From the IMG/VR virus record IMGVR_UViG_3300045988_133004, positions 1 through 52,821 of that record: a DNA stretch of 52,821 bases. One strand, 5' to 3'. Made by a program: the position numbers and the translations under genes. Below are positions 1 to 52,821 of this stretch, piece after piece (the stretch's first letter is position 1; every line of letters begins with the position of its first letter). The notes under the pieces were generated by a model. That model made no database searches, had not been told where the DNA came from, and saw nothing but the letters and a program-made list of their open reading frames with translations. The stretch comes from a virus.

Positions 1-55
1 AGTGTTTCTAGCTTCACTAATTCAACAATTACTGTACATTGGGATGAGTGGTCAT
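1..55. repeat. 55-nt terminal overlap identical to 52767..52821 (circular closure of the contig)
   Basis: Read directly: agtgtttctagcttcactaattcaacaattactgtacattgggatgagtggtcat occurs at both window ends. Confidence 0.95.
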
Positions 56-102
56 ATGACGTACAAAGTGTAAAGTTTGGATATATAGCAGTAGGTTATT
101 AG
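1..102 (+). CDS. tail fiber protein, C-terminal end (continuation of 51252..52821 across the junction)
   Basis: Frame of the 51252 ORF continues through the overlap to TAG at 100-102 (..SSFTNSTITVHWDEWSYDVQSVKFGYIAVGY*). Confidence 0.85.
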   Translation, partial: SVSSFTNSTITVHWDEWSYDVQSVKFGYIAVGY

Positions 103-112
103 GGGTGATTAA

Positions 113-817
113 ATGGATAAAGATTATTTAATACAATTCAATACAGATGGAAAACGTTTAAACACATACGCAAATGGAGTACATTATCAAATTATCGAAC
201 CTCAGCCAATAATAGAAACAAAAATAGATAAAGAAACAGGCGAAGCAATAGAAGAAGTAATAGGTTATACAGATGAGGAAATATTAAACCTTGTAGACAG
301 CTTCGATTATCAAACTGTTATAGATAATGGCGGTGTGTGGTTTGGTCAAGATGATTATAATAAACTAATTGGCAATGCAAACAAAGAATACATCTATAAA
401 GATGGTCAAATTGTAGAAAAACCACCAGAACCAATTGATATTGAAGCACTTAAAACAGCTAAGATTGCGGAAATGAAAGCCGAACGAGATAATAGAGAAG
501 TGCAAGATATTGAATACAATGGTAAGATGTTCGACTATGACGATAAATCAAGGGAACGATTAACACTATCACGACAAGCCCTAGAAGATAACAAAACAGA
601 AAGCATTTTATGGACTTGTGCCGATAATACTTTTGCTACTCTAACACTAGAAGATTTCAAGGCAATTAATACATTATCTGCAACACGTTCAACCCAGCTA
701 CACGAGCAATACAATAAATTAAAACTATTAATTAACTCTTTAGAAACAGAGGAACAAATAAAAGAAGTAACATTTGATACAGATACATCAACAATCACAT
801 TAAATACAGGTAATTAA
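113..817 (+). CDS. tail-fiber-associated protein, DUF4376-like C-terminal domain (possible fiber assembly/chaperone)
   Basis: RBS aggggtg before ATG. Lies directly after the tail fiber. The C-terminal half resembles DUF4376-type phage proteins. Confidence 0.5.
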   Translation: MDKDYLIQFNTDGKRLNTYANGVHYQIIEPQPIIETKIDKETGEAIEEVIGYTDEEILNLVDSFDYQTVIDNGGVWFGQDDYNKLIGNANKEYIYKDGQIVEKPPEPIDIEALKTAKIAEMKAERDNREVQDIEYNGKMFDYDDKSRERLTLSRQALEDNKTESILWTCADNTFATLTLEDFKAINTLSATRSTQLHEQYNKLKLLINSLETEEQIKEVTFDTDTSTITLNTGN

Positions 818-818
818 A

Positions 819-1088
819 ATGGACATAAATATTTTATCCACAATTCTTGGTGTTATTATTTCTATTGCCACACTAACTACTGTAATAGTAACAATAGTAA
901 AAAAAGCTATAATAAAACCAATGATAGAACCTCTTATTTGTAATATAGAAAAGCAGGCGATATTATTTGATACATTAATAAAAAAAATGGCAGAAATAGA
1001 ACAAGAACAACAATTAATGATGAAAAGACAGCAAGACAACGAAATAAAACTTGCACGTATTGACGAACGAATGAAACATATGTTATAA
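819..1088 (+). CDS. XhlA-like membrane/coiled-coil lysis-associated protein
   Basis: N-terminal TM helix followed by a charged coiled coil. Position before the holin matches the PBSX xhlA-xhlB-xlyA order. Confidence 0.4.
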   Translation: MDINILSTILGVIISIATLTTVIVTIVKKAIIKPMIEPLICNIEKQAILFDTLIKKMAEIEQEQQLMMKRQQDNEIKLARIDERMKHML

Positions 1089-1105
1089 TATAACGAGGTG
1101 TATAA

Positions 1106-1288
1106 ATGAATATAAATATATTTCATGTATACTTAGTTCTAGCTATAGGTTTAATCATTCTTGATGGTATAGCTCTTTGGCAAGGACAGACAGACGGCTT
1201 CATGCTTATTACTGGTGGTTTATTAGGTGCTTTAAAAGTAGAAATGCCTAATTCCGCTAAAGGAGGAAAAGACTACGTTAAACAATAG
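1106..1288 (+). CDS. holin-like small membrane protein
   Basis: 60 aa with two hydrophobic helices and a charged C-terminus, immediately upstream of the lysozyme-like ORF. Confidence 0.5.
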   Translation: MNINIFHVYLVLAIGLIILDGIALWQGQTDGFMLITGGLLGALKVEMPNSAKGGKDYVKQ

Positions 1289-1289
1289 T

Positions 1290-1967
1290 TTAGTTTTAAA
1301 ATATGAAGCAGGTGGCAATCCTGCAACAGTTAGCACAGGCAGTGGGGATTTAGGCGGTATCAGCTACGGCTCTTATCAGTTCAGTTCCGAAAGTGGTATC
1401 GTTGAAGATTTTGTTAATTGGTTATGCAATTATAAAGAAGATTGCTACGCTAATTATGGGCGAGTTCTCAAAAATGCTTATCCTGTAAACTCAACTAAAT
1501 TCATTAACGAGTGGAAATCTATCGGAACTATTGACAGACAAGGTTTTCAAAAACTTCAAGATGAATACGCAGGAGATAAGTATTATAATGCTGGATATTG
1601 GGCTTTAAAAAATCATGATTATGATATGGAAAAACACAGTGAAGCAATGAAAGCTGTTTTATTTAGTCGCTCAATTCAATATGGTGCTGGCAATATGTAC
1701 GAACTTTACACGGAAGCAGTAAGGTTAATGGGATATCCTAATTTAAGTTATGTAGACCATAAAGCGTTTGATAAGCGAATGATTGAATGTATTTATGATT
1801 TCTTAATTCAAGAGTGTGATAACGCATATCAATTATCTAATGGTAACTACCATAGTCCTAAAGATTGGTGCAATGGTAGTTATACCGTTGTAAAAGTTGG
1901 ATTGCGTAATCGTTTTATCAATGAAAAACAAGACGCATTAAATTTATTGGCTTCGGAGGAAAAATAA
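1290..1967 (+). CDS. lysozyme-like peptidoglycan hydrolase (candidate endolysin), no canonical start codon
   Basis: Frame open from 1242. Translation is ..KYEAGGNPATVSTGSGDLGGISYGSYQF.., an E..GG...D.GG.SYG motif like GH108/VgrG3-type lysozyme folds. First in-frame ATG is at 1626, with no in-frame ATG/GTG/TTG before it. Confidence 0.55.
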   Translation, partial: LVLKYEAGGNPATVSTGSGDLGGISYGSYQFSSESGIVEDFVNWLCNYKEDCYANYGRVLKNAYPVNSTKFINEWKSIGTIDRQGFQKLQDEYAGDKYYNAGYWALKNHDYDMEKHSEAMKAVLFSRSIQYGAGNMYELYTEAVRLMGYPNLSYVDHKAFDKRMIECIYDFLIQECDNAYQLSNGNYHSPKDWCNGSYTVVKVGLRNRFINEKQDALNLLASEEK

Positions 1968-2302
1968 TGGTTGATTGTTTTAGTCCTGATATCAAAAAAG
2001 ATTTTTATGTTAGTGTAAAAGCTATTCATGCCGTAGAATGTGAAGCATGGAAAGATTTTAAAGGTCATCAAAAAGGCGATAGCGGTTATAAAATTTATTA
2101 TCCAGATGGATATATTAGTTGGTGTCCTAAAGAAGTTTTTGAAAAACAATATCTAAAGCTTGAAAGCGAAAAAGAAGTAAAAGATAATGATGTTCGCAAC
2201 TATATTTATAGAAGCGGAATTGAAAAAGATGTTGATTTTTCTTATATTAAATTTTTATTAAAAGATATTTTAAAGTGGGCAAAAGAAGGATTAAAAAGAT
2301 AA
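1967..2302 (+). CDS. hypothetical protein
   Basis: ATGA start/stop overlap with the upstream gene. Co-oriented ORF. Confidence 0.6.
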   Translation: MVDCFSPDIKKDFYVSVKAIHAVECEAWKDFKGHQKGDSGYKIYYPDGYISWCPKEVFEKQYLKLESEKEVKDNDVRNYIYRSGIEKDVDFSYIKFLLKDILKWAKEGLKR

Positions 2303-2530
2303 ATGGATAAACTTATTTTATATTCTAAAGAACCAATTTCAGACGCTGACAAAAATAAAATTAAACAAATTTTTGAGCAGTCCAACAATCCTCATGAAAG
2401 CTTAATTTCATCTATTCAACGTTATTCATTTATGCAAGGACATCAATTATTTTTTGACGGATTAGAAGCAAGAGAACGCTCTCAAGCTCCTTACGAAGAT
2501 TATGTCTACTTTAACGCAAATGATAACTAA
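2303..2530 (+). CDS. hypothetical protein
   Basis: Abuts the upstream stop. Co-oriented ORF. Confidence 0.55.
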   Translation: MDKLILYSKEPISDADKNKIKQIFEQSNNPHESLISSIQRYSFMQGHQLFFDGLEARERSQAPYEDYVYFNANDN

Positions 2531-3113
2531 TATCACAAATTTTATTAAAACGCACAAAAAGGCAGTCGTCATATCGGCTGTCTTAGCGTTTGTTTTAATA
2601 GTCTTAATGTATTCGTATCTACAAAATAAAAAAGCTGTCAGCGAGCCTGTAAACGCTGTTAAAATCGAAAGTGTAGATATTAAAGACAATGATACACTAC
2701 AAAAAGACTTAGACGTAAACAAACAAGAAGCAAACGACATAATTTACAAAATAGATGAAATTGAGCAAGGTAAAATTGAACCTGTAGCAACTACAACAAT
2801 AAAATCTGAAAATTTAGAAAGTGCAACTAATGAAGTTGTGGATAAAATTAATAATAAAGACACTTCACTTCCAAAAGAAGCACTAGAAAAAACAGATAAA
2901 ACTATTGTTACAGATAACCCCAATCAAGATTATGATATTGGAGTTTATAAAATAGACTTAGAAAAAGATTATAAGCTTAAAGTTGGGCAAACAATTTATA
3001 AAGATGAAATAAATTGGGCTGTAGGATACCAACATAAAAAATTAGAAGTAATAATACATGGTAAAGATAAAGTAAATGGTGTTACTGCTATGTATACTGT
3101 TAAGGAGTGGTAA
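2502..3113 (+). CDS. membrane-anchored hypothetical protein
   Basis: N-terminal TM helix (AVVISAVLAFVLIVLMY) followed by a soluble domain. Confidence 0.6.
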   Translation: MSTLTQMITNITNFIKTHKKAVVISAVLAFVLIVLMYSYLQNKKAVSEPVNAVKIESVDIKDNDTLQKDLDVNKQEANDIIYKIDEIEQGKIEPVATTTIKSENLESATNEVVDKINNKDTSLPKEALEKTDKTIVTDNPNQDYDIGVYKIDLEKDYKLKVGQTIYKDEINWAVGYQHKKLEVIIHGKDKVNGVTAMYTVKEW

Positions 3114-3388
3114 AAATGGAAAACCAAAACGAAATGAAAGAAACGTTAGAAAAATTAGGCACTGTTATAGCTATGGGTATAAATCTATATAAAAAAATAA
3201 TAATGGGGCTTATGGTTATTATTGTTACTCTTATTCTTACTGTTGGCGGAGTTGTTGGCGGTTTTGTGTACTATCTATCACAGTATGACGTTGTTACTAC
3301 AAACGTTGGTAGCATGGGTGATGATAATAATGTAGTACGTGGAGACCAAAATAATATGAACGCTGAAACAATTAACAATGGTAAATAA
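3107..3388 (+). CDS. small membrane protein
   Basis: Central TM segment IIMGLMVIIVTLILTVGGVVGGFVYY. Confidence 0.55.
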   Translation: MVKMENQNEMKETLEKLGTVIAMGINLYKKIIMGLMVIIVTLILTVGGVVGGFVYYLSQYDVVTTNVGSMGDDNNVVRGDQNNMNAETINNGK

Positions 3389-3390
3389 TA

Positions 3391-3579
3391 ATGCCTAGAT
3401 ATCGTTCAGATGGTAGTGTTACTTTCGTAGAGAAAAGGCGAAAAGATGGCAAGGCTCGTGGTGTAATGTACCGCAAACCTACCAACAACACATACTCTAC
3501 AGATTTATCTTTGCAACGTGTTCAAATGGCAGATTTACAGATGGAACAAGAGAAAAACAACAGCCTAGATTTAAAGTAG
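3391..3579 (+). CDS. small basic hypothetical protein
   Basis: 62-aa Arg/Lys-rich ORF, co-oriented. Confidence 0.45.
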   Translation: MPRYRSDGSVTFVEKRRKDGKARGVMYRKPTNNTYSTDLSLQRVQMADLQMEQEKNNSLDLK

Positions 3580-3837
3580 GTGTTAATCATACTTAAACAC
3601 AGAAAACAAGCAAAAGAATATATAGAAAACACAAACAAAACTAATCTAATATACGTCATAGAAGAATTAAACTTAGACGAGGATAAGAGAAAAGTACTAG
3701 ACTTAAAATTTATAAAAGGCTTAAAGAATTATCAGGTAGCTATGGAAACTAATCGCTCACTAGAGAACGTTAATAATATAGTTGGTAGGGCTTACGATAA
3801 AGTCTTTAGATTAATAAAGAAAGGTATATCTAAATGA
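3580..3837 (+). CDS. sigma-70 region-4-like HTH protein (candidate late transcription regulator)
   Basis: GTG start abutting the upstream TAG. Segment KRKVLDLKFIKGLKNYQVAMETNRSLENVNNIVGRAYDKV fits the sigma region 4 / LuxR-type HTH pattern. Confidence 0.5.
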   Translation: MLIILKHRKQAKEYIENTNKTNLIYVIEELNLDEDKRKVLDLKFIKGLKNYQVAMETNRSLENVNNIVGRAYDKVFRLIKKGISK

Positions 3838-4301
3838 TATATAGAGCAAAAGGAAAAGACGATAAATTTAAATACGGATATAAACTAATAGTGCCTAAAA
3901 AACCATTCACTAGCCCACCTGTAGGGAGTGAACCACAAGAGCCTACACTCATTAATTATATCATGCCATCAGACGTTGAAGAATATCGAGATGTAGACGA
4001 TTATTCAACGTTGGCAGTGGAAGTGGTCGAGCCATTTCAAATGAATATAGGAACAGTAGGAAAAAATAAAGTTGAACTTTACGAAGGCGATATCATAACA
4101 GCAACGATTTATCCATTCGAAAATTTTAATGGCTTGATTGTATGGAATGACAGCAAGAAAAGCTATATGTGTGAATATCGTAAAAAGCCAACATATATGG
4201 GCAAATCAATTTTTAACGGTATGCAAATACAACTAGAGTATCTAGCAAATGCTAATATAGATGTTATAGGAAATAATATTGACAATACAGATTTATTGTG
4301 A
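3834..4301 (+). CDS. YopX family protein
   Basis: LYEGDII core and C-terminal VIGNNIDNTDLL, as in YopX proteins that end IGNIhdNPELL. Confidence 0.65.
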   Translation: MIYRAKGKDDKFKYGYKLIVPKKPFTSPPVGSEPQEPTLINYIMPSDVEEYRDVDDYSTLAVEVVEPFQMNIGTVGKNKVELYEGDIITATIYPFENFNGLIVWNDSKKSYMCEYRKKPTYMGKSIFNGMQIQLEYLANANIDVIGNNIDNTDLL

Positions 4302-4342
4302 TATTATATATATGTAGATTTCATATAATACCTTCCTGTACT

Positions 4343-4376
4343 TAGCGGTCATATTAATTTATGACTGCTATTTTTA
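4343..4376 (+). terminator. rho-independent terminator of the late/lysis arm
   Basis: 10-bp stem tagcggtcat/atgactgcta (one G-U valid on + only), followed by a T-run. Confidence 0.7.
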
Positions 4377-4385
4377 TAAAAAGTA

Positions 4386-4414
4386 TTGACAGATACTAAA
4401 CATTATGATACAAT
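4386..4414 (+). promoter_or_regulatory. SigA-type promoter (TTGACA-17-TACAAT, TGn extended -10)
   Basis: ttgaca 4386-4391, tacaat 4409-4414, tg at 4406-4407. Confidence 0.65.
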
Positions 4415-4420
4415 ATAATT

Positions 4421-4503
4421 GTTCTAAGCTTTAAATTTCTTTTTCATAACATTCCTTTCTTAAATTATTTTTTGGCGGTTGGCTTCTGCTGACCGCTTTT
4501 TAA
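4421..4503 (+). ncRNA. candidate small RNA (promoter-to-terminator unit without an ORF)
   Basis: Bounded by the 4386 promoter and the hairpin gcggttggc/gctgaccgc (4475-4496) plus T-run. Contains no ATG. Confidence 0.4.
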
Positions 4504-4553
4504 TTTGCTTATATAGTCTGCTCAATTTTGAGCATACCGATATTAAAATAATT

Positions 4554-4582
4554 ATTGATTAACATTTAATTATATGGTATAA
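4554..4582 (+). promoter_or_regulatory. SigA-type promoter for the rha-like gene (TTGATT-17-TATAAT, TGn)
   Basis: ttgatt 4554-4559, tataat 4577-4582. Confidence 0.6.
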
Positions 4583-4622
4583 TAATATATAAAAAATAAT
4601 TCTAATAAGAGAGGTTTATAAA

Positions 4623-5300
4623 ATGGATAAACAAATAAAAAGTTTAGAAAAAGATTTAAAATTGGTTGATGTAGTTAATAATGAAATCGTGGTATCAAGT
4701 AGACAAGTTGCTGAACACTTTGGAAAAGAACACCGTCATGTGCTTGATAGTATTCGTGATATTTTGGCTGCCGAAATTTCGGCTGCGAAATTTTACCATG
4801 AAACCACATTTGAAAATCGTGGTAAACATTATCCAATGTATCTAATGGATAGGGACGGATTTTCACTCTTGGTAATGGGCTTTAGTGGAAAAGAAGCTTT
4901 AAAGTGGAAAATAAAATATATTGAAGCTTTTAACTCTATGGAACAACGACTCAAATTAATTGAACAGCAAGAGTTAGGTCGATTAATGGAACGCATAAGA
5001 AGCAAAGAAGCTCGCAAGACTTTAACAGATGAAATAAAAGAAACTGTTCCAGAAAGTCCGCATAAAAAGTTTATTTATAAACACTATACAGATTTAGCCT
5101 ATAAAGTAGCGTTTGGAATGAATGCAAAACAATTAAGAGAAAAATTAGGACTAAGCAAAACAGATAACATAAGAGACAACTTAAGTAAAGATGAATTAAA
5201 CAAGTTAATAGGTATAGAAAGTTTAATTCGTGGATATTTGAAGCTTGGTAAAGATTATGATAACATTAAAAATTTAACATCAAATTTATTACCTCAATAA
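4623..5300 (+). CDS. rha: Rha family phage regulatory protein (with ORF6C-like C-terminal domain)
   Basis: N-terminal VSSRQVAEHFGKEHRHVLDSIRDIL...MDRDGFSLLVMGFSGKEALKWKIKYIEAFN matches the Rha family signature. Confidence 0.8.
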   Translation: MDKQIKSLEKDLKLVDVVNNEIVVSSRQVAEHFGKEHRHVLDSIRDILAAEISAAKFYHETTFENRGKHYPMYLMDRDGFSLLVMGFSGKEALKWKIKYIEAFNSMEQRLKLIEQQELGRLMERIRSKEARKTLTDEIKETVPESPHKKFIYKHYTDLAYKVAFGMNAKQLREKLGLSKTDNIRDNLSKDELNKLIGIESLIRGYLKLGKDYDNIKNLTSNLLPQ

Positions 5301-5304
5301 AAAT

Positions 5305-5338
5305 AAGGGTGCTAGTTTAATTACTAGTACCCTTTTAG
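5305..5338. terminator. bidirectional terminator between convergent genes
   Basis: 12-bp stem aagggtgctagt/actagtaccctt flanked by A/T runs. Confidence 0.7.
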
Positions 5339-5349
5339 TTTGCAATAAA

Positions 5350-5601
5350 TTACATAGCATATAAAGAATGGTGCTTAATATTTAAATCTTTTGTAGCTTC
5401 TTTTCTGAATAAATCATAATCCATTTCTACATAATTTAATATCAGCTCTCTTTTGTCATAAAATATAAACTTCGTCATATTGTCTTTCTTTCTGTACAAG
5501 CCTACTATTTTGTACGACTCGTTTTCTTCTTTATTTACAAATTCGTATCCACTTTTATAATCTTCTTCTAACATTTCATCTAATAAACTCATTTCATACA
5601 C
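5350..5601 (-). CDS. hypothetical protein
   Basis: RBS ggagtg before ATG. Last gene of the leftward operon. Confidence 0.6.
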   Translation of the reverse strand: MYEMSLLDEMLEEDYKSGYEFVNKEENESYKIVGLYRKKDNMTKFIFYDKRELILNYVEMDYDLFRKEATKDLNIKHHSLYAM

Positions 5602-5603
5602 TC

Positions 5604-6008
5604 CTATTTATATTTATATTCTAATTTTAACTGCTTACAGATGTCATAAGCCTTGTAAAGCTCATCTAAAGAAAGCCAACTAAAGTGGCAATCTTCTATT
5701 TTTATGCCTAATCTATCAGCAAGTTTTTGATACAATTCTTTCCTTAAATTTCTGTTACCACCTCGCTTCTTCCAAATCTTGTCAAATACTTCATGACACT
5801 TTTTTCTCATTTCACGTGTCGGCTTATCTGCTAGCACTCCTAAAGCACGTCTAAAGTTATTCTTGTGTGTGCTAACACTAGCATGACATTTAGTACAGAC
5901 ATAGCAGTAACCACTGCCATATCTATTACCATTTAATTTTTGTGTAGTGGTCAACATTACATAACCACCACAGATAGGGCATTTTTTTGGATAATAATTA
6001 ATTGTCAT
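5604..6008 (-). CDS. zinc-finger protein, DUF3268-like
   Basis: CPICGG...CYVCTKCHASVSTH...PTREMRKKCHEVFDKIW...CHFSWL matches the DUF3268 zinc-finger pattern. Confidence 0.65.
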   Translation of the reverse strand: MTINYYPKKCPICGGYVMLTTTQKLNGNRYGSGYCYVCTKCHASVSTHKNNFRRALGVLADKPTREMRKKCHEVFDKIWKKRGGNRNLRKELYQKLADRLGIKIEDCHFSWLSLDELYKAYDICKQLKLEYKYK

Positions 6009-6021
6009 ATTTTTTCACTCC

Positions 6022-6255
6022 TTAAACTATTATATTGCATATCATATCTTTATTTATCATTCTATCTATTAATAAATCTAATTTTTCAAATGAATTAAGA
6101 TAGAATACCTTGTTGTTATCTTGAACGACTGTCATTAAATCATTTTCTACGTTTATTTTAAGGTTACCTATTTTCTTGCGGTAACCCTTTTTGGTTCGTT
6201 TAAAACCTAATTCTTCAAGCTGTTCAGTTTTCTGAACAACGTATTTTTTATTCAA
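6022..6255 (-). CDS. hypothetical protein (probable TTG start)
   Basis: GGAGG lies 9 nt upstream of TTG at 6255. The longer ORF to 6291 overlaps the upstream gene. Confidence 0.5.
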   Translation of the reverse strand: MNKKYVVQKTEQLEELGFKRTKKGYRKKIGNLKINVENDLMTVVQDNNKVFYLNSFEKLDLLIDRMINKDMICNIIV

Positions 6256-6499
6256 CGTTAGAAACCTCCAATAAATAGATATAATAATCATTGTACTTAT
6301 AATAATTGAATTTCATATCTATTGTTGATATACCTTCACTATCTAAAACTACATTTATATATTTACTTGATTTATAAACGTAGCCTATATAAAAGCCACA
6401 TTCTTTAGCTATATTTTCAATTCTGTTAAGAAATTCAATATAGCTATATGCTTTATATATTTTACCTTTTGTGAAGTTTTCTCTTATAACACTGTTCAT
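6248..6499 (-). CDS. hypothetical protein
   Basis: Translationally coupled ORF in the leftward operon. Confidence 0.55.
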   Translation of the reverse strand: MNSVIRENFTKGKIYKAYSYIEFLNRIENIAKECGFYIGYVYKSSKYINVVLDSEGISTIDMKFNYYKYNDYYIYLLEVSNVE

Positions 6500-6696
6500 T
6501 TTTTCACCTCATTAAGTTGTTTTAATACATCATAGAAGCTTTTTTCTGCTTCTTTATTGTTATTATACCAAAATCCATTATGTTCACCATCTTTGTAATA
6601 TATGTGAACACTGTTATCTTCAATTCTTATTTCTTTTATTTCCTCCTTTCTCATTGCTATTTTCATATCGTTTATATCTAATACACAAAACATCAT
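6496..6696 (-). CDS. hypothetical protein (small paralog family)
   Basis: ATGA overlap. Resembles 6881..7075, 24951..25160 and 25495..25803. Confidence 0.5.
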   Translation of the reverse strand: MMFCVLDINDMKIAMRKEEIKEIRIEDNSVHIYYKDGEHNGFWYNNNKEAEKSFYDVLKQLNEVKK

Positions 6697-6884
6697 TTAA
6701 CCTCCAATTCTGTTTTACGCATTAACTCAATTTGCTTATCTTTAAAATAAGTTATTGAGTGTTCCAATAAAGCATAAACCAACAAACCTTTTGACACTTT
6801 GCATTTATCAGCAGTATCTTTAAGCCATTTATTCATAGTTTCATTTGTTCTAAACGAAACTACAATATCTTTTGGTTCTATCAT
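6693..6884 (-). CDS. ribbon-helix-helix (Arc/CopG-like) DNA-binding protein
   Basis: VVSFRTNETMNKWLKDTADKCKVSKGLLVYALL fits a beta-strand then two helices, the RHH pattern. Confidence 0.5.
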   Translation of the reverse strand: MIEPKDIVVSFRTNETMNKWLKDTADKCKVSKGLLVYALLEHSITYFKDKQIELMRKTELEVK

Positions 6885-7075
6885 TCTTTTACCTCCAATT
6901 CATTACAAAGGTATTCAAACAATTCATTTATACTTTCTTTCCCTGCTGTTATTGATATGTATTCTTTATTATTCTTATAATATATTTCAATCTTTTCATC
7001 TTCTTTGTAGATATGACTTATATCATAAGAATTTACAATAACTACAGTATCTTTTGTGTCTATTTTTATAAACAT
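6881..7075 (-). CDS. hypothetical protein (MFIK.. paralog family)
   Basis: RBS gaggtg 5 nt before ATG at 7075. Confidence 0.5.
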   Translation of the reverse strand: MFIKIDTKDTVVIVNSYDISHIYKEDEKIEIYYKNNKEYISITAGKESINELFEYLCNELEVKE

Positions 7076-7182
7076 CTTAACACCTCTATATTTATTTTGG
7101 TTGCTACCCAACAATAAGCTATTAATTACAATTCAGCAGTTTAATCAAACCCACTGCCAAGCGTTCGTTTTAACTATAATCT

Positions 7183-7211
7183 TATTATAACACATTATTT
7201 ACATTTTGTAA
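7183..7211 (-). promoter_or_regulatory. SigA-type promoter, leftward (TTTACA-17-TATAAT, TGn)
   Basis: Reverse complement of 7183-7211 reads tttacaaaatgtaaataatgtgttataat. Confidence 0.6.
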
Positions 7212-7302
7212 ACTATTTTCTATATATTATTTGTAATTTATTTGTACACTTCACGTCTTAATATACCTGATATAATATATGTATCGAAAGGCGGTAAGGC
7301 AA

Positions 7303-7701
7303 ATGATTAATTCTAACAATAACCCTTATTCTTTACCTTCACAGTACATTATAGAAAATGACGATATACTTAATATAGACTTTTACGGAAACAAAAACAA
7401 AGTTGGTGTTACTACAAAAAAATATGAAGAACTTAGTAACATTTGCGATAAATATTATAATAAATTAGTTGAACTAGGTGCAATAACACCACCTAAAACA
7501 CAAGAACAGATTATACAAGAACAAACACAGTTAATGCAACAGATGATTAATCAGATGGCACAGATGAAACAAGAAATCGAGGTATTGAAAAATGCTAAAT
7601 CCACAGATGTTATCACAGATGATGGGCTTAAATTCTCAACAATCAAGCAAACTCCAGCAAGTGTGGGGACAAGCAAGCCAAATGGCTCAAAACGTGAATA
7701 G
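7303..7701 (+). CDS. Gln/Met-rich hypothetical protein
   Basis: ATG at 7303 follows ggtaagg. ATG at 7279 lies upstream of the predicted TSS (-10 at 7271-7276). Confidence 0.5.
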   Translation: MINSNNNPYSLPSQYIIENDDILNIDFYGNKNKVGVTTKKYEELSNICDKYYNKLVELGAITPPKTQEQIIQEQTQLMQQMINQMAQMKQEIEVLKNAKSTDVITDDGLKFSTIKQTPASVGTSKPNGSKRE

Positions 7702-7957
7702 TCAGCAAGACGCTATAAACGTTTTACAAAATGCTGGTATAAACACAGATACATTAGCAAAAGTTAGAGGTTTGCTTAATAATCCTATGGCTAGGTTGAT
7801 AGCTGGTGCATTAGGTGTAAACTTAAATAATGTAGCTGTTGGTATAGATACATTGGCAAATGGTAATAAAAATACTAATGCTATTGCATATACTAATACA
7901 AATAATAATGCAAATAACTTTGATAAATTCAAACAAGGTTTATCACAGTTAAAATAA
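7592..7957 (+). CDS. Gln/Asn-rich hypothetical protein (overlaps the previous ORF by 110 nt in another frame)
   Basis: GAGGT 8 nt upstream of ATG. Low-complexity Q/N/S-rich sequence. Confidence 0.5.
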   Translation: MLNPQMLSQMMGLNSQQSSKLQQVWGQASQMAQNVNSQQDAINVLQNAGINTDTLAKVRGLLNNPMARLIAGALGVNLNNVAVGIDTLANGNKNTNAIAYTNTNNNANNFDKFKQGLSQLK

Positions 7958-7976
7958 ATATAGGAGGTTTTCACAA

Positions 7977-8507
7977 ATGGGTGAAAATGCAACAAACACA
8001 GGAATGACTGGTTGGGGATTAATTATATTCCTTATCCTATTATTCTGGATGTTCACAGGTAATGGTTTTGGCGGTTTCTTCGGTAATCGTAATTGCGGTT
8101 GTCATGGTGTTTCTGGTTGTGAAATCGAAAAACAAGAAATTATTGACTCTGCACGTACTCAATATCTTGTCGAACAGACTGCACGACAAACACAGGACAT
8201 GACAAACGCTGGTTTAGCTGTTATTGGTAACAAAATCGACTTTTACGAATATCAAAACCTTCGCGACCAGTTAGCAGAAGCTAAAAACAAAAACTTAGCT
8301 TTAGAAAATCGTATCTATAGCGATAATAAATTTAACGCTATTGAACGTCAAAATGAAGGTATGTACACAAGTCTTAAACAGGAAATCGCTTCCTTAGGTT
8401 GCGAACTTCCTAAACGTCCTGCATACTATGCACAGGGCTATTTAAACTGTGGATACCCAATTCCTCCTGCTTCCGCATATACAACTTCTACATCTTGCGG
8501 TTGCTAA
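7977..8507 (+). CDS. membrane-anchored coiled-coil protein with Cys-rich termini
   Basis: RBS aggagg. TM helix WGLIIFLILLFWMF, then NCGCHGVSGC, a coiled coil, and C-terminal ..STSCGC. Confidence 0.6.
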   Translation: MGENATNTGMTGWGLIIFLILLFWMFTGNGFGGFFGNRNCGCHGVSGCEIEKQEIIDSARTQYLVEQTARQTQDMTNAGLAVIGNKIDFYEYQNLRDQLAEAKNKNLALENRIYSDNKFNAIERQNEGMYTSLKQEIASLGCELPKRPAYYAQGYLNCGYPIPPASAYTTSTSCGC

Positions 8508-8535
8508 ACGCTCCGTCATAAAGACGTGATTTTAT

Positions 8536-8562
8536 AGGCGGTGTAAAAACCGCCTTTTTTAT
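8536..8562 (+). terminator. rho-independent terminator
   Basis: aggcggt/accgcct stem followed by T6. Confidence 0.75.
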
Positions 8563-8585
8563 TTACAAGAAAGAGGTTTTATAAA

Positions 8586-8978
8586 ATGAGTTGTATTAAT
8601 AATTGTCAAGTATGTTCCAACTTAGTAGCTTCCACAGGTGTTGCTGTCAGTGGTTCTACGCTTCAAATTACTATTCCAACAATGAGCATTAACGATAATC
8701 AAAAAATCTGCTTATTAGTTGCTCAAGCTATCCCTAGTGGCGCAGGTGTTCTACCAGTACAAATTATTAATGGTTCCAACACTATAACATTACTCAACAA
8801 ATGTTGCAAACCTGTTTACGCTGACCAAATTAGAAGCAGACGTATTTATGTATTATGTGCTAATACTGCTACACCTTCTGCAACTGTTAAATCTAATAAC
8901 CTTTGCTGTACTTCTTTTGTAGCTCCACAATTAACAGGAACAGCAACAGCAACAGCACAACGAGGTATTAGACCATGA
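8586..8978 (+). CDS. cysteine-rich hypothetical protein
   Basis: RBS agaggt. 10 Cys including CINNCQVC, CC and LCC pairs. Confidence 0.6.
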   Translation: MSCINNCQVCSNLVASTGVAVSGSTLQITIPTMSINDNQKICLLVAQAIPSGAGVLPVQIINGSNTITLLNKCCKPVYADQIRSRRIYVLCANTATPSATVKSNNLCCTSFVAPQLTGTATATAQRGIRP

Positions 8979-9181
8979 ATAATAACGCTACAAGTTTTAT
9001 CTTAGGTATTGTGGCAGGTTATTTAGTATTTACGGAAACAGGTAAAAAGATAGTAAGTAATGTAGCTAATACTGCTGTATCTAGTGCAATGCCTATTTCT
9101 ACAAATGTGGTAAATGCTTTAACTAGTGCAGTAAATGGTGTTGCCACTCCTGCACCAACTAAGGGGGAAACTAAGAAATGA
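8975..9181 (+). CDS. small membrane protein
   Basis: ATGA overlap. TM helix SFILGIVAGYLVF. Confidence 0.5.
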   Translation: MNNNATSFILGIVAGYLVFTETGKKIVSNVANTAVSSAMPISTNVVNALTSAVNGVATPAPTKGETKK

Positions 9182-9693
9182 TAAGTACTAATGGTTGGAC
9201 AGACGAACTATTATTCAAAACTGTGCTAAATCATCAAATGAAAGGTATTATATTTCACAATGATATGATGACACTATATGAATTTTGTTCACTCCATAAG
9301 TATTCCCATAAACACAAAGTAAGAACAAAAGAGGAAATGGGAAACTTCATTAAAACCCAACGCTATTACATCAACAACTATAGCAAAATGCCAAAAATTG
9401 ATGGCAGTTCAAACACTTCTGTAATACCTTCTCAAGCTTATTCAGCCAACACAAAAGAAATCACGTATGATTATAGATGTAAAATGCTAAAAGAAAGCTT
9501 GAATAAATGGCTAGAGTGGGAAAAAGAAACAATGGAATTATATCTTGCTTGCTGTAGTTATGCTTTAACTAAACAGAAAAAAGATTATGTTTTATGGAAA
9601 AAACTATTAGAGGAAACTTCCGAAGAACACGATTGTATCTTAGAAGAAATTAGAAAACTACAGATGATTAGTTATGATGTAAAAGCATTATAA
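9178..9693 (+). CDS. hypothetical protein
   Basis: ATGA overlap. 171-aa helical-looking ORF. Confidence 0.55.
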   Translation: MISTNGWTDELLFKTVLNHQMKGIIFHNDMMTLYEFCSLHKYSHKHKVRTKEEMGNFIKTQRYYINNYSKMPKIDGSSNTSVIPSQAYSANTKEITYDYRCKMLKESLNKWLEWEKETMELYLACCSYALTKQKKDYVLWKKLLEETSEEHDCILEEIRKLQMISYDVKAL

Positions 9694-9700
9694 AAATTAA

Positions 9701-9735
9701 GGGCTGGCACTAATTAAAGTGTCAACCCTTTTTTA
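9701..9735. terminator. terminator between convergent genes
   Basis: gggctggcac/gtgtcaaccc imperfect stem followed by T6. Confidence 0.6.
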
Positions 9736-9740
9736 TTGCT

Positions 9741-10019
9741 CTATATAAAACTAGATATTATTTCTATTAAATCATAACCAATTAGCCAAGCAATAAAATA
9801 TAATGCACAAAACACAATCCCTATTTGAACTGCTATTTTTAAAACATCAAATATTAAACAAACAAACACTAAAAATAAAAATATAAAAAGTGTAAACGTT
9901 ATTAAAATTGCTTTTGTAATAAAATTATTATCGCTCAACAATGTTGCGTATATATTTCTAATTAAGAAATCAACTACACTATCATTTTCTTTATCTCCGT
10001 TTATTTGAATATGGCACAT
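9741..10019 (-). CDS. membrane protein
   Basis: Two long hydrophobic helices. Confidence 0.5.
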   Translation of the reverse strand: MCHIQINGDKENDSVVDFLIRNIYATLLSDNNFITKAILITFTLFIFLFLVFVCLIFDVLKIAVQIGIVFCALYFIAWLIGYDLIEIISSFI

Positions 10020-10031
10020 TTTATCACCTCA

Positions 10032-10418
10032 TCAAAACGGAATTTCTTCGTTTTGTGCAGTACCAAATGAATTAAATTTAGGTGGCATTTGTTGTACTGT
10101 TTGCATTTGCTGTTGGATATCGTTTTTACTGCCCATAAATTCTACATTATAGGCTACAACTTCAGTAACAGTTTTCTTACTTCCGCTACTATCTTCATAG
10201 CTTCGAGAACTTAATTCTCCATCAACAAGAACCTTACTTCCTTTACCTAAATTATTAGCACATATTTCAGCTAATTTTTCCCAAACAACAACATTAAAGA
10301 AATTAACGTTGTCTTTTTTGTTTACTGCTAAACTGAAATTTGCAACGCATTTTCCAGTCTGTGTATATCTTACATCAACATCTTTGGTCAAACGACCACT
10401 TAAAATAACTTTATTCAT
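10032..10418 (-). CDS. ssb: single-stranded DNA-binding protein
   Basis: MNKVILSGRLTKDVDVRYTQTGKCVANFSLAV.. OB-fold signature and acidic tail ..NEEIPF. RBS aaggaag before ATG at 10418. Confidence 0.85.
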   Translation of the reverse strand: MNKVILSGRLTKDVDVRYTQTGKCVANFSLAVNKKDNVNFFNVVVWEKLAEICANNLGKGSKVLVDGELSSRSYEDSSGSKKTVTEVVAYNVEFMGSKNDIQQQMQTVQQMPPKFNSFGTAQNEEIPF

Positions 10419-10699
10419 TATTATTCTTCCTTTCGTTATACATATGATAAATTCTATTATCAGCTTCTTTAGCTGTTTTACACATAGCAAATATAAAAAA
10501 ATAAGCTATGCAGAATATAAAAGCAATTAAAGCTACAAGCATAAAATCACCCCATAAATATTAGACTAGCACCAATAACTACAAAACAGCCACATAACTT
10601 GCTACAAAATAATAGTAAGTCTTTTTCATTTTCTAATTGTTCCTGCTCATATCTTGTTGGCATTCTTCTAATAATATCTTTATTCATTTTAACACCTCC

Positions 10700-11023
10700 T
10701 TAATTATAATCTTCTATTTCACATTCTTTTATTATACCACATTCTATAAGTTTTAGCAATATACTAGGCAAATAATAACATGTATAAGTTTTAGTATAAC
10801 AAATCAAATCTTGATAAATATATACATCTGGACTCAATTCAAGAAATTCTAATATATATTTATCTTCTTGTTTTCTTATTGCTATATAGGTATTAGTGTC
10901 ATATTCATAAGCTATAGCACTAAAAGCTTTTTCTCCAACTTCATTATATAAAGTTATATTCTTAAATCCAAAATCATCTATCAATCTATTAATATATTTT
11001 TCATCTATCATTAAGGCTTTCAT
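10700..11023 (-). CDS. hypothetical protein
   Basis: Co-oriented ORF in the replication operon. Confidence 0.5.
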   Translation of the reverse strand: MKALMIDEKYINRLIDDFGFKNITLYNEVGEKAFSAIAYEYDTNTYIAIRKQEDKYILEFLELSPDVYIYQDLICYTKTYTCYYLPSILLKLIECGIIKECEIEDYN

Positions 11024-11318
11024 TTAATCTTTCCTCCTCCAACTTTTCAATAAGTCTAAATAGTAAAGCCATTGTCTGAAAGGCTTCGTTCTCAATTTTA
11101 TAAACTCCGCCTAACTCTGGCTTAGTTATATATTTACTAGGTAAGCACGTTTCATTTAAAGCTTGAGCTGTTTCACCTAGTTCCTCTAAAGCAAGCCCTA
11201 AGAATTGATGTGGGGTGAGTTCTTTTTCCTTACCCCATTGTCTTTCTTGTCTTTCAACTTCAACAAGTATTCTATTTAATATAGCTTTCCTGTTTCCTTC
11301 TCTTGTAATATATATCAT
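11001..11318 (-). CDS. MazG-like nucleotide pyrophosphohydrolase (tentative)
   Basis: LGLALEELGETAQALNE resembles the MazG EExxE metal-binding helix. Confidence 0.4.
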   Translation of the reverse strand: MIYITREGNRKAILNRILVEVERQERQWGKEKELTPHQFLGLALEELGETAQALNETCLPSKYITKPELGGVYKIENEAFQTMALLFRLIEKLEEERLNESLNDR

Positions 11319-11322
11319 GTTA

Positions 11323-11532
11323 TCACCATCTATTTTTAAAATAATTGTTTTTCTTCTTTCCTTTGTTAAATGCCTTGTCTATGTCTTGCTTGTCAACAAA
11401 TTTTGGACACCATCTATCACGTTGATAAATACAAACATTATTATTTTCAAGAAGAAGCTCAAGCTCTAAATCACCCATTGATGTATATTCTTTTGCTTCT
11501 TTCCAACTTAAATATCTTTTTTCCATTTTCAT
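11323..11532 (-). CDS. excisionase-family (HTH_17-like) DNA-binding protein
   Basis: RYLSWKEAKEYTSMGDLELELLLENNNV...FVDKQDIDKAF fits the Xis/AlpA-type HTH pattern. Confidence 0.45.
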   Translation of the reverse strand: MKMEKRYLSWKEAKEYTSMGDLELELLLENNNVCIYQRDRWCPKFVDKQDIDKAFNKGKKKNNYFKNRW

Positions 11533-11774
11533 TTCTCCTTCACTAAATCCATGTATTCATCTACATCTTCACCATAGAACAGTAATAGATGTTCTATATT
11601 ATCGTATCTGAATACTAGATTATCAATATATATCATATCTACTGTTTTATTGAAATAGTCAATAAAATCCGTCAAGAACCTGCTGATATTTGATATTGGT
11701 ATTTCAATAAACATAATTTTATTTTTTCTAGTTATCTTATACTTAGATAACTTTTTATATATTTCTTTATTCAT
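11529..11774 (-). CDS. hypothetical protein
   Basis: ATGA-coupled ORF. Confidence 0.5.
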   Translation of the reverse strand: MNKEIYKKLSKYKITRKNKIMFIEIPISNISRFLTDFIDYFNKTVDMIYIDNLVFRYDNIEHLLLFYGEDVDEYMDLVKEK

Positions 11775-12170
11775 TTAATATACCTCGTAGAAGTCTACAT
11801 CTGGATATTTCTTCAAAAACATCTTTTTCTTTATTCTGTAAACCTCATCTTGAAATTTTTTGCTTGACTTTACGTCAATAACTATTTCCTTACCACTTTT
11901 AAACACCACTTTAAAATCAGCAGTATAAGTAGTATCTCTTAGTTTTCCACATATTTGATTATGTTCAAAACCGCTTGATTTAGCTTCTAAAGGATTTTCT
12001 TTTGCTTCATGTCTAAACCCTTCAATTAATAAAAAACGTGGCTGTAATTCTATTTCTTTTATATCGCCAGCATTTTTTAATGCTAAAAGATATTGATAGT
12101 ATTTACATTCCTTTTTGCTGTCAAATTTAATTCCATTGAATATAACTTTTTTACTTCTTACTTTTGTCAA
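11775..12170 (-). CDS. DUF1064 family protein (PD-(D/E)XK-like, putative resolvase)
   Basis: TTG start after aggagg. FDSKKECKYYQYLLALKNAGDIKEIELQPRF...YTADFKV...IDVKS matches DUF1064. Confidence 0.65.
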   Translation of the reverse strand: MTKVRSKKVIFNGIKFDSKKECKYYQYLLALKNAGDIKEIELQPRFLLIEGFRHEAKENPLEAKSSGFEHNQICGKLRDTTYTADFKVVFKSGKEIVIDVKSSKKFQDEVYRIKKKMFLKKYPDVDFYEVY

Positions 12171-12356
12171 TTATTTTCCTCCTAAACAATAAGCATACTA
12201 GTTCGCCCAACTATTCTAGGTTCATTTGCGTCCATTACTTTTTTTTCCTAGATAAGAAGCCATAAATTTAATCTTATTTATATCAGGATACCATTTCTTG
12301 ACTTCCCCATAAGATAACCCTGTTTCTTTGGATATCTTATTTATTTCATTTAAAAG

Positions 12357-13112
12357 TTAGTTTCCATTTATTTTTTCAATCTTAACTTTTAACTTTTCTT
12401 CTTTCTTTCTTCTTTTCCTTTCTCTTTCTTTTCTGTATCTTTCAACAGCCCTATCTTTATTTTTTTTCATTCTTCTTTCATTAGCTTCTATTTTACATTT
12501 GTCAGAGCAGTAATGAATATAATGTCTATTAGGTTCAAATAATTTTCCACAGATACCGCATACCTCTATTCTAGGTATTTTGTTTCTTTTGTTAGCGTTT
12601 TTAACTCTGCATTCTTCCGAGCAAAATTTCTGGAATGGTCTATTTTTAATAAAAACCTTTCCACATTCTTGGCAAGTTTCTTTTTCTTTTGGTCTACTGT
12701 CTATTTCTTTAGCTCGTTTTTCTCTTTTTAGTTCTACTATGTTTTTTACTTTTTCTTTATAGTTTGTGTATACAATATTTCTGCATTCATCACTACAATA
12801 TTTCACGCAAATATTATTAGTGATAAACTCTTTACCACATAATGCACATTTCTTTACAATTTCTTTAGCTCTTTTTTGCTTTAACTGGTGGTTTCTTTGT
12901 ACACATTTATTACTACAAAAAACTTTATCTGCTCTGTGTGCTATAAATTTTTCTCCACACATTAGGCAAACACGCTCAAATGAATTTGCATTATTTCTTT
13001 TTATCCAGCTTCCTTCATATCTACATTCAGGACTGCAATATTTAGCGTACCCTGTACCGTCAAATTCTTTACCGCAAAATTCACATTTTTTAATTATGAT
13101 TTTTTCTCCTTT
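12357..13112 (-). CDS. tandem FCS/TRASH-type zinc-ribbon repeat protein (5 repeats), no canonical start
   Basis: Frame open from 13112. Five C-x2-C-G-K/E-x-F...(Y/F)-C-S-x2-C units. First ATG (12962) lies inside the second CxxC motif. Confidence 0.6.
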   Translation of the reverse strand, partial: KGEKIIIKKCEFCGKEFDGTGYAKYCSPECRYEGSWIKRNNANSFERVCLMCGEKFIAHRADKVFCSNKCVQRNHQLKQKRAKEIVKKCALCGKEFITNNICVKYCSDECRNIVYTNYKEKVKNIVELKREKRAKEIDSRPKEKETCQECGKVFIKNRPFQKFCSEECRVKNANKRNKIPRIEVCGICGKLFEPNRHYIHYCSDKCKIEANERRMKKNKDRAVERYRKERERKRRKKEEKLKVKIEKINGN

Positions 13113-13348
13113 CTAGCTAGACTAATTCTTTTATATCTAGCCTTCATTCTGCACTCATAACCACAGTATAGAGTGCTTTTCTTATGTGCAATAACTTCTT
13201 TACCACATATTGCACATCTTATTTTAAACTCTACTTTTGGCTTTTTATTAGCCATCTTAGAGCATTCAGAAGAACAATATTTATTTAATGGCACTGTAGG
13301 CTTAAACATCTTGCCACAGTATGCACATTGTTTTTCTTTTAAATCCAT
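13094..13348 (-). CDS. FCS/TRASH-type zinc-ribbon repeat protein (2 repeats)
   Basis: CAYCGKMF..KYCSSEC and CAICGKEV..LYCGYEC. Ends in an A6 tract one frame away from the next ORF. Confidence 0.65.
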   Translation of the reverse strand: MDLKEKQCAYCGKMFKPTVPLNKYCSSECSKMANKKPKVEFKIRCAICGKEVIAHKKSTLYCGYECRMKARYKRISLARKEKKS

Positions 13349-13379
13349 ACTACACCTTCTTTCTTTATCTTATACATAT

Positions 13380-13408
13380 ATTATAACATAACATTCAAAT
13401 AAATGCAA
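13380..13408 (-). promoter_or_regulatory. SigA-type promoter, leftward (TTGCAT-17-TATAAT)
   Basis: Reverse complement reads ttgcatttatttgaatgttatgttataat. Confidence 0.65.
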
Positions 13409-13440
13409 TAAAAAAAGACCTAGAATTTTAATCTAGGTCA
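13409..13440 (-). terminator. terminator after dnaB
   Basis: gacctaga/tctaggtc stem followed by a T-run on the minus strand. Confidence 0.7.
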
Positions 13441-13446
13441 ATAATT

Positions 13447-14778
13447 TTATCTATTTTTTTCTAAATCAGCGAAAGCACAAAATTCTTTATGATAATACAT
13501 TTTGACTGTTCCTGTAGCTCCTTTTCTGTGCTTAGATATAATAACCTCTGCAATGTTTTTATCTTGACTGTTTTCGTTATAATATTCATCACGATATAAG
13601 AACATTATTACATCTGCGTCCTGTTCTATCGCTCCACTCTCACGAATGTCTGACATTATAGGGCGTTTGTCTTGTCTTGCTTCTAGTCCTCTACTTAATT
13701 GAGATAAAGCAATAATTGGGATATCTAGTTCACGAGCCAATAATTTCAACTGTCTTGATATTTCAGACACTTCTTGCTGTTTATTTTCAGTGCGTCTATC
13801 ACCTGCCATAAGTTGCAGGTAATCAATAATTATTAACTGTATATCTTTCTCTCTTTTTAATCTTCTAGACCTTCTTTTCAATATCTGTGGTGTTAAATAT
13901 GGTTCATCATTAACATATAAAGGCGATTTAGATAACATATCAAAAGCCTTTGTTAATCTTTCCCAATCCTTATTATTTAAGTTTCCCTCTCTAATCTTTT
14001 GCAGGTCAGTACAACCTAAAGCACCTAGTAACCTTTCATCTAATTGTTGCTTACTCATTTCTAAACTAAATATTGCTACAGGCTTATTAAACTTAACAGC
14101 ACATTTAGTGGCTATATTTAAAGCAAACGCTGTTTTACCCATTGCAGGTCTAGCTCCTAATATAACTAAGTCAGACTTTTGAAATCCACCTAGTATTTTG
14201 TTTAAATCTTTATATCCTGTATCAACTCCTAAGCATTTGCCTTCTTCATGGTTATTTGAACGTTCTTCAAGTGATTTAAATGTTTCCATCATTCTAGCCA
14301 TTGGCTCTTGTATTGTATCGTCGTTGCTTGAACTTTTGGATATATCAAACATTATCTTTTCTGCTTCGGCTAAGGTTTCGTTGATGTCTTTACTTTCTGT
14401 TGCAAGCCCTGTTATAAGGTTACCTGCATTAAAAAGCTTTCTTTGAATAGATTTTTCTTTAACTATGTTAGCATAATTAACACAGTTCTTAAAAGATGGA
14501 ACATAATTACATAAATTAGTGATATAAGCTATTCCTCCTACTTTTTCAAGTTTATTATTTTTTTGCAATTGTTCTATCAAGGTAACACTATCTATATTAA
14601 TGTTTTTCTTATATAGTTCAATCATTGAATTATATATGTCTTTGTGTGCTGTTCTGTAAAAATCGTCCGAACTTATAACGCTTGTTATTTCGTCCATAAC
14701 TTCTAAGCTAGATATTAGTATACTTCCTAATACACTGCTTTCTGCTTCAATATTATAAGGTGTCATTTCTTTAGTCAT
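13447..14778 (-). CDS. dnaB: replicative DNA helicase, DnaB family
   Basis: N-terminal PYNIEAESSVLGSIL, Walker A GARPAMGKT, IIDYLQLM, SQLSR, and arginine-finger region. Confidence 0.9.
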   Translation of the reverse strand: MTKEMTPYNIEAESSVLGSILISSLEVMDEITSVISSDDFYRTAHKDIYNSMIELYKKNINIDSVTLIEQLQKNNKLEKVGGIAYITNLCNYVPSFKNCVNYANIVKEKSIQRKLFNAGNLITGLATESKDINETLAEAEKIMFDISKSSSNDDTIQEPMARMMETFKSLEERSNNHEEGKCLGVDTGYKDLNKILGGFQKSDLVILGARPAMGKTAFALNIATKCAVKFNKPVAIFSLEMSKQQLDERLLGALGCTDLQKIREGNLNNKDWERLTKAFDMLSKSPLYVNDEPYLTPQILKRRSRRLKREKDIQLIIIDYLQLMAGDRRTENKQQEVSEISRQLKLLARELDIPIIALSQLSRGLEARQDKRPIMSDIRESGAIEQDADVIMFLYRDEYYNENSQDKNIAEVIISKHRKGATGTVKMYYHKEFCAFADLEKNR

Positions 14779-14779
14779 T

Positions 14780-15085
14780 TTAATTATCTCCTTTACATTT
14801 GCTACATATTATTTCATTATCATTTATAAATGTGGCTTCATCTTCAAATGTTATCTCACCACATTTACTGCAAACATAGCCCCAGCCATTATCAAAGAAA
14901 TCTTTTATCTTGATATCTTCTATACATTTAAATTTATCTGCCCATTTCACCCTATAAACTTTTACATCTGTGAATGGTATTCCTTCTTTACAAGCTATAT
15001 AATATTTAGCCTTCCCTGCTGTTTCACACCATACAATATCGTCAAAACCTGTATCGTCATTGTGCCAAGCATAAGCTTTTATCAT
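14780..15085 (-). CDS. hypothetical protein with C-terminal CxxC..CxxC
   Basis: RBS gggaggg before ATG at 15085. CSKCGE...CSKCKG. Confidence 0.5.
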   Translation of the reverse strand: MIKAYAWHNDDTGFDDIVWCETAGKAKYYIACKEGIPFTDVKVYRVKWADKFKCIEDIKIKDFFDNGWGYVCSKCGEITFEDEATFINDNEIICSKCKGDN

Positions 15086-15279
15086 TATAAACCCTCCCAT
15101 AAATTTATTGTTGTATATTTATTAATTTTATATTTATCACACCAGCAATCAAGAATACTATCGTCTTTGCGTTGATGTTCTATCATTTCGTTAGCTAGTT
15201 CTTCACTAAAGAATACACCGTATACAATGACGTCAATTCCGCCTTTATCGGCGAATACAATATAAATATATTTTTCCAT
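15085..15279 (-). CDS. hypothetical protein
   Basis: RBS gggagtg before ATG at 15279. Confidence 0.5.
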   Translation of the reverse strand: MEKYIYIVFADKGGIDVIVYGVFFSEELANEMIEHQRKDDSILDCWCDKYKINKYTTINLWEGL

Positions 15280-15291
15280 TATTATCACTCC

Positions 15292-15582
15292 CTAAAACGT
15301 AATTTCTATTTCTTTAAATGTTGCGTCGTATTCTTCAATTTTATTTTCTGACAGCAACTTATAACAATATAATCTATAATCAATATTTTTATCCAGCTCT
15401 AATCCATATGTTTTTTCTTCGTCAGAATACTCAAGCTCTTTATAATTGATATAATTTAGCTTGTAATCAATCATCACGGCTTTAATATCTGTATCTTTGT
15501 AATAAGAAGCAACCAAAGTGCCATACTTACCATTATATTTTACTCTCGCCAATCCTGCTCCGCTTTCTTCTCTGTTAATCAT
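15292..15582 (-). CDS. hypothetical protein
   Basis: RBS aggagg 7 nt before ATG at 15582. Confidence 0.5.
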   Translation of the reverse strand: MINREESGAGLARVKYNGKYGTLVASYYKDTDIKAVMIDYKLNYINYKELEYSDEEKTYGLELDKNIDYRLYCYKLLSENKIEEYDATFKEIEITF

Positions 15583-15604
15583 TTTAAATCCTCCTAAAAT
15601 CGTC

Positions 15605-16381
15605 TTAAAACCATTCAAAATCTTTGGACGGCTCCTTATATTCATCTTGTTTTTTCTCCTCTATATGGGGCTGTGGTTGGCTCACAGTGGCGAGTTCATC
15701 TTCCCAACGTCTACCATTTAACCATGTAGAAGGATATGGGATATATTGCCCTCCGTTTTTCTGCCAATCATAAGAATTTTTAGCTTGTGAGAGTGAAGCC
15801 ATCATCTTATCAAATAGTTTAACATCTACATTTAATTTTGTAAATGCTTTCTTAGAAGATTGCTTATCTCTCTTTTTTGGGTATTCTGCCCAAAACTTAT
15901 CGAATAGCTCGTTATTTTGTTGTTCTTTCTTAACCTTCTTAGTTTCTTCTTTTGTACCCTTATCGTCAGATGAGGATATATTATTTGTATTATTCATACT
16001 TGTATTATTATGTGCGAAGTTTTCTTCATGGGATGGGGTGAAGTTTTCTTCATGGGGGTATGAAGTTTTCTTCATGGTATCAGCAAAATTGTTATCACAG
16101 ATATATAAATATCTACGCTCTGACTCAACATTCTTATTTATTACTGATTTAGATTTTATATATCCTTTATTTACTAGTTGCTTTAACCAAGTTTGTATAG
16201 AACGTGCAGAAACGCTGTATAATTTTGCGAAGTAGTTATTTGTAGCCCAACAATAGCCTTCTTTGTTACATAATGCAGTTATTTCTCCATAAAGAAGTTT
16301 AGCATTGGCTGACAAATCTTTATCGTATCTCACGTTAGCTGGTATTATGGCATAGTAAGAAGGATTTTCATTATTATTCAT
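15605..16381 (-). CDS. replication initiator / replisome organizer (N-terminal winged HTH, DnaD-like C-terminal region)
   Basis: YYAIIPANVRYDKDLSANAKLLYGEITALCNKEGYCWATNNYFAKLYSVSARSIQTWLKQL is a typical phage replication-protein N-terminus. FDKFWAEYPKKRDK is a DnaD/phage replication motif. Confidence 0.7.
   Translation of the reverse strand: MNNNENPSYYAIIPANVRYDKDLSANAKLLYGEITALCNKEGYCWATNNYFAKLYSVSARSIQTWLKQLVNKGYIKSKSVINKNVESERRYLYICDNNFADTMKKTSYPHEENFTPSHEENFAHNNTSMNNTNNISSSDDKGTKEETKKVKKEQQNNELFDKFWAEYPKKRDKQSSKKAFTKLNVDVKLFDKMMASLSQAKNSYDWQKNGGQYIPYPSTWLNGRRWEDELATVSQPQPHIEEKKQDEYKEPSKDFEWF
16016..16077. repeat. three direct copies of gaagttttcttcatgg (iteron-like), inside the initiator gene
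   Basis: Copies start at 16016, 16040 and 16062. Each contains GAAG-N4-CTTC dyad arms. Confidence 0.6.
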
Positions 16382-16592
16382 GCTTTAAACCTCCTGCAAA
16401 GAATACATCAAATATTTGTTCCTTGCTTAGTTTTAATATGTTGGATAACTGTTTCACTTCTATTAAAGTGAAATCTGCTCTCATATTAACTTTTTTGTTG
16501 AAAGTCTGAACGTTTAATTTTAACATATCTGCTAAATCTTTTCTGTCAAATCCTCTATCCTTGATAAAATATTTTAATAAATTAATGTTCAT
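16374..16592 (-). CDS. HTH DNA-binding protein (Cro/XRE-like)
   Basis: KDRGFDRKDLADMLKLNVQTFNKKVN fits an HTH. First gene after the leftward promoter at 16626. Confidence 0.5.
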   Translation of the reverse strand: MNINLLKYFIKDRGFDRKDLADMLKLNVQTFNKKVNMRADFTLIEVKQLSNILKLSKEQIFDVFFAGGLKHE

Positions 16593-16625
16593 TTAAAATC
16601 TCTCCTTTATTTATCTTATGTATAT

Positions 16626-16654
16626 ATTATAATATATTTTATTTTATATGTCAA
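16626..16654 (-). promoter_or_regulatory. SigA-type promoter, leftward (TTGACA-17-TATAAT)
   Basis: Reverse complement reads ttgacatataaaataaaatatattataat. Confidence 0.65.
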
Positions 16655-16723
16655 TATATATTTTATACAATTTTGTTAACATTGCAAACAATTTAGATAT
16701 ATGTAAATAAAAAAAGCAGGACT

Positions 16724-17008
16724 TTAAATCCTGCTAATCTTTTGTAATCTGTATAATTTAACGTCTATCTTTCTAAAAGACATCATTAATAACATATCGT
16801 CTTTATAATTTATTTCGTTACAACACATATCATTATATAGCGCTTGCAAAATAACTTTATTTGATATCTCAAAACATTCGATAAAGAATGGCTTACCTTT
16901 AATATATATTGAATTACCGTTTACTATAGAACCTATAATATTTCTAATATCCAATACTGTCGGCTTGTTTTTGTCGCTTATATGGACTATTGCTTCAAAT
17001 AAATTCAT
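16724..17008 (-). CDS. hypothetical protein
   Basis: Followed by the terminator gcaggactttaaatcctgc. Confidence 0.5.
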   Translation of the reverse strand: MNLFEAIVHISDKNKPTVLDIRNIIGSIVNGNSIYIKGKPFFIECFEISNKVILQALYNDMCCNEINYKDDMLLMMSFRKIDVKLYRLQKISRI

Positions 17009-17214
17009 TATTTATCCTCCATTAATATATCTTGTATGATGTCGCTTAGAAGTTCATCAACACTTTGTAAGCGTCTGTAAAATGTTCTTTCTTCTATATA
17101 TTCTCCAACTTCTACATCATCAATTAAATCTTGTACTTTTTCTCTTTCTTCCCAAATTCTTTTTCTTAGTTCTTTATTCATTTTATTAATCTCCTTTTCT
17201 TTGCCATTTTCCAA
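17008..17214 (-). CDS. hypothetical acidic coiled-coil protein
   Basis: First leftward ORF of the divergent region. Confidence 0.5.
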   Translation of the reverse strand: MENGKEKEINKMNKELRKRIWEEREKVQDLIDDVEVGEYIEERTFYRRLQSVDELLSDIIQDILMEDK

Positions 17215-17293
17215 CGTCGGAATAATGGTTGATATTATTGGCTTCTGCCTTATATTAATATTATAACATATATAAAATATTTGTAAATAAGTG

Positions 17294-17322
17294 TTGGCAT
17301 TTTATTATGTATAGTTTATAAT
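17294..17322 (+). promoter_or_regulatory. SigA-type promoter, rightward (TTGGCA-17-TATAAT)
   Basis: ttggca 17294-17299, tataat 17317-17322. Confidence 0.5.
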
Positions 17323-17333
17323 ATAAGTATGTT

Positions 17334-17347
17334 AAGACGTTTTAGAT
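17334..17347. promoter_or_regulatory. operator-like 14-mer (inverted copy)
   Basis: Reverse complement atctaaaacgtctt matches 17409-17422 at 13 of 14 positions. Confidence 0.45.
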
Positions 17348-17408
17348 AATATCTTTAGAGAATAATTATAAACTCTTCGCAATCTACTTCCATAACTTTA
17401 CTTTTTAT

Positions 17409-17422
17409 ATCTAAGACGTCTT
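17409..17422. promoter_or_regulatory. operator-like 14-mer atctaagacgtctt containing the palindrome AAGACGTCTT, overlapping a -35 box
   Basis: Read directly. Overlaps ttgaca at 17421-17426. Confidence 0.45.
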
Positions 17423-17449
17423 GACATATAATATAATAAAGTGTATAAT
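17421..17449 (+). promoter_or_regulatory. SigA-type promoter (TTGACA-17-TATAAT)
   Basis: ttgaca 17421-17426, tataat 17444-17449. Confidence 0.65.
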
Positions 17450-17455
17450 GTAATT

Positions 17456-17576
17456 GTTAAAGCACTACGGAATAAATAAAATCATCTTTTCACTATCAAT
17501 CTAAATATAGGTGCTTTAACTAGGCATTAAATAACCCCTTTAGCACGTTACTTTTTAAGTAGCGTGTATTTTTTAT
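17456..17576 (+). ncRNA. candidate small RNA (~120 nt, promoter-to-terminator, no ORF)
   Basis: 10-bp long-range stem gttaaagcac (17456-65) / gtgctttaac (17511-20). Terminator cacgttac/gtagcgtg (17544-66, U-G valid on + only) plus T-run. Confidence 0.4.
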
Positions 17577-17604
17577 TGCATTAAATTATGATATATGTTA
17601 TAAT
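17576..17604 (+). promoter_or_regulatory. SigA-type promoter (TTGCAT-17-TATAAT, TGn)
   Basis: ttgcat 17576-81, tataat 17599-604. Confidence 0.65.
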
Positions 17605-17621
17605 ATAAACGAGGTGATATA

Positions 17622-17846
17622 ATGATTGAATGTGAATTGACAGATAAACAAAAAGAGTATTTTAAATATTTCAATTATGAATACAGAACACTTGATTATG
17701 ATTTTCAAGACTGCTACAGACATCAATTCAATTTTGATGTAGTACATCTTATAAAAAGAAGATACGCCAATCTACCAGTAGATAAAGAGTTGTTATCTCA
17801 AATGGTAGATGATGTCATTAAGGTAATTGAAGCGTTGAGGTGGTAA
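17622..17846 (+). CDS. hypothetical protein
   Basis: RBS gaggtg before ATG. Confidence 0.55.
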   Translation: MIECELTDKQKEYFKYFNYEYRTLDYDFQDCYRHQFNFDVVHLIKRRYANLPVDKELLSQMVDDVIKVIEALRW

Positions 17847-17847
17847 A

Positions 17848-18135
17848 ATGTGTATGGATTTTGTTAAGGAAATGCAATTTAGTGTTGATTATGCTTATTT
17901 TGAAGATATATGCAGACATTTTAATTTAAATGAAAGCATGAGAGAAGTTTTACTTAAAAGACTTAAACAAGTTGAAGGTATAGCTATATATAAAAATAAA
18001 ACGCTTGTGCATTTGGATAAGTTTTACAATGCTATTATCGTGTTTAAAGATTTACAACCGATTAATGAAACAGTAAAAGAAGAAACTGCTAAAATTTTAG
18101 TTAATTTGATTAAGAAAGATGTTGACAATAAGTAA
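17848..18135 (+). CDS. hypothetical protein
   Basis: RBS gaggtgg before ATG. Confidence 0.55.
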   Translation: MCMDFVKEMQFSVDYAYFEDICRHFNLNESMREVLLKRLKQVEGIAIYKNKTLVHLDKFYNAIIVFKDLQPINETVKEETAKILVNLIKKDVDNK

Positions 18136-18181
18136 ACAACTTGCTATAATGTAAATATAAACAATAAAGGAGATTAATAAA

Positions 18182-18439
18182 ATGAAGAAAAATGAAAAGA
18201 TTAAATCAATGATTAATACTTGTAATACGTCAAAAAGTATGATAGAAAGACAAATTTTTGAGCGTTTTAATGTAATTGAAAGATATTGCGATTATGCAAA
18301 AGAAAGGATTTCTAATGGTATAGTTGACGATTGTTATATAAATACTATTGAATTTGAAATAGAATTAATTAAACGACATTATAACAGATATAAAACAGAA
18401 GAAGAAAAAATACAACAATTAGAAGCATTAAACAAATAA
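18182..18439 (+). CDS. hypothetical protein
   Basis: RBS aaaggag before ATG. Confidence 0.55.
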   Translation: MKKNEKIKSMINTCNTSKSMIERQIFERFNVIERYCDYAKERISNGIVDDCYINTIEFEIELIKRHYNRYKTEEEKIQQLEALNK

Positions 18440-18448
18440 TAAACTTAG

Positions 18449-18476
18449 GCACGTTATGAAAATAGCGTGCTTTTTT
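18449..18476 (+). terminator. rho-independent terminator (GAAA loop)
   Basis: gcacgttat/atagcgtgc stem followed by T6. Confidence 0.7.
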
Positions 18477-18477
18477 A

Positions 18478-18506
18478 TTGACAAAATTTAGATAAAATGG
18501 TATAAT
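18478..18506 (+). promoter_or_regulatory. SigA-type promoter (TTGACA-17-TATAAT, TGn)
   Basis: ttgaca 18478-83, tataat 18501-06. Confidence 0.7.
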
Positions 18507-18611
18507 ATATTAAAGGCAGATAGGGACGTATACACCGACAAGAGCCACACTCCAGCTTTTCTGCCTTATCTTTATATAACGGAGTGAAATATAATGACAG
18601 GAGTGTTAAAC

Positions 18612-19355
18612 ATGGACTTTAAATTAAAAGTTTTTGAAAATGACAGTTTTGGAAAAGTTAAAACAGTAGTATTAGACAATGAGATTTTGTTTGCTGGTGT
18701 AGATGTAGCCGAAGCACTTGGTTATAAAGATAAATCAAGAGCTGTGTTCGACCACGTAGACAAAGAAGATAAAACCTCATTGGTAATTCAACAAGATGGT
18801 TCTAATTATAAAAGTAGAACAACATTTGTTAATGAAAGCGGATTATATAGCCTTGTACTTTCTTCTAAATTGCCAACCGCTAAAGAGTTTAAGCGTTGGA
18901 TAACTAAAGACGTTATACCTTCTATTCGTAAATATGGTGTGTATGCTACTATGGATACAATAGATAAGATGTTGGCTAATCCAGATAATGCAATTAAGAT
19001 GTTAACTGCATTAAAAGAAGAAAGAGAAGCAAAAGAACAGGCATTAAAACTTGTACAGGAAAAGCAAGAAGAAATTGACTTGTTATCTCACTCTAAAAAG
19101 CTTTATACTACGTCTGAAATAGCTAAGGAGTTGGGTTTTAAATCACCTCAAGAGCTAAATAAAAAACTTTGTGATTTAAATATTCAATATAAAGTTAATA
19201 ATTCATGGCTATTGTATAGTAAATATTCTGATAAAGGGTATATTTCTATTAAGCAAGAAATAATAAGACATGGCAGTAAATGTAGTCCAGTGGTTTATAA
19301 TAGTAAATGGACGCAAAAAGGTAGAGAATTTATTTTAAAACTATTGACAAATTGA
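18612..19355 (+). CDS. phage antirepressor (Bro-N domain + KilAC-like C-terminal domain)
   Basis: VFENDSFGKVKTVVLDNEILFAGVDVAEALGY...ESGLYSLVLSSKLPTAKEFKRWITKDVIPSIRKYG is the Bro-N signature. Confidence 0.8.
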   Translation: MDFKLKVFENDSFGKVKTVVLDNEILFAGVDVAEALGYKDKSRAVFDHVDKEDKTSLVIQQDGSNYKSRTTFVNESGLYSLVLSSKLPTAKEFKRWITKDVIPSIRKYGVYATMDTIDKMLANPDNAIKMLTALKEEREAKEQALKLVQEKQEEIDLLSHSKKLYTTSEIAKELGFKSPQELNKKLCDLNIQYKVNNSWLLYSKYSDKGYISIKQEIIRHGSKCSPVVYNSKWTQKGREFILKLLTN

Positions 19356-19420
19356 TATAGATATGTTAATATATATGTGTTGAACATCTTTCATTTTTTT
19401 ATTCTCCTTTTTATATTAGA

Positions 19421-19455
19421 AAGGCACTAGCTTTAATTAGTTAGTGCCTTTTATA
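19421..19455. terminator. bidirectional terminator
   Basis: aaggcacta/tagtgcctt 9-bp stem. Confidence 0.65.
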
Positions 19456-19465
19456 TTACTTATTT

Positions 19466-19735
19466 TTATTTCATAATAGAAGAAGCTGTCAATAATATTA
19501 TAGTGTTAGATGTATTTAAATCTTTATTTAGATTTTTATTGTACGTTTCTGCAAGCTCTATATTTTTCTTTATTTCGCTTATTATTTGTTTATACGGAAT
19601 GTTTTCACGTTGCCTGATTATATCAATTATGTTATCTAGGCATTTATTAAAATTATTATCGTTTTCATCTATGCTGTTTTTTAGGTCTTTAAGAAAAGAT
19701 ATTGCTTCTTTCTTTAATTCGTCATTATCCATCAT
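19466..19735 (-). CDS. hypothetical protein
   Basis: Coupled to the upstream ORF (ATGA overlap region). Confidence 0.5.
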   Translation of the reverse strand: MMDNDELKKEAISFLKDLKNSIDENDNNFNKCLDNIIDIIRQRENIPYKQIISEIKKNIELAETYNKNLNKDLNTSNTIILLTASSIMK

Positions 19736-19998
19736 TAAATAAACCCTCCGTCTATATCTTCTTTGATACGTTGTATAGCTATTTCGGTTCTTAATCTTAT
19801 ACCAGCAGATAATTCATTTATTTTGTTTGTATCTTCGTTGTCTGGTAAATCGTTTAATACGTCAATTATTTCCTCGCTAAAGTCGTTAATAGTTCTTAGT
19901 TGACTTGATATTTCATCAATTAGTTTTAAGCGTTTTTCTTTGTAATAAAGCATATCATTCACCTTTTCATATTCATCATTAAAATATATTTCTGCCAT
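19735..19998 (-). CDS. hypothetical acidic protein
   Basis: RBS aggagg before ATG. Own promoter at 20029. Confidence 0.55.
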   Translation of the reverse strand: MAEIYFNDEYEKVNDMLYYKEKRLKLIDEISSQLRTINDFSEEIIDVLNDLPDNEDTNKINELSAGIRLRTEIAIQRIKEDIDGGFI

Positions 19999-20028
19999 GT
20001 GCTTATCCTCCTTTATTTGTATAATAAT

Positions 20029-20057
20029 ATTATATCATACGTGGCGATTTATTGCAA
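20029..20057 (-). promoter_or_regulatory. SigA-type promoter, leftward (TTGCAA-17-TATAAT, TGn)
   Basis: Reverse complement reads ttgcaataaatcgccacgtatgatataat. Confidence 0.65.
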
Positions 20058-20059
20058 TA

Positions 20060-20088
20060 AAAAAGGCACTCGTTAAAGTGCCTGTAGT
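20060..20088 (-). terminator. terminator after erf. 29-nt sequence repeated exactly at 20845..20873
   Basis: aggcact/agtgcct stem with a T-run on the minus strand. Confidence 0.75.
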
Positions 20089-20090
20089 GG

Positions 20091-20768
20091 TTATTGTAAA
20101 TTCTTTTGTATTGCTGGCTCATATGCTACATGTAAATCATTTACACCCTTTAAATATTCCGATAAATAACCAGCTAAATTCTTTTCTAGGTCTTTTACCT
20201 CGTCTAACGTTAAATCTTTAGATGAAGTTTTATTAAACTTATCTTCCATTATGTGTATAATATCTGCATTAGTAGCTTTAAGTGATTTCATTTTATTAAA
20301 AACGTTTGTAAGAAGCTTGTGCTTTTCGTCTGTTGCTGGCTTAGACAATTGCTTCTTTACTGTCTCTCTATTATCCATTGTATCAGCGTCTTTTGTATCG
20401 TCTAAAGCGAATAGAGCTGATAAAGCATATTTTCTAGCGTAAGAAGATGAAGCCCCAGTAATCTGACTTTCGTCATTACCTTTTTTATTTTCTGGTTCTC
20501 TAGCCATAGCCTTTGCTGATATTTCTTCGCCACTGTCAGCGTCAAAAAGTGTTGCAGTAGCTTCTACATAGTAGCGACCAGCAACTTCTTTTATATCGTC
20601 ATTTAATACTATGACGCATGAGTTTTCGTTGGCTAGTGGTCGAGCGTTCTCGAGGATATCTTCACAAGAACGATAATTATATTTACCAAATGAGTTGTAC
20701 TGACCTTTTGGTGCTTTTAATTTGCTTTGAATTGTAACAAGTTTTTTAAGAATGTTTTTACCCATCAT
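20091..20768 (-). CDS. erf: ERF family single-strand annealing protein (recombinase)
   Basis: LKAPKGQYNSFGKYNYRSCEDILENARPL...GASSSYARKYALSALFALDD matches the ERF superfamily. Confidence 0.8.
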   Translation of the reverse strand: MMGKNILKKLVTIQSKLKAPKGQYNSFGKYNYRSCEDILENARPLANENSCVIVLNDDIKEVAGRYYVEATATLFDADSGEEISAKAMAREPENKKGNDESQITGASSSYARKYALSALFALDDTKDADTMDNRETVKKQLSKPATDEKHKLLTNVFNKMKSLKATNADIIHIMEDKFNKTSSKDLTLDEVKDLEKNLAGYLSEYLKGVNDLHVAYEPAIQKNLQ

Positions 20769-20800
20769 ATTTTATATCTCCTTTGTTAATTTATATGTTT

Positions 20801-20829
20801 ATTATAACATACTTATTTATAAAATGCAA
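20801..20829 (-). promoter_or_regulatory. SigA-type promoter, leftward (TTGCAT-17-TATAAT)
   Basis: attata 20801-06 and atgcaa 20824-29 on the plus strand. Confidence 0.65.
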
Positions 20830-20844
20830 GTATAAATTTAAAAG

Positions 20845-20873
20845 AAAAAGGCACTCGTTAAAGTGCCTGTAGT
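20845..20873 (-). terminator. terminator, exact copy of 20060..20088
   Basis: aaaaaggcactcgttaaagtgcctgtagt is identical at both sites. Confidence 0.75.
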
Positions 20874-21395
20874 TTAGTATGCTGTGTTGTCGCTAAATAT
20901 TATTCTTGTATTTGCTAAGTTTATAGCTTTATTTCTAAGTTCTCTATATGCGTCTTGTTTAAATGTATAAGTTTGGTATAAGCTGTTAGAACACATTAAA
21001 TCATATTGGCATAAGGTTCTAATAACTTCTTTTCCATATTCTAAACATTTGCATTGATATCTTTCACCTTCTTTAATATAGTATGTTTTATCTTTAAATA
21101 TAACAGCATTTATTTTAATTCCGTTTGCTTCTTTTTCTTCTATTTTACTTTGTTTTTCACTAGCTTTATTTAGAATAAATTTACTGTGCTGTAATACTTC
21201 TTCGCAATTTAATTTAGTTGCATTTTTATATAATTTTCTTTCTTTCGATTTTATATATCTAAAAGATACGTTTGAAGTATCAAAAACACTCATAGCCCAA
21301 TCAATAATTTTATATCCGTTCCATTTTCCTTCGAATAAATCTTCAAAGTTCATCATAAATTGTTTTTCTCCAACCTGTAATAAGAATGTTTTCAT
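20874..21395 (-). CDS. hypothetical protein
   Basis: RBS aaaggag before ATG. Tandem promoters upstream (21434-62 and 21520-48). Confidence 0.55.
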   Translation of the reverse strand: MKTFLLQVGEKQFMMNFEDLFEGKWNGYKIIDWAMSVFDTSNVSFRYIKSKERKLYKNATKLNCEEVLQHSKFILNKASEKQSKIEEKEANGIKINAVIFKDKTYYIKEGERYQCKCLEYGKEVIRTLCQYDLMCSNSLYQTYTFKQDAYRELRNKAINLANTRIIFSDNTAY

Positions 21396-21599
21396 TTTTA
21401 AAATCTCCTTTGTTTGTTTATCTTTATGTGTTTGTTATAACACGTTTTACTTTTAAATGCAAGCATTTTATTTTATTTTTTTATTTATTTATTTGCTTGC
21501 TTCCCTTATCTTTAATTATATTATAGCATAGATAAATGATATATGCAAGTATTATTTTAAAATAAATTAAAAAAGACACGAATTAACGTGCCTTTAATA

Positions 21600-21878
21600 T
21601 TATTGTTCATCCAATAAACAGTAAATATGGACTAATGAATTCATTGGGTTTTTATTATCATATTGTAAAACATCAAAACAAACAAAGATACAAGTTTCGC
21701 CATCTTCTAAAAAGAAAATCGCTTCTCTCTCGTCTAACGTATCGTTTGCGTCTTTATCTCTTGATTTGTTATCTTTATAAGAGTCCCCTAGACCTTTATT
21801 TTCCATAAATTCATAAATTTGTAGAAGCGTCATTTTACTTCCGTTTAATTCTTTTTCTAATTTTTCAATATTAGTCAT
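21600..21878 (-). CDS. small acidic hypothetical protein
   Basis: Own promoter (21913-41) and terminator (gacacgaattaacgtgcc). Confidence 0.55.
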   Translation of the reverse strand: MTNIEKLEKELNGSKMTLLQIYEFMENKGLGDSYKDNKSRDKDANDTLDEREAIFFLEDGETCIFVCFDVLQYDNKNPMNSLVHIYCLLDEQ

Positions 21879-21912
21879 TTTATATTACCTCTATTAATAT
21901 TTTATTTAATAG

Positions 21913-21941
21913 ATTATATCATAAATAATTTGTTAATGCAA
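21913..21941 (-). promoter_or_regulatory. SigA-type promoter, leftward (TTGCAT-17-TATAAT)
   Basis: attata 21913-18 and atgcaa 21936-41 on the plus strand. Confidence 0.6.
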
Positions 21942-21968
21942 GAAAAAGACACGTATAAAACGTGCCTT

Positions 21969-22442
21969 TTATTTAATGCTTATGTTTTGTTTTTCTACAA
22001 TGCTTACACCTGCAATAACTTCACCAGATTGAATAGCTTTCTTTAAGCCTGCTCTATCTGGTTTAGGTTGTTGCTGTATTAAGAACTCGTTAGGTATTTC
22101 GGCATCTGGATTGATTTCAACCGACTTGCTTTTTCTAAAGCTGACTACTACCTTAGCAGTTTCAAATTTGTTGCCTTGTAAATCATTAGCTAAGTATTGC
22201 TTAAGCCAATCAATTTTATTATTAATTGATTTTTTGCGTGCAGTAAGGTTTTTGATTTCTTCATCAATAGCCTTGCTATCACATGTTAAGTTTTTGATAT
22301 AGATAGCGATATTTTCACGCTTAATATTTAGTTTTTCGTTTAAACTATCAAGAAGTTCAGGGTTTATAATTTCCCCTGTTTCCATATCAATACATTTATC
22401 AATAGCTTCTTGTATAGATTGTTTAATTTCATATAAATTCAT
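21969..22442 (-). CDS. Siphovirus Gp157 family protein
   Basis: MNLYEIKQSIQEAID...ENIAIYIKNLTCDSKAIDEEIKNLTARKKSINNKIDWLKQYL...FRKSKSVEI fits the Gp157 pattern. Confidence 0.7.
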   Translation of the reverse strand: MNLYEIKQSIQEAIDKCIDMETGEIINPELLDSLNEKLNIKRENIAIYIKNLTCDSKAIDEEIKNLTARKKSINNKIDWLKQYLANDLQGNKFETAKVVVSFRKSKSVEINPDAEIPNEFLIQQQPKPDRAGLKKAIQSGEVIAGVSIVEKQNISIK

Positions 22443-22506
22443 TGTTGATTTTCCTTTCTTTTTGTTGGTTTATGTGGTTATGTTGTTTTTACAACAAATG
22501 AACATC

Positions 22507-22755
22507 TTAAAATGGTAACCAATCGCCCCATTCCCTTGATACGTTGCCACCTAGATAGTATTTACCATTCTTATTTTCTACTGTAAAACCTAGTTCAATA
22601 GCCTTATTAGCTTCTTTATAGCTAACTTGCCTATCTTCCTTCAAAATCTTATCTCTAAATATAAAATCTTGAACAATATCTTTTGCTTTTATTTCTGGAT
22701 TTCTTCTGCATAGAACGTATTTTCCTTTATAGTCTTTAGTTAAGAACTTTATCAT
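22507..22755 (-). CDS. hypothetical protein
   Basis: RBS ggggag before ATG. Confidence 0.5.
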   Translation of the reverse strand: MIKFLTKDYKGKYVLCRRNPEIKAKDIVQDFIFRDKILKEDRQVSYKEANKAIELGFTVENKNGKYYLGGNVSREWGDWLPF

Positions 22756-22779
22756 CTTTATTTCTCCCCTTTTATTTTT

Positions 22780-22950
22780 TTATTTACCGCTTGCGTATTG
22801 GTAGCAAGCTTTTATAACAAGTTTTGTCAAGCTTATTCTTTCATCAGAAGCAATCTGGCAAAGTTTAGCCTTTATATCTGGCTTAACTCTAAAGCTAAGA
22901 CCAACATAGTTATTTTTATTATATTCGTTTGTTTTGTCGTATTTGCTCAT
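22780..22950 (-). CDS. ribbon-helix-helix (Arc/CopG-like) protein
   Basis: LSFRVKPDIKAKLCQIASDERISLTKLVIKA fits the RHH pattern. Confidence 0.5.
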   Translation of the reverse strand: MSKYDKTNEYNKNNYVGLSFRVKPDIKAKLCQIASDERISLTKLVIKACYQYASGK

Positions 22951-22951
22951 A

Positions 22952-23206
22952 TTAAATTTCCTCAATTCTTTTAATATTTACTACTGTATCAATAGGGCTA
23001 TCTTCTTTGTAATCAATTACATCAAATAATATGTTTATGCCTTGACTATCATCTACCCAATAGGAAACGCTTTCGTCTTCAATTAAACTATCTGGGTCTA
23101 TTTCATCATATACAGAAGGCACACCGTAAGCAGTTAATACGTTATCGAGTTCACATAAAGTAATTTCTTTTCCTTCTAATTCGTTTACTAAGTTAATATT
23201 AATCAT
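22952..23206 (-). CDS. very acidic small protein (candidate DNA mimic)
   Basis: About 21 Asp/Glu versus 4 Lys/Arg in 84 aa, counted from the translation. Own promoter at 23239-67. Confidence 0.5.
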   Translation of the reverse strand: MININLVNELEGKEITLCELDNVLTAYGVPSVYDEIDPDSLIEDESVSYWVDDSQGINILFDVIDYKEDSPIDTVVNIKRIEEI

Positions 23207-23238
23207 TTAAAATCAATCCTTTCGTTTATCTTTATTTA

Positions 23239-23267
23239 TATTATATCACACTTATAAAAAGTACGCA
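23239..23267 (-). promoter_or_regulatory. SigA-type promoter, leftward (TTGCGT-17-TATAAT)
   Basis: attata 23239-44 and acgcaa 23262-67 on the plus strand. Confidence 0.55.
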
Positions 23268-23277
23268 AGTATTATTT

Positions 23278-23709
23278 TTAAAAAAGTTTATTTAATTCTA
23301 ATAAATTGTACTCACTTAAGCAAACACCGTTTTGAGAACCATCTTTATAAGTGATGTAATAGTTTACACCATGTTTTTTTGCATGGCTTAATCTTTTATA
23401 TATTTTATTTAGATTTAATTTTATATTTTTATCTAAGCTATCGCCATTATCCGTTACTTCGTTGTATGAACTTTTGTGTACGTTATTTGCTTCGTATACG
23501 TGTTCATACTGTACATTATTTATTATTTTTTGAACAACTATATATTTTATATCAGAAGCTTTACCAACTTTGTTTACAATAGTTTTTTCTATAGCTTCTT
23601 TTCTATCGTTATATAATACCAAATATAAATCTTTGCTTTTAGCTTCTTTTAAAGCTTCTTTGTAATTTGTAAAACTTAACCCATTTTCTAATTCAAATTG
23701 TTCAAACAT
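23278..23709 (-). CDS. hypothetical protein
   Basis: RBS aaaggag. Own promoter at 23744-72. Confidence 0.55.
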   Translation of the reverse strand: MFEQFELENGLSFTNYKEALKEAKSKDLYLVLYNDRKEAIEKTIVNKVGKASDIKYIVVQKIINNVQYEHVYEANNVHKSSYNEVTDNGDSLDKNIKLNLNKIYKRLSHAKKHGVNYYITYKDGSQNGVCLSEYNLLELNKLF

Positions 23710-23743
23710 TTTTAAAACTCCTTTTTATTTAACTTACATATTT

Positions 23744-23772
23744 ATTATAGCATACATTGTAAAAGTATGCAA
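23744..23772 (-). promoter_or_regulatory. SigA-type promoter, leftward (TTGCAT-17-TATAAT)
   Basis: attata 23744-49 and atgcaa 23767-72. Confidence 0.6.
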
Positions 23773-23812
23773 GTATAAATTATATATTTTACGATATTTT
23801 TTTTTATAAAAA

Positions 23813-24160
23813 TTATGCAAATGCGAACAAATAAGCTAAGTCAACATATTTATCAACTTGTTCATTATGAACTTTTAAAGCTTCTTGTTTAGTGCGTGTT
23901 CTACATTCAAATATTGGCTCGTCATAATAAAATCCTTCTTCGGAGCCGTCAGCTCTAAATACCATTGTTTCGTATTCAAAGCCTAAATTAGCTGTTGATA
24001 TTAAGAATTTACCATCAACAACTTTTCTTAATGTTGTTTTTCTTGCTTTTCTATATAATATTCTAAGAGCTAATGCAAGACAAGCTTTATAATCACCTTT
24101 CATTGTTTTAGCCATTGCGTGTGCCTGTTTAAATAATTCAGATTTATTGATTGTTTCCAT
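23813..24160 (-). CDS. hypothetical protein
   Basis: RBS aaaggtgg. Promoter-like TTGCAT at 24233-38. Confidence 0.55.
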   Translation of the reverse strand: METINKSELFKQAHAMAKTMKGDYKACLALALRILYRKARKTTLRKVVDGKFLISTANLGFEYETMVFRADGSEEGFYYDEPIFECRTRTKQEALKVHNEQVDKYVDLAYLFAFA

Positions 24161-24296
24161 TTTTCATTACCACCTTTTTAAATATTTAGTAGCTCCTTGC
24201 TACATTTATATAATAACACATATCATAATAAAATGCAAGCATATTTTTAAATAAAATAAAAAATCCTAGAAATTAATCTAGGATAATTTATTGGTG

Positions 24297-24656
24297 CTAC
24301 ATAATTAAATCTTTTACAACATTTATTATCAAGCAACACCAAACCAGCATCATACATATAGATGATACATTATTTAGTTTTTTATTGTCTTTAAATGAAG
24401 TATCTAATATTAAAGATAAGATACAAGCTAAGAAAGAAATTACATTTAACATAAAAAATAAATTAATATCAATCAAGCCTGCATTATATTTATTGATATC
24501 TATAAATATATATCTTATTAACAGATAAGAACAACCAACATTTACACAAACAGGATTTCTTATATAATCGAAAGATAGACTACCTAAATTTATTTTTATT
24601 CTATCTATACAAATTAAAATAATAACAATAAAGTCTATAAAATCCAATAAACTCAT
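24297..24656 (-). CDS. multi-pass membrane protein (paralog of 24656..24850)
   Basis: Hydrophobic throughout. N-terminal half aligns with the upstream 64-aa ORF. Confidence 0.55.
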   Translation of the reverse strand: MSLLDFIDFIVIILICIDRIKINLGSLSFDYIRNPVCVNVGCSYLLIRYIFIDINKYNAGLIDINLFFMLNVISFLACILSLILDTSFKDNKKLNNVSSICMMLVWCCLIINVVKDLIM

Positions 24657-24850
24657 TATTTATCCCCCATTTTAAATATATTGTACTTTTTAACAATGAT
24701 AAATATAGCCTTAATTATTATATAAGACCAACCAACTATTAAAAAGTAAGTGTTAGGTGTGTAGTAAATATTTACATAATCAGACGTTAACGAAAATTCT
24801 GTTATGCAAAGAATGAAAATAATTATAAAATCTAATTTACTAAACTTCAT
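24656..24850 (-). CDS. small membrane protein (paralog of the N-terminal half of 24297..24656)
   Basis: KLDFIIIFILCI...GWSYIIIKAIFIIVKKYN versus LLDFIDFIVIILICI...GCSYLLIRYIFIDINKYN. Confidence 0.55.
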   Translation of the reverse strand: MKFSKLDFIIIFILCITEFSLTSDYVNIYYTPNTYFLIVGWSYIIIKAIFIIVKKYNIFKMGDK

Positions 24851-24879
24851 TTTAATTCCTCCTTTAATGTTATGACTAT

Positions 24880-24908
24880 ATTATATCATATATCATTTAA
24901 CAATGCAA
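24880..24908 (-). promoter_or_regulatory. SigA-type promoter, leftward (TTGCAT-17-TATAAT)
   Basis: attata 24880-85 and atgcaa 24903-08. Confidence 0.6.
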
Positions 24909-24950
24909 TACATATTTAAAAAAATCCTAGATTAAATCTAGGATTATAAA

Positions 24951-25160
24951 TTAAAACCTGCTATATGTTGATATATCAACCATGCTTTTATTATTTTCTA
25001 TAGCTTCCATTATTTTATCATAAACCTCACGAGCATAAAAACCTTTATATAATACCAACTTATTACTATCAATTGTTGATACAACTTCATTATATTTGTA
25101 AACTATACAGCCTAACTGGTTAGCGTTTACTAGCTCTTTATCTGAAACTTTTATCCACAT
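24951..25160 (-). CDS. hypothetical protein (small paralog family)
   Basis: Preceded by the terminator cctagattaaatctagg. Confidence 0.5.
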   Translation of the reverse strand: MWIKVSDKELVNANQLGCIVYKYNEVVSTIDSNKLVLYKGFYAREVYDKIMEAIENNKSMVDISTYSRF

Positions 25161-25162
25161 AA

Positions 25163-25480
25163 TTACACCGCCAATTTTAATTTTAGATTATAATAATAAT
25201 TAGTTGCTACCAATTCATCAAAATGGTATATATCGTCTTTTTTTATCAAGGTCTTATGCCAACTGAAAAACTTAGGCAATTTTATTTTCTCTATTTGTTC
25301 AGTATTCTGAACCAGCTCATATATACCATCTTTGGTTTTTAATTTACTACCACTGAAAGGCTTATCCTCTATATATTCAATATTGGAAAGTTTTATTTCT
25401 TTTGTATTATAATGCTCATCAGCAATTAAAGCATATATACGACTGTTGAACGTGAAATAATAAATAAGTTTATAATACAT
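25163..25480 (-). CDS. hypothetical protein
   Basis: RBS ggaggt before ATG. Confidence 0.5.
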   Translation of the reverse strand: MYYKLIYYFTFNSRIYALIADEHYNTKEIKLSNIEYIEDKPFSGSKLKTKDGIYELVQNTEQIEKIKLPKFFSWHKTLIKKDDIYHFDELVATNYYYNLKLKLAV

Positions 25481-25494
25481 TGTTATACCTCCTA

Positions 25495-25803
25495 TTATAT
25501 TGCAGTAAATATATCAACGTCAAGCTTATCCTTGCCTGTTAATTCTTTGTAGCTTTCTTTTGATAACTCACAATATTTTTTTAAGTCAACATCTATATTA
25601 TGTGTCTTAGATAGATATATGCTGTTAATTAAAGCTTTAGCAACTTTTATTGCACTTGTTAAATCACCTGTTATTATAAATAAGTTGTATTCTTCATTAT
25701 CAAAATCAGTGGCTAATACCTTGAAGCAATATTCAAAACTTTTTATCTTAATCGTTTTGATTGCTTCCATGTTTATTATTATCTTTCTTCCTTTTATAAA
25801 CAT
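25495..25803 (-). CDS. hypothetical protein (MFIK.. paralog family)
   Basis: Start at internal ATG (MFIKGRK..), chosen by similarity to 6881..7075. Confidence 0.45.
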   Translation of the reverse strand: MFIKGRKIIINMEAIKTIKIKSFEYCFKVLATDFDNEEYNLFIITGDLTSAIKVAKALINSIYLSKTHNIDVDLKKYCELSKESYKELTGKDKLDVDIFTAI

Positions 25804-25924
25804 TATCTTCAACCCTTTCTTTGTTCTGCATACTTTTATAATCACGCAAATATTTAGGTGGCTTACGTGCTTCACTTATTGCTTTCCTATACATATTTAT
25901 TATCATTTCGTCTATTTTATCCAT
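25748..25924 (-). CDS. 58-aa basic hypothetical protein (below the ORF-track cutoff)
   Basis: Strong RBS aaaggagg 7 nt before ATG at 25924. My translation is MDKIDEMIINMYRKAISEARKPPKYLRDY.. Confidence 0.4.
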   Translation of the reverse strand: MDKIDEMIINMYRKAISEARKPPKYLRDYKSMQNKERVEDNVYKRKKDNNKHGSNQND

Positions 25925-25944
25925 TATTGAACCTCCTTTATCTT

Positions 25945-25973
25945 ATTATAGCATATTTTATAAATTAATGCAA
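25945..25973 (-). promoter_or_regulatory. SigA-type promoter, leftward (TTGCAT-17-TATAAT)
   Basis: attata 25945-50 and atgcaa 25968-73. Confidence 0.6.
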
Positions 25974-25997
25974 TAGAAAAAGCACCCTTTCTAGTGC

Positions 25998-26177
25998 TTA
26001 AGTATTAATATATTTATTTTGCATTTTACTAATCTTTAACGGTTTATTTGTTTCTGATATTAATTTACGTATAACACTAAGTGAATAATTAAGACAATCA
26101 TCACCTGTTTTACTTTGGTTTTCATAATTATTTACAATTGTTTCAATCTCTTTTTTCATTTTTTCCACGCTTACCAT
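25998..26177 (-). CDS. 59-aa hypothetical protein (MVSVEK.., paralogous N-terminus to the upstream ORF)
   Basis: TAATG overlap with the upstream ORF. My own translation. Confidence 0.4.
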   Translation of the reverse strand: MVSVEKMKKEIETIVNNYENQSKTGDDCLNYSLSVIRKLISETNKPLKISKMQNKYINT

Positions 26178-26347
26178 TATTTTTCGTCTTCTTCACATAC
26201 ATTAAACCAAGATGAAGGCGGTTCTATTTCTCCTTTTATTGGGCAGTTTACAATAAATGGGCAGTAATTTTCCTCACAATTATCAAAACTTTCGCAATGA
26301 CTGCTAATTATTTCAATTGCCTTATTTAATTCTTCCACGCTTGCCAT
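26177..26347 (-). CDS. 56-aa Cys-containing hypothetical protein (MASVEE..)
   Basis: RBS aggagg before ATG at 26347. My own translation. Confidence 0.4.
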   Translation of the reverse strand: MASVEELNKAIEIISSHCESFDNCEENYCPFIVNCPIKGEIEPPSSWFNVCEEDEK

Positions 26348-26359
26348 TTTTATTCCTCC

Positions 26360-26767
26360 TTAAATAACTTCAATTCCTAATACACAATAGCCATCTTTCA
26401 ATCCTTGTGGAAACCAATCGCTTTCTATCATGTATACTATTTTTAAACATAATCTATCGCCTGTATATCCTTTATCTCCACTATACTCTCGTAAATCTAT
26501 ATATTCACCAACTTTGAAATTTCGGTTATTTTTCCTAATTTCAAATTTTTTCTTGCCTTCTTTTACTGCTCTAAAATATTCAGGGACGATTTTTAATTCG
26601 TGTACTTTTACCATGTTGTTTTCCTCCACTTCACATTCTTTTATACAAGAAAAATATTCACCTATTTGTTTTTGTGCTAATCTAGCCAAAACAAAATTTT
26701 TATATACAATGTGTATCTTATTATTGTTACCATAAACATCTGATACAGTTAATACATATACTTTCAT
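26360..26767 (-). CDS. DUF3850/ASCH-like (PUA-fold) domain protein
   Basis: HELKIVPEYFRAVKEGKKKFEIRKNNRNFKVGEYIDLREY matches the DUF3850 core. ATGA overlap start at 26767. Confidence 0.6.
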   Translation of the reverse strand: MKVYVLTVSDVYGNNNKIHIVYKNFVLARLAQKQIGEYFSCIKECEVEENNMVKVHELKIVPEYFRAVKEGKKKFEIRKNNRNFKVGEYIDLREYSGDKGYTGDRLCLKIVYMIESDWFPQGLKDGYCVLGIEVI

Positions 26768-27045
26768 AAGCAACCACCACAACAACCTTTTTGTACATTA
26801 TCATTTACTACCTTTTCAATTTCTTCTTTAAATGGCATAAGTTCTGGATAATATTTTTCAAAATTATATTCACTCATTTCCCAATCTCCTTGAGTTACTA
26901 TGTCGTTACCATCATCATCAAAGTAGCATTTACCGCAACTATATAAGCAATTTCTAAGCTCATATAATTTACCGTTTACCTTTATAACCAATAAGCCCCT
27001 GCATAAATTAGGATATTCGCCATTATAACTAATAAATTCAACCAT
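26764..27045 (-). CDS. Cys-rich hypothetical protein (ends CCGGCL)
   Basis: RBS ggagga before ATG. Confidence 0.5.
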   Translation of the reverse strand: MVEFISYNGEYPNLCRGLLVIKVNGKLYELRNCLYSCGKCYFDDDGNDIVTQGDWEMSEYNFEKYYPELMPFKEEIEKVVNDNVQKGCCGGCL

Positions 27046-27056
27046 TATTTTTCCTC

Positions 27057-27263
27057 CTACACGTTAGCATTACAAAGAATGTGAACACATTTTACAACTA
27101 CATACATATAAAAATAAAAACCAAACAATCTAAACAATGCTTTATCTTTTTTAGTTGGCAGTTTATCATTATATATAATAGCGTCCATTCTTAAAACTAA
27201 GAAAAAGAATGCTATCTGATATGCGAATAGTAACAAATATTCTATAATGTCTACATATTTCAT
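27057..27263 (-). CDS. small membrane protein
   Basis: Two hydrophobic helices. Confidence 0.5.
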   Translation of the reverse strand: MKYVDIIEYLLLFAYQIAFFFLVLRMDAIIYNDKLPTKKDKALFRLFGFYFYMYVVVKCVHILCNANV

Positions 27264-27421
27264 TCTATTACCTCCTTTTCTTCTATGTCTATATAAAAAG
27301 GCTCATATCCACTTTTTTTAAACATAGCTTCATATAAATAATTTTGAACTTTTACTGCTTTTCTTTTGTCTTTATATATTGCAAAAATTTCATCATCACA
27401 AATAACTACATATACTTTCAT
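27260..27421 (-). CDS. 53-aa hypothetical protein (MKVYVV.. family)
   Basis: TAATG and ATGA couplings at both ends. My own translation. Confidence 0.4.
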   Translation of the reverse strand: MKVYVVICDDEIFAIYKDKRKAVKVQNYLYEAMFKKSGYEPFYIDIEEKEVIE

Positions 27422-27759
27422 TACCATAACCCCACCTTTTTAAAATACTCATCTACTGTCAAACCATCAATTCTAGCAACACCGTCTTTTGATGGTTTGT
27501 TTGGTATATTATACTTTTTAAGTGCCACATCTAGCAATTCAAGTGCTTTTTCCTTTGCTCCTTCTTTTCTTACAAGCTCTATACTGCAACTAGTATATTC
27601 ATTGTCAATTTCTATTTCTGTTTTAGGAACAGGTGTGATTGTGTCAAATAACTCTTGTAATTCGTCGCAAAACGTATTAAATTTCTCATATTCTGGTATC
27701 CCTTTTGCTTCTAATCTTTCTTTTAACATATCTCTAACCCAATTATCATTATTCATCAT
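27421..27759 (-). CDS. hypothetical protein coupled to the Panacea-domain gene
   Basis: 4-nt ATGA overlap with 27756..28313. Confidence 0.55.
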   Translation of the reverse strand: MMNNDNWVRDMLKERLEAKGIPEYEKFNTFCDELQELFDTITPVPKTEIEIDNEYTSCSIELVRKEGAKEKALELLDVALKKYNIPNKPSKDGVARIDGLTVDEYFKKVGLW

Positions 27760-28313
27760 ATAACCTCTTTTTTAATCATCTCTAGCGGTATTGTTAATCT
27801 TTCACCTTTACCGCCATTATAAATTTCTTTCCATGCACCAGATTGATTAAGCTTTACTAAATCCCATGTTGGTATACCATCAAATTTATCTATCACATAT
27901 TTTACTATGTCTTTTGCTTCTTCTGGTATATCAATATCATATTTTATAGGTATATTGCCAACAAAATAATTATAACGATAATATACATTAGCTACAACAG
28001 CACCATATTTATAAGCCAATATTTCATCATCAAATAAAGGCTTGTTATACCTTTTAAGGCTTTCATGTTGACAATAATATAATATTTTGTTTAGCCTTAA
28101 ATTATTAATAAGATTATTGCTTATAATATATTTTGCAATATCTACCGCTTTCATTGTATCGACTGTTAAACCGTCAATAACTTCTTGCATTTTTCTTAAA
28201 CACTTATCACGCTCGCTTTCTGTTCTAATTTTATCTATCAACCTTTGTTCTTCTCGTTTTTCTAACAACTCTTTGAATACGCGGTCATATTTACCAATAT
28301 ATTTATCTTTCAT
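27756..28313 (-). CDS. Panacea (DUF4065 / SocA-GepA-like) domain protein
   Basis: MKAVDIAKYIISNN..LRLNKILYYCQHESLKRYNKPLFDDEILAYKYGAVVANVY matches the DUF4065 core (LNKLLYYaQ...PLF.e.i.AW.yGPV). Confidence 0.65.
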   Translation of the reverse strand: MKDKYIGKYDRVFKELLEKREEQRLIDKIRTESERDKCLRKMQEVIDGLTVDTMKAVDIAKYIISNNLINNLRLNKILYYCQHESLKRYNKPLFDDEILAYKYGAVVANVYYRYNYFVGNIPIKYDIDIPEEAKDIVKYVIDKFDGIPTWDLVKLNQSGAWKEIYNGGKGERLTIPLEMIKKEVI

Positions 28314-28330
28314 TATATCACCTCTATTAC

Positions 28331-28359
28331 ATTATATCACATTTAGCTAAATAATGCAA
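28331..28359 (-). promoter_or_regulatory. SigA-type promoter, leftward (TTGCAT-17-TATAAT)
   Basis: attata 28331-36 and atgcaa 28354-59. Confidence 0.6.
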
Positions 28360-28393
28360 ATAAAAAAGGTGGCTTTTACACCACCTAAATATA

Positions 28394-28738
28394 TTAAAAT
28401 ACATCATTTTCAACTAAACGGAATACCATAACATTTATAATACCACACATTCTAGATATATAGTATTCATCAAGTATATTATATCCATTTTCTTTTTCTA
28501 TTCTATTATATAAATCTCCTAGTATTGTTCTATCAATTAATTCTTCACATTTCGCCAAAAATACTAAATAATATTCATCATTTGATAATTTTAGTATTGA
28601 CTGCTCTCTTACAGCTTTTATTATTGTTCTAGGTAAACTTTTACTGTTTTCAATAGAACTAACCCCATTTACAGCAAACTCACAACGTTTTGAAGTCATC
28701 TCACTTTTTACTTTTTCAATTAATTCACTTAATTTCAT
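28394..28738 (-). CDS. hypothetical protein
   Basis: Followed by the terminator ggtggcttttacaccacc. Confidence 0.5.
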   Translation of the reverse strand: MKLSELIEKVKSEMTSKRCEFAVNGVSSIENSKSLPRTIIKAVREQSILKLSNDEYYLVFLAKCEELIDRTILGDLYNRIEKENGYNILDEYYISRMCGIINVMVFRLVENDVF

Positions 28739-28750
28739 TTTATCACCTCA

Positions 28751-29155
28751 TTAATAACGTACTTTACTTAATATATCATAGCAATAGTTAACCAAAAAAT
28801 CTTCTATAACATCTTTATCATAAGCATTAACATCTATCCCATAAAAGTTAAGCACTTCTATTATTGATTTTAGCTTATTTTCATCACTTATTAAGAAGTA
28901 CTTATTATTTTTATTGAACACTGTTTTTTTATTAGATATACGTTGGCTTCTATGAGAAAGTGATTTATTGTTATTGTTAATAAAAATATTTAATGAAAAT
29001 TCAAGATGTACTTCTTTATCTTCTACGTTACATTTTGCAAGCCTTATTATGCTTACAACATCAATAGAAAACATTTCAAGTACAAAATTTCTATTGTATA
29101 GTGCTTTGTCTATTTCTTCTTGGCTTTCTAAAATTGTACAATTTAACTCTTTCAT
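28751..29155 (-). CDS. hypothetical protein
   Basis: RBS aggagacg before ATG. Confidence 0.5.
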   Translation of the reverse strand: MKELNCTILESQEEIDKALYNRNFVLEMFSIDVVSIIRLAKCNVEDKEVHLEFSLNIFINNNNKSLSHRSQRISNKKTVFNKNNKYFLISDENKLKSIIEVLNFYGIDVNAYDKDVIEDFLVNYCYDILSKVRY

Positions 29156-29167
29156 ATTATACGTCTC

Positions 29168-29467
29168 CTACTTATCTTTTGTTGTTGCTATTAGTTCACC
29201 ATTTCTATGAACTAAGTTGAACCACTCATCAATAAATATATCCGTTATATTTACCTTTAACAATTTAATATCTAAAATTCTAAATTTTATTACCAGATAT
29301 TTTCCAACACCTTTATTAACAGATAGCTTATATATAAGTTTATTTGATGGTAAATATTCTTTTATATGTTTTATACCTGCATTATCTGATATATAGTTTG
29401 CTATTTCTGTTAACTCAATATCTTTGTTTAAATATTTTTGCTTTAGTTCTTGTAAAATTATCATCAT
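29168..29467 (-). CDS. hypothetical protein
   Basis: First ORF after the promoter at 29486-514. Confidence 0.5.
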   Translation of the reverse strand: MMIILQELKQKYLNKDIELTEIANYISDNAGIKHIKEYLPSNKLIYKLSVNKGVGKYLVIKFRILDIKLLKVNITDIFIDEWFNLVHRNGELIATTKDK

Positions 29468-29485
29468 ATCACCTACCTTAATATT

Positions 29486-29514
29486 ATTATATCACATATT
29501 GAAGAATAATGCAA
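29486..29514 (-). promoter_or_regulatory. SigA-type promoter, leftward (TTGCAT-17-TATAAT)
   Basis: attata 29486-91 and atgcaa 29509-14. Confidence 0.6.
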
Positions 29515-29548
29515 ATAAATATTGGCGGTAATTAAACCGCCAATATTG

Positions 29549-30457
29549 TTATTCAATTATTAAGTTATCAAGATTAACATTTTCTTCAATTTCAAAAGTT
29601 ATGCCTAGAAACTCTAACAATTTAACTAAAAATAAAGTTCTAGGGTTTAATTCAGTTGTATTTCTTAGGTATCGTGAATAATCACCTAAGTCAAAATCAT
29701 AAAATAAAACGAAAAAATTATTAGCTTTATGTTCTGATAATAAATCAAAATCTTTAAAGCTTTTATTCTCTGAACATAAACTTCTATCTTCTTTTATATA
29801 ATAAGTAAAAGTTTGCTCTTCTTTCCAACCTTTTAATTCTAAAATAAACGGTATTTTTTTACTTTCATCACTAATTAAATCGCTTAAATAACGAACTGTT
29901 AGACTTGAATATTTTTTAGGAGTACCACCTTCTAAAATATCAATACTTTCAATTCTTTTATTATCCAGCAAAATATTTAAGTAAAATCTTGAAGCAGGCT
30001 TGCAAGTTGACTCTTTTAACTTTTGAGCAAAAGAGTTGTTATATTTCATTTTAGAATAAACAGACATTAAAGAAAATAACTTTGTATCGTTTTCTAACTT
30101 TAAAGGTTTTGACATTATTTCGCCAACGTAAGGAAGCTTGTCTTTATATTTATATCCTCTTAAATAGAATGTTCCATCTTTATATATATCTATCGCTAAA
30201 TAATTTTCGCTATATGGTATTTCCATATAATATATCTTTCCATTTTCTAGCCCAGCCGTTTCAACAATCAATTTAAAATACTTGTTTATAAAATACTTAT
30301 AAGTTTTATCTTCATTTATTTTATTTAGTTTTGCTAATTCCTCTTTCATTTCTTTAGTGCGTTTAGCACTGTATATTTCTTCTTGCTTTTTCCAATACTT
30401 TTCTACGTCAAAATCTTCCATATCGCAACCAAATTCAGGAACTTGTTGATATTCCAT
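29549..30457 (-). CDS. hypothetical protein (302 aa)
   Basis: RBS aaggagtg. Own promoter (30488-516) and terminator (ggcggtaattaaaccgcc). Confidence 0.6.
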   Translation of the reverse strand: MEYQQVPEFGCDMEDFDVEKYWKKQEEIYSAKRTKEMKEELAKLNKINEDKTYKYFINKYFKLIVETAGLENGKIYYMEIPYSENYLAIDIYKDGTFYLRGYKYKDKLPYVGEIMSKPLKLENDTKLFSLMSVYSKMKYNNSFAQKLKESTCKPASRFYLNILLDNKRIESIDILEGGTPKKYSSLTVRYLSDLISDESKKIPFILELKGWKEEQTFTYYIKEDRSLCSENKSFKDFDLLSEHKANNFFVLFYDFDLGDYSRYLRNTTELNPRTLFLVKLLEFLGITFEIEENVNLDNLIIE

Positions 30458-30487
30458 ATTAAATCACTCCTTATTGTTTATACTTAT

Positions 30488-30516
30488 ATTATATCATATT
30501 TATAATAATAATGCAA
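30488..30516 (-). promoter_or_regulatory. SigA-type promoter, leftward (TTGCAT-17-TATAAT, TGn)
   Basis: Reverse complement reads ttgcattattattataaatatgatataat. Confidence 0.65.
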
Positions 30517-30581
30517 TATATAAACATAATAAAATAAGCGAAAATATCTTCATGGGGTGGTGAAAATATCTTCGCTTGCGG

Positions 30582-31304
30582 TTAACATTCATAGGTAAAT
30601 AATTTTTCTATTCTATCAATACTTTTGCTATTTTCTCTATGACCTAGACCGCACTTTATTTCTTTAGACCATACACATTTAAAATCAGAAGGTGCAACAT
30701 ATTCACTTATAAATATTTTATAACCTTCTCTCGCCTTATTTCTGCACCATTCCCAAAATTCATCATGATTAAAATTGCCTGTTATGTAGCCTGTTGAATT
30801 TTTATACGGCGGGTCGCAATATATCAAACTATTACTAGGGATATATAAATCCTTGTAATCTGAATATACAAAATTAACACCTTTTATGTTATTTAATTGC
30901 TTAAGTATGTTGTTAGAACACTCAATCATATAATTTCTTGATTTACTTGCTCCCTCTTTATACTCTTTCCCAGAATATCCATTCATAAACATTCCCCTAT
31001 AGCATAAAGCGGTAAAACCTACCCACCCAACATAATAATCTGGATATTTATCTTTATTTTCTTTAACTTTTAGAGCTTCTTCTTTTGATATACCTATTGG
31101 CGGTTTATATCCTTTTTGAAGTTCTTTGAATAACGCTATCAAATATTTATTATTATCTGCTCCTATTCTTTTACCGCCAACCTTATCAATGACGTTAGCA
31201 CCACCAACGAAAGGCTCAACCCATGTCATATCTTCTTTTCTGTGAGCTTGCATTATTGGTATTATATACTTTGCTATCCTTGATTTACTGCCCATATATC
31301 TCAA
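30582..31304 (-). CDS. dam: DNA N6-adenine methyltransferase, Dam (D12 class) family
   Basis: MRYMGSKSRIAKYI, EPFVGGANV (FxGxG SAM motif), and the catalytic motif CDPPY. Confidence 0.85.
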   Translation of the reverse strand: MRYMGSKSRIAKYIIPIMQAHRKEDMTWVEPFVGGANVIDKVGGKRIGADNNKYLIALFKELQKGYKPPIGISKEEALKVKENKDKYPDYYVGWVGFTALCYRGMFMNGYSGKEYKEGASKSRNYMIECSNNILKQLNNIKGVNFVYSDYKDLYIPSNSLIYCDPPYKNSTGYITGNFNHDEFWEWCRNKAREGYKIFISEYVAPSDFKCVWSKEIKCGLGHRENSKSIDRIEKLFTYEC

Positions 31305-31315
31305 TTATTATCACC

Positions 31316-31570
31316 TTATACCATTTGCTGTTTAATCTTATATCTACCATTGGCGGTCTTAGCACGGAAAATGTAAAACTCCTTGTAACGTCTTTTTACT
31401 ATGAAGTCGAACGCACTTTTAATATCCATGAAGTACCAATTCATCTTTACGTTGTTTCTAACTGTCTTAACTATGAAGAATGTAACCTTACTACCGCAAC
31501 TTATGATGTCGCTTAATTCAATGTTACTCTTAATGTTGCTTAGCAACTTTATCTTTTCTTGTTTCGTCAT
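31316..31570 (-). CDS. hypothetical protein
   Basis: RBS aggtgag 5 nt before ATG at 31570 (MTKQEKIK..). The longer ORF to 31618 lacks an RBS. Confidence 0.5.
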   Translation of the reverse strand: MTKQEKIKLLSNIKSNIELSDIISCGSKVTFFIVKTVRNNVKMNWYFMDIKSAFDFIVKRRYKEFYIFRAKTANGRYKIKQQMV

Positions 31571-31636
31571 GTTCTCACCTACTTTGTATTTTCTACTCAA
31601 TCTCTTGACAACCAACAATCAATCAACTAATGCTGG

Positions 31637-32016
31637 TAGAGAGTTAACTCAAGAAGCGTAGTCTTTGCCCCCGCCACTTGGGGGACGTTAAAGACCACGT
31701 TAAAAGTTCTAATGCTGTATATCGAGCTGAACTCTTTCGCTTCATCTAAACCACCTAAGAGCCTAGGTCTGCCGTTATCTCCACAACTGCCACGTTGTAC
31801 GGTGGTTCGCCTCACTTACCTTATCAATGGTATCACAGGACGGTTTTGTATATGGTGATAAAATCCATATACGCAGTACAAGGAGTTTCACCCTGTACGC
31901 ATCTAGGATTGTCTTACCCTCTAACGGCAACTGACACTGTGGCAAGCAGTGAATTTTATTTTAAGGTGGTTTGAATATCAACACCCGCATTTTTCAAGTT
32001 GCGGTTTAACTCTCTA
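31637..32016 (-). ncRNA. large structured RNA of unknown class (5' leader or stand-alone RNA of the leftward early transcript)
   Basis: 11-bp closing helix 32006-16/31637-47. Nested helices 31966-73/31748-55 and 31921-29/31771-79. Several hairpins. Three G-U pairs valid only on the minus strand. No credible ORF. Visibly more G+C-rich than its surroundings. Confidence 0.6.
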
Positions 32017-32029
32017 TTAACTTAACTAC

Positions 32030-32058
32030 ATTATATCATTATATATTTTTATTGTCAA
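32030..32058 (-). promoter_or_regulatory. consensus SigA promoter, leftward (TTGACA-17-TATAAT)
   Basis: Reverse complement reads ttgacaataaaaatatataatgatataat. Confidence 0.7.
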
Positions 32059-32064
32059 TAGGTA

Positions 32065-32093
32065 TTTACAAATTTATTTTAATGTGCTATAAT
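32065..32093 (+). promoter_or_regulatory. SigA-type promoter, rightward (TTTACA-17-TATAAT, TGn)
   Basis: tttaca 32065-70, tg 32085-86, tataat 32088-93. Confidence 0.6.
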
Positions 32094-32133
32094 AAATTTA
32101 TTCCTTTTATCGCTAAATTTCTATAGAAAGGTG

Positions 32134-32162
32134 TTGACAAATTAAAATTAATATAGTATAAT
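32134..32162 (+). promoter_or_regulatory. consensus SigA promoter, rightward (TTGACA-17-TATAAT)
   Basis: ttgaca 32134-39, tataat 32157-62. Confidence 0.75.
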
Positions 32163-32169
32163 ATAAACA

Positions 32170-32840
32170 TAGACAATTTAATAAAGCATTTATGAGTTTC
32201 TCATAAAAGACCCATGTTTATCTTTATTCAATTTATTTGGGGGCGAAAGCTCCCAATACATAATTTGATATCTTTATCAAGTATACATTATAACCATGTG
32301 TAAACGTTCTAATCAAACCTCATGGAGTGCTGGTTTATTGAGTAGGGTTGTAGTGGGATACTGCTATAATTGAGCTTTTATTTATTGGTAACAGTAAATA
32401 ACAATTGGGTAAACCAAAAGAAGTACAGCACGTACAAATTATAACGCTAGTTAAAACACAAGTTGTATGGCGGTGATAATAAACGACCCTGTGGGTAATA
32501 ATCAGCTATGCCATTTAGCTTACAACTAAATCGAGCTAACTGAAATGTAAAAGTAAACCGTGTGGCTTTGAAGTATAGAAATATACTATAACATATTACT
32601 TGGTTAAAGTAGCATAATAGCCTATTTGATGATAATACGTAATTTGTTAATTACAATTTTATAATCCGAATGATATGTGAAATTTGCAGACAAACATTTC
32701 TGCGTGAGGTAAAAGGGGGCAAGAAGTTATAAGGTAGCTCCTTATAGCTAGGACTTGTCTTTCTCACTGGTTGAATAAGCTAGAAGTTATAAAGAGTAGA
32801 GTGAAAGCTCATAATGTATACTTAATAAAGATATCAAATA
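32170..32840 (+). ncRNA. large ornate structured RNA directly upstream of tRNAs (ROOL/GOLLD-class candidate)
   Basis: ~670 nt without an ORF between a consensus promoter and two tRNAs. GAAA-tetraloop hairpin 32238-55. Nested stems 32461-67/32521-27 with 32467-71/32510-14, and 32704-08/32763-67 enclosing ggcaag/cttgtc and ataagg/ccttat. G-U pairs valid on + only. Confidence 0.55.
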
Positions 32841-32841
32841 A

Positions 32842-32918
32842 ACGTGAGTGGTGGAATAGGCATACACACAAGTCTTAGAAACTTGATTTTGAAGGTTCGA
32901 GTCCTTTCTCACGTACCA
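32842..32918 (+). tRNA. tRNA with anticodon UAG (Leu by anticodon) but a 5-nt variable loop (class I architecture), A73, encoded CCA
   Basis: Hand-folded: acceptor ACGTGAG/CTCACGT, D-stem GTGG/ACAC, anticodon stem CAAGT/ACTTG, loop CTTAGAA, T-arm GAAGG-TTCGAGT-CCTTT. Confidence 0.75.
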
Positions 32919-32921
32919 TAT

Positions 32922-32998
32922 GATGATATAGCCAAACTGGTTAAGGCGAAGGTCTGCAAAACCTTTATTTCTCGGTTCAAGTCCGAGTATCATCTCCA
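32922..32998 (+). tRNA. tRNA-Cys (GCA), U73 discriminator, encoded CCA
   Basis: Hand-folded: acceptor GATGATA/TATCATC, anticodon stem AAGGT/ACCTT, loop CTGCAAA, T-arm CTCGG-TTCAAGT-CCGAG. Confidence 0.85.
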
Positions 32999-33061
32999 CG
33001 AAAGAAATAAGCAAGATACATCTTAACAAAAATAATAACTTTACTACATCTTGCACAATTA

Positions 33062-33095
33062 AAGCACTTAGTATAATGCTAGGTGCTTATTTTGT
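33062..33095 (+). terminator. terminator closing the ncRNA-tRNA transcription unit
   Basis: aagcacttag/ctaggtgctt 10-bp stem (U-G valid on + only), then attttgt. Confidence 0.6.
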
Positions 33096-33114
33096 ATATA
33101 AGGAGTTCGGAAAT

Positions 33115-33474
33115 GTGAACAAATATGATAAATTAATTGATTGGTTATGCTATAAATATAGTATACTTCATAGACTAGAAATAAGACATCAGAAAAGCAT
33201 TAAGGTTAGATATAGAAAAAGAAACTACATAACTAGAATAGTTAATAAGAAAAAGAGTTATGTTTTCAGATTACCAGATTTTGATAAACTATATTTTATA
33301 TCAGATGAGGATAAACACAAGTTGATAATAAGTGAATTTATCAGATTTTTCTTAATTGGTGCGGTTTATAAGAAAATTAAGAATGAAAACCATTTAAGAA
33401 AGGTAATTATGAACAATACAGAAAAACTATATTATCTGTATAATAAGGAGGTGTTAGCAGGTGGCAAAGTATGA
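33115..33474 (+). CDS. basic hypothetical protein (probable GTG start)
   Basis: aaggag 9 nt before GTG at 33115. ATG at 33076 lies inside the terminator hairpin. Confidence 0.5.
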   Translation: MNKYDKLIDWLCYKYSILHRLEIRHQKSIKVRYRKRNYITRIVNKKKSYVFRLPDFDKLYFISDEDKHKLIISEFIRFFLIGAVYKKIKNENHLRKVIMNNTEKLYYLYNKEVLAGGKV

Positions 33475-33922
33475 CCAATGGAATACAGAAGAAGGCTTTA
33501 TTAAAATTGAAGGTTGGGCAAAAGATGGCTTAACAAATGAGCAGATAGCCCAAAAAATGGAAATAAACAGAATTACATTATATAATTGGTCTTTAAAAAA
33601 TCCTAAGATTGCAGAAGCTCTCAAAAAAGGAAAAGATGTTATTGATAGAAAAGTTGAGAACTCTCTCTTAAAGCGTGCGTTAGGTTATGAGTATGACGAA
33701 ACGACCACAATCACAGATAGTGAAGGGAACGAAACAACGAAGGTTATAAGAAAGCATGTAATACCAGATACAACGGCTCAAATATTCTGGCTTAAGAACA
33801 GAAAACCTACAGAATGGCGAGATAAACGAGAATATAAAGACAATGAAGCACTTGAAAAACTCGACAAAATTCTTAGTAAAATACCTAATAAATTAGAAAA
33901 AGGTATTAACAAAGATGTTTAA
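33461..33922 (+). CDS. terS: terminase small subunit
   Basis: HTH LTNEQIAQKMEINRITLYNW, ..LLKRALGYEYDE.., IPDTTAQIFWLKNRKPTEWRDK, directly upstream of terL. Confidence 0.8.
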   Translation: MAKYDQWNTEEGFIKIEGWAKDGLTNEQIAQKMEINRITLYNWSLKNPKIAEALKKGKDVIDRKVENSLLKRALGYEYDETTTITDSEGNETTKVIRKHVIPDTTAQIFWLKNRKPTEWRDKREYKDNEALEKLDKILSKIPNKLEKGINKDV

Positions 33923-35510
33923 TTTTAGTAAAAACCAGCTAGAATATTTAAATGACGCTTGCCATAGATGGAACATAAAAAGCGGTGCAGTAAGAAGTGG
34001 AAAGACTTACCTTGATATAGCTGTTGTTATACCATGTAGGATAAGAGCAGTAGCAGGAAAAGAAGGATTAACAGTATTTCTAGGCAATACCAAAGGCACA
34101 ATACAACGTAACGTAATTGAACCGCTCCAGCAAATGTACGGCAAAAATTTAGTTAGTAGTATAAGGGCAGATAATACCGCCACAATATTCGGTGAAAAAG
34201 TTTATTGCTTAGGTGCAAGCAAAATAAATCAAGTAGATGTTTTGCGTGGTATGTCAATCAAGTATTGCTACGGTGATGAAGTTGTTACATGGTGTAAAGA
34301 AGTATTTGAAATGCTTAAATCTCGACTTGACAAGTCTTATAGTCGCTGTGATTTAACATGTAACCCTGATAGTCCTTTGCATTGGTTCAAGGAATTTATT
34401 GATAGTGATGTTGATAAATACTTGCAAGAATACACGATTGATGATAATCCATTCTTACCAGAAGAATTTGTAAGAAACTTGAAAAAAGAATATGAAGGCT
34501 CCGTTTGGTATGATAGGCTTATATTAGGAAAATGGGTACGTGCGGAAGGTCTGGTTTATCCTATGTTTTATAAAGATAAATATTGCTTTACAGAACAGCC
34601 AACAAAAAAATATGAGCAGTATTATATAAGTGCAGACTATGGTATATTAAACCCATTTAGTGCTGGCTTATGGGGTAAATATAAAGGTAAATGGTACAGA
34701 ATTACAGAATATTACCATGATGGACGTAAAACGAATAAACAATACACAGATGAAGAATATTACAATAAACTATTAGACCTTGCAGGTGATTTGCCAATTA
34801 GAAGTATAATTATCGACCCGTCGGCAAGTTCTATGATTGCCACTATTAGAAAGCATGGAAAGTTTAATATTAGGAAAGCAAAAAATGACGTATTAGAAGG
34901 AATTAGAAACACCGCCACCGAATTAAACAAAGGTAACATACTCATAAACTCTAACTGTAAAGCCTTCATTAATGAAATTGAGGGGTATAGTTGGGACAAG
35001 GATAACATAAAAGAGGATAAGCCACTAAAAGAAAACGACCACTGTCTTACAGGTGATACAATAATAAATACAATAAATGGTGATATTCCTATTAAAGATT
35101 TAGTAGGTAAAAGTGGAATTGTTAAAGCTTATGACACATATAACAATAAAGCTGTAACTGCTAAATTTAAAGATGTTAGAGTTACACAGAAAAACGCAAG
35201 AGTATTTGAAGTAAAGCTTAATAGCGGTAAAATAATAAAAGCAACTGCTGAACACCCTATATACACTAAAAGAGGGTGGGTAATGGTAAGAGATTTAAGA
35301 ACAGATGATACTATCTTAGATATAAATATTGGATATTCTTATATCTATAGTATAACTTTTGATAGCTTTCAAGATGTGTATAATATGGAAGTTGAAAAAT
35401 ATCATAACTTTTCTATAAATGGCGGTTTGATAGTTCATAACTGCATGGACGATTTTAGATATTTTGTTAATACAGTAGTAGCACGTGGTAATACGTTCGA
35501 GGTTGCTTAA
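33915..35510 (+). CDS. terL: terminase large subunit, interrupted by a mini-intein
   Basis: Walker A GAVRSGKT, Walker B-like YCYGDEV, nuclease motif ENDH/..MDDFRYF split by the Hint domain. Confidence 0.9.
   Translation: MFNFSKNQLEYLNDACHRWNIKSGAVRSGKTYLDIAVVIPCRIRAVAGKEGLTVFLGNTKGTIQRNVIEPLQQMYGKNLVSSIRADNTATIFGEKVYCLGASKINQVDVLRGMSIKYCYGDEVVTWCKEVFEMLKSRLDKSYSRCDLTCNPDSPLHWFKEFIDSDVDKYLQEYTIDDNPFLPEEFVRNLKKEYEGSVWYDRLILGKWVRAEGLVYPMFYKDKYCFTEQPTKKYEQYYISADYGILNPFSAGLWGKYKGKWYRITEYYHDGRKTNKQYTDEEYYNKLLDLAGDLPIRSIIIDPSASSMIATIRKHGKFNIRKAKNDVLEGIRNTATELNKGNILINSNCKAFINEIEGYSWDKDNIKEDKPLKENDHCLTGDTIINTINGDIPIKDLVGKSGIVKAYDTYNNKAVTAKFKDVRVTQKNARVFEVKLNSGKIIKATAEHPIYTKRGWVMVRDLRTDDTILDINIGYSYIYSITFDSFQDVYNMEVEKYHNFSINGGLIVHNCMDDFRYFVNTVVARGNTFEVA
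35043..35441 (+). mobile_element. mini-intein (133 aa, Hint domain, no homing-endonuclease domain) in terL
   Basis: Block A CLTGDT, block B TAEHP, blocks F/G VYNMEVEKYHNFSINGGLIVHN followed by +1 Cys. Confidence 0.85.
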
Positions 35511-35522
35511 AGAGGTGATAAA

Positions 35523-36965
35523 GTGTTTTTTGATAATGATGATGTAACAGAAATAAATGAGAATATAAAAAATAATGCTCCAATGGATATTGATACAATA
35601 GTTAATCTTGAAATTGGTGAGCATGTAAACTCTTTGGAATACAAGAAAATAATTAAATCTGAACAGTACTATAAAAATAATACAGATATAAATATCAATG
35701 GTCGAATGGTTTTAGGTGAACATGGATTAGAGAGAGCAGAAAATGTGGCTGATAATAGACTTGCACACGATTATTTCTCTCTTATTGTAGACCAGAAAAT
35801 ACAGTATCTATTAAGTAAAGAATGGACTGTAGAAAGTGATAATGATAATATTTTGGAGCAGTTAAACAAAATATTTAATCAGGACTTCAAGAACAAATTC
35901 CAAAGAGTAGCAAAAGACGCTGTAGTTAAATATTATGGCTGGTTATTCGTATACCCACAAGGAAGTGATTTAAAATTCCAAAGGTTAGAAGCTAAAAACG
36001 TGATACCTTTTTGGTCAGACATTGATAAAACTGAATTAAATGCAGTTATATACTTTTATTCTAAGGTTGAGTATGAAGGCACGCAAAAGAAGGAAAAAAG
36101 ATACGCTCAATACTGGGATAATACAGGGGTAATTTTCTATGAAGCCAACGACTCTGCACGATACGAAAGAACAAATAAAAGCGGTATGGTGAGCTTTGAA
36201 GGAAAGCCATATAACTGGGAAAAGATACCATTTATTCCAATAAAATATAATGACGAAGATATATTTTTATTAGATAAAATTAAATCTTTAATTGATGACT
36301 ACGACAGACAGACAAGCCGAAATAGTAACGGACTAGAAGATGACTTGAATAAAACTTTAGTTGTAAAAAACTATGATGGAACAAATGCAGGACAATTAAG
36401 AAGAGATGTAAAGACACATAAAATAATTAAGGTTAGTGATGATGGCGGAGTAGACGTGCTAGATTTAACTGTAGATATTGATAACTCAAATAGCCATTTA
36501 GATAGATTGAAAAAAGATATATTCATGTTCGGTCGTGCAGTAGATATTACTAGCGAATTTGGAGCAAATGCAAGTGCAGAAGCTAGACAATATTTATACG
36601 CAAGTTTAGACATGGACTGCAATACACTAGAAAGAAATTGCAAAAATACACTACATTCTTTATTATGGTTCATATCTAAATATTACAACATGGGCGATAT
36701 TCAAGACACAGTCGATTTTGTATTTAATCGTGATGTTATTACAAATGAAGCTAGTGCAATAGATATGTGTGTTAAATCTCAAGGTGTTCAAGGTTTGTCT
36801 ACTCGTACAATTCTAAGCAATCACCCATTTGTGAAAAATGTTGATGATGAACTTAACACATGGAAGCAGGAACAAAAAGAAAACGCACAAATGCAAGATT
36901 ATTTATACGACAATCCTTCTTTTGGCAATAATGACGATAATAGCAATGGTGGTATAGATGAATAA
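35523..36965 (+). CDS. portal protein (SPP1 Gp6-like)
   Basis: 480 aa directly after terL. GTG start after agaggtg. Size and position are typical. Confidence 0.8.
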   Translation: MFFDNDDVTEINENIKNNAPMDIDTIVNLEIGEHVNSLEYKKIIKSEQYYKNNTDININGRMVLGEHGLERAENVADNRLAHDYFSLIVDQKIQYLLSKEWTVESDNDNILEQLNKIFNQDFKNKFQRVAKDAVVKYYGWLFVYPQGSDLKFQRLEAKNVIPFWSDIDKTELNAVIYFYSKVEYEGTQKKEKRYAQYWDNTGVIFYEANDSARYERTNKSGMVSFEGKPYNWEKIPFIPIKYNDEDIFLLDKIKSLIDDYDRQTSRNSNGLEDDLNKTLVVKNYDGTNAGQLRRDVKTHKIIKVSDDGGVDVLDLTVDIDNSNSHLDRLKKDIFMFGRAVDITSEFGANASAEARQYLYASLDMDCNTLERNCKNTLHSLLWFISKYYNMGDIQDTVDFVFNRDVITNEASAIDMCVKSQGVQGLSTRTILSNHPFVKNVDDELNTWKQEQKENAQMQDYLYDNPSFGNNDDNSNGGIDE

Positions 36966-37962
36966 TGCGGAGTATTGGCAAAAGCGAGCTGAACAAGATG
37001 TATTAAAAGTAGAAAAAGAAATTGACAAAATTAATGATGATTTAAAAGTAGCTTTTACTACTACTACACAAAAGTTAATAAATGAAATATATAAGTTTTA
37101 TTCTCTTTATGATTTAACAGATTATAGCAATATGTATAAAATATTGTCTGCTGATGAAGCAAAAGAATTAAGAGATAAAGCAAGAAAAGTTTATAAAACT
37201 GCATACAGTGAAGAACTTAAATCATTAGCTAAAAACATGAAAGGCTCTTACAGAATACAGGCTATAAAAGCTTTACTATTTAACTTAATATCTGATATTG
37301 AAGAACTTTACCAACTACAACAAGATGACTACGACAATGACTTACCTTCTATTTATAAAGCTATGTATTATAAAAAGATTTACGATATGCAGGTTGGTAC
37401 AGGTTTTGGATATGATGTAGATAGGTTAGAAGATGGAAAAGTTAAACAAGCGGTATCTCAAAGTTGGTTAGGTGAGAACTATTCGGAACGTATATGGAGC
37501 AATAGAGATAAATTATCTAAAGTTATACAGCAAGAATTACCACAAGCAATAATACAAGGTCAAAATCCTAAACAGCTTGCTAAAACAATACAAAAAAGAA
37601 TGAATACATCTTATTTTAATGCAGAAAGATTAGCAAGAACCGAATATTTACACGTATTAAATGAAGCTAATTATAAAGCAATGAGTGGAAGCGGATTGTT
37701 TAAGAAATATCAATACATGGCAACATTAGACTATAAAACTTCGCAAATTTGTAGAGATATGGACGGAAAAGTTTTTGATATGAGCAAAAAGCAAACAGGG
37801 GTAAATTACCCACCATTACACCCTAATTGCAGAAGTACAACAGCTCCGTATTTCAAAGATTTACAAGGTACAAGAATTGCAAAAACAAAAGAAGGTACGT
37901 ACTATGAAATAGATAGAAATATAACATATCGAGAATGGGAAAAAATGCAAAATTTAAGTTAA
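36958..37962 (+). CDS. head morphogenesis protein (SPP1 gp7 / Mu F-like)
   Basis: AERLARTEYLHVLNEANY and C-terminal PPLHPNCRSTT motifs. Confidence 0.8.
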   Translation: MNNAEYWQKRAEQDVLKVEKEIDKINDDLKVAFTTTTQKLINEIYKFYSLYDLTDYSNMYKILSADEAKELRDKARKVYKTAYSEELKSLAKNMKGSYRIQAIKALLFNLISDIEELYQLQQDDYDNDLPSIYKAMYYKKIYDMQVGTGFGYDVDRLEDGKVKQAVSQSWLGENYSERIWSNRDKLSKVIQQELPQAIIQGQNPKQLAKTIQKRMNTSYFNAERLARTEYLHVLNEANYKAMSGSGLFKKYQYMATLDYKTSQICRDMDGKVFDMSKKQTGVNYPPLHPNCRSTTAPYFKDLQGTRIAKTKEGTYYEIDRNITYREWEKMQNLS

Positions 37963-38069
37963 AATAATGCTTGACAAATGTATAAAATTTTGTTATAATA
38001 TAGTATCAAAAAATAATTCTCTAAGTGGCACTAACCACTATAAAAAAGTATACGGAGGTTTATATATAA

Positions 38070-38648
38070 ATGGATATCATGGAAATGATTAAAAAATACA
38101 AGTTAGGACAAGATGGGGCGGACATTGACGGATTTAATAAAGAATTTCGTGAAACTTTTAAACACGTGGAAGAAGTTAAGGGAATTAGACAAAAAACTGA
38201 AACTCTTGAGAAACAGAATAAAGAACTTGTAGATAAGCTTAAAAGCTTTGATGGTGTAGATGTAGAAAAATACAAAAAAGAAATTGAAGATTTAAAAGCA
38301 CAGCAAGCAAAAGAATTAGAAAAACAAAAAATTAATAATTTTGCACTACAGGAACTTTATAAAAATGATATCAAAAGCGTCAATGTTGGTATGAAGCTTC
38401 TAAATTTAGATGATATCAATTCTGACAATTTTGAAAAAGAAATTCCTAATAGAGTTAAGGCTTTAATGGAAGATGAAACAACTTCTTTCGCCTTCAAAGT
38501 TCAGAAAACCGAACCAAAAGAAAAAAACTTTGCAGGATTAAATCCAGCAGACGGACAAGGTGGAAAAGAAGGAAACCCACCTGAAATATCTATTGGTAAG
38601 CAAATGGCTGAAAAATATAACGCTAAATACATTAAAAATAAGGAGTAA
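38070..38648 (+). CDS. scaffolding protein
   Basis: Charged coiled-coil protein upstream of the capsid genes. Confidence 0.65.
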   Translation: MDIMEMIKKYKLGQDGADIDGFNKEFRETFKHVEEVKGIRQKTETLEKQNKELVDKLKSFDGVDVEKYKKEIEDLKAQQAKELEKQKINNFALQELYKNDIKSVNVGMKLLNLDDINSDNFEKEIPNRVKALMEDETTSFAFKVQKTEPKEKNFAGLNPADGQGGKEGNPPEISIGKQMAEKYNAKYIKNKE

Positions 38649-38652
38649 ATAA

Positions 38653-39015
38653 ATGGCAAACGCAAGATACACATATACAGAAAAATCAAGAAAAATGCCT
38701 AACTTCTTAGAAAGTGAAGTTGGCTTGTTACTTAAAACATGGAAATTTGATACAGAAACAGCAGTTACAACAGAAGATGATGGAACAAAATATATTAAAG
38801 CTGGCACTGTTTATCCTAGCAACGACGGAAGTGCAAAAGGTATCGTTTTTGAAGATGTAGACGTTACACACGGCGAAGCTATTGGTTCTTTAATCGTAGC
38901 TGGAAGAGTTTACGAAAATAGATTACCAGCAGTTATTGAGGAACTAGCGGAGGCGGTTTTTGCTAAACAAGGTTTATACTGGTCTGACGCTCCAGAAACA
39001 ACAAGAGATGAGTAA
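38653..39015 (+). CDS. head decoration protein (gpD-like by position)
   Basis: 120 aa between the scaffold and an E-type major capsid gene, as in the lambda Nu3-D-E order. Confidence 0.45.
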   Translation: MANARYTYTEKSRKMPNFLESEVGLLLKTWKFDTETAVTTEDDGTKYIKAGTVYPSNDGSAKGIVFEDVDVTHGEAIGSLIVAGRVYENRLPAVIEELAEAVFAKQGLYWSDAPETTRDE

Positions 39016-39031
39016 TAATGGAGGTTGAATA

Positions 39032-40066
39032 ATGGATATTGAAAAATTACTGACAAATGAGGAATTGATAAACTTTTCTCAAAACTTATCCCCAAATAGG
39101 GATAGATTAGGGGATAGAATTTTCCCGAACGAAAAAACACAGAATTTAAAAGCAAGTTTTTATAGATTAACTGACCAAATGCAATTACCTTCTATCGCTT
39201 TAGTACACGGATTTGATACAGAGGCACGAATTGGCGAACGTCCTACATTTGAAAAAGTTAACTTTGAAAAAATGTTGATTAAAGAAAAAATCAACTTAAG
39301 CGAATTAGTTGACCAATATATTAGCAATGGTGTATCTAGTGATAACGCTATTTTAAACTATGTTTTTGATGACATGGGACGTTTAGCAGAAAGCGTGTTA
39401 ACACGTGTAGAAGTAATGAAATGCGAACTCTTACAAAGTGGTAAGGTTAAAATCAAAGAAAATCATATTGATATTACTTTGGATTACGGAGTCCCTAGCG
39501 GTAATACAAGTTTTTCTATTGCCGATATGAGCGAAAGTGCTGACATTTTGGCAGAGTTCCAAAAAGTTTACGATAAAGCAAAAAGCATGGGTCAAAACAT
39601 TAAAGAATGTATTATGTCTACAAAAGCTTTAGGTAAATTGAGAACTAACAAATATATTCAAACTGCAATCATGGGTACACTAGGACAAGGTACATTGTTA
39701 ACTACTGCGCAAATTAATACACTCATGAATGAAATGTTTGGTTTCACTATTACAACATATGATGAGCAGTATAAATATGTTAAAGCAAACGGAACAGAAG
39801 CTTCTAAACGCTATATTGATGAAAATAAAATTATCTTCTTGGCTCAAACTTCTATCATTAATGAATACGGAAAAGGTCTTTGGGGTGTAACACAAGAAGA
39901 GAAAAAACAAGGACCTTGGACAATGAAATCTAGTCAGCAGTATGTAACTATTACAAAATGGACTACACCAGACCCTGTAGCAACATGGACAAAAGCAAGC
40001 GGTTTATTTGTACCTGCTTTATATAACCCTAACGGATTATTTATTGCTACAGCCACATTAGCGTGA
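39032..40066 (+). CDS. major capsid protein (E-family-like)
   Basis: 344 aa, at the expected position and size. Confidence 0.75.
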   Translation: MDIEKLLTNEELINFSQNLSPNRDRLGDRIFPNEKTQNLKASFYRLTDQMQLPSIALVHGFDTEARIGERPTFEKVNFEKMLIKEKINLSELVDQYISNGVSSDNAILNYVFDDMGRLAESVLTRVEVMKCELLQSGKVKIKENHIDITLDYGVPSGNTSFSIADMSESADILAEFQKVYDKAKSMGQNIKECIMSTKALGKLRTNKYIQTAIMGTLGQGTLLTTAQINTLMNEMFGFTITTYDEQYKYVKANGTEASKRYIDENKIIFLAQTSIINEYGKGLWGVTQEEKKQGPWTMKSSQQYVTITKWTTPDPVATWTKASGLFVPALYNPNGLFIATATLA

Positions 40067-40070
40067 TGTT

Positions 40071-40451
40071 ATGGATAGCAAATATCTAACAAAAGAAGAA
40101 GTAATACAAGTTGTTAACGCACTCCTAGTGGGTGCGTTTGATAACCTAGAAAAGTATACTTCTATTATTGATTTAACAACCGAAGAAGCTTTGCAAAAGG
40201 TTGAAAATTATCTAAATAGAAAAGTTCCTAAACAGTTAAAATTTGTAGTAGCTAGAATGGTACAGACTTCTATACTTACAACTTATGCAAATGAAAGCAA
40301 TTTGCAAAGTGGTGAAAGTATTAAACGTATCAAAGAGGATACCAAAGAAGTAGAGTTTGACACAGCTAGCGAAAGCCCTAATCTTAATATCTTATCTTTT
40401 AATACTGACATTCTAAAAGAATTGCATAGATATAGGGTAATGAGCAGATGA
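40071..40451 (+). CDS. head-tail connector/adaptor protein
   Basis: Position after the major capsid gene. About 125 aa. Confidence 0.5.
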   Translation: MDSKYLTKEEVIQVVNALLVGAFDNLEKYTSIIDLTTEEALQKVENYLNRKVPKQLKFVVARMVQTSILTTYANESNLQSGESIKRIKEDTKEVEFDTASESPNLNILSFNTDILKELHRYRVMSR

Positions 40452-40810
40452 TAAATATAAACTCATATCTTAGGTATTTTGATAACGATTTAATTGATAT
40501 CAGCAGACGTTTCTATAATAAGGAAACAGGCAGAGAAGAATTAAAAGAACTGTACACTGATGTAAAATGCGATATACAATTAAAAGAAATAGATAATCCA
40601 GATACCAACGCACTAGCTACAGCACCAATTATAACAGTTTTAAAAATATACTGCAACAATGATGTAGATATACAAAATAATGATTATGTAACCGCTTATA
40701 AGAAAGATAACAAAAATAATATCATTGCTACTTATAAAGGAAACAGTGGGCAACCATACAAAGATTTAAGTCGTACGCAATTTATAATGACCATAAAGGA
40801 ACGGTTATAA
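40448..40810 (+). CDS. head closure protein (by position)
   Basis: ATGA coupling. Synteny. Confidence 0.45.
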   Translation: MININSYLRYFDNDLIDISRRFYNKETGREELKELYTDVKCDIQLKEIDNPDTNALATAPIITVLKIYCNNDVDIQNNDYVTAYKKDNKNNIIATYKGNSGQPYKDLSRTQFIMTIKERL

Positions 40811-41262
40811 TGGGTGGTATGGATTTAACACAGATAAGAAGATTTCAGCGGAATTATGAAAAAGCTAAGACTGAATTTAAGGATTGGCTGGCTGATTTCT
40901 TAATAAAAGAGGGGTACAAGGTTGTTAATTTAGCACAGGGTAGAACACCTGTTGATACAGGTGCGTTAAGGGCTAGTTGGGCTGTAGGTAACCAAAAGAT
41001 AAAGAAAGTTGTTGGTGAAGATGGTAAAATTGTTGCAGAAATAGAACAGCAAGCAACAAGAGAAAGCTTAAAAATCGCAGGCAATATATATTATGTAACA
41101 ATATCTAACGGTCAATTCTACGCTTCTTATGTTGAGTATGGAACTGTAAAAAGACGTGCTGAATACATGCTTACACGTTCACTAGATGATATAAGGCGAG
41201 AAATGCCAATAAGATTTAGTAACGAATTTGAAGATTTTATAAAGCGTTTAGGTGGTGCTTAA
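40810..41262 (+). CDS. HK97 gp10 family neck protein
   Basis: RTPVDTGALRASW motif. Confidence 0.7.
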   Translation: MGGMDLTQIRRFQRNYEKAKTEFKDWLADFLIKEGYKVVNLAQGRTPVDTGALRASWAVGNQKIKKVVGEDGKIVAEIEQQATRESLKIAGNIYYVTISNGQFYASYVEYGTVKRRAEYMLTRSLDDIRREMPIRFSNEFEDFIKRLGGA

Positions 41263-41263
41263 T

Positions 41264-41707
41264 ATGGATATAAATTATGATACTGTATTAAATGCTATCT
41301 ATAAACAATTACAAAAACTATATCCAGAATATACTGTATATAAAAATCTTATATCTAATCCTGAATACCCTGATTTTTTTATAAACCAGATATCAGTTGT
41401 TCCTATACCAGATACTAAAAATTTTTGGTGGTTAGACTATTTGTTTGCTATAGAATATAGACATGCAGAAGATTTAACCATAGCAATGAATTTAGAGGAA
41501 ACGCTTGACGAAGTAGGATTTAATTTAAATGAAAACTTGTGGTATTTAGAGGATATAAAAACATGGATTAAAGACCCTAGTATAAACAAGGGCGAAGGTG
41601 TTCTTTCTTTTACTTTTAACGTTAGAATTAGAGTGAGAAAAGAAGAATTAGAAGAATTAATGAGAACTTTAACAATAAACGATAAAGAAAATCAAACGGA
41701 GGTCTAA
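41264..41707 (+). CDS. tail completion/terminator protein (by position)
   Basis: aggtggtg 6 nt before ATG at 41264. Precedes the sheath gene. Confidence 0.45.
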   Translation: MDINYDTVLNAIYKQLQKLYPEYTVYKNLISNPEYPDFFINQISVVPIPDTKNFWWLDYLFAIEYRHAEDLTIAMNLEETLDEVGFNLNENLWYLEDIKTWIKDPSINKGEGVLSFTFNVRIRVRKEELEELMRTLTINDKENQTEV

Positions 41708-41710
41708 TTA

Positions 41711-43105
41711 ATGGCAAGTGCGGGCGGAAGTTGGCAAACACAAAATAAAGTAAGACCAGGGGCTTACATAAACTTTAGTAACGTAGAAACACCGTTGATT
41801 AATGTAGGTGATAGAGGTATTGCCACTGTTGCTATGGAAATGAGCTGGGGTGCAGAAGGTGAATTGATTGACGTTTATTCTTCTGACCTTACAGATGGTA
41901 CAAGCCGTAAAAAAATAGGCTACACAGCAACAGACAAAGAAGAAAGCTTGATTGCAAGAGCTATGCTTTCTAACTGCTACATGGTTAAATTCTATAACCT
42001 TAATTCTGGTGGTGCTAAAGCTACTAAAAAAGATGATACAAGCACACTTACTGCTACTGCTAAATACAATGGTACAGCAGGAAATAAAATAACAATTCAA
42101 GTAACAAAATCAAAAATAAACGAGTCTAAATATACAGTAACTACTTTATGGGACGGCTTGAAAGTTGATATTCAAACTGTAACAGCATTAGAAGAAATTG
42201 CTGATAATGATTATGTTACATTTACCCATGAAGAAGGTTCTATTGCAGAGATTGCAGGAATGCCACTCGAAGGCGGTTCTGATGGAACATACAACAAGTC
42301 TAACTATGATAACTATTTTAATTTATTAAAAACCGCTAAATGGCAATGTATGGCTGTTATTAAAGATGGTTCAAATATTAATGCCACTGCTCAAGAGTTT
42401 ATTCAGCAAATGAGAGATGATGAAGGTCGCAAGGTACAATGTTGTCTTTATGATACCACTGCTGGGAAATATGACTATGAAGGAATTATAAGAAGTGAGC
42501 AAGGATTAAAAAACGTTGCTGATGACGAAGAACTTACTGCTGAACAAGTTCCAGCTTTAGTATGTGGACTTACAGCAGGTGCAAGTATTACACAGAGCAA
42601 CACACATAAAGCATTAACAGATTTCTATGTAGACACTATTGTACCAGAATATACTAATAATGAAATCATTGAAAAACTTGGCGAAGGTGCTTTCTTATTC
42701 TCTAGTAGAGATGATGGTACTGTACAAGTAGAAAAAGATATTAACACTTTTAGAACATATACACCTACAAAATCATACCCATTCTCTAAAAATAAAGTTA
42801 TTCGTGTCATTGATGAAATGAACCAAAGTATCAAAGATGTTTGGGATGTTTCCTATTGTGGTAAAGTTGGCAATAGCGCTACAGGTAGAGATATATTCAA
42901 AGGCGATATTATTAGTTATATTAAAAAGCTTCAAAACATGGGTGCAGTAGATACAGTGTTGAAAGATGGCAGTAATTATGATTTAGTTTCTAACATCAAA
43001 GTAACACGTGGCGAAAATATTGACGCAGTAGTAACTAATATTTATAACTTGCCTGTTATTGACAATATGGATATTCTATACTGTGATGTAGTTATCCAGT
43101 CTTAA
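41711..43105 (+). CDS. contractile tail sheath protein (XkdK-like)
   Basis: N-terminal GGSWQTQNKVRPGAYINF. 464 aa. Followed by the tube gene. Confidence 0.85.
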   Translation: MASAGGSWQTQNKVRPGAYINFSNVETPLINVGDRGIATVAMEMSWGAEGELIDVYSSDLTDGTSRKKIGYTATDKEESLIARAMLSNCYMVKFYNLNSGGAKATKKDDTSTLTATAKYNGTAGNKITIQVTKSKINESKYTVTTLWDGLKVDIQTVTALEEIADNDYVTFTHEEGSIAEIAGMPLEGGSDGTYNKSNYDNYFNLLKTAKWQCMAVIKDGSNINATAQEFIQQMRDDEGRKVQCCLYDTTAGKYDYEGIIRSEQGLKNVADDEELTAEQVPALVCGLTAGASITQSNTHKALTDFYVDTIVPEYTNNEIIEKLGEGAFLFSSRDDGTVQVEKDINTFRTYTPTKSYPFSKNKVIRVIDEMNQSIKDVWDVSYCGKVGNSATGRDIFKGDIISYIKKLQNMGAVDTVLKDGSNYDLVSNIKVTRGENIDAVVTNIYNLPVIDNMDILYCDVVIQS

Positions 43106-43117
43106 GGAGGTTAATCA

Positions 43118-43585
43118 ATGAGTTATTTATTGGCTGGCGATACCGTAAATGGTAGAGAAGGCACAGTTTATGCTACAATAAAAGGTAAAGTATATAACCT
43201 TTTGGAAATTAAGACACTAGAAGCAAAAGTTGAAAAGCAAAAAAGTGATATACCTGTTCTTGGATTTAGAGGCATGCAAACAAAAGCAAAAGGGTATAAA
43301 GGTTCTGGAAGTATTGAAGCGTACTATGTTTCTTCTTTACCTAGACAAACACTTATAGATTATATGAATACTGGTGTTGATACCTATTTTACAATAGTGG
43401 TAACAAATGAAGATAAAACAACGTCTTTGGGCGCTCAACGCATTCAATTAAACAATGTTAATATTGATAGTGCTGTTATTGCAAAAGTTGATGTTGACGC
43501 AGATAACCTTACAGAAAGCTATGACTTTACTTTTGACAGCGCTGAAATATTACAAGCTTTTGACAGACCAGATTATTTTGATTAA
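43118..43585 (+). CDS. tail tube protein (XkdM-like)
   Basis: 155 aa directly after the sheath. REGTVYATIKGKVYNLLEIKTLEAKVEK pattern. Confidence 0.8.
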   Translation: MSYLLAGDTVNGREGTVYATIKGKVYNLLEIKTLEAKVEKQKSDIPVLGFRGMQTKAKGYKGSGSIEAYYVSSLPRQTLIDYMNTGVDTYFTIVVTNEDKTTSLGAQRIQLNNVNIDSAVIAKVDVDADNLTESYDFTFDSAEILQAFDRPDYFD

Positions 43586-43596
43586 GAGGTAAATAA

Positions 43597-43977
43597 ATGA
43601 CTTTAAAAGAATTTTTATTAGGTAGAAATATTACAGATATTGAAGAAGTAACAGTTATTGAAGGTCAAGAACCTTTTAAAATTAAACCTGTTACTAATAA
43701 ACAACTTGACGATATTACCAAACAATGTACAAAAGTAAAAGATGGCGAAGTAATCTTTAATACAAGAAAACAAAATCTTTTATTCATTGTAGATAATTGC
43801 GTTGAGCCAGATTTCAGGGACGCTGAATTTTTAAAACAATTAAATTGCGTAGACCCTATGGAAGCAGTAGAAAAAGTTTTAAAAGCTGGCGAAATCGCTA
43901 CACTCGTTAAGAAAATTTCTGAAATTAGTGGTTTTGATACAGGTATCAATAAAAAAATTAAACTCGCAAAAAACTAA
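43597..43977 (+). CDS. tail assembly chaperone (XkdN-like)
   Basis: Position between tube and tape measure. A7 slippery run near its 3' end. Confidence 0.7.
   Translation: MTLKEFLLGRNITDIEEVTVIEGQEPFKIKPVTNKQLDDITKQCTKVKDGEVIFNTRKQNLLFIVDNCVEPDFRDAEFLKQLNCVDPMEAVEKVLKAGEIATLVKKISEISGFDTGINKKIKLAKN
43951..43957 (+). other. A7 slippery run for programmed -1 frameshifting of the tail chaperone
   Basis: aaaaaaa lies within the last codons of the chaperone. The -1 frame is open from 43953 to 44147. Confidence 0.55.
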
Positions 43978-44147
43978 TAAAGAAAGATGGCGAGGCTGGA
44001 TATTGTATGTATGCAGTTTTAAAACTCCGTTGGAAACCAGCGGAGTTCGTCAATCTTTCTGATGAAGAAAAAGCATTTGTAATAGCTTGTATAGATGAAC
44101 AATTAGAAGCAGATAAAAAAGCTAGTAGAGAAGCCAAAGGGAGGTAA
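43953..44147 (+). CDS. -1 frame extension of the tail assembly chaperone (G-T-type product)
   Basis: Frame translates ..KNLTRKKLIKKDGEAGYCMYAVLKLRWKPAEFVNLSDEEKAFVIACIDEQLEADKKASREAKGR* and ends just before the tape measure gene. Confidence 0.55.
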
Positions 44148-44152
44148 AAACA

Positions 44153-46495
44153 GTGGCTGAAATACGAAGTAGAATAAGCCTTGAGGACGCAATGAGCGGT
44201 CGATTGGGGCAAATATCCAACTCTTTAAATATAATGATTGGACATATGGAAACAGCCAACGCTACAACTAGACAATTAGAAAGTAGCTTAAACAGTGCTA
44301 TCAGTTCCTCCATTACTAGCTCTATTAGCGGTTTATCTCAAGAAATGCAAAGAGTCGCTCAAAATACAGAGGTAATGTCTACCAATATTGAAAGAGCGTT
44401 TACACGTATAAGCAGTGGTGCAAGCAGAGCAACTGAAAACGTAGGAATATTCGGAAGAATGTTTAAAGGCGCTTTCGGTCAATATTTTTTAGCTGAATTG
44501 ATGAGCGAAGCAGTATGGCGAGTAGCCGAAGCATTATTTCAAGTGCCTGGAGCTGTTATCGATTTAGCTGATGAATTTGCAAGTACGCAAGCCAGAATAG
44601 GATTGATAACAGATGACGTACAAGGTTTAAGCGACGCTATATATCAAGCTTCTTTGCGTTCTCGTGGTTCTTATGCAACAATGACCGATACTGTAGCAAA
44701 ACTTGGTTTAACAGCAAGAAACGCTTTTAAATCTACAGAAGAAATAGTTCCATTCGTTGAAAATATTCAAAAATTATTTGCTATCGGTGGCACAGATACT
44801 GAACATCAAAAATTTGCATTAATGCAATTACAACAAGCTTTAGGTAGTGGCAAATTGCAAGGTGATGAGTTTAGGTCAATTGCGGAAAATGCCCCAATGT
44901 TAGAACAAATAATATCTAAATATATGGGTGTTACACAAGGCGAATTAAAAGACCTAGCCAAAGACGGAGAAATAACAGCTAGTATAATGAGAAATGCAAT
45001 ACTTGGCGCTACTGATGAAATAGAAGCTAAGTTTAAAAACATGCCGAGAACTTTTGGGCAAAATATGCAACTATTAGGAACTATAGCATTTAACGCATTT
45101 ACTCCGTTTTGGCAACAATTATCAGCCATAGCAGACTCACCAGCCATGAACAAAGTATTTGACGGATTTTATATGGGTGTTACCTTAGCAGGTCAAGCAC
45201 TAGCTGGACTTGTTAATAATATTAGATGGTTCGTTGGTGTGATAGGGCAAGCTTATACAGCTACTAAAGATTTTATAAATCCTTTTGTAGGTGGTCTTTT
45301 GATTACCATAGGGCTACTTGCTATATTTAAAACTTCTTTAATTGCTGTTAGTGCAATAAGTTTTCTTGCTGGTGGTATTAGAACACTAATAACAATGATA
45401 CAATTATTGCCTACCGCAATATCATTGATAAGAAGTTTAGGATTAGCACAAGCCTTGGCTTCTATGTCTGCTTTGGAAATGTGGGGTTCTTTGATACTAC
45501 CAATAGGCTTAGTATTGGGTGCTATATATCTAATTGTTGACGCTTTTGGAGCTTGGCAAACTGTAGCAGAATACGCATTATCTTTTCTTATAGGTGCATT
45601 AATGACTGCTTTTTATACTGTTACTGTGCTAGCTGGTGCTTGGCTAGTTTGGAACGGATTAAAATTTATAGGTACTTTATATGAACTAGCTTATGCTGGT
45701 GCTGTTCTAGTTACAAATAGTTATTTAGCAGTTATGTATATTAGAACTTTAGCAGTAGCTGGTGCGCAGGCTGTTTTAAACGCTATTGTTAGTATGAACC
45801 CTTTACCTTTATTCATAATGCTTGTATTTTTAGTAATAAGTGCTTTTGTTGGTTGGCAAGTATCAAGTAACGGTTTAAAAAACACACTTATTAGTGTATT
45901 TTCTGAAATAGCTGGTGCTATTGCTAGTGCTGTTAATTTTATGATAGATAATATAAATAGTCTTATAGACGCTATAAACACAGCAAAAGAAGCGTCAAAC
46001 GAATACTTTGGAACAAGCTTTTCAGCTACGGGTAAAATAACGTGGAGAGCTAATGAAGATAATTGGAGAAAAAAAGGTGCTAGTATAGGTGAAGCTGTAG
46101 GAAGTTTTGCAGAAGACCCAATAGGAACTGTACAAAGAAAGCTAGACGAATTAAGAGAAAAGATGAACCCTTCTGGTGGTGGTTATGGTGGTGGAGCAAT
46201 ACCACCAATGGATAGTTTAGGCGGTGCAGGAAAAGAAGGAAAAGCACCTAAACCTGTAAAAGTTAAAGGTGGAAAACTAGACAAAGACCAACAAATAACA
46301 CTAGCAGAAGAAAATTTGCAGTTAATAACAGACCTAGCGAGAAAAGAAGTAATATTAAATTATCAACAACTTACCCCACAGGTAACAATTACAATGGGTG
46401 ATATAAGAGAAACGGCAGATGTTGATACTGTTATAGATAGATTAGAAACACGATTAACCGAACTTTACGACGGCAGTTTGCAAGGTGGTGTTTAA
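44153..46495 (+). CDS. tail tape measure protein
   Basis: 780 aa. GTG start after gggagg. Long helical and hydrophobic central region. Expected position. Confidence 0.85.
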   Translation: MAEIRSRISLEDAMSGRLGQISNSLNIMIGHMETANATTRQLESSLNSAISSSITSSISGLSQEMQRVAQNTEVMSTNIERAFTRISSGASRATENVGIFGRMFKGAFGQYFLAELMSEAVWRVAEALFQVPGAVIDLADEFASTQARIGLITDDVQGLSDAIYQASLRSRGSYATMTDTVAKLGLTARNAFKSTEEIVPFVENIQKLFAIGGTDTEHQKFALMQLQQALGSGKLQGDEFRSIAENAPMLEQIISKYMGVTQGELKDLAKDGEITASIMRNAILGATDEIEAKFKNMPRTFGQNMQLLGTIAFNAFTPFWQQLSAIADSPAMNKVFDGFYMGVTLAGQALAGLVNNIRWFVGVIGQAYTATKDFINPFVGGLLITIGLLAIFKTSLIAVSAISFLAGGIRTLITMIQLLPTAISLIRSLGLAQALASMSALEMWGSLILPIGLVLGAIYLIVDAFGAWQTVAEYALSFLIGALMTAFYTVTVLAGAWLVWNGLKFIGTLYELAYAGAVLVTNSYLAVMYIRTLAVAGAQAVLNAIVSMNPLPLFIMLVFLVISAFVGWQVSSNGLKNTLISVFSEIAGAIASAVNFMIDNINSLIDAINTAKEASNEYFGTSFSATGKITWRANEDNWRKKGASIGEAVGSFAEDPIGTVQRKLDELREKMNPSGGGYGGGAIPPMDSLGGAGKEGKAPKPVKVKGGKLDKDQQITLAEENLQLITDLARKEVILNYQQLTPQVTITMGDIRETADVDTVIDRLETRLTELYDGSLQGGV

Positions 46496-47389
46496 ATGGG
46501 ATTTATAGGGAATATAGGCAACATAGGAAACACTGTCGAAGGCTTAGGAAATAGCTTGAGCGGTTTAGGTAGTAATATCGGCAATACAATATTAAGTGCT
46601 ATAGGCGGAGCAGGTACTTCAATAGTAAATATGTATATCGGTTCAAAGTCGGAAATTGATATATATTTCGAAAGTGAGCTAGGCTCTATTAAAATACCTG
46701 TAAATCCTGCCGACTTGACAATACCTTATAAGTATGCTAATAAGACAGAGGAAATAGTGGCACTAGGTGAGATTAATGTTTTAGGAAATCCAAAACTTGC
46801 AGATATAACAATAGAAAGTTATTTTCCTAAGCAGGGACTATTACAATTTATAAATGGTCAAGGAATTAATTATCCTCCAGAATATTTTTTTGGCTTCTTT
46901 AAGGATACAGCAGATAATAAAAAAATCATGAAGATGACAGTTACTAGACTAGATATATCTATGTTGGTATCTATAGAAAGTATTGAGCGTAAGAACGAAG
47001 CTGGCGACCATGACGATATATATTACACTTTAAAAATAAAAGAGTTTAAGCCTTTCGGTGCTGTTAAGTTAGATTTTGAAAAAGACGAAAACGGAAATAT
47101 TAAAACAGCAGATGATGGCTCATGGATTGTAAAAAGTCAAAACGTTGTCAAACAAAATGATGATATGTTGACTGGTGAAAAAGTTATCCCTAGCGAGGTA
47201 AAATCTACAGAGGATAATCTTGCAACGGCAAGCAGAAAATATACAGGAAAGTTTGACAACTGGAAAGATATATTTGAAGCTAACAAAGACAAAATGGGCG
47301 ACGGACTTGAAGATATTATAGGTTATGACTTAAAAATACCTAGCGACTTAAGAACGGCAATTAAGAATAATACAGATTGGAGAATGTAA
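46496..47389 (+). CDS. XkdP-like tail protein (degenerate LysM-like C-terminus)
   Basis: Synteny after the tape measure gene. Gly-rich N-terminus (IGNIGNIGN). Confidence 0.5.
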   Translation: MGFIGNIGNIGNTVEGLGNSLSGLGSNIGNTILSAIGGAGTSIVNMYIGSKSEIDIYFESELGSIKIPVNPADLTIPYKYANKTEEIVALGEINVLGNPKLADITIESYFPKQGLLQFINGQGINYPPEYFFGFFKDTADNKKIMKMTVTRLDISMLVSIESIERKNEAGDHDDIYYTLKIKEFKPFGAVKLDFEKDENGNIKTADDGSWIVKSQNVVKQNDDMLTGEKVIPSEVKSTEDNLATASRKYTGKFDNWKDIFEANKDKMGDGLEDIIGYDLKIPSDLRTAIKNNTDWRM

Positions 47390-47390
47390 A

Positions 47391-48458
47391 ATGCTACAGA
47401 TGTTACTACAAAATAGCGAAAATGGCGACGTATTTGATATAACGTCTGTAGTGTCAGATATCCAAATAACTACAGAAATTGAAGGTCAAGCAGGTAAGCT
47501 CACCTTCTTCACTCTAAAAGATGATGTTTTAAAAATATCTAGTGGTAGCAGATTACAAGTTAAATGGGGATATAAAGGCATATTCTTTGGATATGTCTTT
47601 AATACCCAAACGGATAAAAAAGGAAACATAAAAGTAACAGCTTACGACCAGTTAAGATATCTTAAAAATACAGATTTCTATATCAATAAAGGTGAAACAT
47701 TAGCACAGACGTTTCAAAAAGAATGTACTAAATTTAACCTACAATACAGTATAGAAGAAGATAGTCAATATGTTGTACCTCCTAAGTTATTTGATGGGAA
47801 AAGCATATATGATATACTTAAATATTCTGTAGAAGCCAACTTAAGAGGTAAAAAGAAGTATTATATAATTTATGATGACTACGGAACTATAAAGCTTAAT
47901 AACATTGAAAACTTAAGAACAGGTTATGTTATCGGTGATTACTCTATGGCAACAGATTATAGATATAGTAAATCTATAGATAAAGATACTTACAATCAGA
48001 TTTTACTATTTACAGAAAGTAAAGACGATAGCGGACGTATTATTTCTAATCAGCAGATAGCAAAAGATAGCGACAACCAAAAGCGTTGGGGTGTTCTTCA
48101 ATTATCAAAAAAAGTTAACGAAAAAGCTACACAGCAAGAAATTACAGACTTTGCGAAAAACTTATTAAGCCTATATAACAGAGAAAGAGAAACATTGACT
48201 ATAAATGCAATAGCGATACCGAATGATAATGATGTATGGGATATAAGAGCAGGAGCAGGCATATTTATTGATATATCTTCTGCTTTAGGTGATATAGGTA
48301 CAACGCAAACAACAGATAAAGAAGGAAAAACAGCAACTAAAAGAGAAATGTATATAATAAGTAGATGTACGCACGCTCTTAAAAATGAAAATTACCATAC
48401 TTTAAGACTTGATATAATAAAAGAAACAATGACACCGCAAGAAAAGGCAGGTGGATAA
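47391..48458 (+). CDS. XkdQ/YqbQ-like tail protein (late control D-like)
   Basis: N-terminal ..DVFDITSVVSDIQITTEIEGQAGKLTF.. pattern. Synteny. Confidence 0.7.
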   Translation: MLQMLLQNSENGDVFDITSVVSDIQITTEIEGQAGKLTFFTLKDDVLKISSGSRLQVKWGYKGIFFGYVFNTQTDKKGNIKVTAYDQLRYLKNTDFYINKGETLAQTFQKECTKFNLQYSIEEDSQYVVPPKLFDGKSIYDILKYSVEANLRGKKKYYIIYDDYGTIKLNNIENLRTGYVIGDYSMATDYRYSKSIDKDTYNQILLFTESKDDSGRIISNQQIAKDSDNQKRWGVLQLSKKVNEKATQQEITDFAKNLLSLYNRERETLTINAIAIPNDNDVWDIRAGAGIFIDISSALGDIGTTQTTDKEGKTATKREMYIISRCTHALKNENYHTLRLDIIKETMTPQEKAGG

Positions 48459-48822
48459 GATGGCTACATTAATTGAGCTTATGGGTAAAATAGCAAGCGA
48501 CAAAAATCCACAATCTGAAAAATCAAGTATAGTTTACGCTACAGTAACAAGCTCTAACCCAATAGAAATATTAATTGATGGGTATAGTGAAAATATCCCT
48601 CAAGACTTTATTATAATAGGTGCTTTATGTAGAAGATATGTATTGCCAAAACCACATAAACATAATGATATAGCGCCTGATACACCTCAAACAGATACCG
48701 AAACGGAAGAAATAGAAGTGTGGAGAGGGCTTCAAAGTGGCGATAGAGTAATTTGCTTTAAAATGAACGAAGGTCAATTATACTATATAATTCAACGTGT
48801 AGAAATGGAGGGCTTTAGATGA
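48451..48822 (+). CDS. XkdR-like (DUF2577) baseplate protein
   Basis: Synteny and size. Confidence 0.55.
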   Translation: MDKMATLIELMGKIASDKNPQSEKSSIVYATVTSSNPIEILIDGYSENIPQDFIIIGALCRRYVLPKPHKHNDIAPDTPQTDTETEEIEVWRGLQSGDRVICFKMNEGQLYYIIQRVEMEGFR

Positions 48823-49223
48823 TACCAGAAATACAAAATATTTCATTTCCTAGACAAACAGCACAGCCCTCTAAAACTTACAAGATTGATACAGTCAGTG
48901 GAAGATTAGTAAGCAAAATAGATGGTAAAGAAGCAATACGGCAAGCAGTAGATAAAATATTAATAACCGAACGTTACGCATGGTTGATATATGATTGGAA
49001 TTATGGTATTGGTCTTGATAAATATATCGGAAAAGATTTTGCTTACATAAAAGCAGATATAAAGAAAAATGCTGAAAATGCTATATTATATGATGATAGG
49101 GTTTTATCTATAAATAGCGTTGATGTTATTAAAATCGGTATAGACAGTATGTATATAAGATATAATATTAGTACGACAGATGGAGAAATAACAAGTACAG
49201 TAAAAATAGCAGGGGAGGAATAA
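48819..49223 (+). CDS. XkdS-like (DUF2634, gp25/W-like) baseplate protein
   Basis: YKIDTVSGRLVSKIDGKEAIRQAVDKILITERYAWLIYDWNYG matches the family core. Confidence 0.7.
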   Translation: MIPEIQNISFPRQTAQPSKTYKIDTVSGRLVSKIDGKEAIRQAVDKILITERYAWLIYDWNYGIGLDKYIGKDFAYIKADIKKNAENAILYDDRVLSINSVDVIKIGIDSMYIRYNISTTDGEITSTVKIAGEE

Positions 49224-49226
49224 TTT

Positions 49227-50369
49227 TTGGCTTATGAATGGGAATACCTTGATAGTAGTCAGTATACGTTTGATGGCTTAATGCAACAATGCTTAGCACG
49301 TATTCCAGATGATTTTGACAAGCGTCAAGGCTCGGTTATTTACGACGCTATAGCACCTTGTATAGTTGAAATAGCTAAAAATTACCAACAATTACAGCTA
49401 TTTTATATGAATACGTATTTAATGACAGCTAGTGGCAACAGCTTAGATTATAGGTGCTATGATTATGGAATAGACAGACTACAACCAACCTACGCTCAAA
49501 GATTGGCTAAATGTTTAGATAAAGACGCACAACCAACAGATATTGAAATTGGTACAAGATACAGCACAATTTCAGACATTTCACCTATTTATTATAAATG
49601 TACTGAAAAGCTAGATACAGGAAGTTTTGTACTAGAATGTGAAACAGAAGGAACAGTAGGCAATGAATACGTAGGCGAGCTTTTACCTATAGAGTATAAT
49701 AAAAATCTAGGTAGTATTGTTATAAGTACAATTTATAAACCTGCCAGAGATTTAGAGACGGACGACGAATTAAGAGAAAGAACGCTTGAATGGTTAAGAA
49801 ATAAACCTTTTGGCGGTAATGTTCAAGACTATGTTAACTGGTGTACAGAATATGACGGCATTGGTCAAGTTCAAGTTCATCCTACTTGGAACGGCGGTGG
49901 TACTGTTAAATTATCTATTATAGACCCTTCAAATAATACTTGCTCTCCAGAATTTATTGAGCAAGTAAAAGAATATTTTGACCCAGAACCTTATGCAACA
50001 GGATTAGGGCAAGCACCAATAGGGCATAATGTAACAGTAGTAACAGCTACAGAAAAAGAAATAAATATTTCTGCTGATGTAATGTCAGATGAAACGTATG
50101 AGCAAGGACAAATTAAAGAGCCATGTAAACAAGCTATTCAAGGCTATATTGATGAACTACGTTCGGAATGGGGAAAAAGGGACAGATTAAATAAATACTC
50201 TTTAACTGTTGCAATATTTAAAATAATAGTAGCTTTAAATACAGTTAGTGGGATAATAAACGTTACAAATGTAACAATAAATGGAGAAAGTACAGATTTA
50301 GAACTTACGGAAGATAAACTTAAACAAGAATTACCAAAATTAGGCGAGGTTACAATAAATGCTACATGA
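49227..50369 (+). CDS. baseplate J-like protein (XkdT-like)
   Basis: TTG start after ggggagg. 380 aa. Synteny. Confidence 0.75.
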   Translation: MAYEWEYLDSSQYTFDGLMQQCLARIPDDFDKRQGSVIYDAIAPCIVEIAKNYQQLQLFYMNTYLMTASGNSLDYRCYDYGIDRLQPTYAQRLAKCLDKDAQPTDIEIGTRYSTISDISPIYYKCTEKLDTGSFVLECETEGTVGNEYVGELLPIEYNKNLGSIVISTIYKPARDLETDDELRERTLEWLRNKPFGGNVQDYVNWCTEYDGIGQVQVHPTWNGGGTVKLSIIDPSNNTCSPEFIEQVKEYFDPEPYATGLGQAPIGHNVTVVTATEKEINISADVMSDETYEQGQIKEPCKQAIQGYIDELRSEWGKRDRLNKYSLTVAIFKIIVALNTVSGIINVTNVTINGESTDLELTEDKLKQELPKLGEVTINAT

Positions 50370-51252
50370 CCTTAAAAGATATGTTCCTATTGTTTATAAT
50401 GGAATACAAGAAATGGATAATATTATAAACACAGAGCAACAAGAAATAGATACTTTGTATGGCGAAATGAAACTTGCTTATAATAGGCAAACTGTAATAA
50501 ATGCTGATGAAAAAGGAATATCTTTATATGAAGCAATACTTAATATAAATTCTGATAGTTCAGCAGAAGGCCTAGAATTTAGAAAGCAAAAAGTTATACT
50601 TCAATTAACAACTGCACCTCCATTCAGTTTTAATTTTTTACTGCAACAGCTAGATAAAATAGCAGGTAGAGTAAATTATAAAGCGTGGATAGATTTTAAC
50701 AATTATACTTTATACATTCAATCTGAAACAAGCAATAAATTATGGTTTAACGAATTAACTTTACTTCTTGCTAGAATTAAACCAGCCAATATTTTATATG
50801 TATATATTGGATATAACAAAACAAATATAGGTGTAAAAAGTGAAACATCTTATAAGGTGTCAGAATGGAAATACAAATTAAATGGTACATGGAGATTAGG
50901 CGAGTATGCTTTTTATGTGGATGGTGAAGAAACAAAAATGGGTACAAATAACGTAAAAGATTTTACATTAAATAAGGTTACTGAATATGTAAAATCTATA
51001 GTAGACAATGTTTATATAAATGATAGTGAAGTATGCTCTAAAGATAATTTCTCTTTATTTGATGTGTCAGATAATCTATTACAAATAGAATTTATATATC
51101 CATTAGTAGCAAAAGCAACAACTAAAGAAATAACTAATTTAAAAATAAGGGACGCTTCAAACAATGTTTTAATAGAAAAAGATTTATATATTGCCGTAGA
51201 TGAAAACGTAACAGTACATCTTGATATAAATATATTGGAGGTATTAAGTTAA
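50359..51252 (+). CDS. XkdU-like (DUF2313/YmfQ-like) baseplate/tail protein
   Basis: N-terminal LKRYVPIVYNGIQEMDNIINTEQQEID pattern. Synteny. Confidence 0.65.
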   Translation: MLHDLKRYVPIVYNGIQEMDNIINTEQQEIDTLYGEMKLAYNRQTVINADEKGISLYEAILNINSDSSAEGLEFRKQKVILQLTTAPPFSFNFLLQQLDKIAGRVNYKAWIDFNNYTLYIQSETSNKLWFNELTLLLARIKPANILYVYIGYNKTNIGVKSETSYKVSEWKYKLNGTWRLGEYAFYVDGEETKMGTNNVKDFTLNKVTEYVKSIVDNVYINDSEVCSKDNFSLFDVSDNLLQIEFIYPLVAKATTKEITNLKIRDASNNVLIEKDLYIAVDENVTVHLDINILEVLS

Positions 51253-52821
51253 TGGCGGAAGTTATACCACAAATAACCATAGATGACTCAAAAGTAAAAG
51301 AAACATGGGTGCAAAATGAAGTCGTAACGAATGATGTTTACAATGCTATAAATAAAGCTGTTATTAATTTAAAAGATAATAACAATTTACTAGACTCAAA
51401 TGCAATGTTGTTTAGAGAGGAATATAATTCATCTTCTAAAGATTTAAATAACGCTATTCATCAAGGTGTATATTCTTTCACAAGTTCGGCTGTCAATGCT
51501 CCTAGTGGTGTTAACGGTGGTAATTTATTAGTAACAAACACATCTAAAAATGAACAAGGTTCAAGCATTATCACTCAAATTGCATTTTGCCACAATGGAG
51601 CAGTTTATGCTAGGACTAAAAATATAAACGAAAATTTTACAGCGTGGAATAAACTTGCTTATATAACAGATAACGTTGCTAGTGCAACAGAAGCTGGTAA
51701 TATAGATAAAGGATATATAAATACAGATTTTCCGTTATCTGATTTTAGAGAAGTAGTTCTAGGTAGAAATAACATTGGCTTCTGTGTTCGACCATTTTCT
51801 TCACAATTTGCAAACGGCTCTTATCCTAATAGTTCAGGTGTTGGTTTTGGCGCAGGAGATACACATGGATATTTACAGGTTAACTATGTCGACGCTGTGG
51901 CTTATATTGGCGGTGGCAATAATAATAAAATAAACTGGTATAAAAAATTAGTCTTTTCCGATGGTACAGGCGCAACAGGAACATGGGGAATAAATATTTC
52001 TGGTAATGCTAATACTGCTAACAGCGCAACCAAAGCTACGCAAGACAGCCAAGGACAGCAAATAAATACAACTTATGTAAAAGGTGTTACAGGTTCTGGT
52101 GCCACATTAACGATAACAAAAGGAAATGGAACAACAAATACTGTTACTATTAATAATGTAGCACATTCTACACGTGCGGATAGTGCAACAGAAGCAGGTA
52201 ATATAAATTCAGGTTTTGAAAACAATGGTGTAAATTTTCCTGCTACGGATTTTAGAATATCAGTTTTAAATAGAAGTGGTCGTGGGTATTCTGTAAGACC
52301 ATTTTTCGGTAAATTACCAAATAATGCTTATACATCTAGTGCTGGTATAGGTTTTGGTGCAGGAGATACACATGGATTTTTACAATGTAGTTACAGCTAC
52401 CCTATAGCTTATATTGGTGGAGGAAGTGCAAATAAAATTAATTGGAGCAAACAAGTTGCATTTACAGAAAGCCCTGCATTTAGTGGTACACCTACAGCAC
52501 CAACACCTAGTGCAAGTGATAAGAGCACTAAAATCGCCACCACCGCTTTTGTTAAATCTTTATTTACAGCAAGCAAACAAGAAAATGGCTGGTGGAAAGA
52601 TGGAAACACGGGCATAATATGGCAATGGGGGCAAGAAGCAAATTATCATGATGTTATGGATAATAAGTACGGTAGTAGTGGCTCTTTAAATTTTCCTATA
52701 TCTTTTCCGAATAAATGTTTAGCAGTAATGCCTTACTTGATAGGAAGTAGAACTTTTTGCTGTGTTAGTGTTTCTAGCTTCACTAATTCAACAATTACTG
52801 TACATTGGGATGAGTGGTCAT
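51252..52821 (+). CDS. tail fiber protein (runs off the window end and continues at 1..102)
   Basis: My own translation. No stop to the window end. Contains the fiber motif SDKSTKIATTAFV and a gp53-like C-terminal domain (NGWWKDGNTGIIWQWG..FPISFPNKCLAV). Not in the ORF track because it is open-ended. Confidence 0.85.
   Translation, partial: MAEVIPQITIDDSKVKETWVQNEVVTNDVYNAINKAVINLKDNNNLLDSNAMLFREEYNSSSKDLNNAIHQGVYSFTSSAVNAPSGVNGGNLLVTNTSKNEQGSSIITQIAFCHNGAVYARTKNINENFTAWNKLAYITDNVASATEAGNIDKGYINTDFPLSDFREVVLGRNNIGFCVRPFSSQFANGSYPNSSGVGFGAGDTHGYLQVNYVDAVAYIGGGNNNKINWYKKLVFSDGTGATGTWGINISGNANTANSATKATQDSQGQQINTTYVKGVTGSGATLTITKGNGTTNTVTINNVAHSTRADSATEAGNINSGFENNGVNFPATDFRISVLNRSGRGYSVRPFFGKLPNNAYTSSAGIGFGAGDTHGFLQCSYSYPIAYIGGGSANKINWSKQVAFTESPAFSGTPTAPTPSASDKSTKIATTAFVKSLFTASKQENGWWKDGNTGIIWQWGQEANYHDVMDNKYGSSGSLNFPISFPNKCLAVMPYLIGSRTFCCVSVSSFTNSTITVHWDEWS
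51681..51956 (+). repeat. tail fiber internal domain repeat, copy 1
   Basis: SATEAGNIDKGY...VRPF...GVGFGAGDTHGYLQ..AYIGGGNNNKINWYKKLVF. Confidence 0.8.
52182..52463 (+). repeat. tail fiber internal domain repeat, copy 2
   Basis: SATEAGNINSGF...VRPF...GIGFGAGDTHGFLQ..AYIGGGSANKINWSKQVAF. Confidence 0.8.

Follow-up and report, generated by a model that had tools for sequence, protein, structure and literature searches.

A divergent, enlarged EGFOA-class RNA at the head of a phage early transcript, next to a ROOL RNA

A viral contig of 52,821 nucleotides (IMG/VR record IMGVR_UViG_3300045988_133004; the whole stretch is called the window here) carries, upstream of a Dam methylase gene, a region of several hundred nucleotides that appears to specify a large structured RNA. 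An earlier note, made from the sequence alone, had placed this RNA in an unknown class and had left it as either a regulatory leader or a stand-alone RNA. We asked to which family it belongs, and whether it is better understood as a leader of the downstream genes or as a free-standing RNA. The window represents a Firmicutes-type phage, whose gene products include Erf, DnaB helicase, an SPP1-like portal, a DnaD-like initiator and a D12-class Dam methylase. In its leftward early transcript the RNA comes first and is followed by an 84-aa ORF, Dam, Erf and the replication genes.

Transcript start, strand and coding potential

The leftward promoter described previously was confirmed, with 12 of 12 positions matching the sigma-70 consensus (Table 1), and the predicted transcription start lies at about 32022. 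The leader measures approximately 452 nt, in agreement with the 450 nt given before, and ends at the first RBS-preceded ATG (31570, minus strand). A scan from 31637 to this ATG revealed neither a terminator nor a good promoter, indicating that the RNA and the first ORF are probably co-transcribed. In this phage the RNA is physically a 5' leader.

Folding of the minus strand yielded a minimum free energy (MFE) of -125.8 kcal/mol (z = -3.76), and none of 100 shuffles was as stable. The plus strand gave an equal value (z = -3.77), so that the strand cannot be told from energy alone. G+C accounts for 43.5% of the RNA region compared to 30.5% of the whole window. These equal z-scores, together with the occurrence of ORFs of 56-62 aa in the region, are what speaks for a fortuitous structure or for a protein-coding region, the latter represented by the 62-aa ORF at 31627-31815. 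This ORF starts with GTG and lacks an RBS, as expected if it is spurious, and the copy of the RNA in the related locus L031 has no ORF of at least 60 aa across its length. In addition, homologs from at least seven lineages retain the helices through compensatory changes, and a specific profile match occurs on the minus strand only (both described below). We therefore reject both readings; they are effectively refuted by covariation and profile match, and we assign them next to no probability. A genuine, large, structured RNA that is read leftward, as originally proposed, is what these results support.

Assignment to the EGFOA family and distribution of relatives

An Rfam 15 scan of 31200-32269 returned no family at gathering score. 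The models for ROOL, GOLLD, OLE, HEARO, raiA, tmRNA, RNase P, T-box and riboswitches were unmatched in this interval, which agrees with the earlier failure to recognize RNase P, tmRNA or T-box motifs. A permissive Rfam scan covered 31200-32300; its sole match with E < 1 was EGFOA (RF02955; Weinberg et al. 2017, PMC5737381) at 31749-31861(-), with an E-value of 0.013 and 27.1 bits, thus under the gathering score of 37.7, which is the cut-off of a single model and not a biological feature of EGFOA. The low score is explained by two extra hairpins (~62 nt) that split the EGFOA motif: the RF02955 model has no positions for this insertion, and its positions 1-18 consequently align to the wrong bases.

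Relatives were collected by scanning the two most conserved EGFOA strings through viral contigs, genomes and metagenomes, and by a second scan of viral contigs with a subclass-specific pattern. Low-scoring members were compared after anchoring the sequences on ACCGTCCT. Besides near-identical copies of this phage (L075/L108/L295, L226 and L260), the string scans recovered about 35 further EGFOA-like loci. L031/L212 represents a bona fide EGFOA relative with a score of 61.6 bits, and a viral lineage of 67-kb contigs comprises L308, L311, L312, L315, L317, L319 and L320 (the L308 group). The window RNA was aligned to that of L031 by nhmmer from 31985 to 31654 (~330 nt, E 2e-9). A profile HMM trained on 11 relatives, excluding the window, gave a single match in the 52.8 kb, at 31906-31747(-) with an E-value of 4.1e-12, which spans the insertion. 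This match settles both homology and strand.

The EGFOA motif occupies the centre of the RNA (31907-31749, minus strand), and the hallmarks of the family are present. The single-stranded ACCGUCCU(G) element occurs as ACCGUCCUGU (31844-31835), and a hairpin followed by (G)AGGC lies downstream of it. The P1 helix encloses two hairpins, the second of which has the loop AUAACGGCAGACCUAGG, a close variant of GUAAAGCUAGACCUGGG that fits RUAAMGGCAGACCURGG. In the family this loop pairs with an upstream CCNAG, as in CCCAG with CUGGG; in the window CCUAG is found opposite CUAGG, a pseudoknot that we infer from the Rfam consensus and covariation and that is absent from the covariance-model annotation. 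A preprint (bioRxiv 10.64898/2026.07.01.735769, citing Weinberg 2017) places EGFOA RNAs in unusually long gene-free regions. The window RNA likewise lies in a stretch of 1.5 kb without a credible ORF (31571-33075), which it shares with other RNA genes.

In other respects the RNA departs from the typical member. Apart from its low score, it carries the ~62-nt insertion of two hairpins between the family 5' element UCCUAGAUG (31908-31900), which includes the pseudoknot strand, and ACCGUCCUG. It is about 385 nt long, owing to 5' and 3' modules and a putative closing helix, compared to the 108 positions of the Rfam model and to the constructs of less than 200 nt used in cryo-EM. Finally, it is phage-borne and stands at the head of an early operon. 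The same two-hairpin insertion was detected in the Selenomonas lineages L138/L288/L270/L254 and L115/L243/L285, in L264 and in the L308 group. Among these relatives, the Rfam threshold is reached by L138 (38.7 bits) and L254 (37.7 bits) but not by L115, L264 and the L308 group; the insertion subclass is thus located at the edge of the model. Of the short-form loci, 1 of 14 (L001 only) reaches the threshold, and the other 13 attain that of no Rfam family.

Homologs came from the string scans; BLASTN of the RNA region against GenBank phages, also part of the homolog search proposed earlier, gave no match, and neither did megablast of the surrounding 8-kb segment against the same phages. The 84-aa downstream ORF, used as a probe, retrieved the same phage only. 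Synteny yielded no homologs: phages related by their large terminase (13 loci) contain neither EGFOA nor ROOL, and the RNA is therefore accessory cargo. Taken together, sequence and covariation identify the ~385-nt RNA as a divergent, enlarged member of the orphan EGFOA family, and both its fold and its family assignment are established by these comparisons. The term "unknown class" no longer applies, as the core is the EGFOA motif. The family itself was already known, and what is new is a divergent, phage-borne member.

Conserved core fold and outer modules

Structure was analyzed on an alignment of 24 distinct sequences (A4), which were segmented by hand into elements and N-padded to keep them in register; row L001 was displaced by one column by MAFFT. 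Plain MAFFT alignments (A1, A3 and A5) had the helices out of register and were excluded from structure analysis. For 53 pairs in seven helices, 98.5% of the cells were standard-paired compared to 59.9% in shuffles, a percentage that is inflated because A4 was hand-fitted to the structure; the real signal lies in the diversity of base-pair types found at given positions that are flanked by invariant anchors. Forty-one pairs were changed on both sides, a number matched by 0 of 500 shuffles, and the covariation score was 0.404 compared to 0.083 in shuffles and 0.014-0.057 with partners slid. The helices supported in this way are the pseudoknot, HI1, HI2, HD, P1, HE and HF (Table 1).

Table 1. 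Positions of the promoter, the RNA and its elements in the window, in the direction of transcription. Position ranges within the feature column are given 5' to 3' on the minus strand.
Feature	Positions	Strand	Basis
Sigma-70 promoter: -35 TTGACA 32058-32053; 17-nt spacer with TG; -10 TATAAT 32035-32030	32030..32058	(-)	12/12 match, extended TG
Whole EGFOA-class RNA, ~385 nt: 5' module, core with two-hairpin insertion, 3' module	31637..32022	(-)	Rfam, fold, nhmmer, profile
Putative closing helix, 5' strand UAGAGAGUUAA, pairs with 31647-31637	32006..32016	(-)	11 bp, perfect
5' module: hairpin CCGCA/UGCGG, 32004-32000 with 31989-31985; possible hairpin GGUG/CACC, 31985-31982 with 31968-31965; AAAAUAA motif, 31962-31956; hairpin CACUG/CAGUG, 31951-31947 with 31939-31935	31935..32004	(-)	Sequence; element order in L031 and the L308 group
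Upstream near-copy of P1 5' strand, AAACCACCU	31964..31972	(-)	Can pair with AGGUGGUUU, 31756-31748
Conserved element GCCGUUAGAGGG, 5' of the Rfam model	31917..31928	(-)	Comparison of relatives
Pseudoknot 5' strand CCUAG, pairs with CUAGG 31766-31762	31903..31907	(-)	Covariation, helix 1
Two inserted hairpins: HI1 GUACAGGG/CCUUGUAC, 31898-31891 with 31883-31876, loop UGAAACU; HI2 GUAUAUGG/CCAUAUAC, 31872-31865 with 31855-31848, loop AUUUUAUCA	31848..31898	(-)	Covariation, helices 2 and 3
Near-invariant single-stranded element ACCGUCCUGU	31835..31844	(-)	Rfam alignment, relatives
Hairpin HD UACC/GGUA, 31832-31829 with 31820-31817, loop AUUGAUAA; then AGUGAGGCG	31808..31832	(-)	Covariation, helix 4
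EGFOA P1 domain: P1 AACCACC 31807-31801 with GGUGGUU 31755-31749; HE ACAAC/GUUGU, 31798-31794 with 31787-31783; HF GGAG/CUCU, 31782-31779 with 31761-31758, 17-nt loop containing the pseudoknot 3' strand	31749..31807	(-)	Rfam alignment; covariation, helices 5-7
3' module: outer pairing GAAGC/GCUUC, 31743-31739 with 31657-31653; inside it, hairpin AAAGAGUUC...GAACUUUU and long hairpin CGUGGUCUUU/AAAGACUACG, 31699-31690 with 31666-31657; cap CCCCC/GGGGG, 31684-31680 with 31672-31668	31653..31743	(-)	Fold; equivalents in relatives
Putative closing helix, 3' strand UUAACUCUCUA	31637..31647	(-)	Sequence
Spacer from RNA to first ORF, 66 nt, including RBS AGGUGAG (AGGTGAG in the DNA; 31580-31574)	31571..31636	(-)	Sequence

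The pseudoknot is formed by CCCAG:CUGGG in most relatives, by CCUAG:CUAGG in 6 sequences and by UCUCG:CGAGA in the L308 group, and its central pair is C-G in 18 sequences and U-A in 6. The stems of HI1 and HI2 covary in 5 lineages, and their loops remain alike (UGMAAYU and UUYAUC, respectively). A fold in which P1 is forced lies 4.3 kcal/mol above the MFE fold, the energy of the pseudoknot being uncounted. The loop of HI2 is complementary to that of HD over 5-6 nt in every insertion-bearing lineage (UUAUCA:UGAUAA in the window, CAUCAC:GUGAUG in L115, UCAUC:GAUGA in the L308 group and UAGAG:CUCUA in L264), and in lineages free of the insertion the HD loops have just 3-4 nt. This complementarity marks a candidate tertiary or intermolecular contact; its assignment to HD is tentative, since the HI2 loop could pair equally well with a conserved GUGAU linker. 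No kissing partners consistent across lineages were found for the HI1 and HE loops.

The hairpins listed previously are all present: CCGCA/TGCGG, CACTG/CAGTG, GTACAGGG/CCTTGTAC, GTATATGG/CCATATAC and the 10-bp stem CGTGGTCTTT/AAAGACTACG with its CCCCC/GGGGG cap. Several belong to modules that flank the core and recur in relatives. Both L031 and the L308 group retain, with changed stems, the succession hairpin, AAAAUAA, hairpin, CCGUUAGAGGG, and the possible GGUG..CACC hairpin has its counterparts in GGCG..CGCU (L031) and AGUG..CACU (L308 group). The element CCGUYAGAGGG was found in L031, L258, the L138 group and the L308 group. On the 3' side, where the module of the window is followed by a pyrimidine-rich tail, a G/C-rich hairpin and then a CUUCY tail occur in L031, L138, L115, L264 and L308. 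The conservation of both modules indicates that the natural RNA extends well past the Rfam model.

A perfect 11-bp helix had been proposed to close the whole domain, and TAGAGAGTTAA (32016-32006) is indeed perfectly complementary to TTAACTCTCTA (31647-31637). The score of this pairing was reached by 44 of 1000 shuffles and is, taken alone, only modestly unlikely. In L031 the homologous strand UAGAAAGGUUU pairs with GAGCCUUUC, which lies downstream of the L031 3' hairpin, and three positions differ from the window in both strands; these compensatory positions make the closing helix plausibly real. RNAduplex-style searches for it in other lineages, in which 35-112 of 200 shuffles did as well, were statistically powerless.

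Two long-range helices inside the domain had also been proposed. Their complementarity was confirmed, with coordinates shifted by 1-2 nt, between AAACCACC (31972-31965) and GGTGGTTT (31755-31748) and between TGCCGTTA (31929-31922) and TAACGGCA (31777-31770); neither helix is supported as part of the conserved fold. The former occupies the 3' strand of P1 and competes with the universal P1 pairing. A bulged version occurs in L031, none is present in the L308 group, and the AAACCACCU segment alternatively fits the local GGUG..CACC hairpin. The score of the AAACCACCT/AGGTGGTTT pairing was reached by 38 of 1000 shuffles and is likewise only modestly unlikely by itself. The second helix was rejected: the upstream G is constant and its partner varies between A and C, leaving a G-A mismatch in L031, L258, L138 and L308. 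Compensatory change across homologs, whose absence the earlier note had named as a refutation, is found for the seven helices listed above and is lacking for TGCCGTTA/TAACGGCA.

Leader or free-standing RNA

A full-window Rfam scan detected, on the plus strand, ROOL at 32270-32829 (298 bits), tRNA-Leu(UAG) and tRNA-Cys. The neighboring "ornate RNA" of the earlier note is therefore ROOL; its gene lies 250 nt from the EGFOA RNA on the opposite strand, and the gene-free stretch contains both RNAs and the two tRNA genes. ROOL also occurs in L260 and L226, and among the loci compared its adjacency to EGFOA is restricted to this phage lineage. Like ROOL (RF03087) and GOLLD, orphan ornate RNAs of phages and prophages that often reside beside tRNA genes, the window RNA is a phage-borne orphan; unlike them, it is smaller and has no match to their Rfam models in 31637-32022.

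The homologs reside in intergenic regions of 1.2-1.5 kb with differing neighbors. In L031, one consensus promoter drives a tRNA, a tmRNA-like element of 84 nt and the EGFOA RNA; the next genes are preceded by a second consensus promoter. The RNA is flanked by a Rad52-like and a ParM-like (ParM/ALP-like) gene in L312 and by ParA and PD-(D/E)XK genes in L285; in L138, a TnpB-like gene is nearby.

The window was also compared to L260, with 95.5% identity over 4.8 kb. The block 31539-32035, comprising the RNA, the spacer and the first codons, showed no substitution and a single GG insertion in a G run, whereas about 18 changes would be expected at ~4% divergence. Its flanks differ by 1.6-8.5%: substitutions amount to 1.8% in dam, 6.3% in the 84-aa ORF, 8.5% in the inter-promoter spacer and 1.6% in ROOL; the 132-aa ORF and the small and large terminase subunits differ by 5-6.5%. 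Such a block may reflect either strong selection or recent exchange.

The RNA could be a cis-acting 5' leader, i.e. a riboswitch, attenuator or protein-binding operator, for the 84-aa ORF, Dam and the leftward early operon. As in riboswitch and T-box leaders, a long structured 5' UTR with a strong promoter precedes an operon, with no terminator or good promoter between RNA and ATG; the 66-nt spacer with the RBS is as free of substitutions as the RNA itself, and by inspection AAACCACCU can pair either with the 3' strand of P1 or, over 5 nt, with AGGUG of the RBS. Unlike such leaders, however, the RNA matches no cis-regulatory Rfam family and lacks an expression platform; we found no terminator/antiterminator pair and no conserved helix that sequesters the RBS. 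Its homologs precede unrelated genes, encoding a Rad52-like protein, a PD-(D/E)XK nuclease and an ORF of unassigned function, and the L031 RNA is preceded by a tRNA within an RNA operon, the genes beyond it being served by a consensus promoter of their own. Rfam types EGFOA as gene/sRNA, and the RNA occurs in gene-free regions. We therefore regard a leader function, also for the small ORF and Dam as suggested before, as unlikely. The differing neighbors and the tRNA operon of L031 make a free-standing RNA the likelier reading, and of the two earlier ideas, that of an independent phage RNA lying back-to-back with the ornate RNA fits the data better.

The position of the window RNA between divergent transcription units, and of its relatives next to a ParM/ALP-like gene (L312) and ParA (L285), might also point to an element for replication or partition, be it an origin, a par-site transcript or a primer RNA, in a hub of mobile elements where promoters diverge. 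However, covariation preserves base pairs of an RNA, including G-U pairs, on one strand; the replication initiator and helicase genes of the window are 15-18 kb away, and the L031 RNA is part of a tRNA operon. Such a role appears very improbable.

The reading we favor, and consider probable, is that of an autonomous early EGFOA RNA with a conserved fold, which would act as a self-assembling particle rather than as a leader. Host RNA polymerase would transcribe it, from 32022 to about 31637, from the consensus extended -10 promoter as the first element of the leftward early transcript. In the fold supported by covariation, P1 encloses two hairpins, and a 5-bp pseudoknot joins the 17-nt loop of the second to CCUAG 31907-31903; ACCGUCCUG remains single-stranded, and the inserted hairpins present conserved loops, one of them complementary to the HD loop. 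The 11-bp closing helix may draw the 5' and 3' modules together.

By analogy, the conserved loops would probably mediate homo-oligomerization. Two other EGFOA RNAs have been reported from cryo-EM to assemble protein-free into a trimer/hexamer and a strand-exchanged dimer (bioRxiv 10.64898/2026.07.01.735769), results given in a preprint for shorter constructs. ROOL and GOLLD form RNA-only homo-oligomers as well (PMC12286853), which are closed cages as opposed to the open trimers and dimers reported for EGFOA. Oligomerization of the window RNA and any role in infection are suggested on these grounds, and the particle, together with the cage-forming ROOL RNA, may be of use to the phage early in infection.

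We know of no biological function for any EGFOA RNA. A more far-reaching and rather improbable idea is that EGFOA and ROOL constitute a functional two-RNA module, whose members, both of them particles that self-assemble without protein, would be expressed as infection begins from consensus promoters lying back-to-back. If so, the leader of the early mRNA might give rise to free EGFOA RNA, whose open oligomer might provide the ROOL cage with an adaptor or a cargo; alternatively, both RNAs might sequester a host factor or a defence sensor.

What this locus adds to the family is modest in scope: an extended architecture, a candidate loop-loop contact, the pairing with ROOL and a set of relatives that escape the Rfam model. 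That model currently misses most of the relatives collected here, including most of the large form, and the natural RNA appears to be much larger than it, with 5' and 3' modules, a two-hairpin insertion and the candidate contact. EGFOA RNAs have recently received attention owing to their self-assembly, and the locus provides a concrete genetic system for them: a defined phage, a clear promoter and strand, a position at the head of an early operon, and a ROOL gene 250 nt away.

RNA-only island and its conservation

A 1.5-kb island of the window (31571-33075) holds only RNA genes, namely the EGFOA-class RNA, a ROOL RNA, tRNA-Leu(UAG) and tRNA-Cys(GCA), and is driven by divergent promoters. The features are listed in the table, together with those found beside related RNAs.

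Features of the RNA island and of loci carrying related RNAs
Feature	Location	Strand	Evidence or position
Consensus promoter, second in island	window 32134-32162	+	12/12 match; upstream of ROOL RNA
ROOL RNA	window 32270-32829	+	298 bits
tRNA-Leu(UAG)	window 32842-32918	+	downstream of ROOL RNA
tRNA-Cys(GCA)	window 32922-32998	+	downstream of tRNA-Leu(UAG)
tmRNA-like element, 84 nt	L031 5131-5214	+	Rfam tmRNA model, 76.3 bits
Rad52-like and ParM/ALP-like genes	L312 4925-8027		beside EGFOA RNA
ParA and PD-(D/E)XK transposase-like gene	L285 6525-9337		beside EGFOA RNA
TnpB/Cas12f-like gene	L138 3949-5253		beside EGFOA RNA

Compared with L260, a close relative of the window phage, positions 31539-32035 contained no substitutions, the sole change being a GG insertion at 31668, whereas the flanks differed by 1.6-8.5%. 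This invariant block extends from the promoter -10 element to codon 11 of the downstream 84-aa ORF, and the 66-nt spacer between RNA and ORF is thus as constrained as the RNA itself.

The large terminase subunit (33915-35510, + strand) contains a mini-intein, with Pfam Intein_splicing matching residues 391-468 (38.9 bits; cutoff 35.8) and a HINT domain at residues 411-509. The insert starts with CLTGDT and ends with VHNC.

Related RNAs and their neighbours

A shorter EGFOA-like form occurred at 13 metagenome and viral loci (L229, L272, L202, L265, L251, L074, L246, L225, L191, L203, L245, L257 and L064). Its elements are the CCCAG pseudoknot strand, ACCGUCCUG, a hairpin, AGGUAGAC, helix P1 and a GUAAAGGCAGACCUGGG loop; the first inner hairpin is absent from most of these loci and present in L064. 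In an Rfam scan, none of the 13 reached any gathering score. Despite these sub-threshold scores, base-pair counts on the alignment showed that their helices covary with those of the EGFOA family.

In L031, which carries a bona fide EGFOA RNA, a single consensus promoter serves a tRNA, the tmRNA-like element and the EGFOA RNA, in this order. The tmRNA-like element consists of tRNA-like ends only (GGGG...CUCCACCA); since 13 nt replace approximately 304 model positions, it lacks a tag reading frame.

Large-form EGFOA RNAs of other elements adjoin genes typical of mobile elements (L312 and the Selenomonas lineages L285 and L138). Sample 3300045988 was the source of several 67-kb viral contigs of the L308 group and of the window's twin contig.

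Internal pairing of the EGFOA-class RNA

The 5' strand of P1, AACCACC (31801-31807), has an upstream duplicate, AAACCACCU, at 31964-31972, and both copies are able to pair with 31756-31748. The duplication is likewise present in L031. It might give rise to an alternative conformer, serve as a strand-exchange site or be a coincidence, the score of the upstream pairing being reached by 38 of 1000 shuffles.

The loop of the second inserted hairpin, HI2 (AUUUUAUCA, 31856-31864), is complementary to the loop of hairpin HD (AUUGAUAA, 31821-31828) and also to the GUGAUA linker (31832-31837). Other lineages maintain this complementarity with altered bases, e.g. UAGAG:CUCUA in L264. The HI2 loop pairing is thereby a candidate contact for loop kissing or for oligomerisation.

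Follow-up and report, generated by a model that had tools for sequence, protein, structure and literature searches.

Immediately upstream of two tRNA genes in the genome of an uncultured, low-G+C, tailed, 52-kb phage lies an apparently non-coding stretch of several hundred nucleotides, and the question it raises is which RNA, if any, is made there and how it relates to the tRNAs that follow. The window that we analysed covers positions 1-52,821 of IMG/VR record IMGVR_UViG_3300045988_133004. An initial annotation, made from the letters of this window, had proposed that positions 32170-32840 specify a ~670-nt ornate RNA that belongs to the ROOL/GOLLD class or is a new relative of it. To our knowledge, ROOL is among the few natural RNAs that build protein-free cages larger than the ribosome, and its role is unknown.

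Scanning the whole window against Rfam 15 at the curated thresholds yielded three hits, namely ROOL and two tRNAs. The ROOL model (RF03087) matches positions 32270-32829 on the + strand with 298.3 bits (E 1.2e-67), three times its gathering score of 99.1, and the match runs end to end, over model positions 1-574 of 574. GOLLD gave no match at the gathering score in the whole window, and when 31200-33200 was scanned permissively, with E values up to 5 allowed, it again gave none. The comparison with Rfam covariance models, which the initial annotation had named as its check, therefore picks out ROOL at full length and not GOLLD. The genomic setting also fits. ROOL RNAs occur in phages and prophages near tRNAs, with which co-transcription has been suggested (PMC5737381), and here the RNA is flanked by terminase, portal, head and tail genes and directly adjoined by tRNAs on the same strand, in agreement with published descriptions (PMC5737381, PMC12286853). 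Taken together, the full-length match, the absence of a GOLLD match and this setting make it very probable that the RNA predicted at 32263-32841 is a member of the ROOL family and not a new relative of the ROOL/GOLLD class, so that the class assignment first proposed is borne out and narrowed.

The boundaries of the RNA differ from those first drawn. From the first to the last pair of its closing helix P1 (32263-32839) the structured RNA measures 577 nt, which lies within the size of about 500-660 nt that characterizes ROOL and is close to the family mean of 581 nt (PMC5737381). The feature 32263-32841 (+) comprises the Rfam match, the extension of P1 on either side and a 2-nt tail (32840-41). 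A structured RNA is thus present as annotated, but the ~670 nt originally given include a leader, 32170-32262. The statement that this stretch holds no credible ORF is correct: the longest + strand ORF lying wholly inside 32170-32840 has at most 38 aa, which leads us to reject a coding reading, and an 89-aa minus-strand ORF is spurious, since it overlaps the tRNAs. In contrast, the claim that the stretch is visibly richer in G+C than the genome is weak, with 32.1% for the ROOL against 30.5% for the window and 32.6% for the genes on its right. High G+C is found instead in the tRNAs (42%) and in a divergent leader on the other strand (43%).

Beyond length and location, the window copy resembles other members of the family in its multi-junction fold, its loop motifs and its A/U-rich variable linker. 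It differs from them in a closing helix extended to 29 bp, in a short apical stem and in the deletion of a hairpin aligned to about positions 445-460 of the model (an 11-nt gap). Moreover, blastn detects no similarity between it and most other ROOLs, and so we place it, together with the copies in three related genomes (L109, L334 and L329), in a sequence subgroup of its own.

To examine the fold, we threaded the window sequence through the RF03087 consensus structure, with shuffled sequence as a control. Standard pairs form at 129 of the 151 ungapped consensus pairs (85%), whereas shuffled sequences form 40 +/- 4%, and the family architecture of P1, a three-way P3a/b/c domain and nested junctions is in place. 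Unconstrained folding gives a minimum free energy of -162.6 kcal/mol (z = -7.1) and recovers P1 and many of the consensus hairpins. These results confirm that the structure exceeds chance. The reverse complement folds 31 kcal/mol less stably than the + strand, in keeping with the strand preference noted before. P1 (32263-32291 / 32811-32839) contains 29 bp with one mismatch and reaches 13 bp beyond the model. We considered this long helix as a special feature of the window copy and rejected the idea, because two ROOLs of another subgroup (L104 and L001) have about 31 bp. Some of the failed consensus pairs are register artefacts. For example, GCAGA/UCUGC (32686-90/32699-703) fails in the threading for this reason although it is a perfect stem, and it covaries, appearing as GUAGG/CCUAU, ACUGG/CCAGU and GGAGG/CCUCC in other ROOL subgroups.

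Several loops that are characteristic of the family are kept in the window copy, including GGGAUAC, GNRA loops and GGUAGCUCC. The last of these (32733-41) contains the self-complementary AGCU. A 4-bp contact between identical loops has been reported for ROOL (PMC12990946), and AGCU would be compatible with that contact if our mapping of the loop is right. Pseudoknots and tertiary contacts, P10 and P13 among them, have been described for the family, and pseudoknots together with contacts between subunits define the cage; the covariance model ignores such interactions. By eye, a weak 4-bp pseudoknot candidate can be drawn in the window copy between AGCU (32517-20) and GGCU (32564-67). An A/U-rich variable linker (32618-32672, +) falls where the model has its long unpaired loop; in the env-120 structure, the corresponding non-conserved linker lies disordered in the interior of the cage (PMC12286853). 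Among the helices listed in the initial annotation, GTGAG/CTCAC, ggcaag/cttgtc and ataagg/ccttat agree with the family consensus. The helix AGTTGTA/TACAACT (32461-67/32521-27) is absent from the consensus and competes with a consensus helix: AGTTGTA is part of helix 32459-69/32592-602, and TACAACT makes up the loop closed by 32511-17/32527-33. In the L104/L001 subgroup, loop and strand are comparably complementary over 6 nt, and in the L093 subgroup this complementarity is weak.

Pattern scans revealed three strain-level relatives of the phage, about 95-99% identical to the window, that carry the same cassette. These are L109, a 52.4-kb IMG/VR contig (about 95% identical), L334 (CYGL01000612.1; about 95.5%) and L329 (99.3%), whose contig ends inside the ROOL at 32539, with apparent differences beyond that point being alignment artefacts. 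Relative to L109 and L334, the ROOL (32263-32841) diverges by 1.9% and the tRNAs (32842-32998) by 0-1.3%, whereas orf132 and the small (TerS) and large (TerL) terminase genes (33096-35042) diverge by 4.7-6.9%. Five of the 11 differences in the ROOL fall within the linker, at 32646-32661, and both substitutions in the hairpin 32799-32810 (U32802C and C32808U) preserve pairing. As judged from these sequence differences, the comparison shows purifying selection on the ROOL relative to the flanking genes.

Transcription of this RNA would start from tandem promoters, both proposed in the initial annotation. The main promoter (32134-32162, +) is a perfect TTGACA-17-TATAAT (12/12) and is conserved in all three strain-level relatives. 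The upstream promoter (32065-32093, +) reads TTTACA-17-TATAAT with an extended -10 TG (11/12), and its hexamers are unchanged in the same three genomes. Sigma-70 promoters as close to the consensus as these two would fit strong expression, and the main one predicts a transcription start near 32169-32171. The 65 nt that follow (32170-32234, +), which lie outside the ROOL model, are variable: compared with L109 and L334, 36 of the 65 positions (55%) are changed, a count that takes in an indel of 24 nt at 32201-32224. In contrast, 32235-32289, from a GAAA-tetraloop hairpin to the inner part of P1, is invariant in L109, L334 and L329. The promoter-proximal 65 nt would thus be dispensable, and the functional RNA probably starts at or just before the hairpin, GGGGGC-GAAA-GCUCCC (32238-32255, +), which stands 7 nt upstream of the closing helix. 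This hairpin had been counted among the nested helices of the large RNA; it is indeed there, and the strains conserve it, but its place is in the leader, outside the ROOL model. L104 and L001 likewise have a hairpin just 5' of P1, and we regard the one in the window as a candidate protective hairpin of the mature 5' end.

Two readings that would deprive the locus of a ROOL can be weighed against this evidence. One is that the stretch is a mere long leader of a two-tRNA operon, fortuitously structured and discarded after tRNA processing. It does lie between the sole strong promoters and the tRNAs, and A/U-rich sequence of such length forms many hairpins by chance. However, chance does not produce a ROOL match that covers the full model with three times the gathering score, nor does it produce such a share of consensus pairs, which is about twice that of the shuffled sequences. 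The ROOL is also more conserved than the neighbouring protein genes, while the part that truly behaves as a leader (32170-32234) is scrambled, and in other genera related ROOLs reach high abundance as stable RNAs (PMC5643018). We therefore consider this reading very improbable. The other possibility, that the RNA is a GOLLD or belongs to a new ornate class merely resembling ROOL, draws on the likeness between the two families: GOLLD is also a large ornate phage RNA next to tRNAs that forms protein-free cages, and a context of phages and tRNA arrays is common to both. But the GOLLD model finds no match here even under permissive settings, the ROOL model is matched end to end, and the sequence and fold of GOLLD are unrelated to those of the window RNA, which makes the two analogous and not homologous. 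This second possibility is extremely improbable.

Directly downstream of the ROOL, as first described, are a tRNA-Leu(UAG) (32842-32918, +; 77 nt, CCA encoded, A73, short variable loop; Rfam 61 bits) and a tRNA-Cys(GCA) (32922-32998, +; 77 nt, CCA encoded, U73; Rfam 66 bits), both also called by ARAGORN. The tRNA-Leu is identical in L109 and has a single difference (at 32853) in L334. A predicted intrinsic terminator (33062-33095, +), in which a 12-pair stem at 33062-33088 is followed by ATTTTGT, closes the unit where the initial annotation had placed it. The cassette therefore reads, in order, tandem promoters, a leader of about 93 nt, ROOL, 2 nt, tRNA-Leu, 3 nt, tRNA-Cys and terminator. Downstream of it come a 119-aa ORF of unknown function, the small terminase (33461-33922), the large terminase, the portal and head genes, so that the unit does stand just ahead of the packaging genes. 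It sits within a gene-free island of 1.5 kb (31619-33114) at a point of divergence, with Erf, DnaB helicase, replication initiator and methylase genes running leftward and structural genes rightward. We are highly confident that the ROOL gene is part of a self-contained, RNA-only cassette between leftward early/replication genes and rightward packaging genes. The layout is unusually clean for a 52-kb phage, with a perfect promoter, a ROOL, two tRNAs and a terminator in succession.

This arrangement suggests how the RNA might be matured. A host sigma-70-type RNA polymerase would start at the tandem promoters and make a single precursor. The end of the ROOL model and the start of tRNA-Leu are just 12 nt apart (32829 to 32842), and promoter-like sites inside the ROOL are weak (9/12 at best); with neither room nor a good promoter match between ROOL and tRNAs, the tRNAs can only be made by transcription through the ROOL. 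Since tRNA-Leu follows the end of the 3' arm of P1 after only 2 nt, a cut by RNase P at 32841/32842 is predicted to create at once the 5' end of the tRNA and the 3' end of the ROOL, 2 nt past the 29-bp helix. The junction geometry thus predicts that a cage RNA and the first tRNA are released by a single RNase P cut. Precursors punctuated by tRNAs are known from rRNA operons with spacer tRNAs and from mitochondrial tRNA punctuation. As in those systems, a tRNA 5' end here follows closely on the closing helix, and RNase P would release both products; the difference is that the partner is a ROOL cage RNA and not an rRNA, and that the cleavage is a prediction. The long terminal duplex that joins both ends of the ROOL likewise recalls the processing stalks of rRNA, long duplexes that serve as RNase III substrates. 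At the other end, the unconserved leader would be trimmed back, probably to the conserved GAAA hairpin. For the ROOL of L. salivarius, the promoter lies 225-450 nt upstream of the RACE-mapped end of the mature RNA, implying 5' processing (PMC5643018), and this distance makes maturation to the conserved hairpin plausible in the phage. Promoters, RNase P cut, 5' trimming and terminator are all predicted from sequence.

To see whether the junction recurs, we compared ROOL loci from other genomes. A first pattern scan returned 120 loci, only 11 of which were true ROOLs, and the final comparison set comprised 19 loci, besides the window, with a confirmed ROOL; counted together with the window, they represent about 11 lineages. 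Every nearby tRNA in these lineages is on the strand of the ROOL, and adjacent same-strand tRNAs are present in most of the 19 loci. In five lineages (the window, L356, L346, L351 and L358) a tRNA starts between 8 nt inside and 28 nt beyond the 3' end of the ROOL model, and in the L094 group the 3' end of a tRNA abuts the 5' end of the ROOL. No close tRNA accompanies L104, L001 or the Bacteroidota copies L355 and L364. These four, together with L360, L080 and the 3' side of the L094 group, make up the cases with no adjacent tRNA or with one 116-186 nt away. Since some ROOLs are without a nearby tRNA, maturation coupled to tRNAs is not obligatory for the family.

Such exceptions also lend some weight to another account, in which the ROOL is matured independently of the tRNAs, by another nuclease or with the tRNAs served by a promoter of their own, and the 2-nt spacing is an accident of genome compaction. 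The ROOL of L. salivarius is matured without a reported tRNA neighbour (PMC5643018), and the 29-bp P1 duplex of the window copy would be a plausible substrate for RNase III. Nevertheless, 32829-32842 offers no space for a promoter, and the best matches inside the ROOL are poor. Moreover, tRNA-Leu needs the RNase P cut at 32841/32842 in any case, and this cut defines a ROOL 3' end regardless of what other nucleases do. The close spacing is also found beyond this phage, with a tRNA beginning no more than about 30 nt from the 3' end of the ROOL in four further lineages and one ending at the ROOL 5' end in another. We therefore judge independent maturation to be quite unlikely and favor release of the ROOL by RNase P. 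The recurrence of such junctions, at the 3' side in four further lineages and at the 5' side in one, makes coupled ROOL-tRNA maturation a testable general hypothesis.

By analogy with characterized members of the family, the released RNA, of about 580-605 nt, would self-assemble without protein into a closed homo-oligomeric cage. ROOL has been found to form an octameric cage in the case of env-120 (PMC12286853), and hexamers or octamers depending on sequence (PMC12990946). Of the three ROOLs solved by cryo-EM, those of env-120 and E. faecalis are octameric and that of L. salivarius is a hexamer, a difference made by the short apical stem (PMC12286853, PMC12990946). In the window copy the apical stem (32486-96) has 4 bp and a 3-nt loop, and this short stem lies in the region that decides between hexamer and octamer elsewhere. 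In L. salivarius, the mature ROOL accumulates to high abundance and is stable (PMC5643018). Co-expression with tRNAs, which is obligate here and recurrent elsewhere, leads us to the tentative guess, based on association only, that, in the infected cell, the cage may act on the supply of tRNA or translation, for instance by serving as a sink for RNA or protein or by sheltering them.

The window copy adds no new class, and a ROOL beside tRNAs in a Firmicutes phage will not surprise specialists. What is added here are corrected boundaries for the RNA, the geometry of the tRNA junction and its recurrence, the accessory nature of the cassette, and a neighboring EGFOA-like RNA. The last of these lies on the opposite strand. 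Back to back with the ROOL promoters is a divergent promoter, TTGACA-17-TGnTATAAT (32030-32058, -; 12/12 with an extended -10), from which a non-coding leader of about 410 nt and 43% G+C (32025 to 31619, -) runs into an ORF of 100 aa, upstream of a D12-class adenine methylase gene. Among strains, 31619-32025 shows 0-2 differences in 409 nt, compared with 3-7% in flanking genes. A conserved, G+C-rich part of about 330 nt (31655-31985, -) is homologous to an element in another phage (L274), with nhmmer aligning 31985 to 31655 with L274 positions 5277-5567 (E 7e-9). The L274 element is a bona fide EGFOA RNA (61.6 bits), located beside a tRNA.

Within this part, 31749-31861 (-) matches the EGFOA model (RF02955) over its full length, with E 0.007 when 601 nt were searched; its 27.1 bits stay below the gathering score, which is 37.7. 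The stem of the core hairpin, which closes the loop AUAAmGGCAGACCUAGG, covaries among ten distinct sequences, with a score of 0.53; shuffles gave 0.26 +/- 0.08, one in 500 of them scoring as high as the real stem, and sliding the register gave no more than 0.22. The closing helix was not registrable in the MAFFT alignment of EGFOA-like sequences, and the core hairpin alone was counted. The element thereby combines homology to an accepted family member with a core hairpin whose stem covaries, and the leftward leader appears to contain a diverged EGFOA-family RNA, one that is below the gathering threshold and homologous to the EGFOA of L274. Like EGFOA, it carries ACCGUCCU and AGACCUnGGC motifs, has a covarying stem and an invariant loop (since the loop motif served to find the aligned sequences, this invariance is not evidence), and is surrounded by an unusually large gene-free region. 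It differs in having a 20-nt insertion where the model has 14, and in being part of a larger conserved leader (~330 nt), which leads on into an ORF with no terminator in between. Other candidate relatives fared less well. The pattern ACCGTCCT...AGACCTNGG returned, from viral contigs, mostly chance matches in G+C-rich coding DNA, which a filter on stem length failed to separate, and L268 was rejected because its alignment was unrelated, although its stem looked promising.

EGFOA RNAs form trimers and strand-swapped dimers (bioRxiv 10.64898/2026.07.01.735769). Unless the back-to-back placement of ROOL and EGFOA is accidental, it would give a first indication that self-assembling RNAs of different kinds are deployed jointly. 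A general association of the two is rejected, since no EGFOA was found at the gathering score in the 19 other ROOL loci (a threshold that would miss a copy as diverged as the one in the window) and no ROOL in other EGFOA-like loci. It is unlikely, but conceivable, that the whole island 31619-33114 is a dedicated RNA module in which RNAs of two unrelated self-assembling families, the ROOL and the diverged EGFOA, are fired from the back-to-back consensus promoters and act together with the tRNA-Leu, which has lost its long variable arm. For example, an RNA cage and an adaptor might store, shield or deliver phage tRNAs, and the RNase P cut at the ROOL-tRNA junction would then couple release of the cage to release of the tRNA.

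The cassette behaves like an accessory RNA module, perhaps a moron-type insertion made up of RNA genes only, since phages with related terminases are without a ROOL. A blastn search with 32000-33120 found no match among 50,697 phage records (INPHARED), a result that is uninformative about the novelty of the family, because ROOL subgroups are too diverged for DNA similarity searches. The large terminase is at most 53% identical to those of gut and rumen Firmicutes phages. Among 80 loci that encode relatives of TerS (50-70% identity), nhmmer detected no ROOL, nor did the covariance model in the 14 closest of them, and this set yielded no homologues of intermediate distance for covariation analysis. 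In two of the 14 closest loci, a single tRNA occupies the same slot upstream of TerS.

Divergently from the ROOL promoters, a perfect promoter on the minus strand fires into a leader (promoter and leader together at window 31619-32058) of about 410 nt that is non-coding, has a G+C content of 43% and is nearly without variation in the strain comparison. About 330 nt of this leader are homologous to the surroundings of a bona fide EGFOA RNA (Rfam RF02955) in the phage contig L274, and a diverged core of the EGFOA family lies at 31749-31861 on the minus strand (27 bits, below threshold), with a core hairpin whose stem covaries. Because the leader contains this diverged EGFOA-family RNA, two self-assembling RNA families, ROOL and EGFOA, stand back to back in the window. 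Also within the leader, at 31935-31951, is a terminator-like plus-strand hairpin, CACTGTGGCAAGCAGTG followed by a T-run. No plus-strand gene ends at this position, and read on the minus-strand RNA the element is a plain hairpin of the conserved leader.

The tRNA-Leu(UAG) downstream of ROOL (32842-32918) is only 77 nt long. It retains a Leu-type D-arm and A73, and a 5-nt variable loop replaces the long arm expected of a tRNA-Leu. CUA makes up 13% of the Leu codons in the late genes. A similar short tRNA, a 78-nt tRNA-Leu(UAA), is found at L274 5050-5127, a short distance upstream of the EGFOA that this phage carries. Between that tRNA and EGFOA is an 84-nt element (L274 5131-5214), which matches the tmRNA model from end to end (76 bits) although it is far too short, and which is probably no more than a tRNA-like domain.

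Within ROOL, 32461-32467 and 32521-32527 can form 7 perfect base pairs. They join a consensus helix, by its 5′ strand, to a hairpin loop further downstream, and this pairing and the consensus fold exclude each other. Possible explanations are chance, a different fold of the molecule or an exchange of strands between protomers; a comparable complementarity of 6 nt is present in the L104/L001 subgroup of ROOL. Full-length ROOL copies also occur in two Bacteroidota genomes, those of a Bacteroidaceae bacterium and Segatella copri (L355 935-1499 and L364 3429-3999, with 329 and 338 bits, respectively). Unlike the copies of Firmicutes and phages, these have no tRNA within their 8-kb loci.

In two phages with small terminases related to that of the window, a single tRNA lies directly upstream of TerS (L125 4758-4830 and L151 4503-4575). 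Since this tRNA occupies the same slot as the ROOL-tRNA cassette, RNA genes may have inserted at this position repeatedly. Further downstream, residues about 391-509 of the large terminase ORF (33915-35510, plus strand), encoded at approximately nt 35085-35442, correspond to a Hint/intein splicing domain (Pfam PF14890, PF07591). Phage homologues can be aligned no further than residues about 378-404, a pattern that points to a mini-intein close to the C-terminus.
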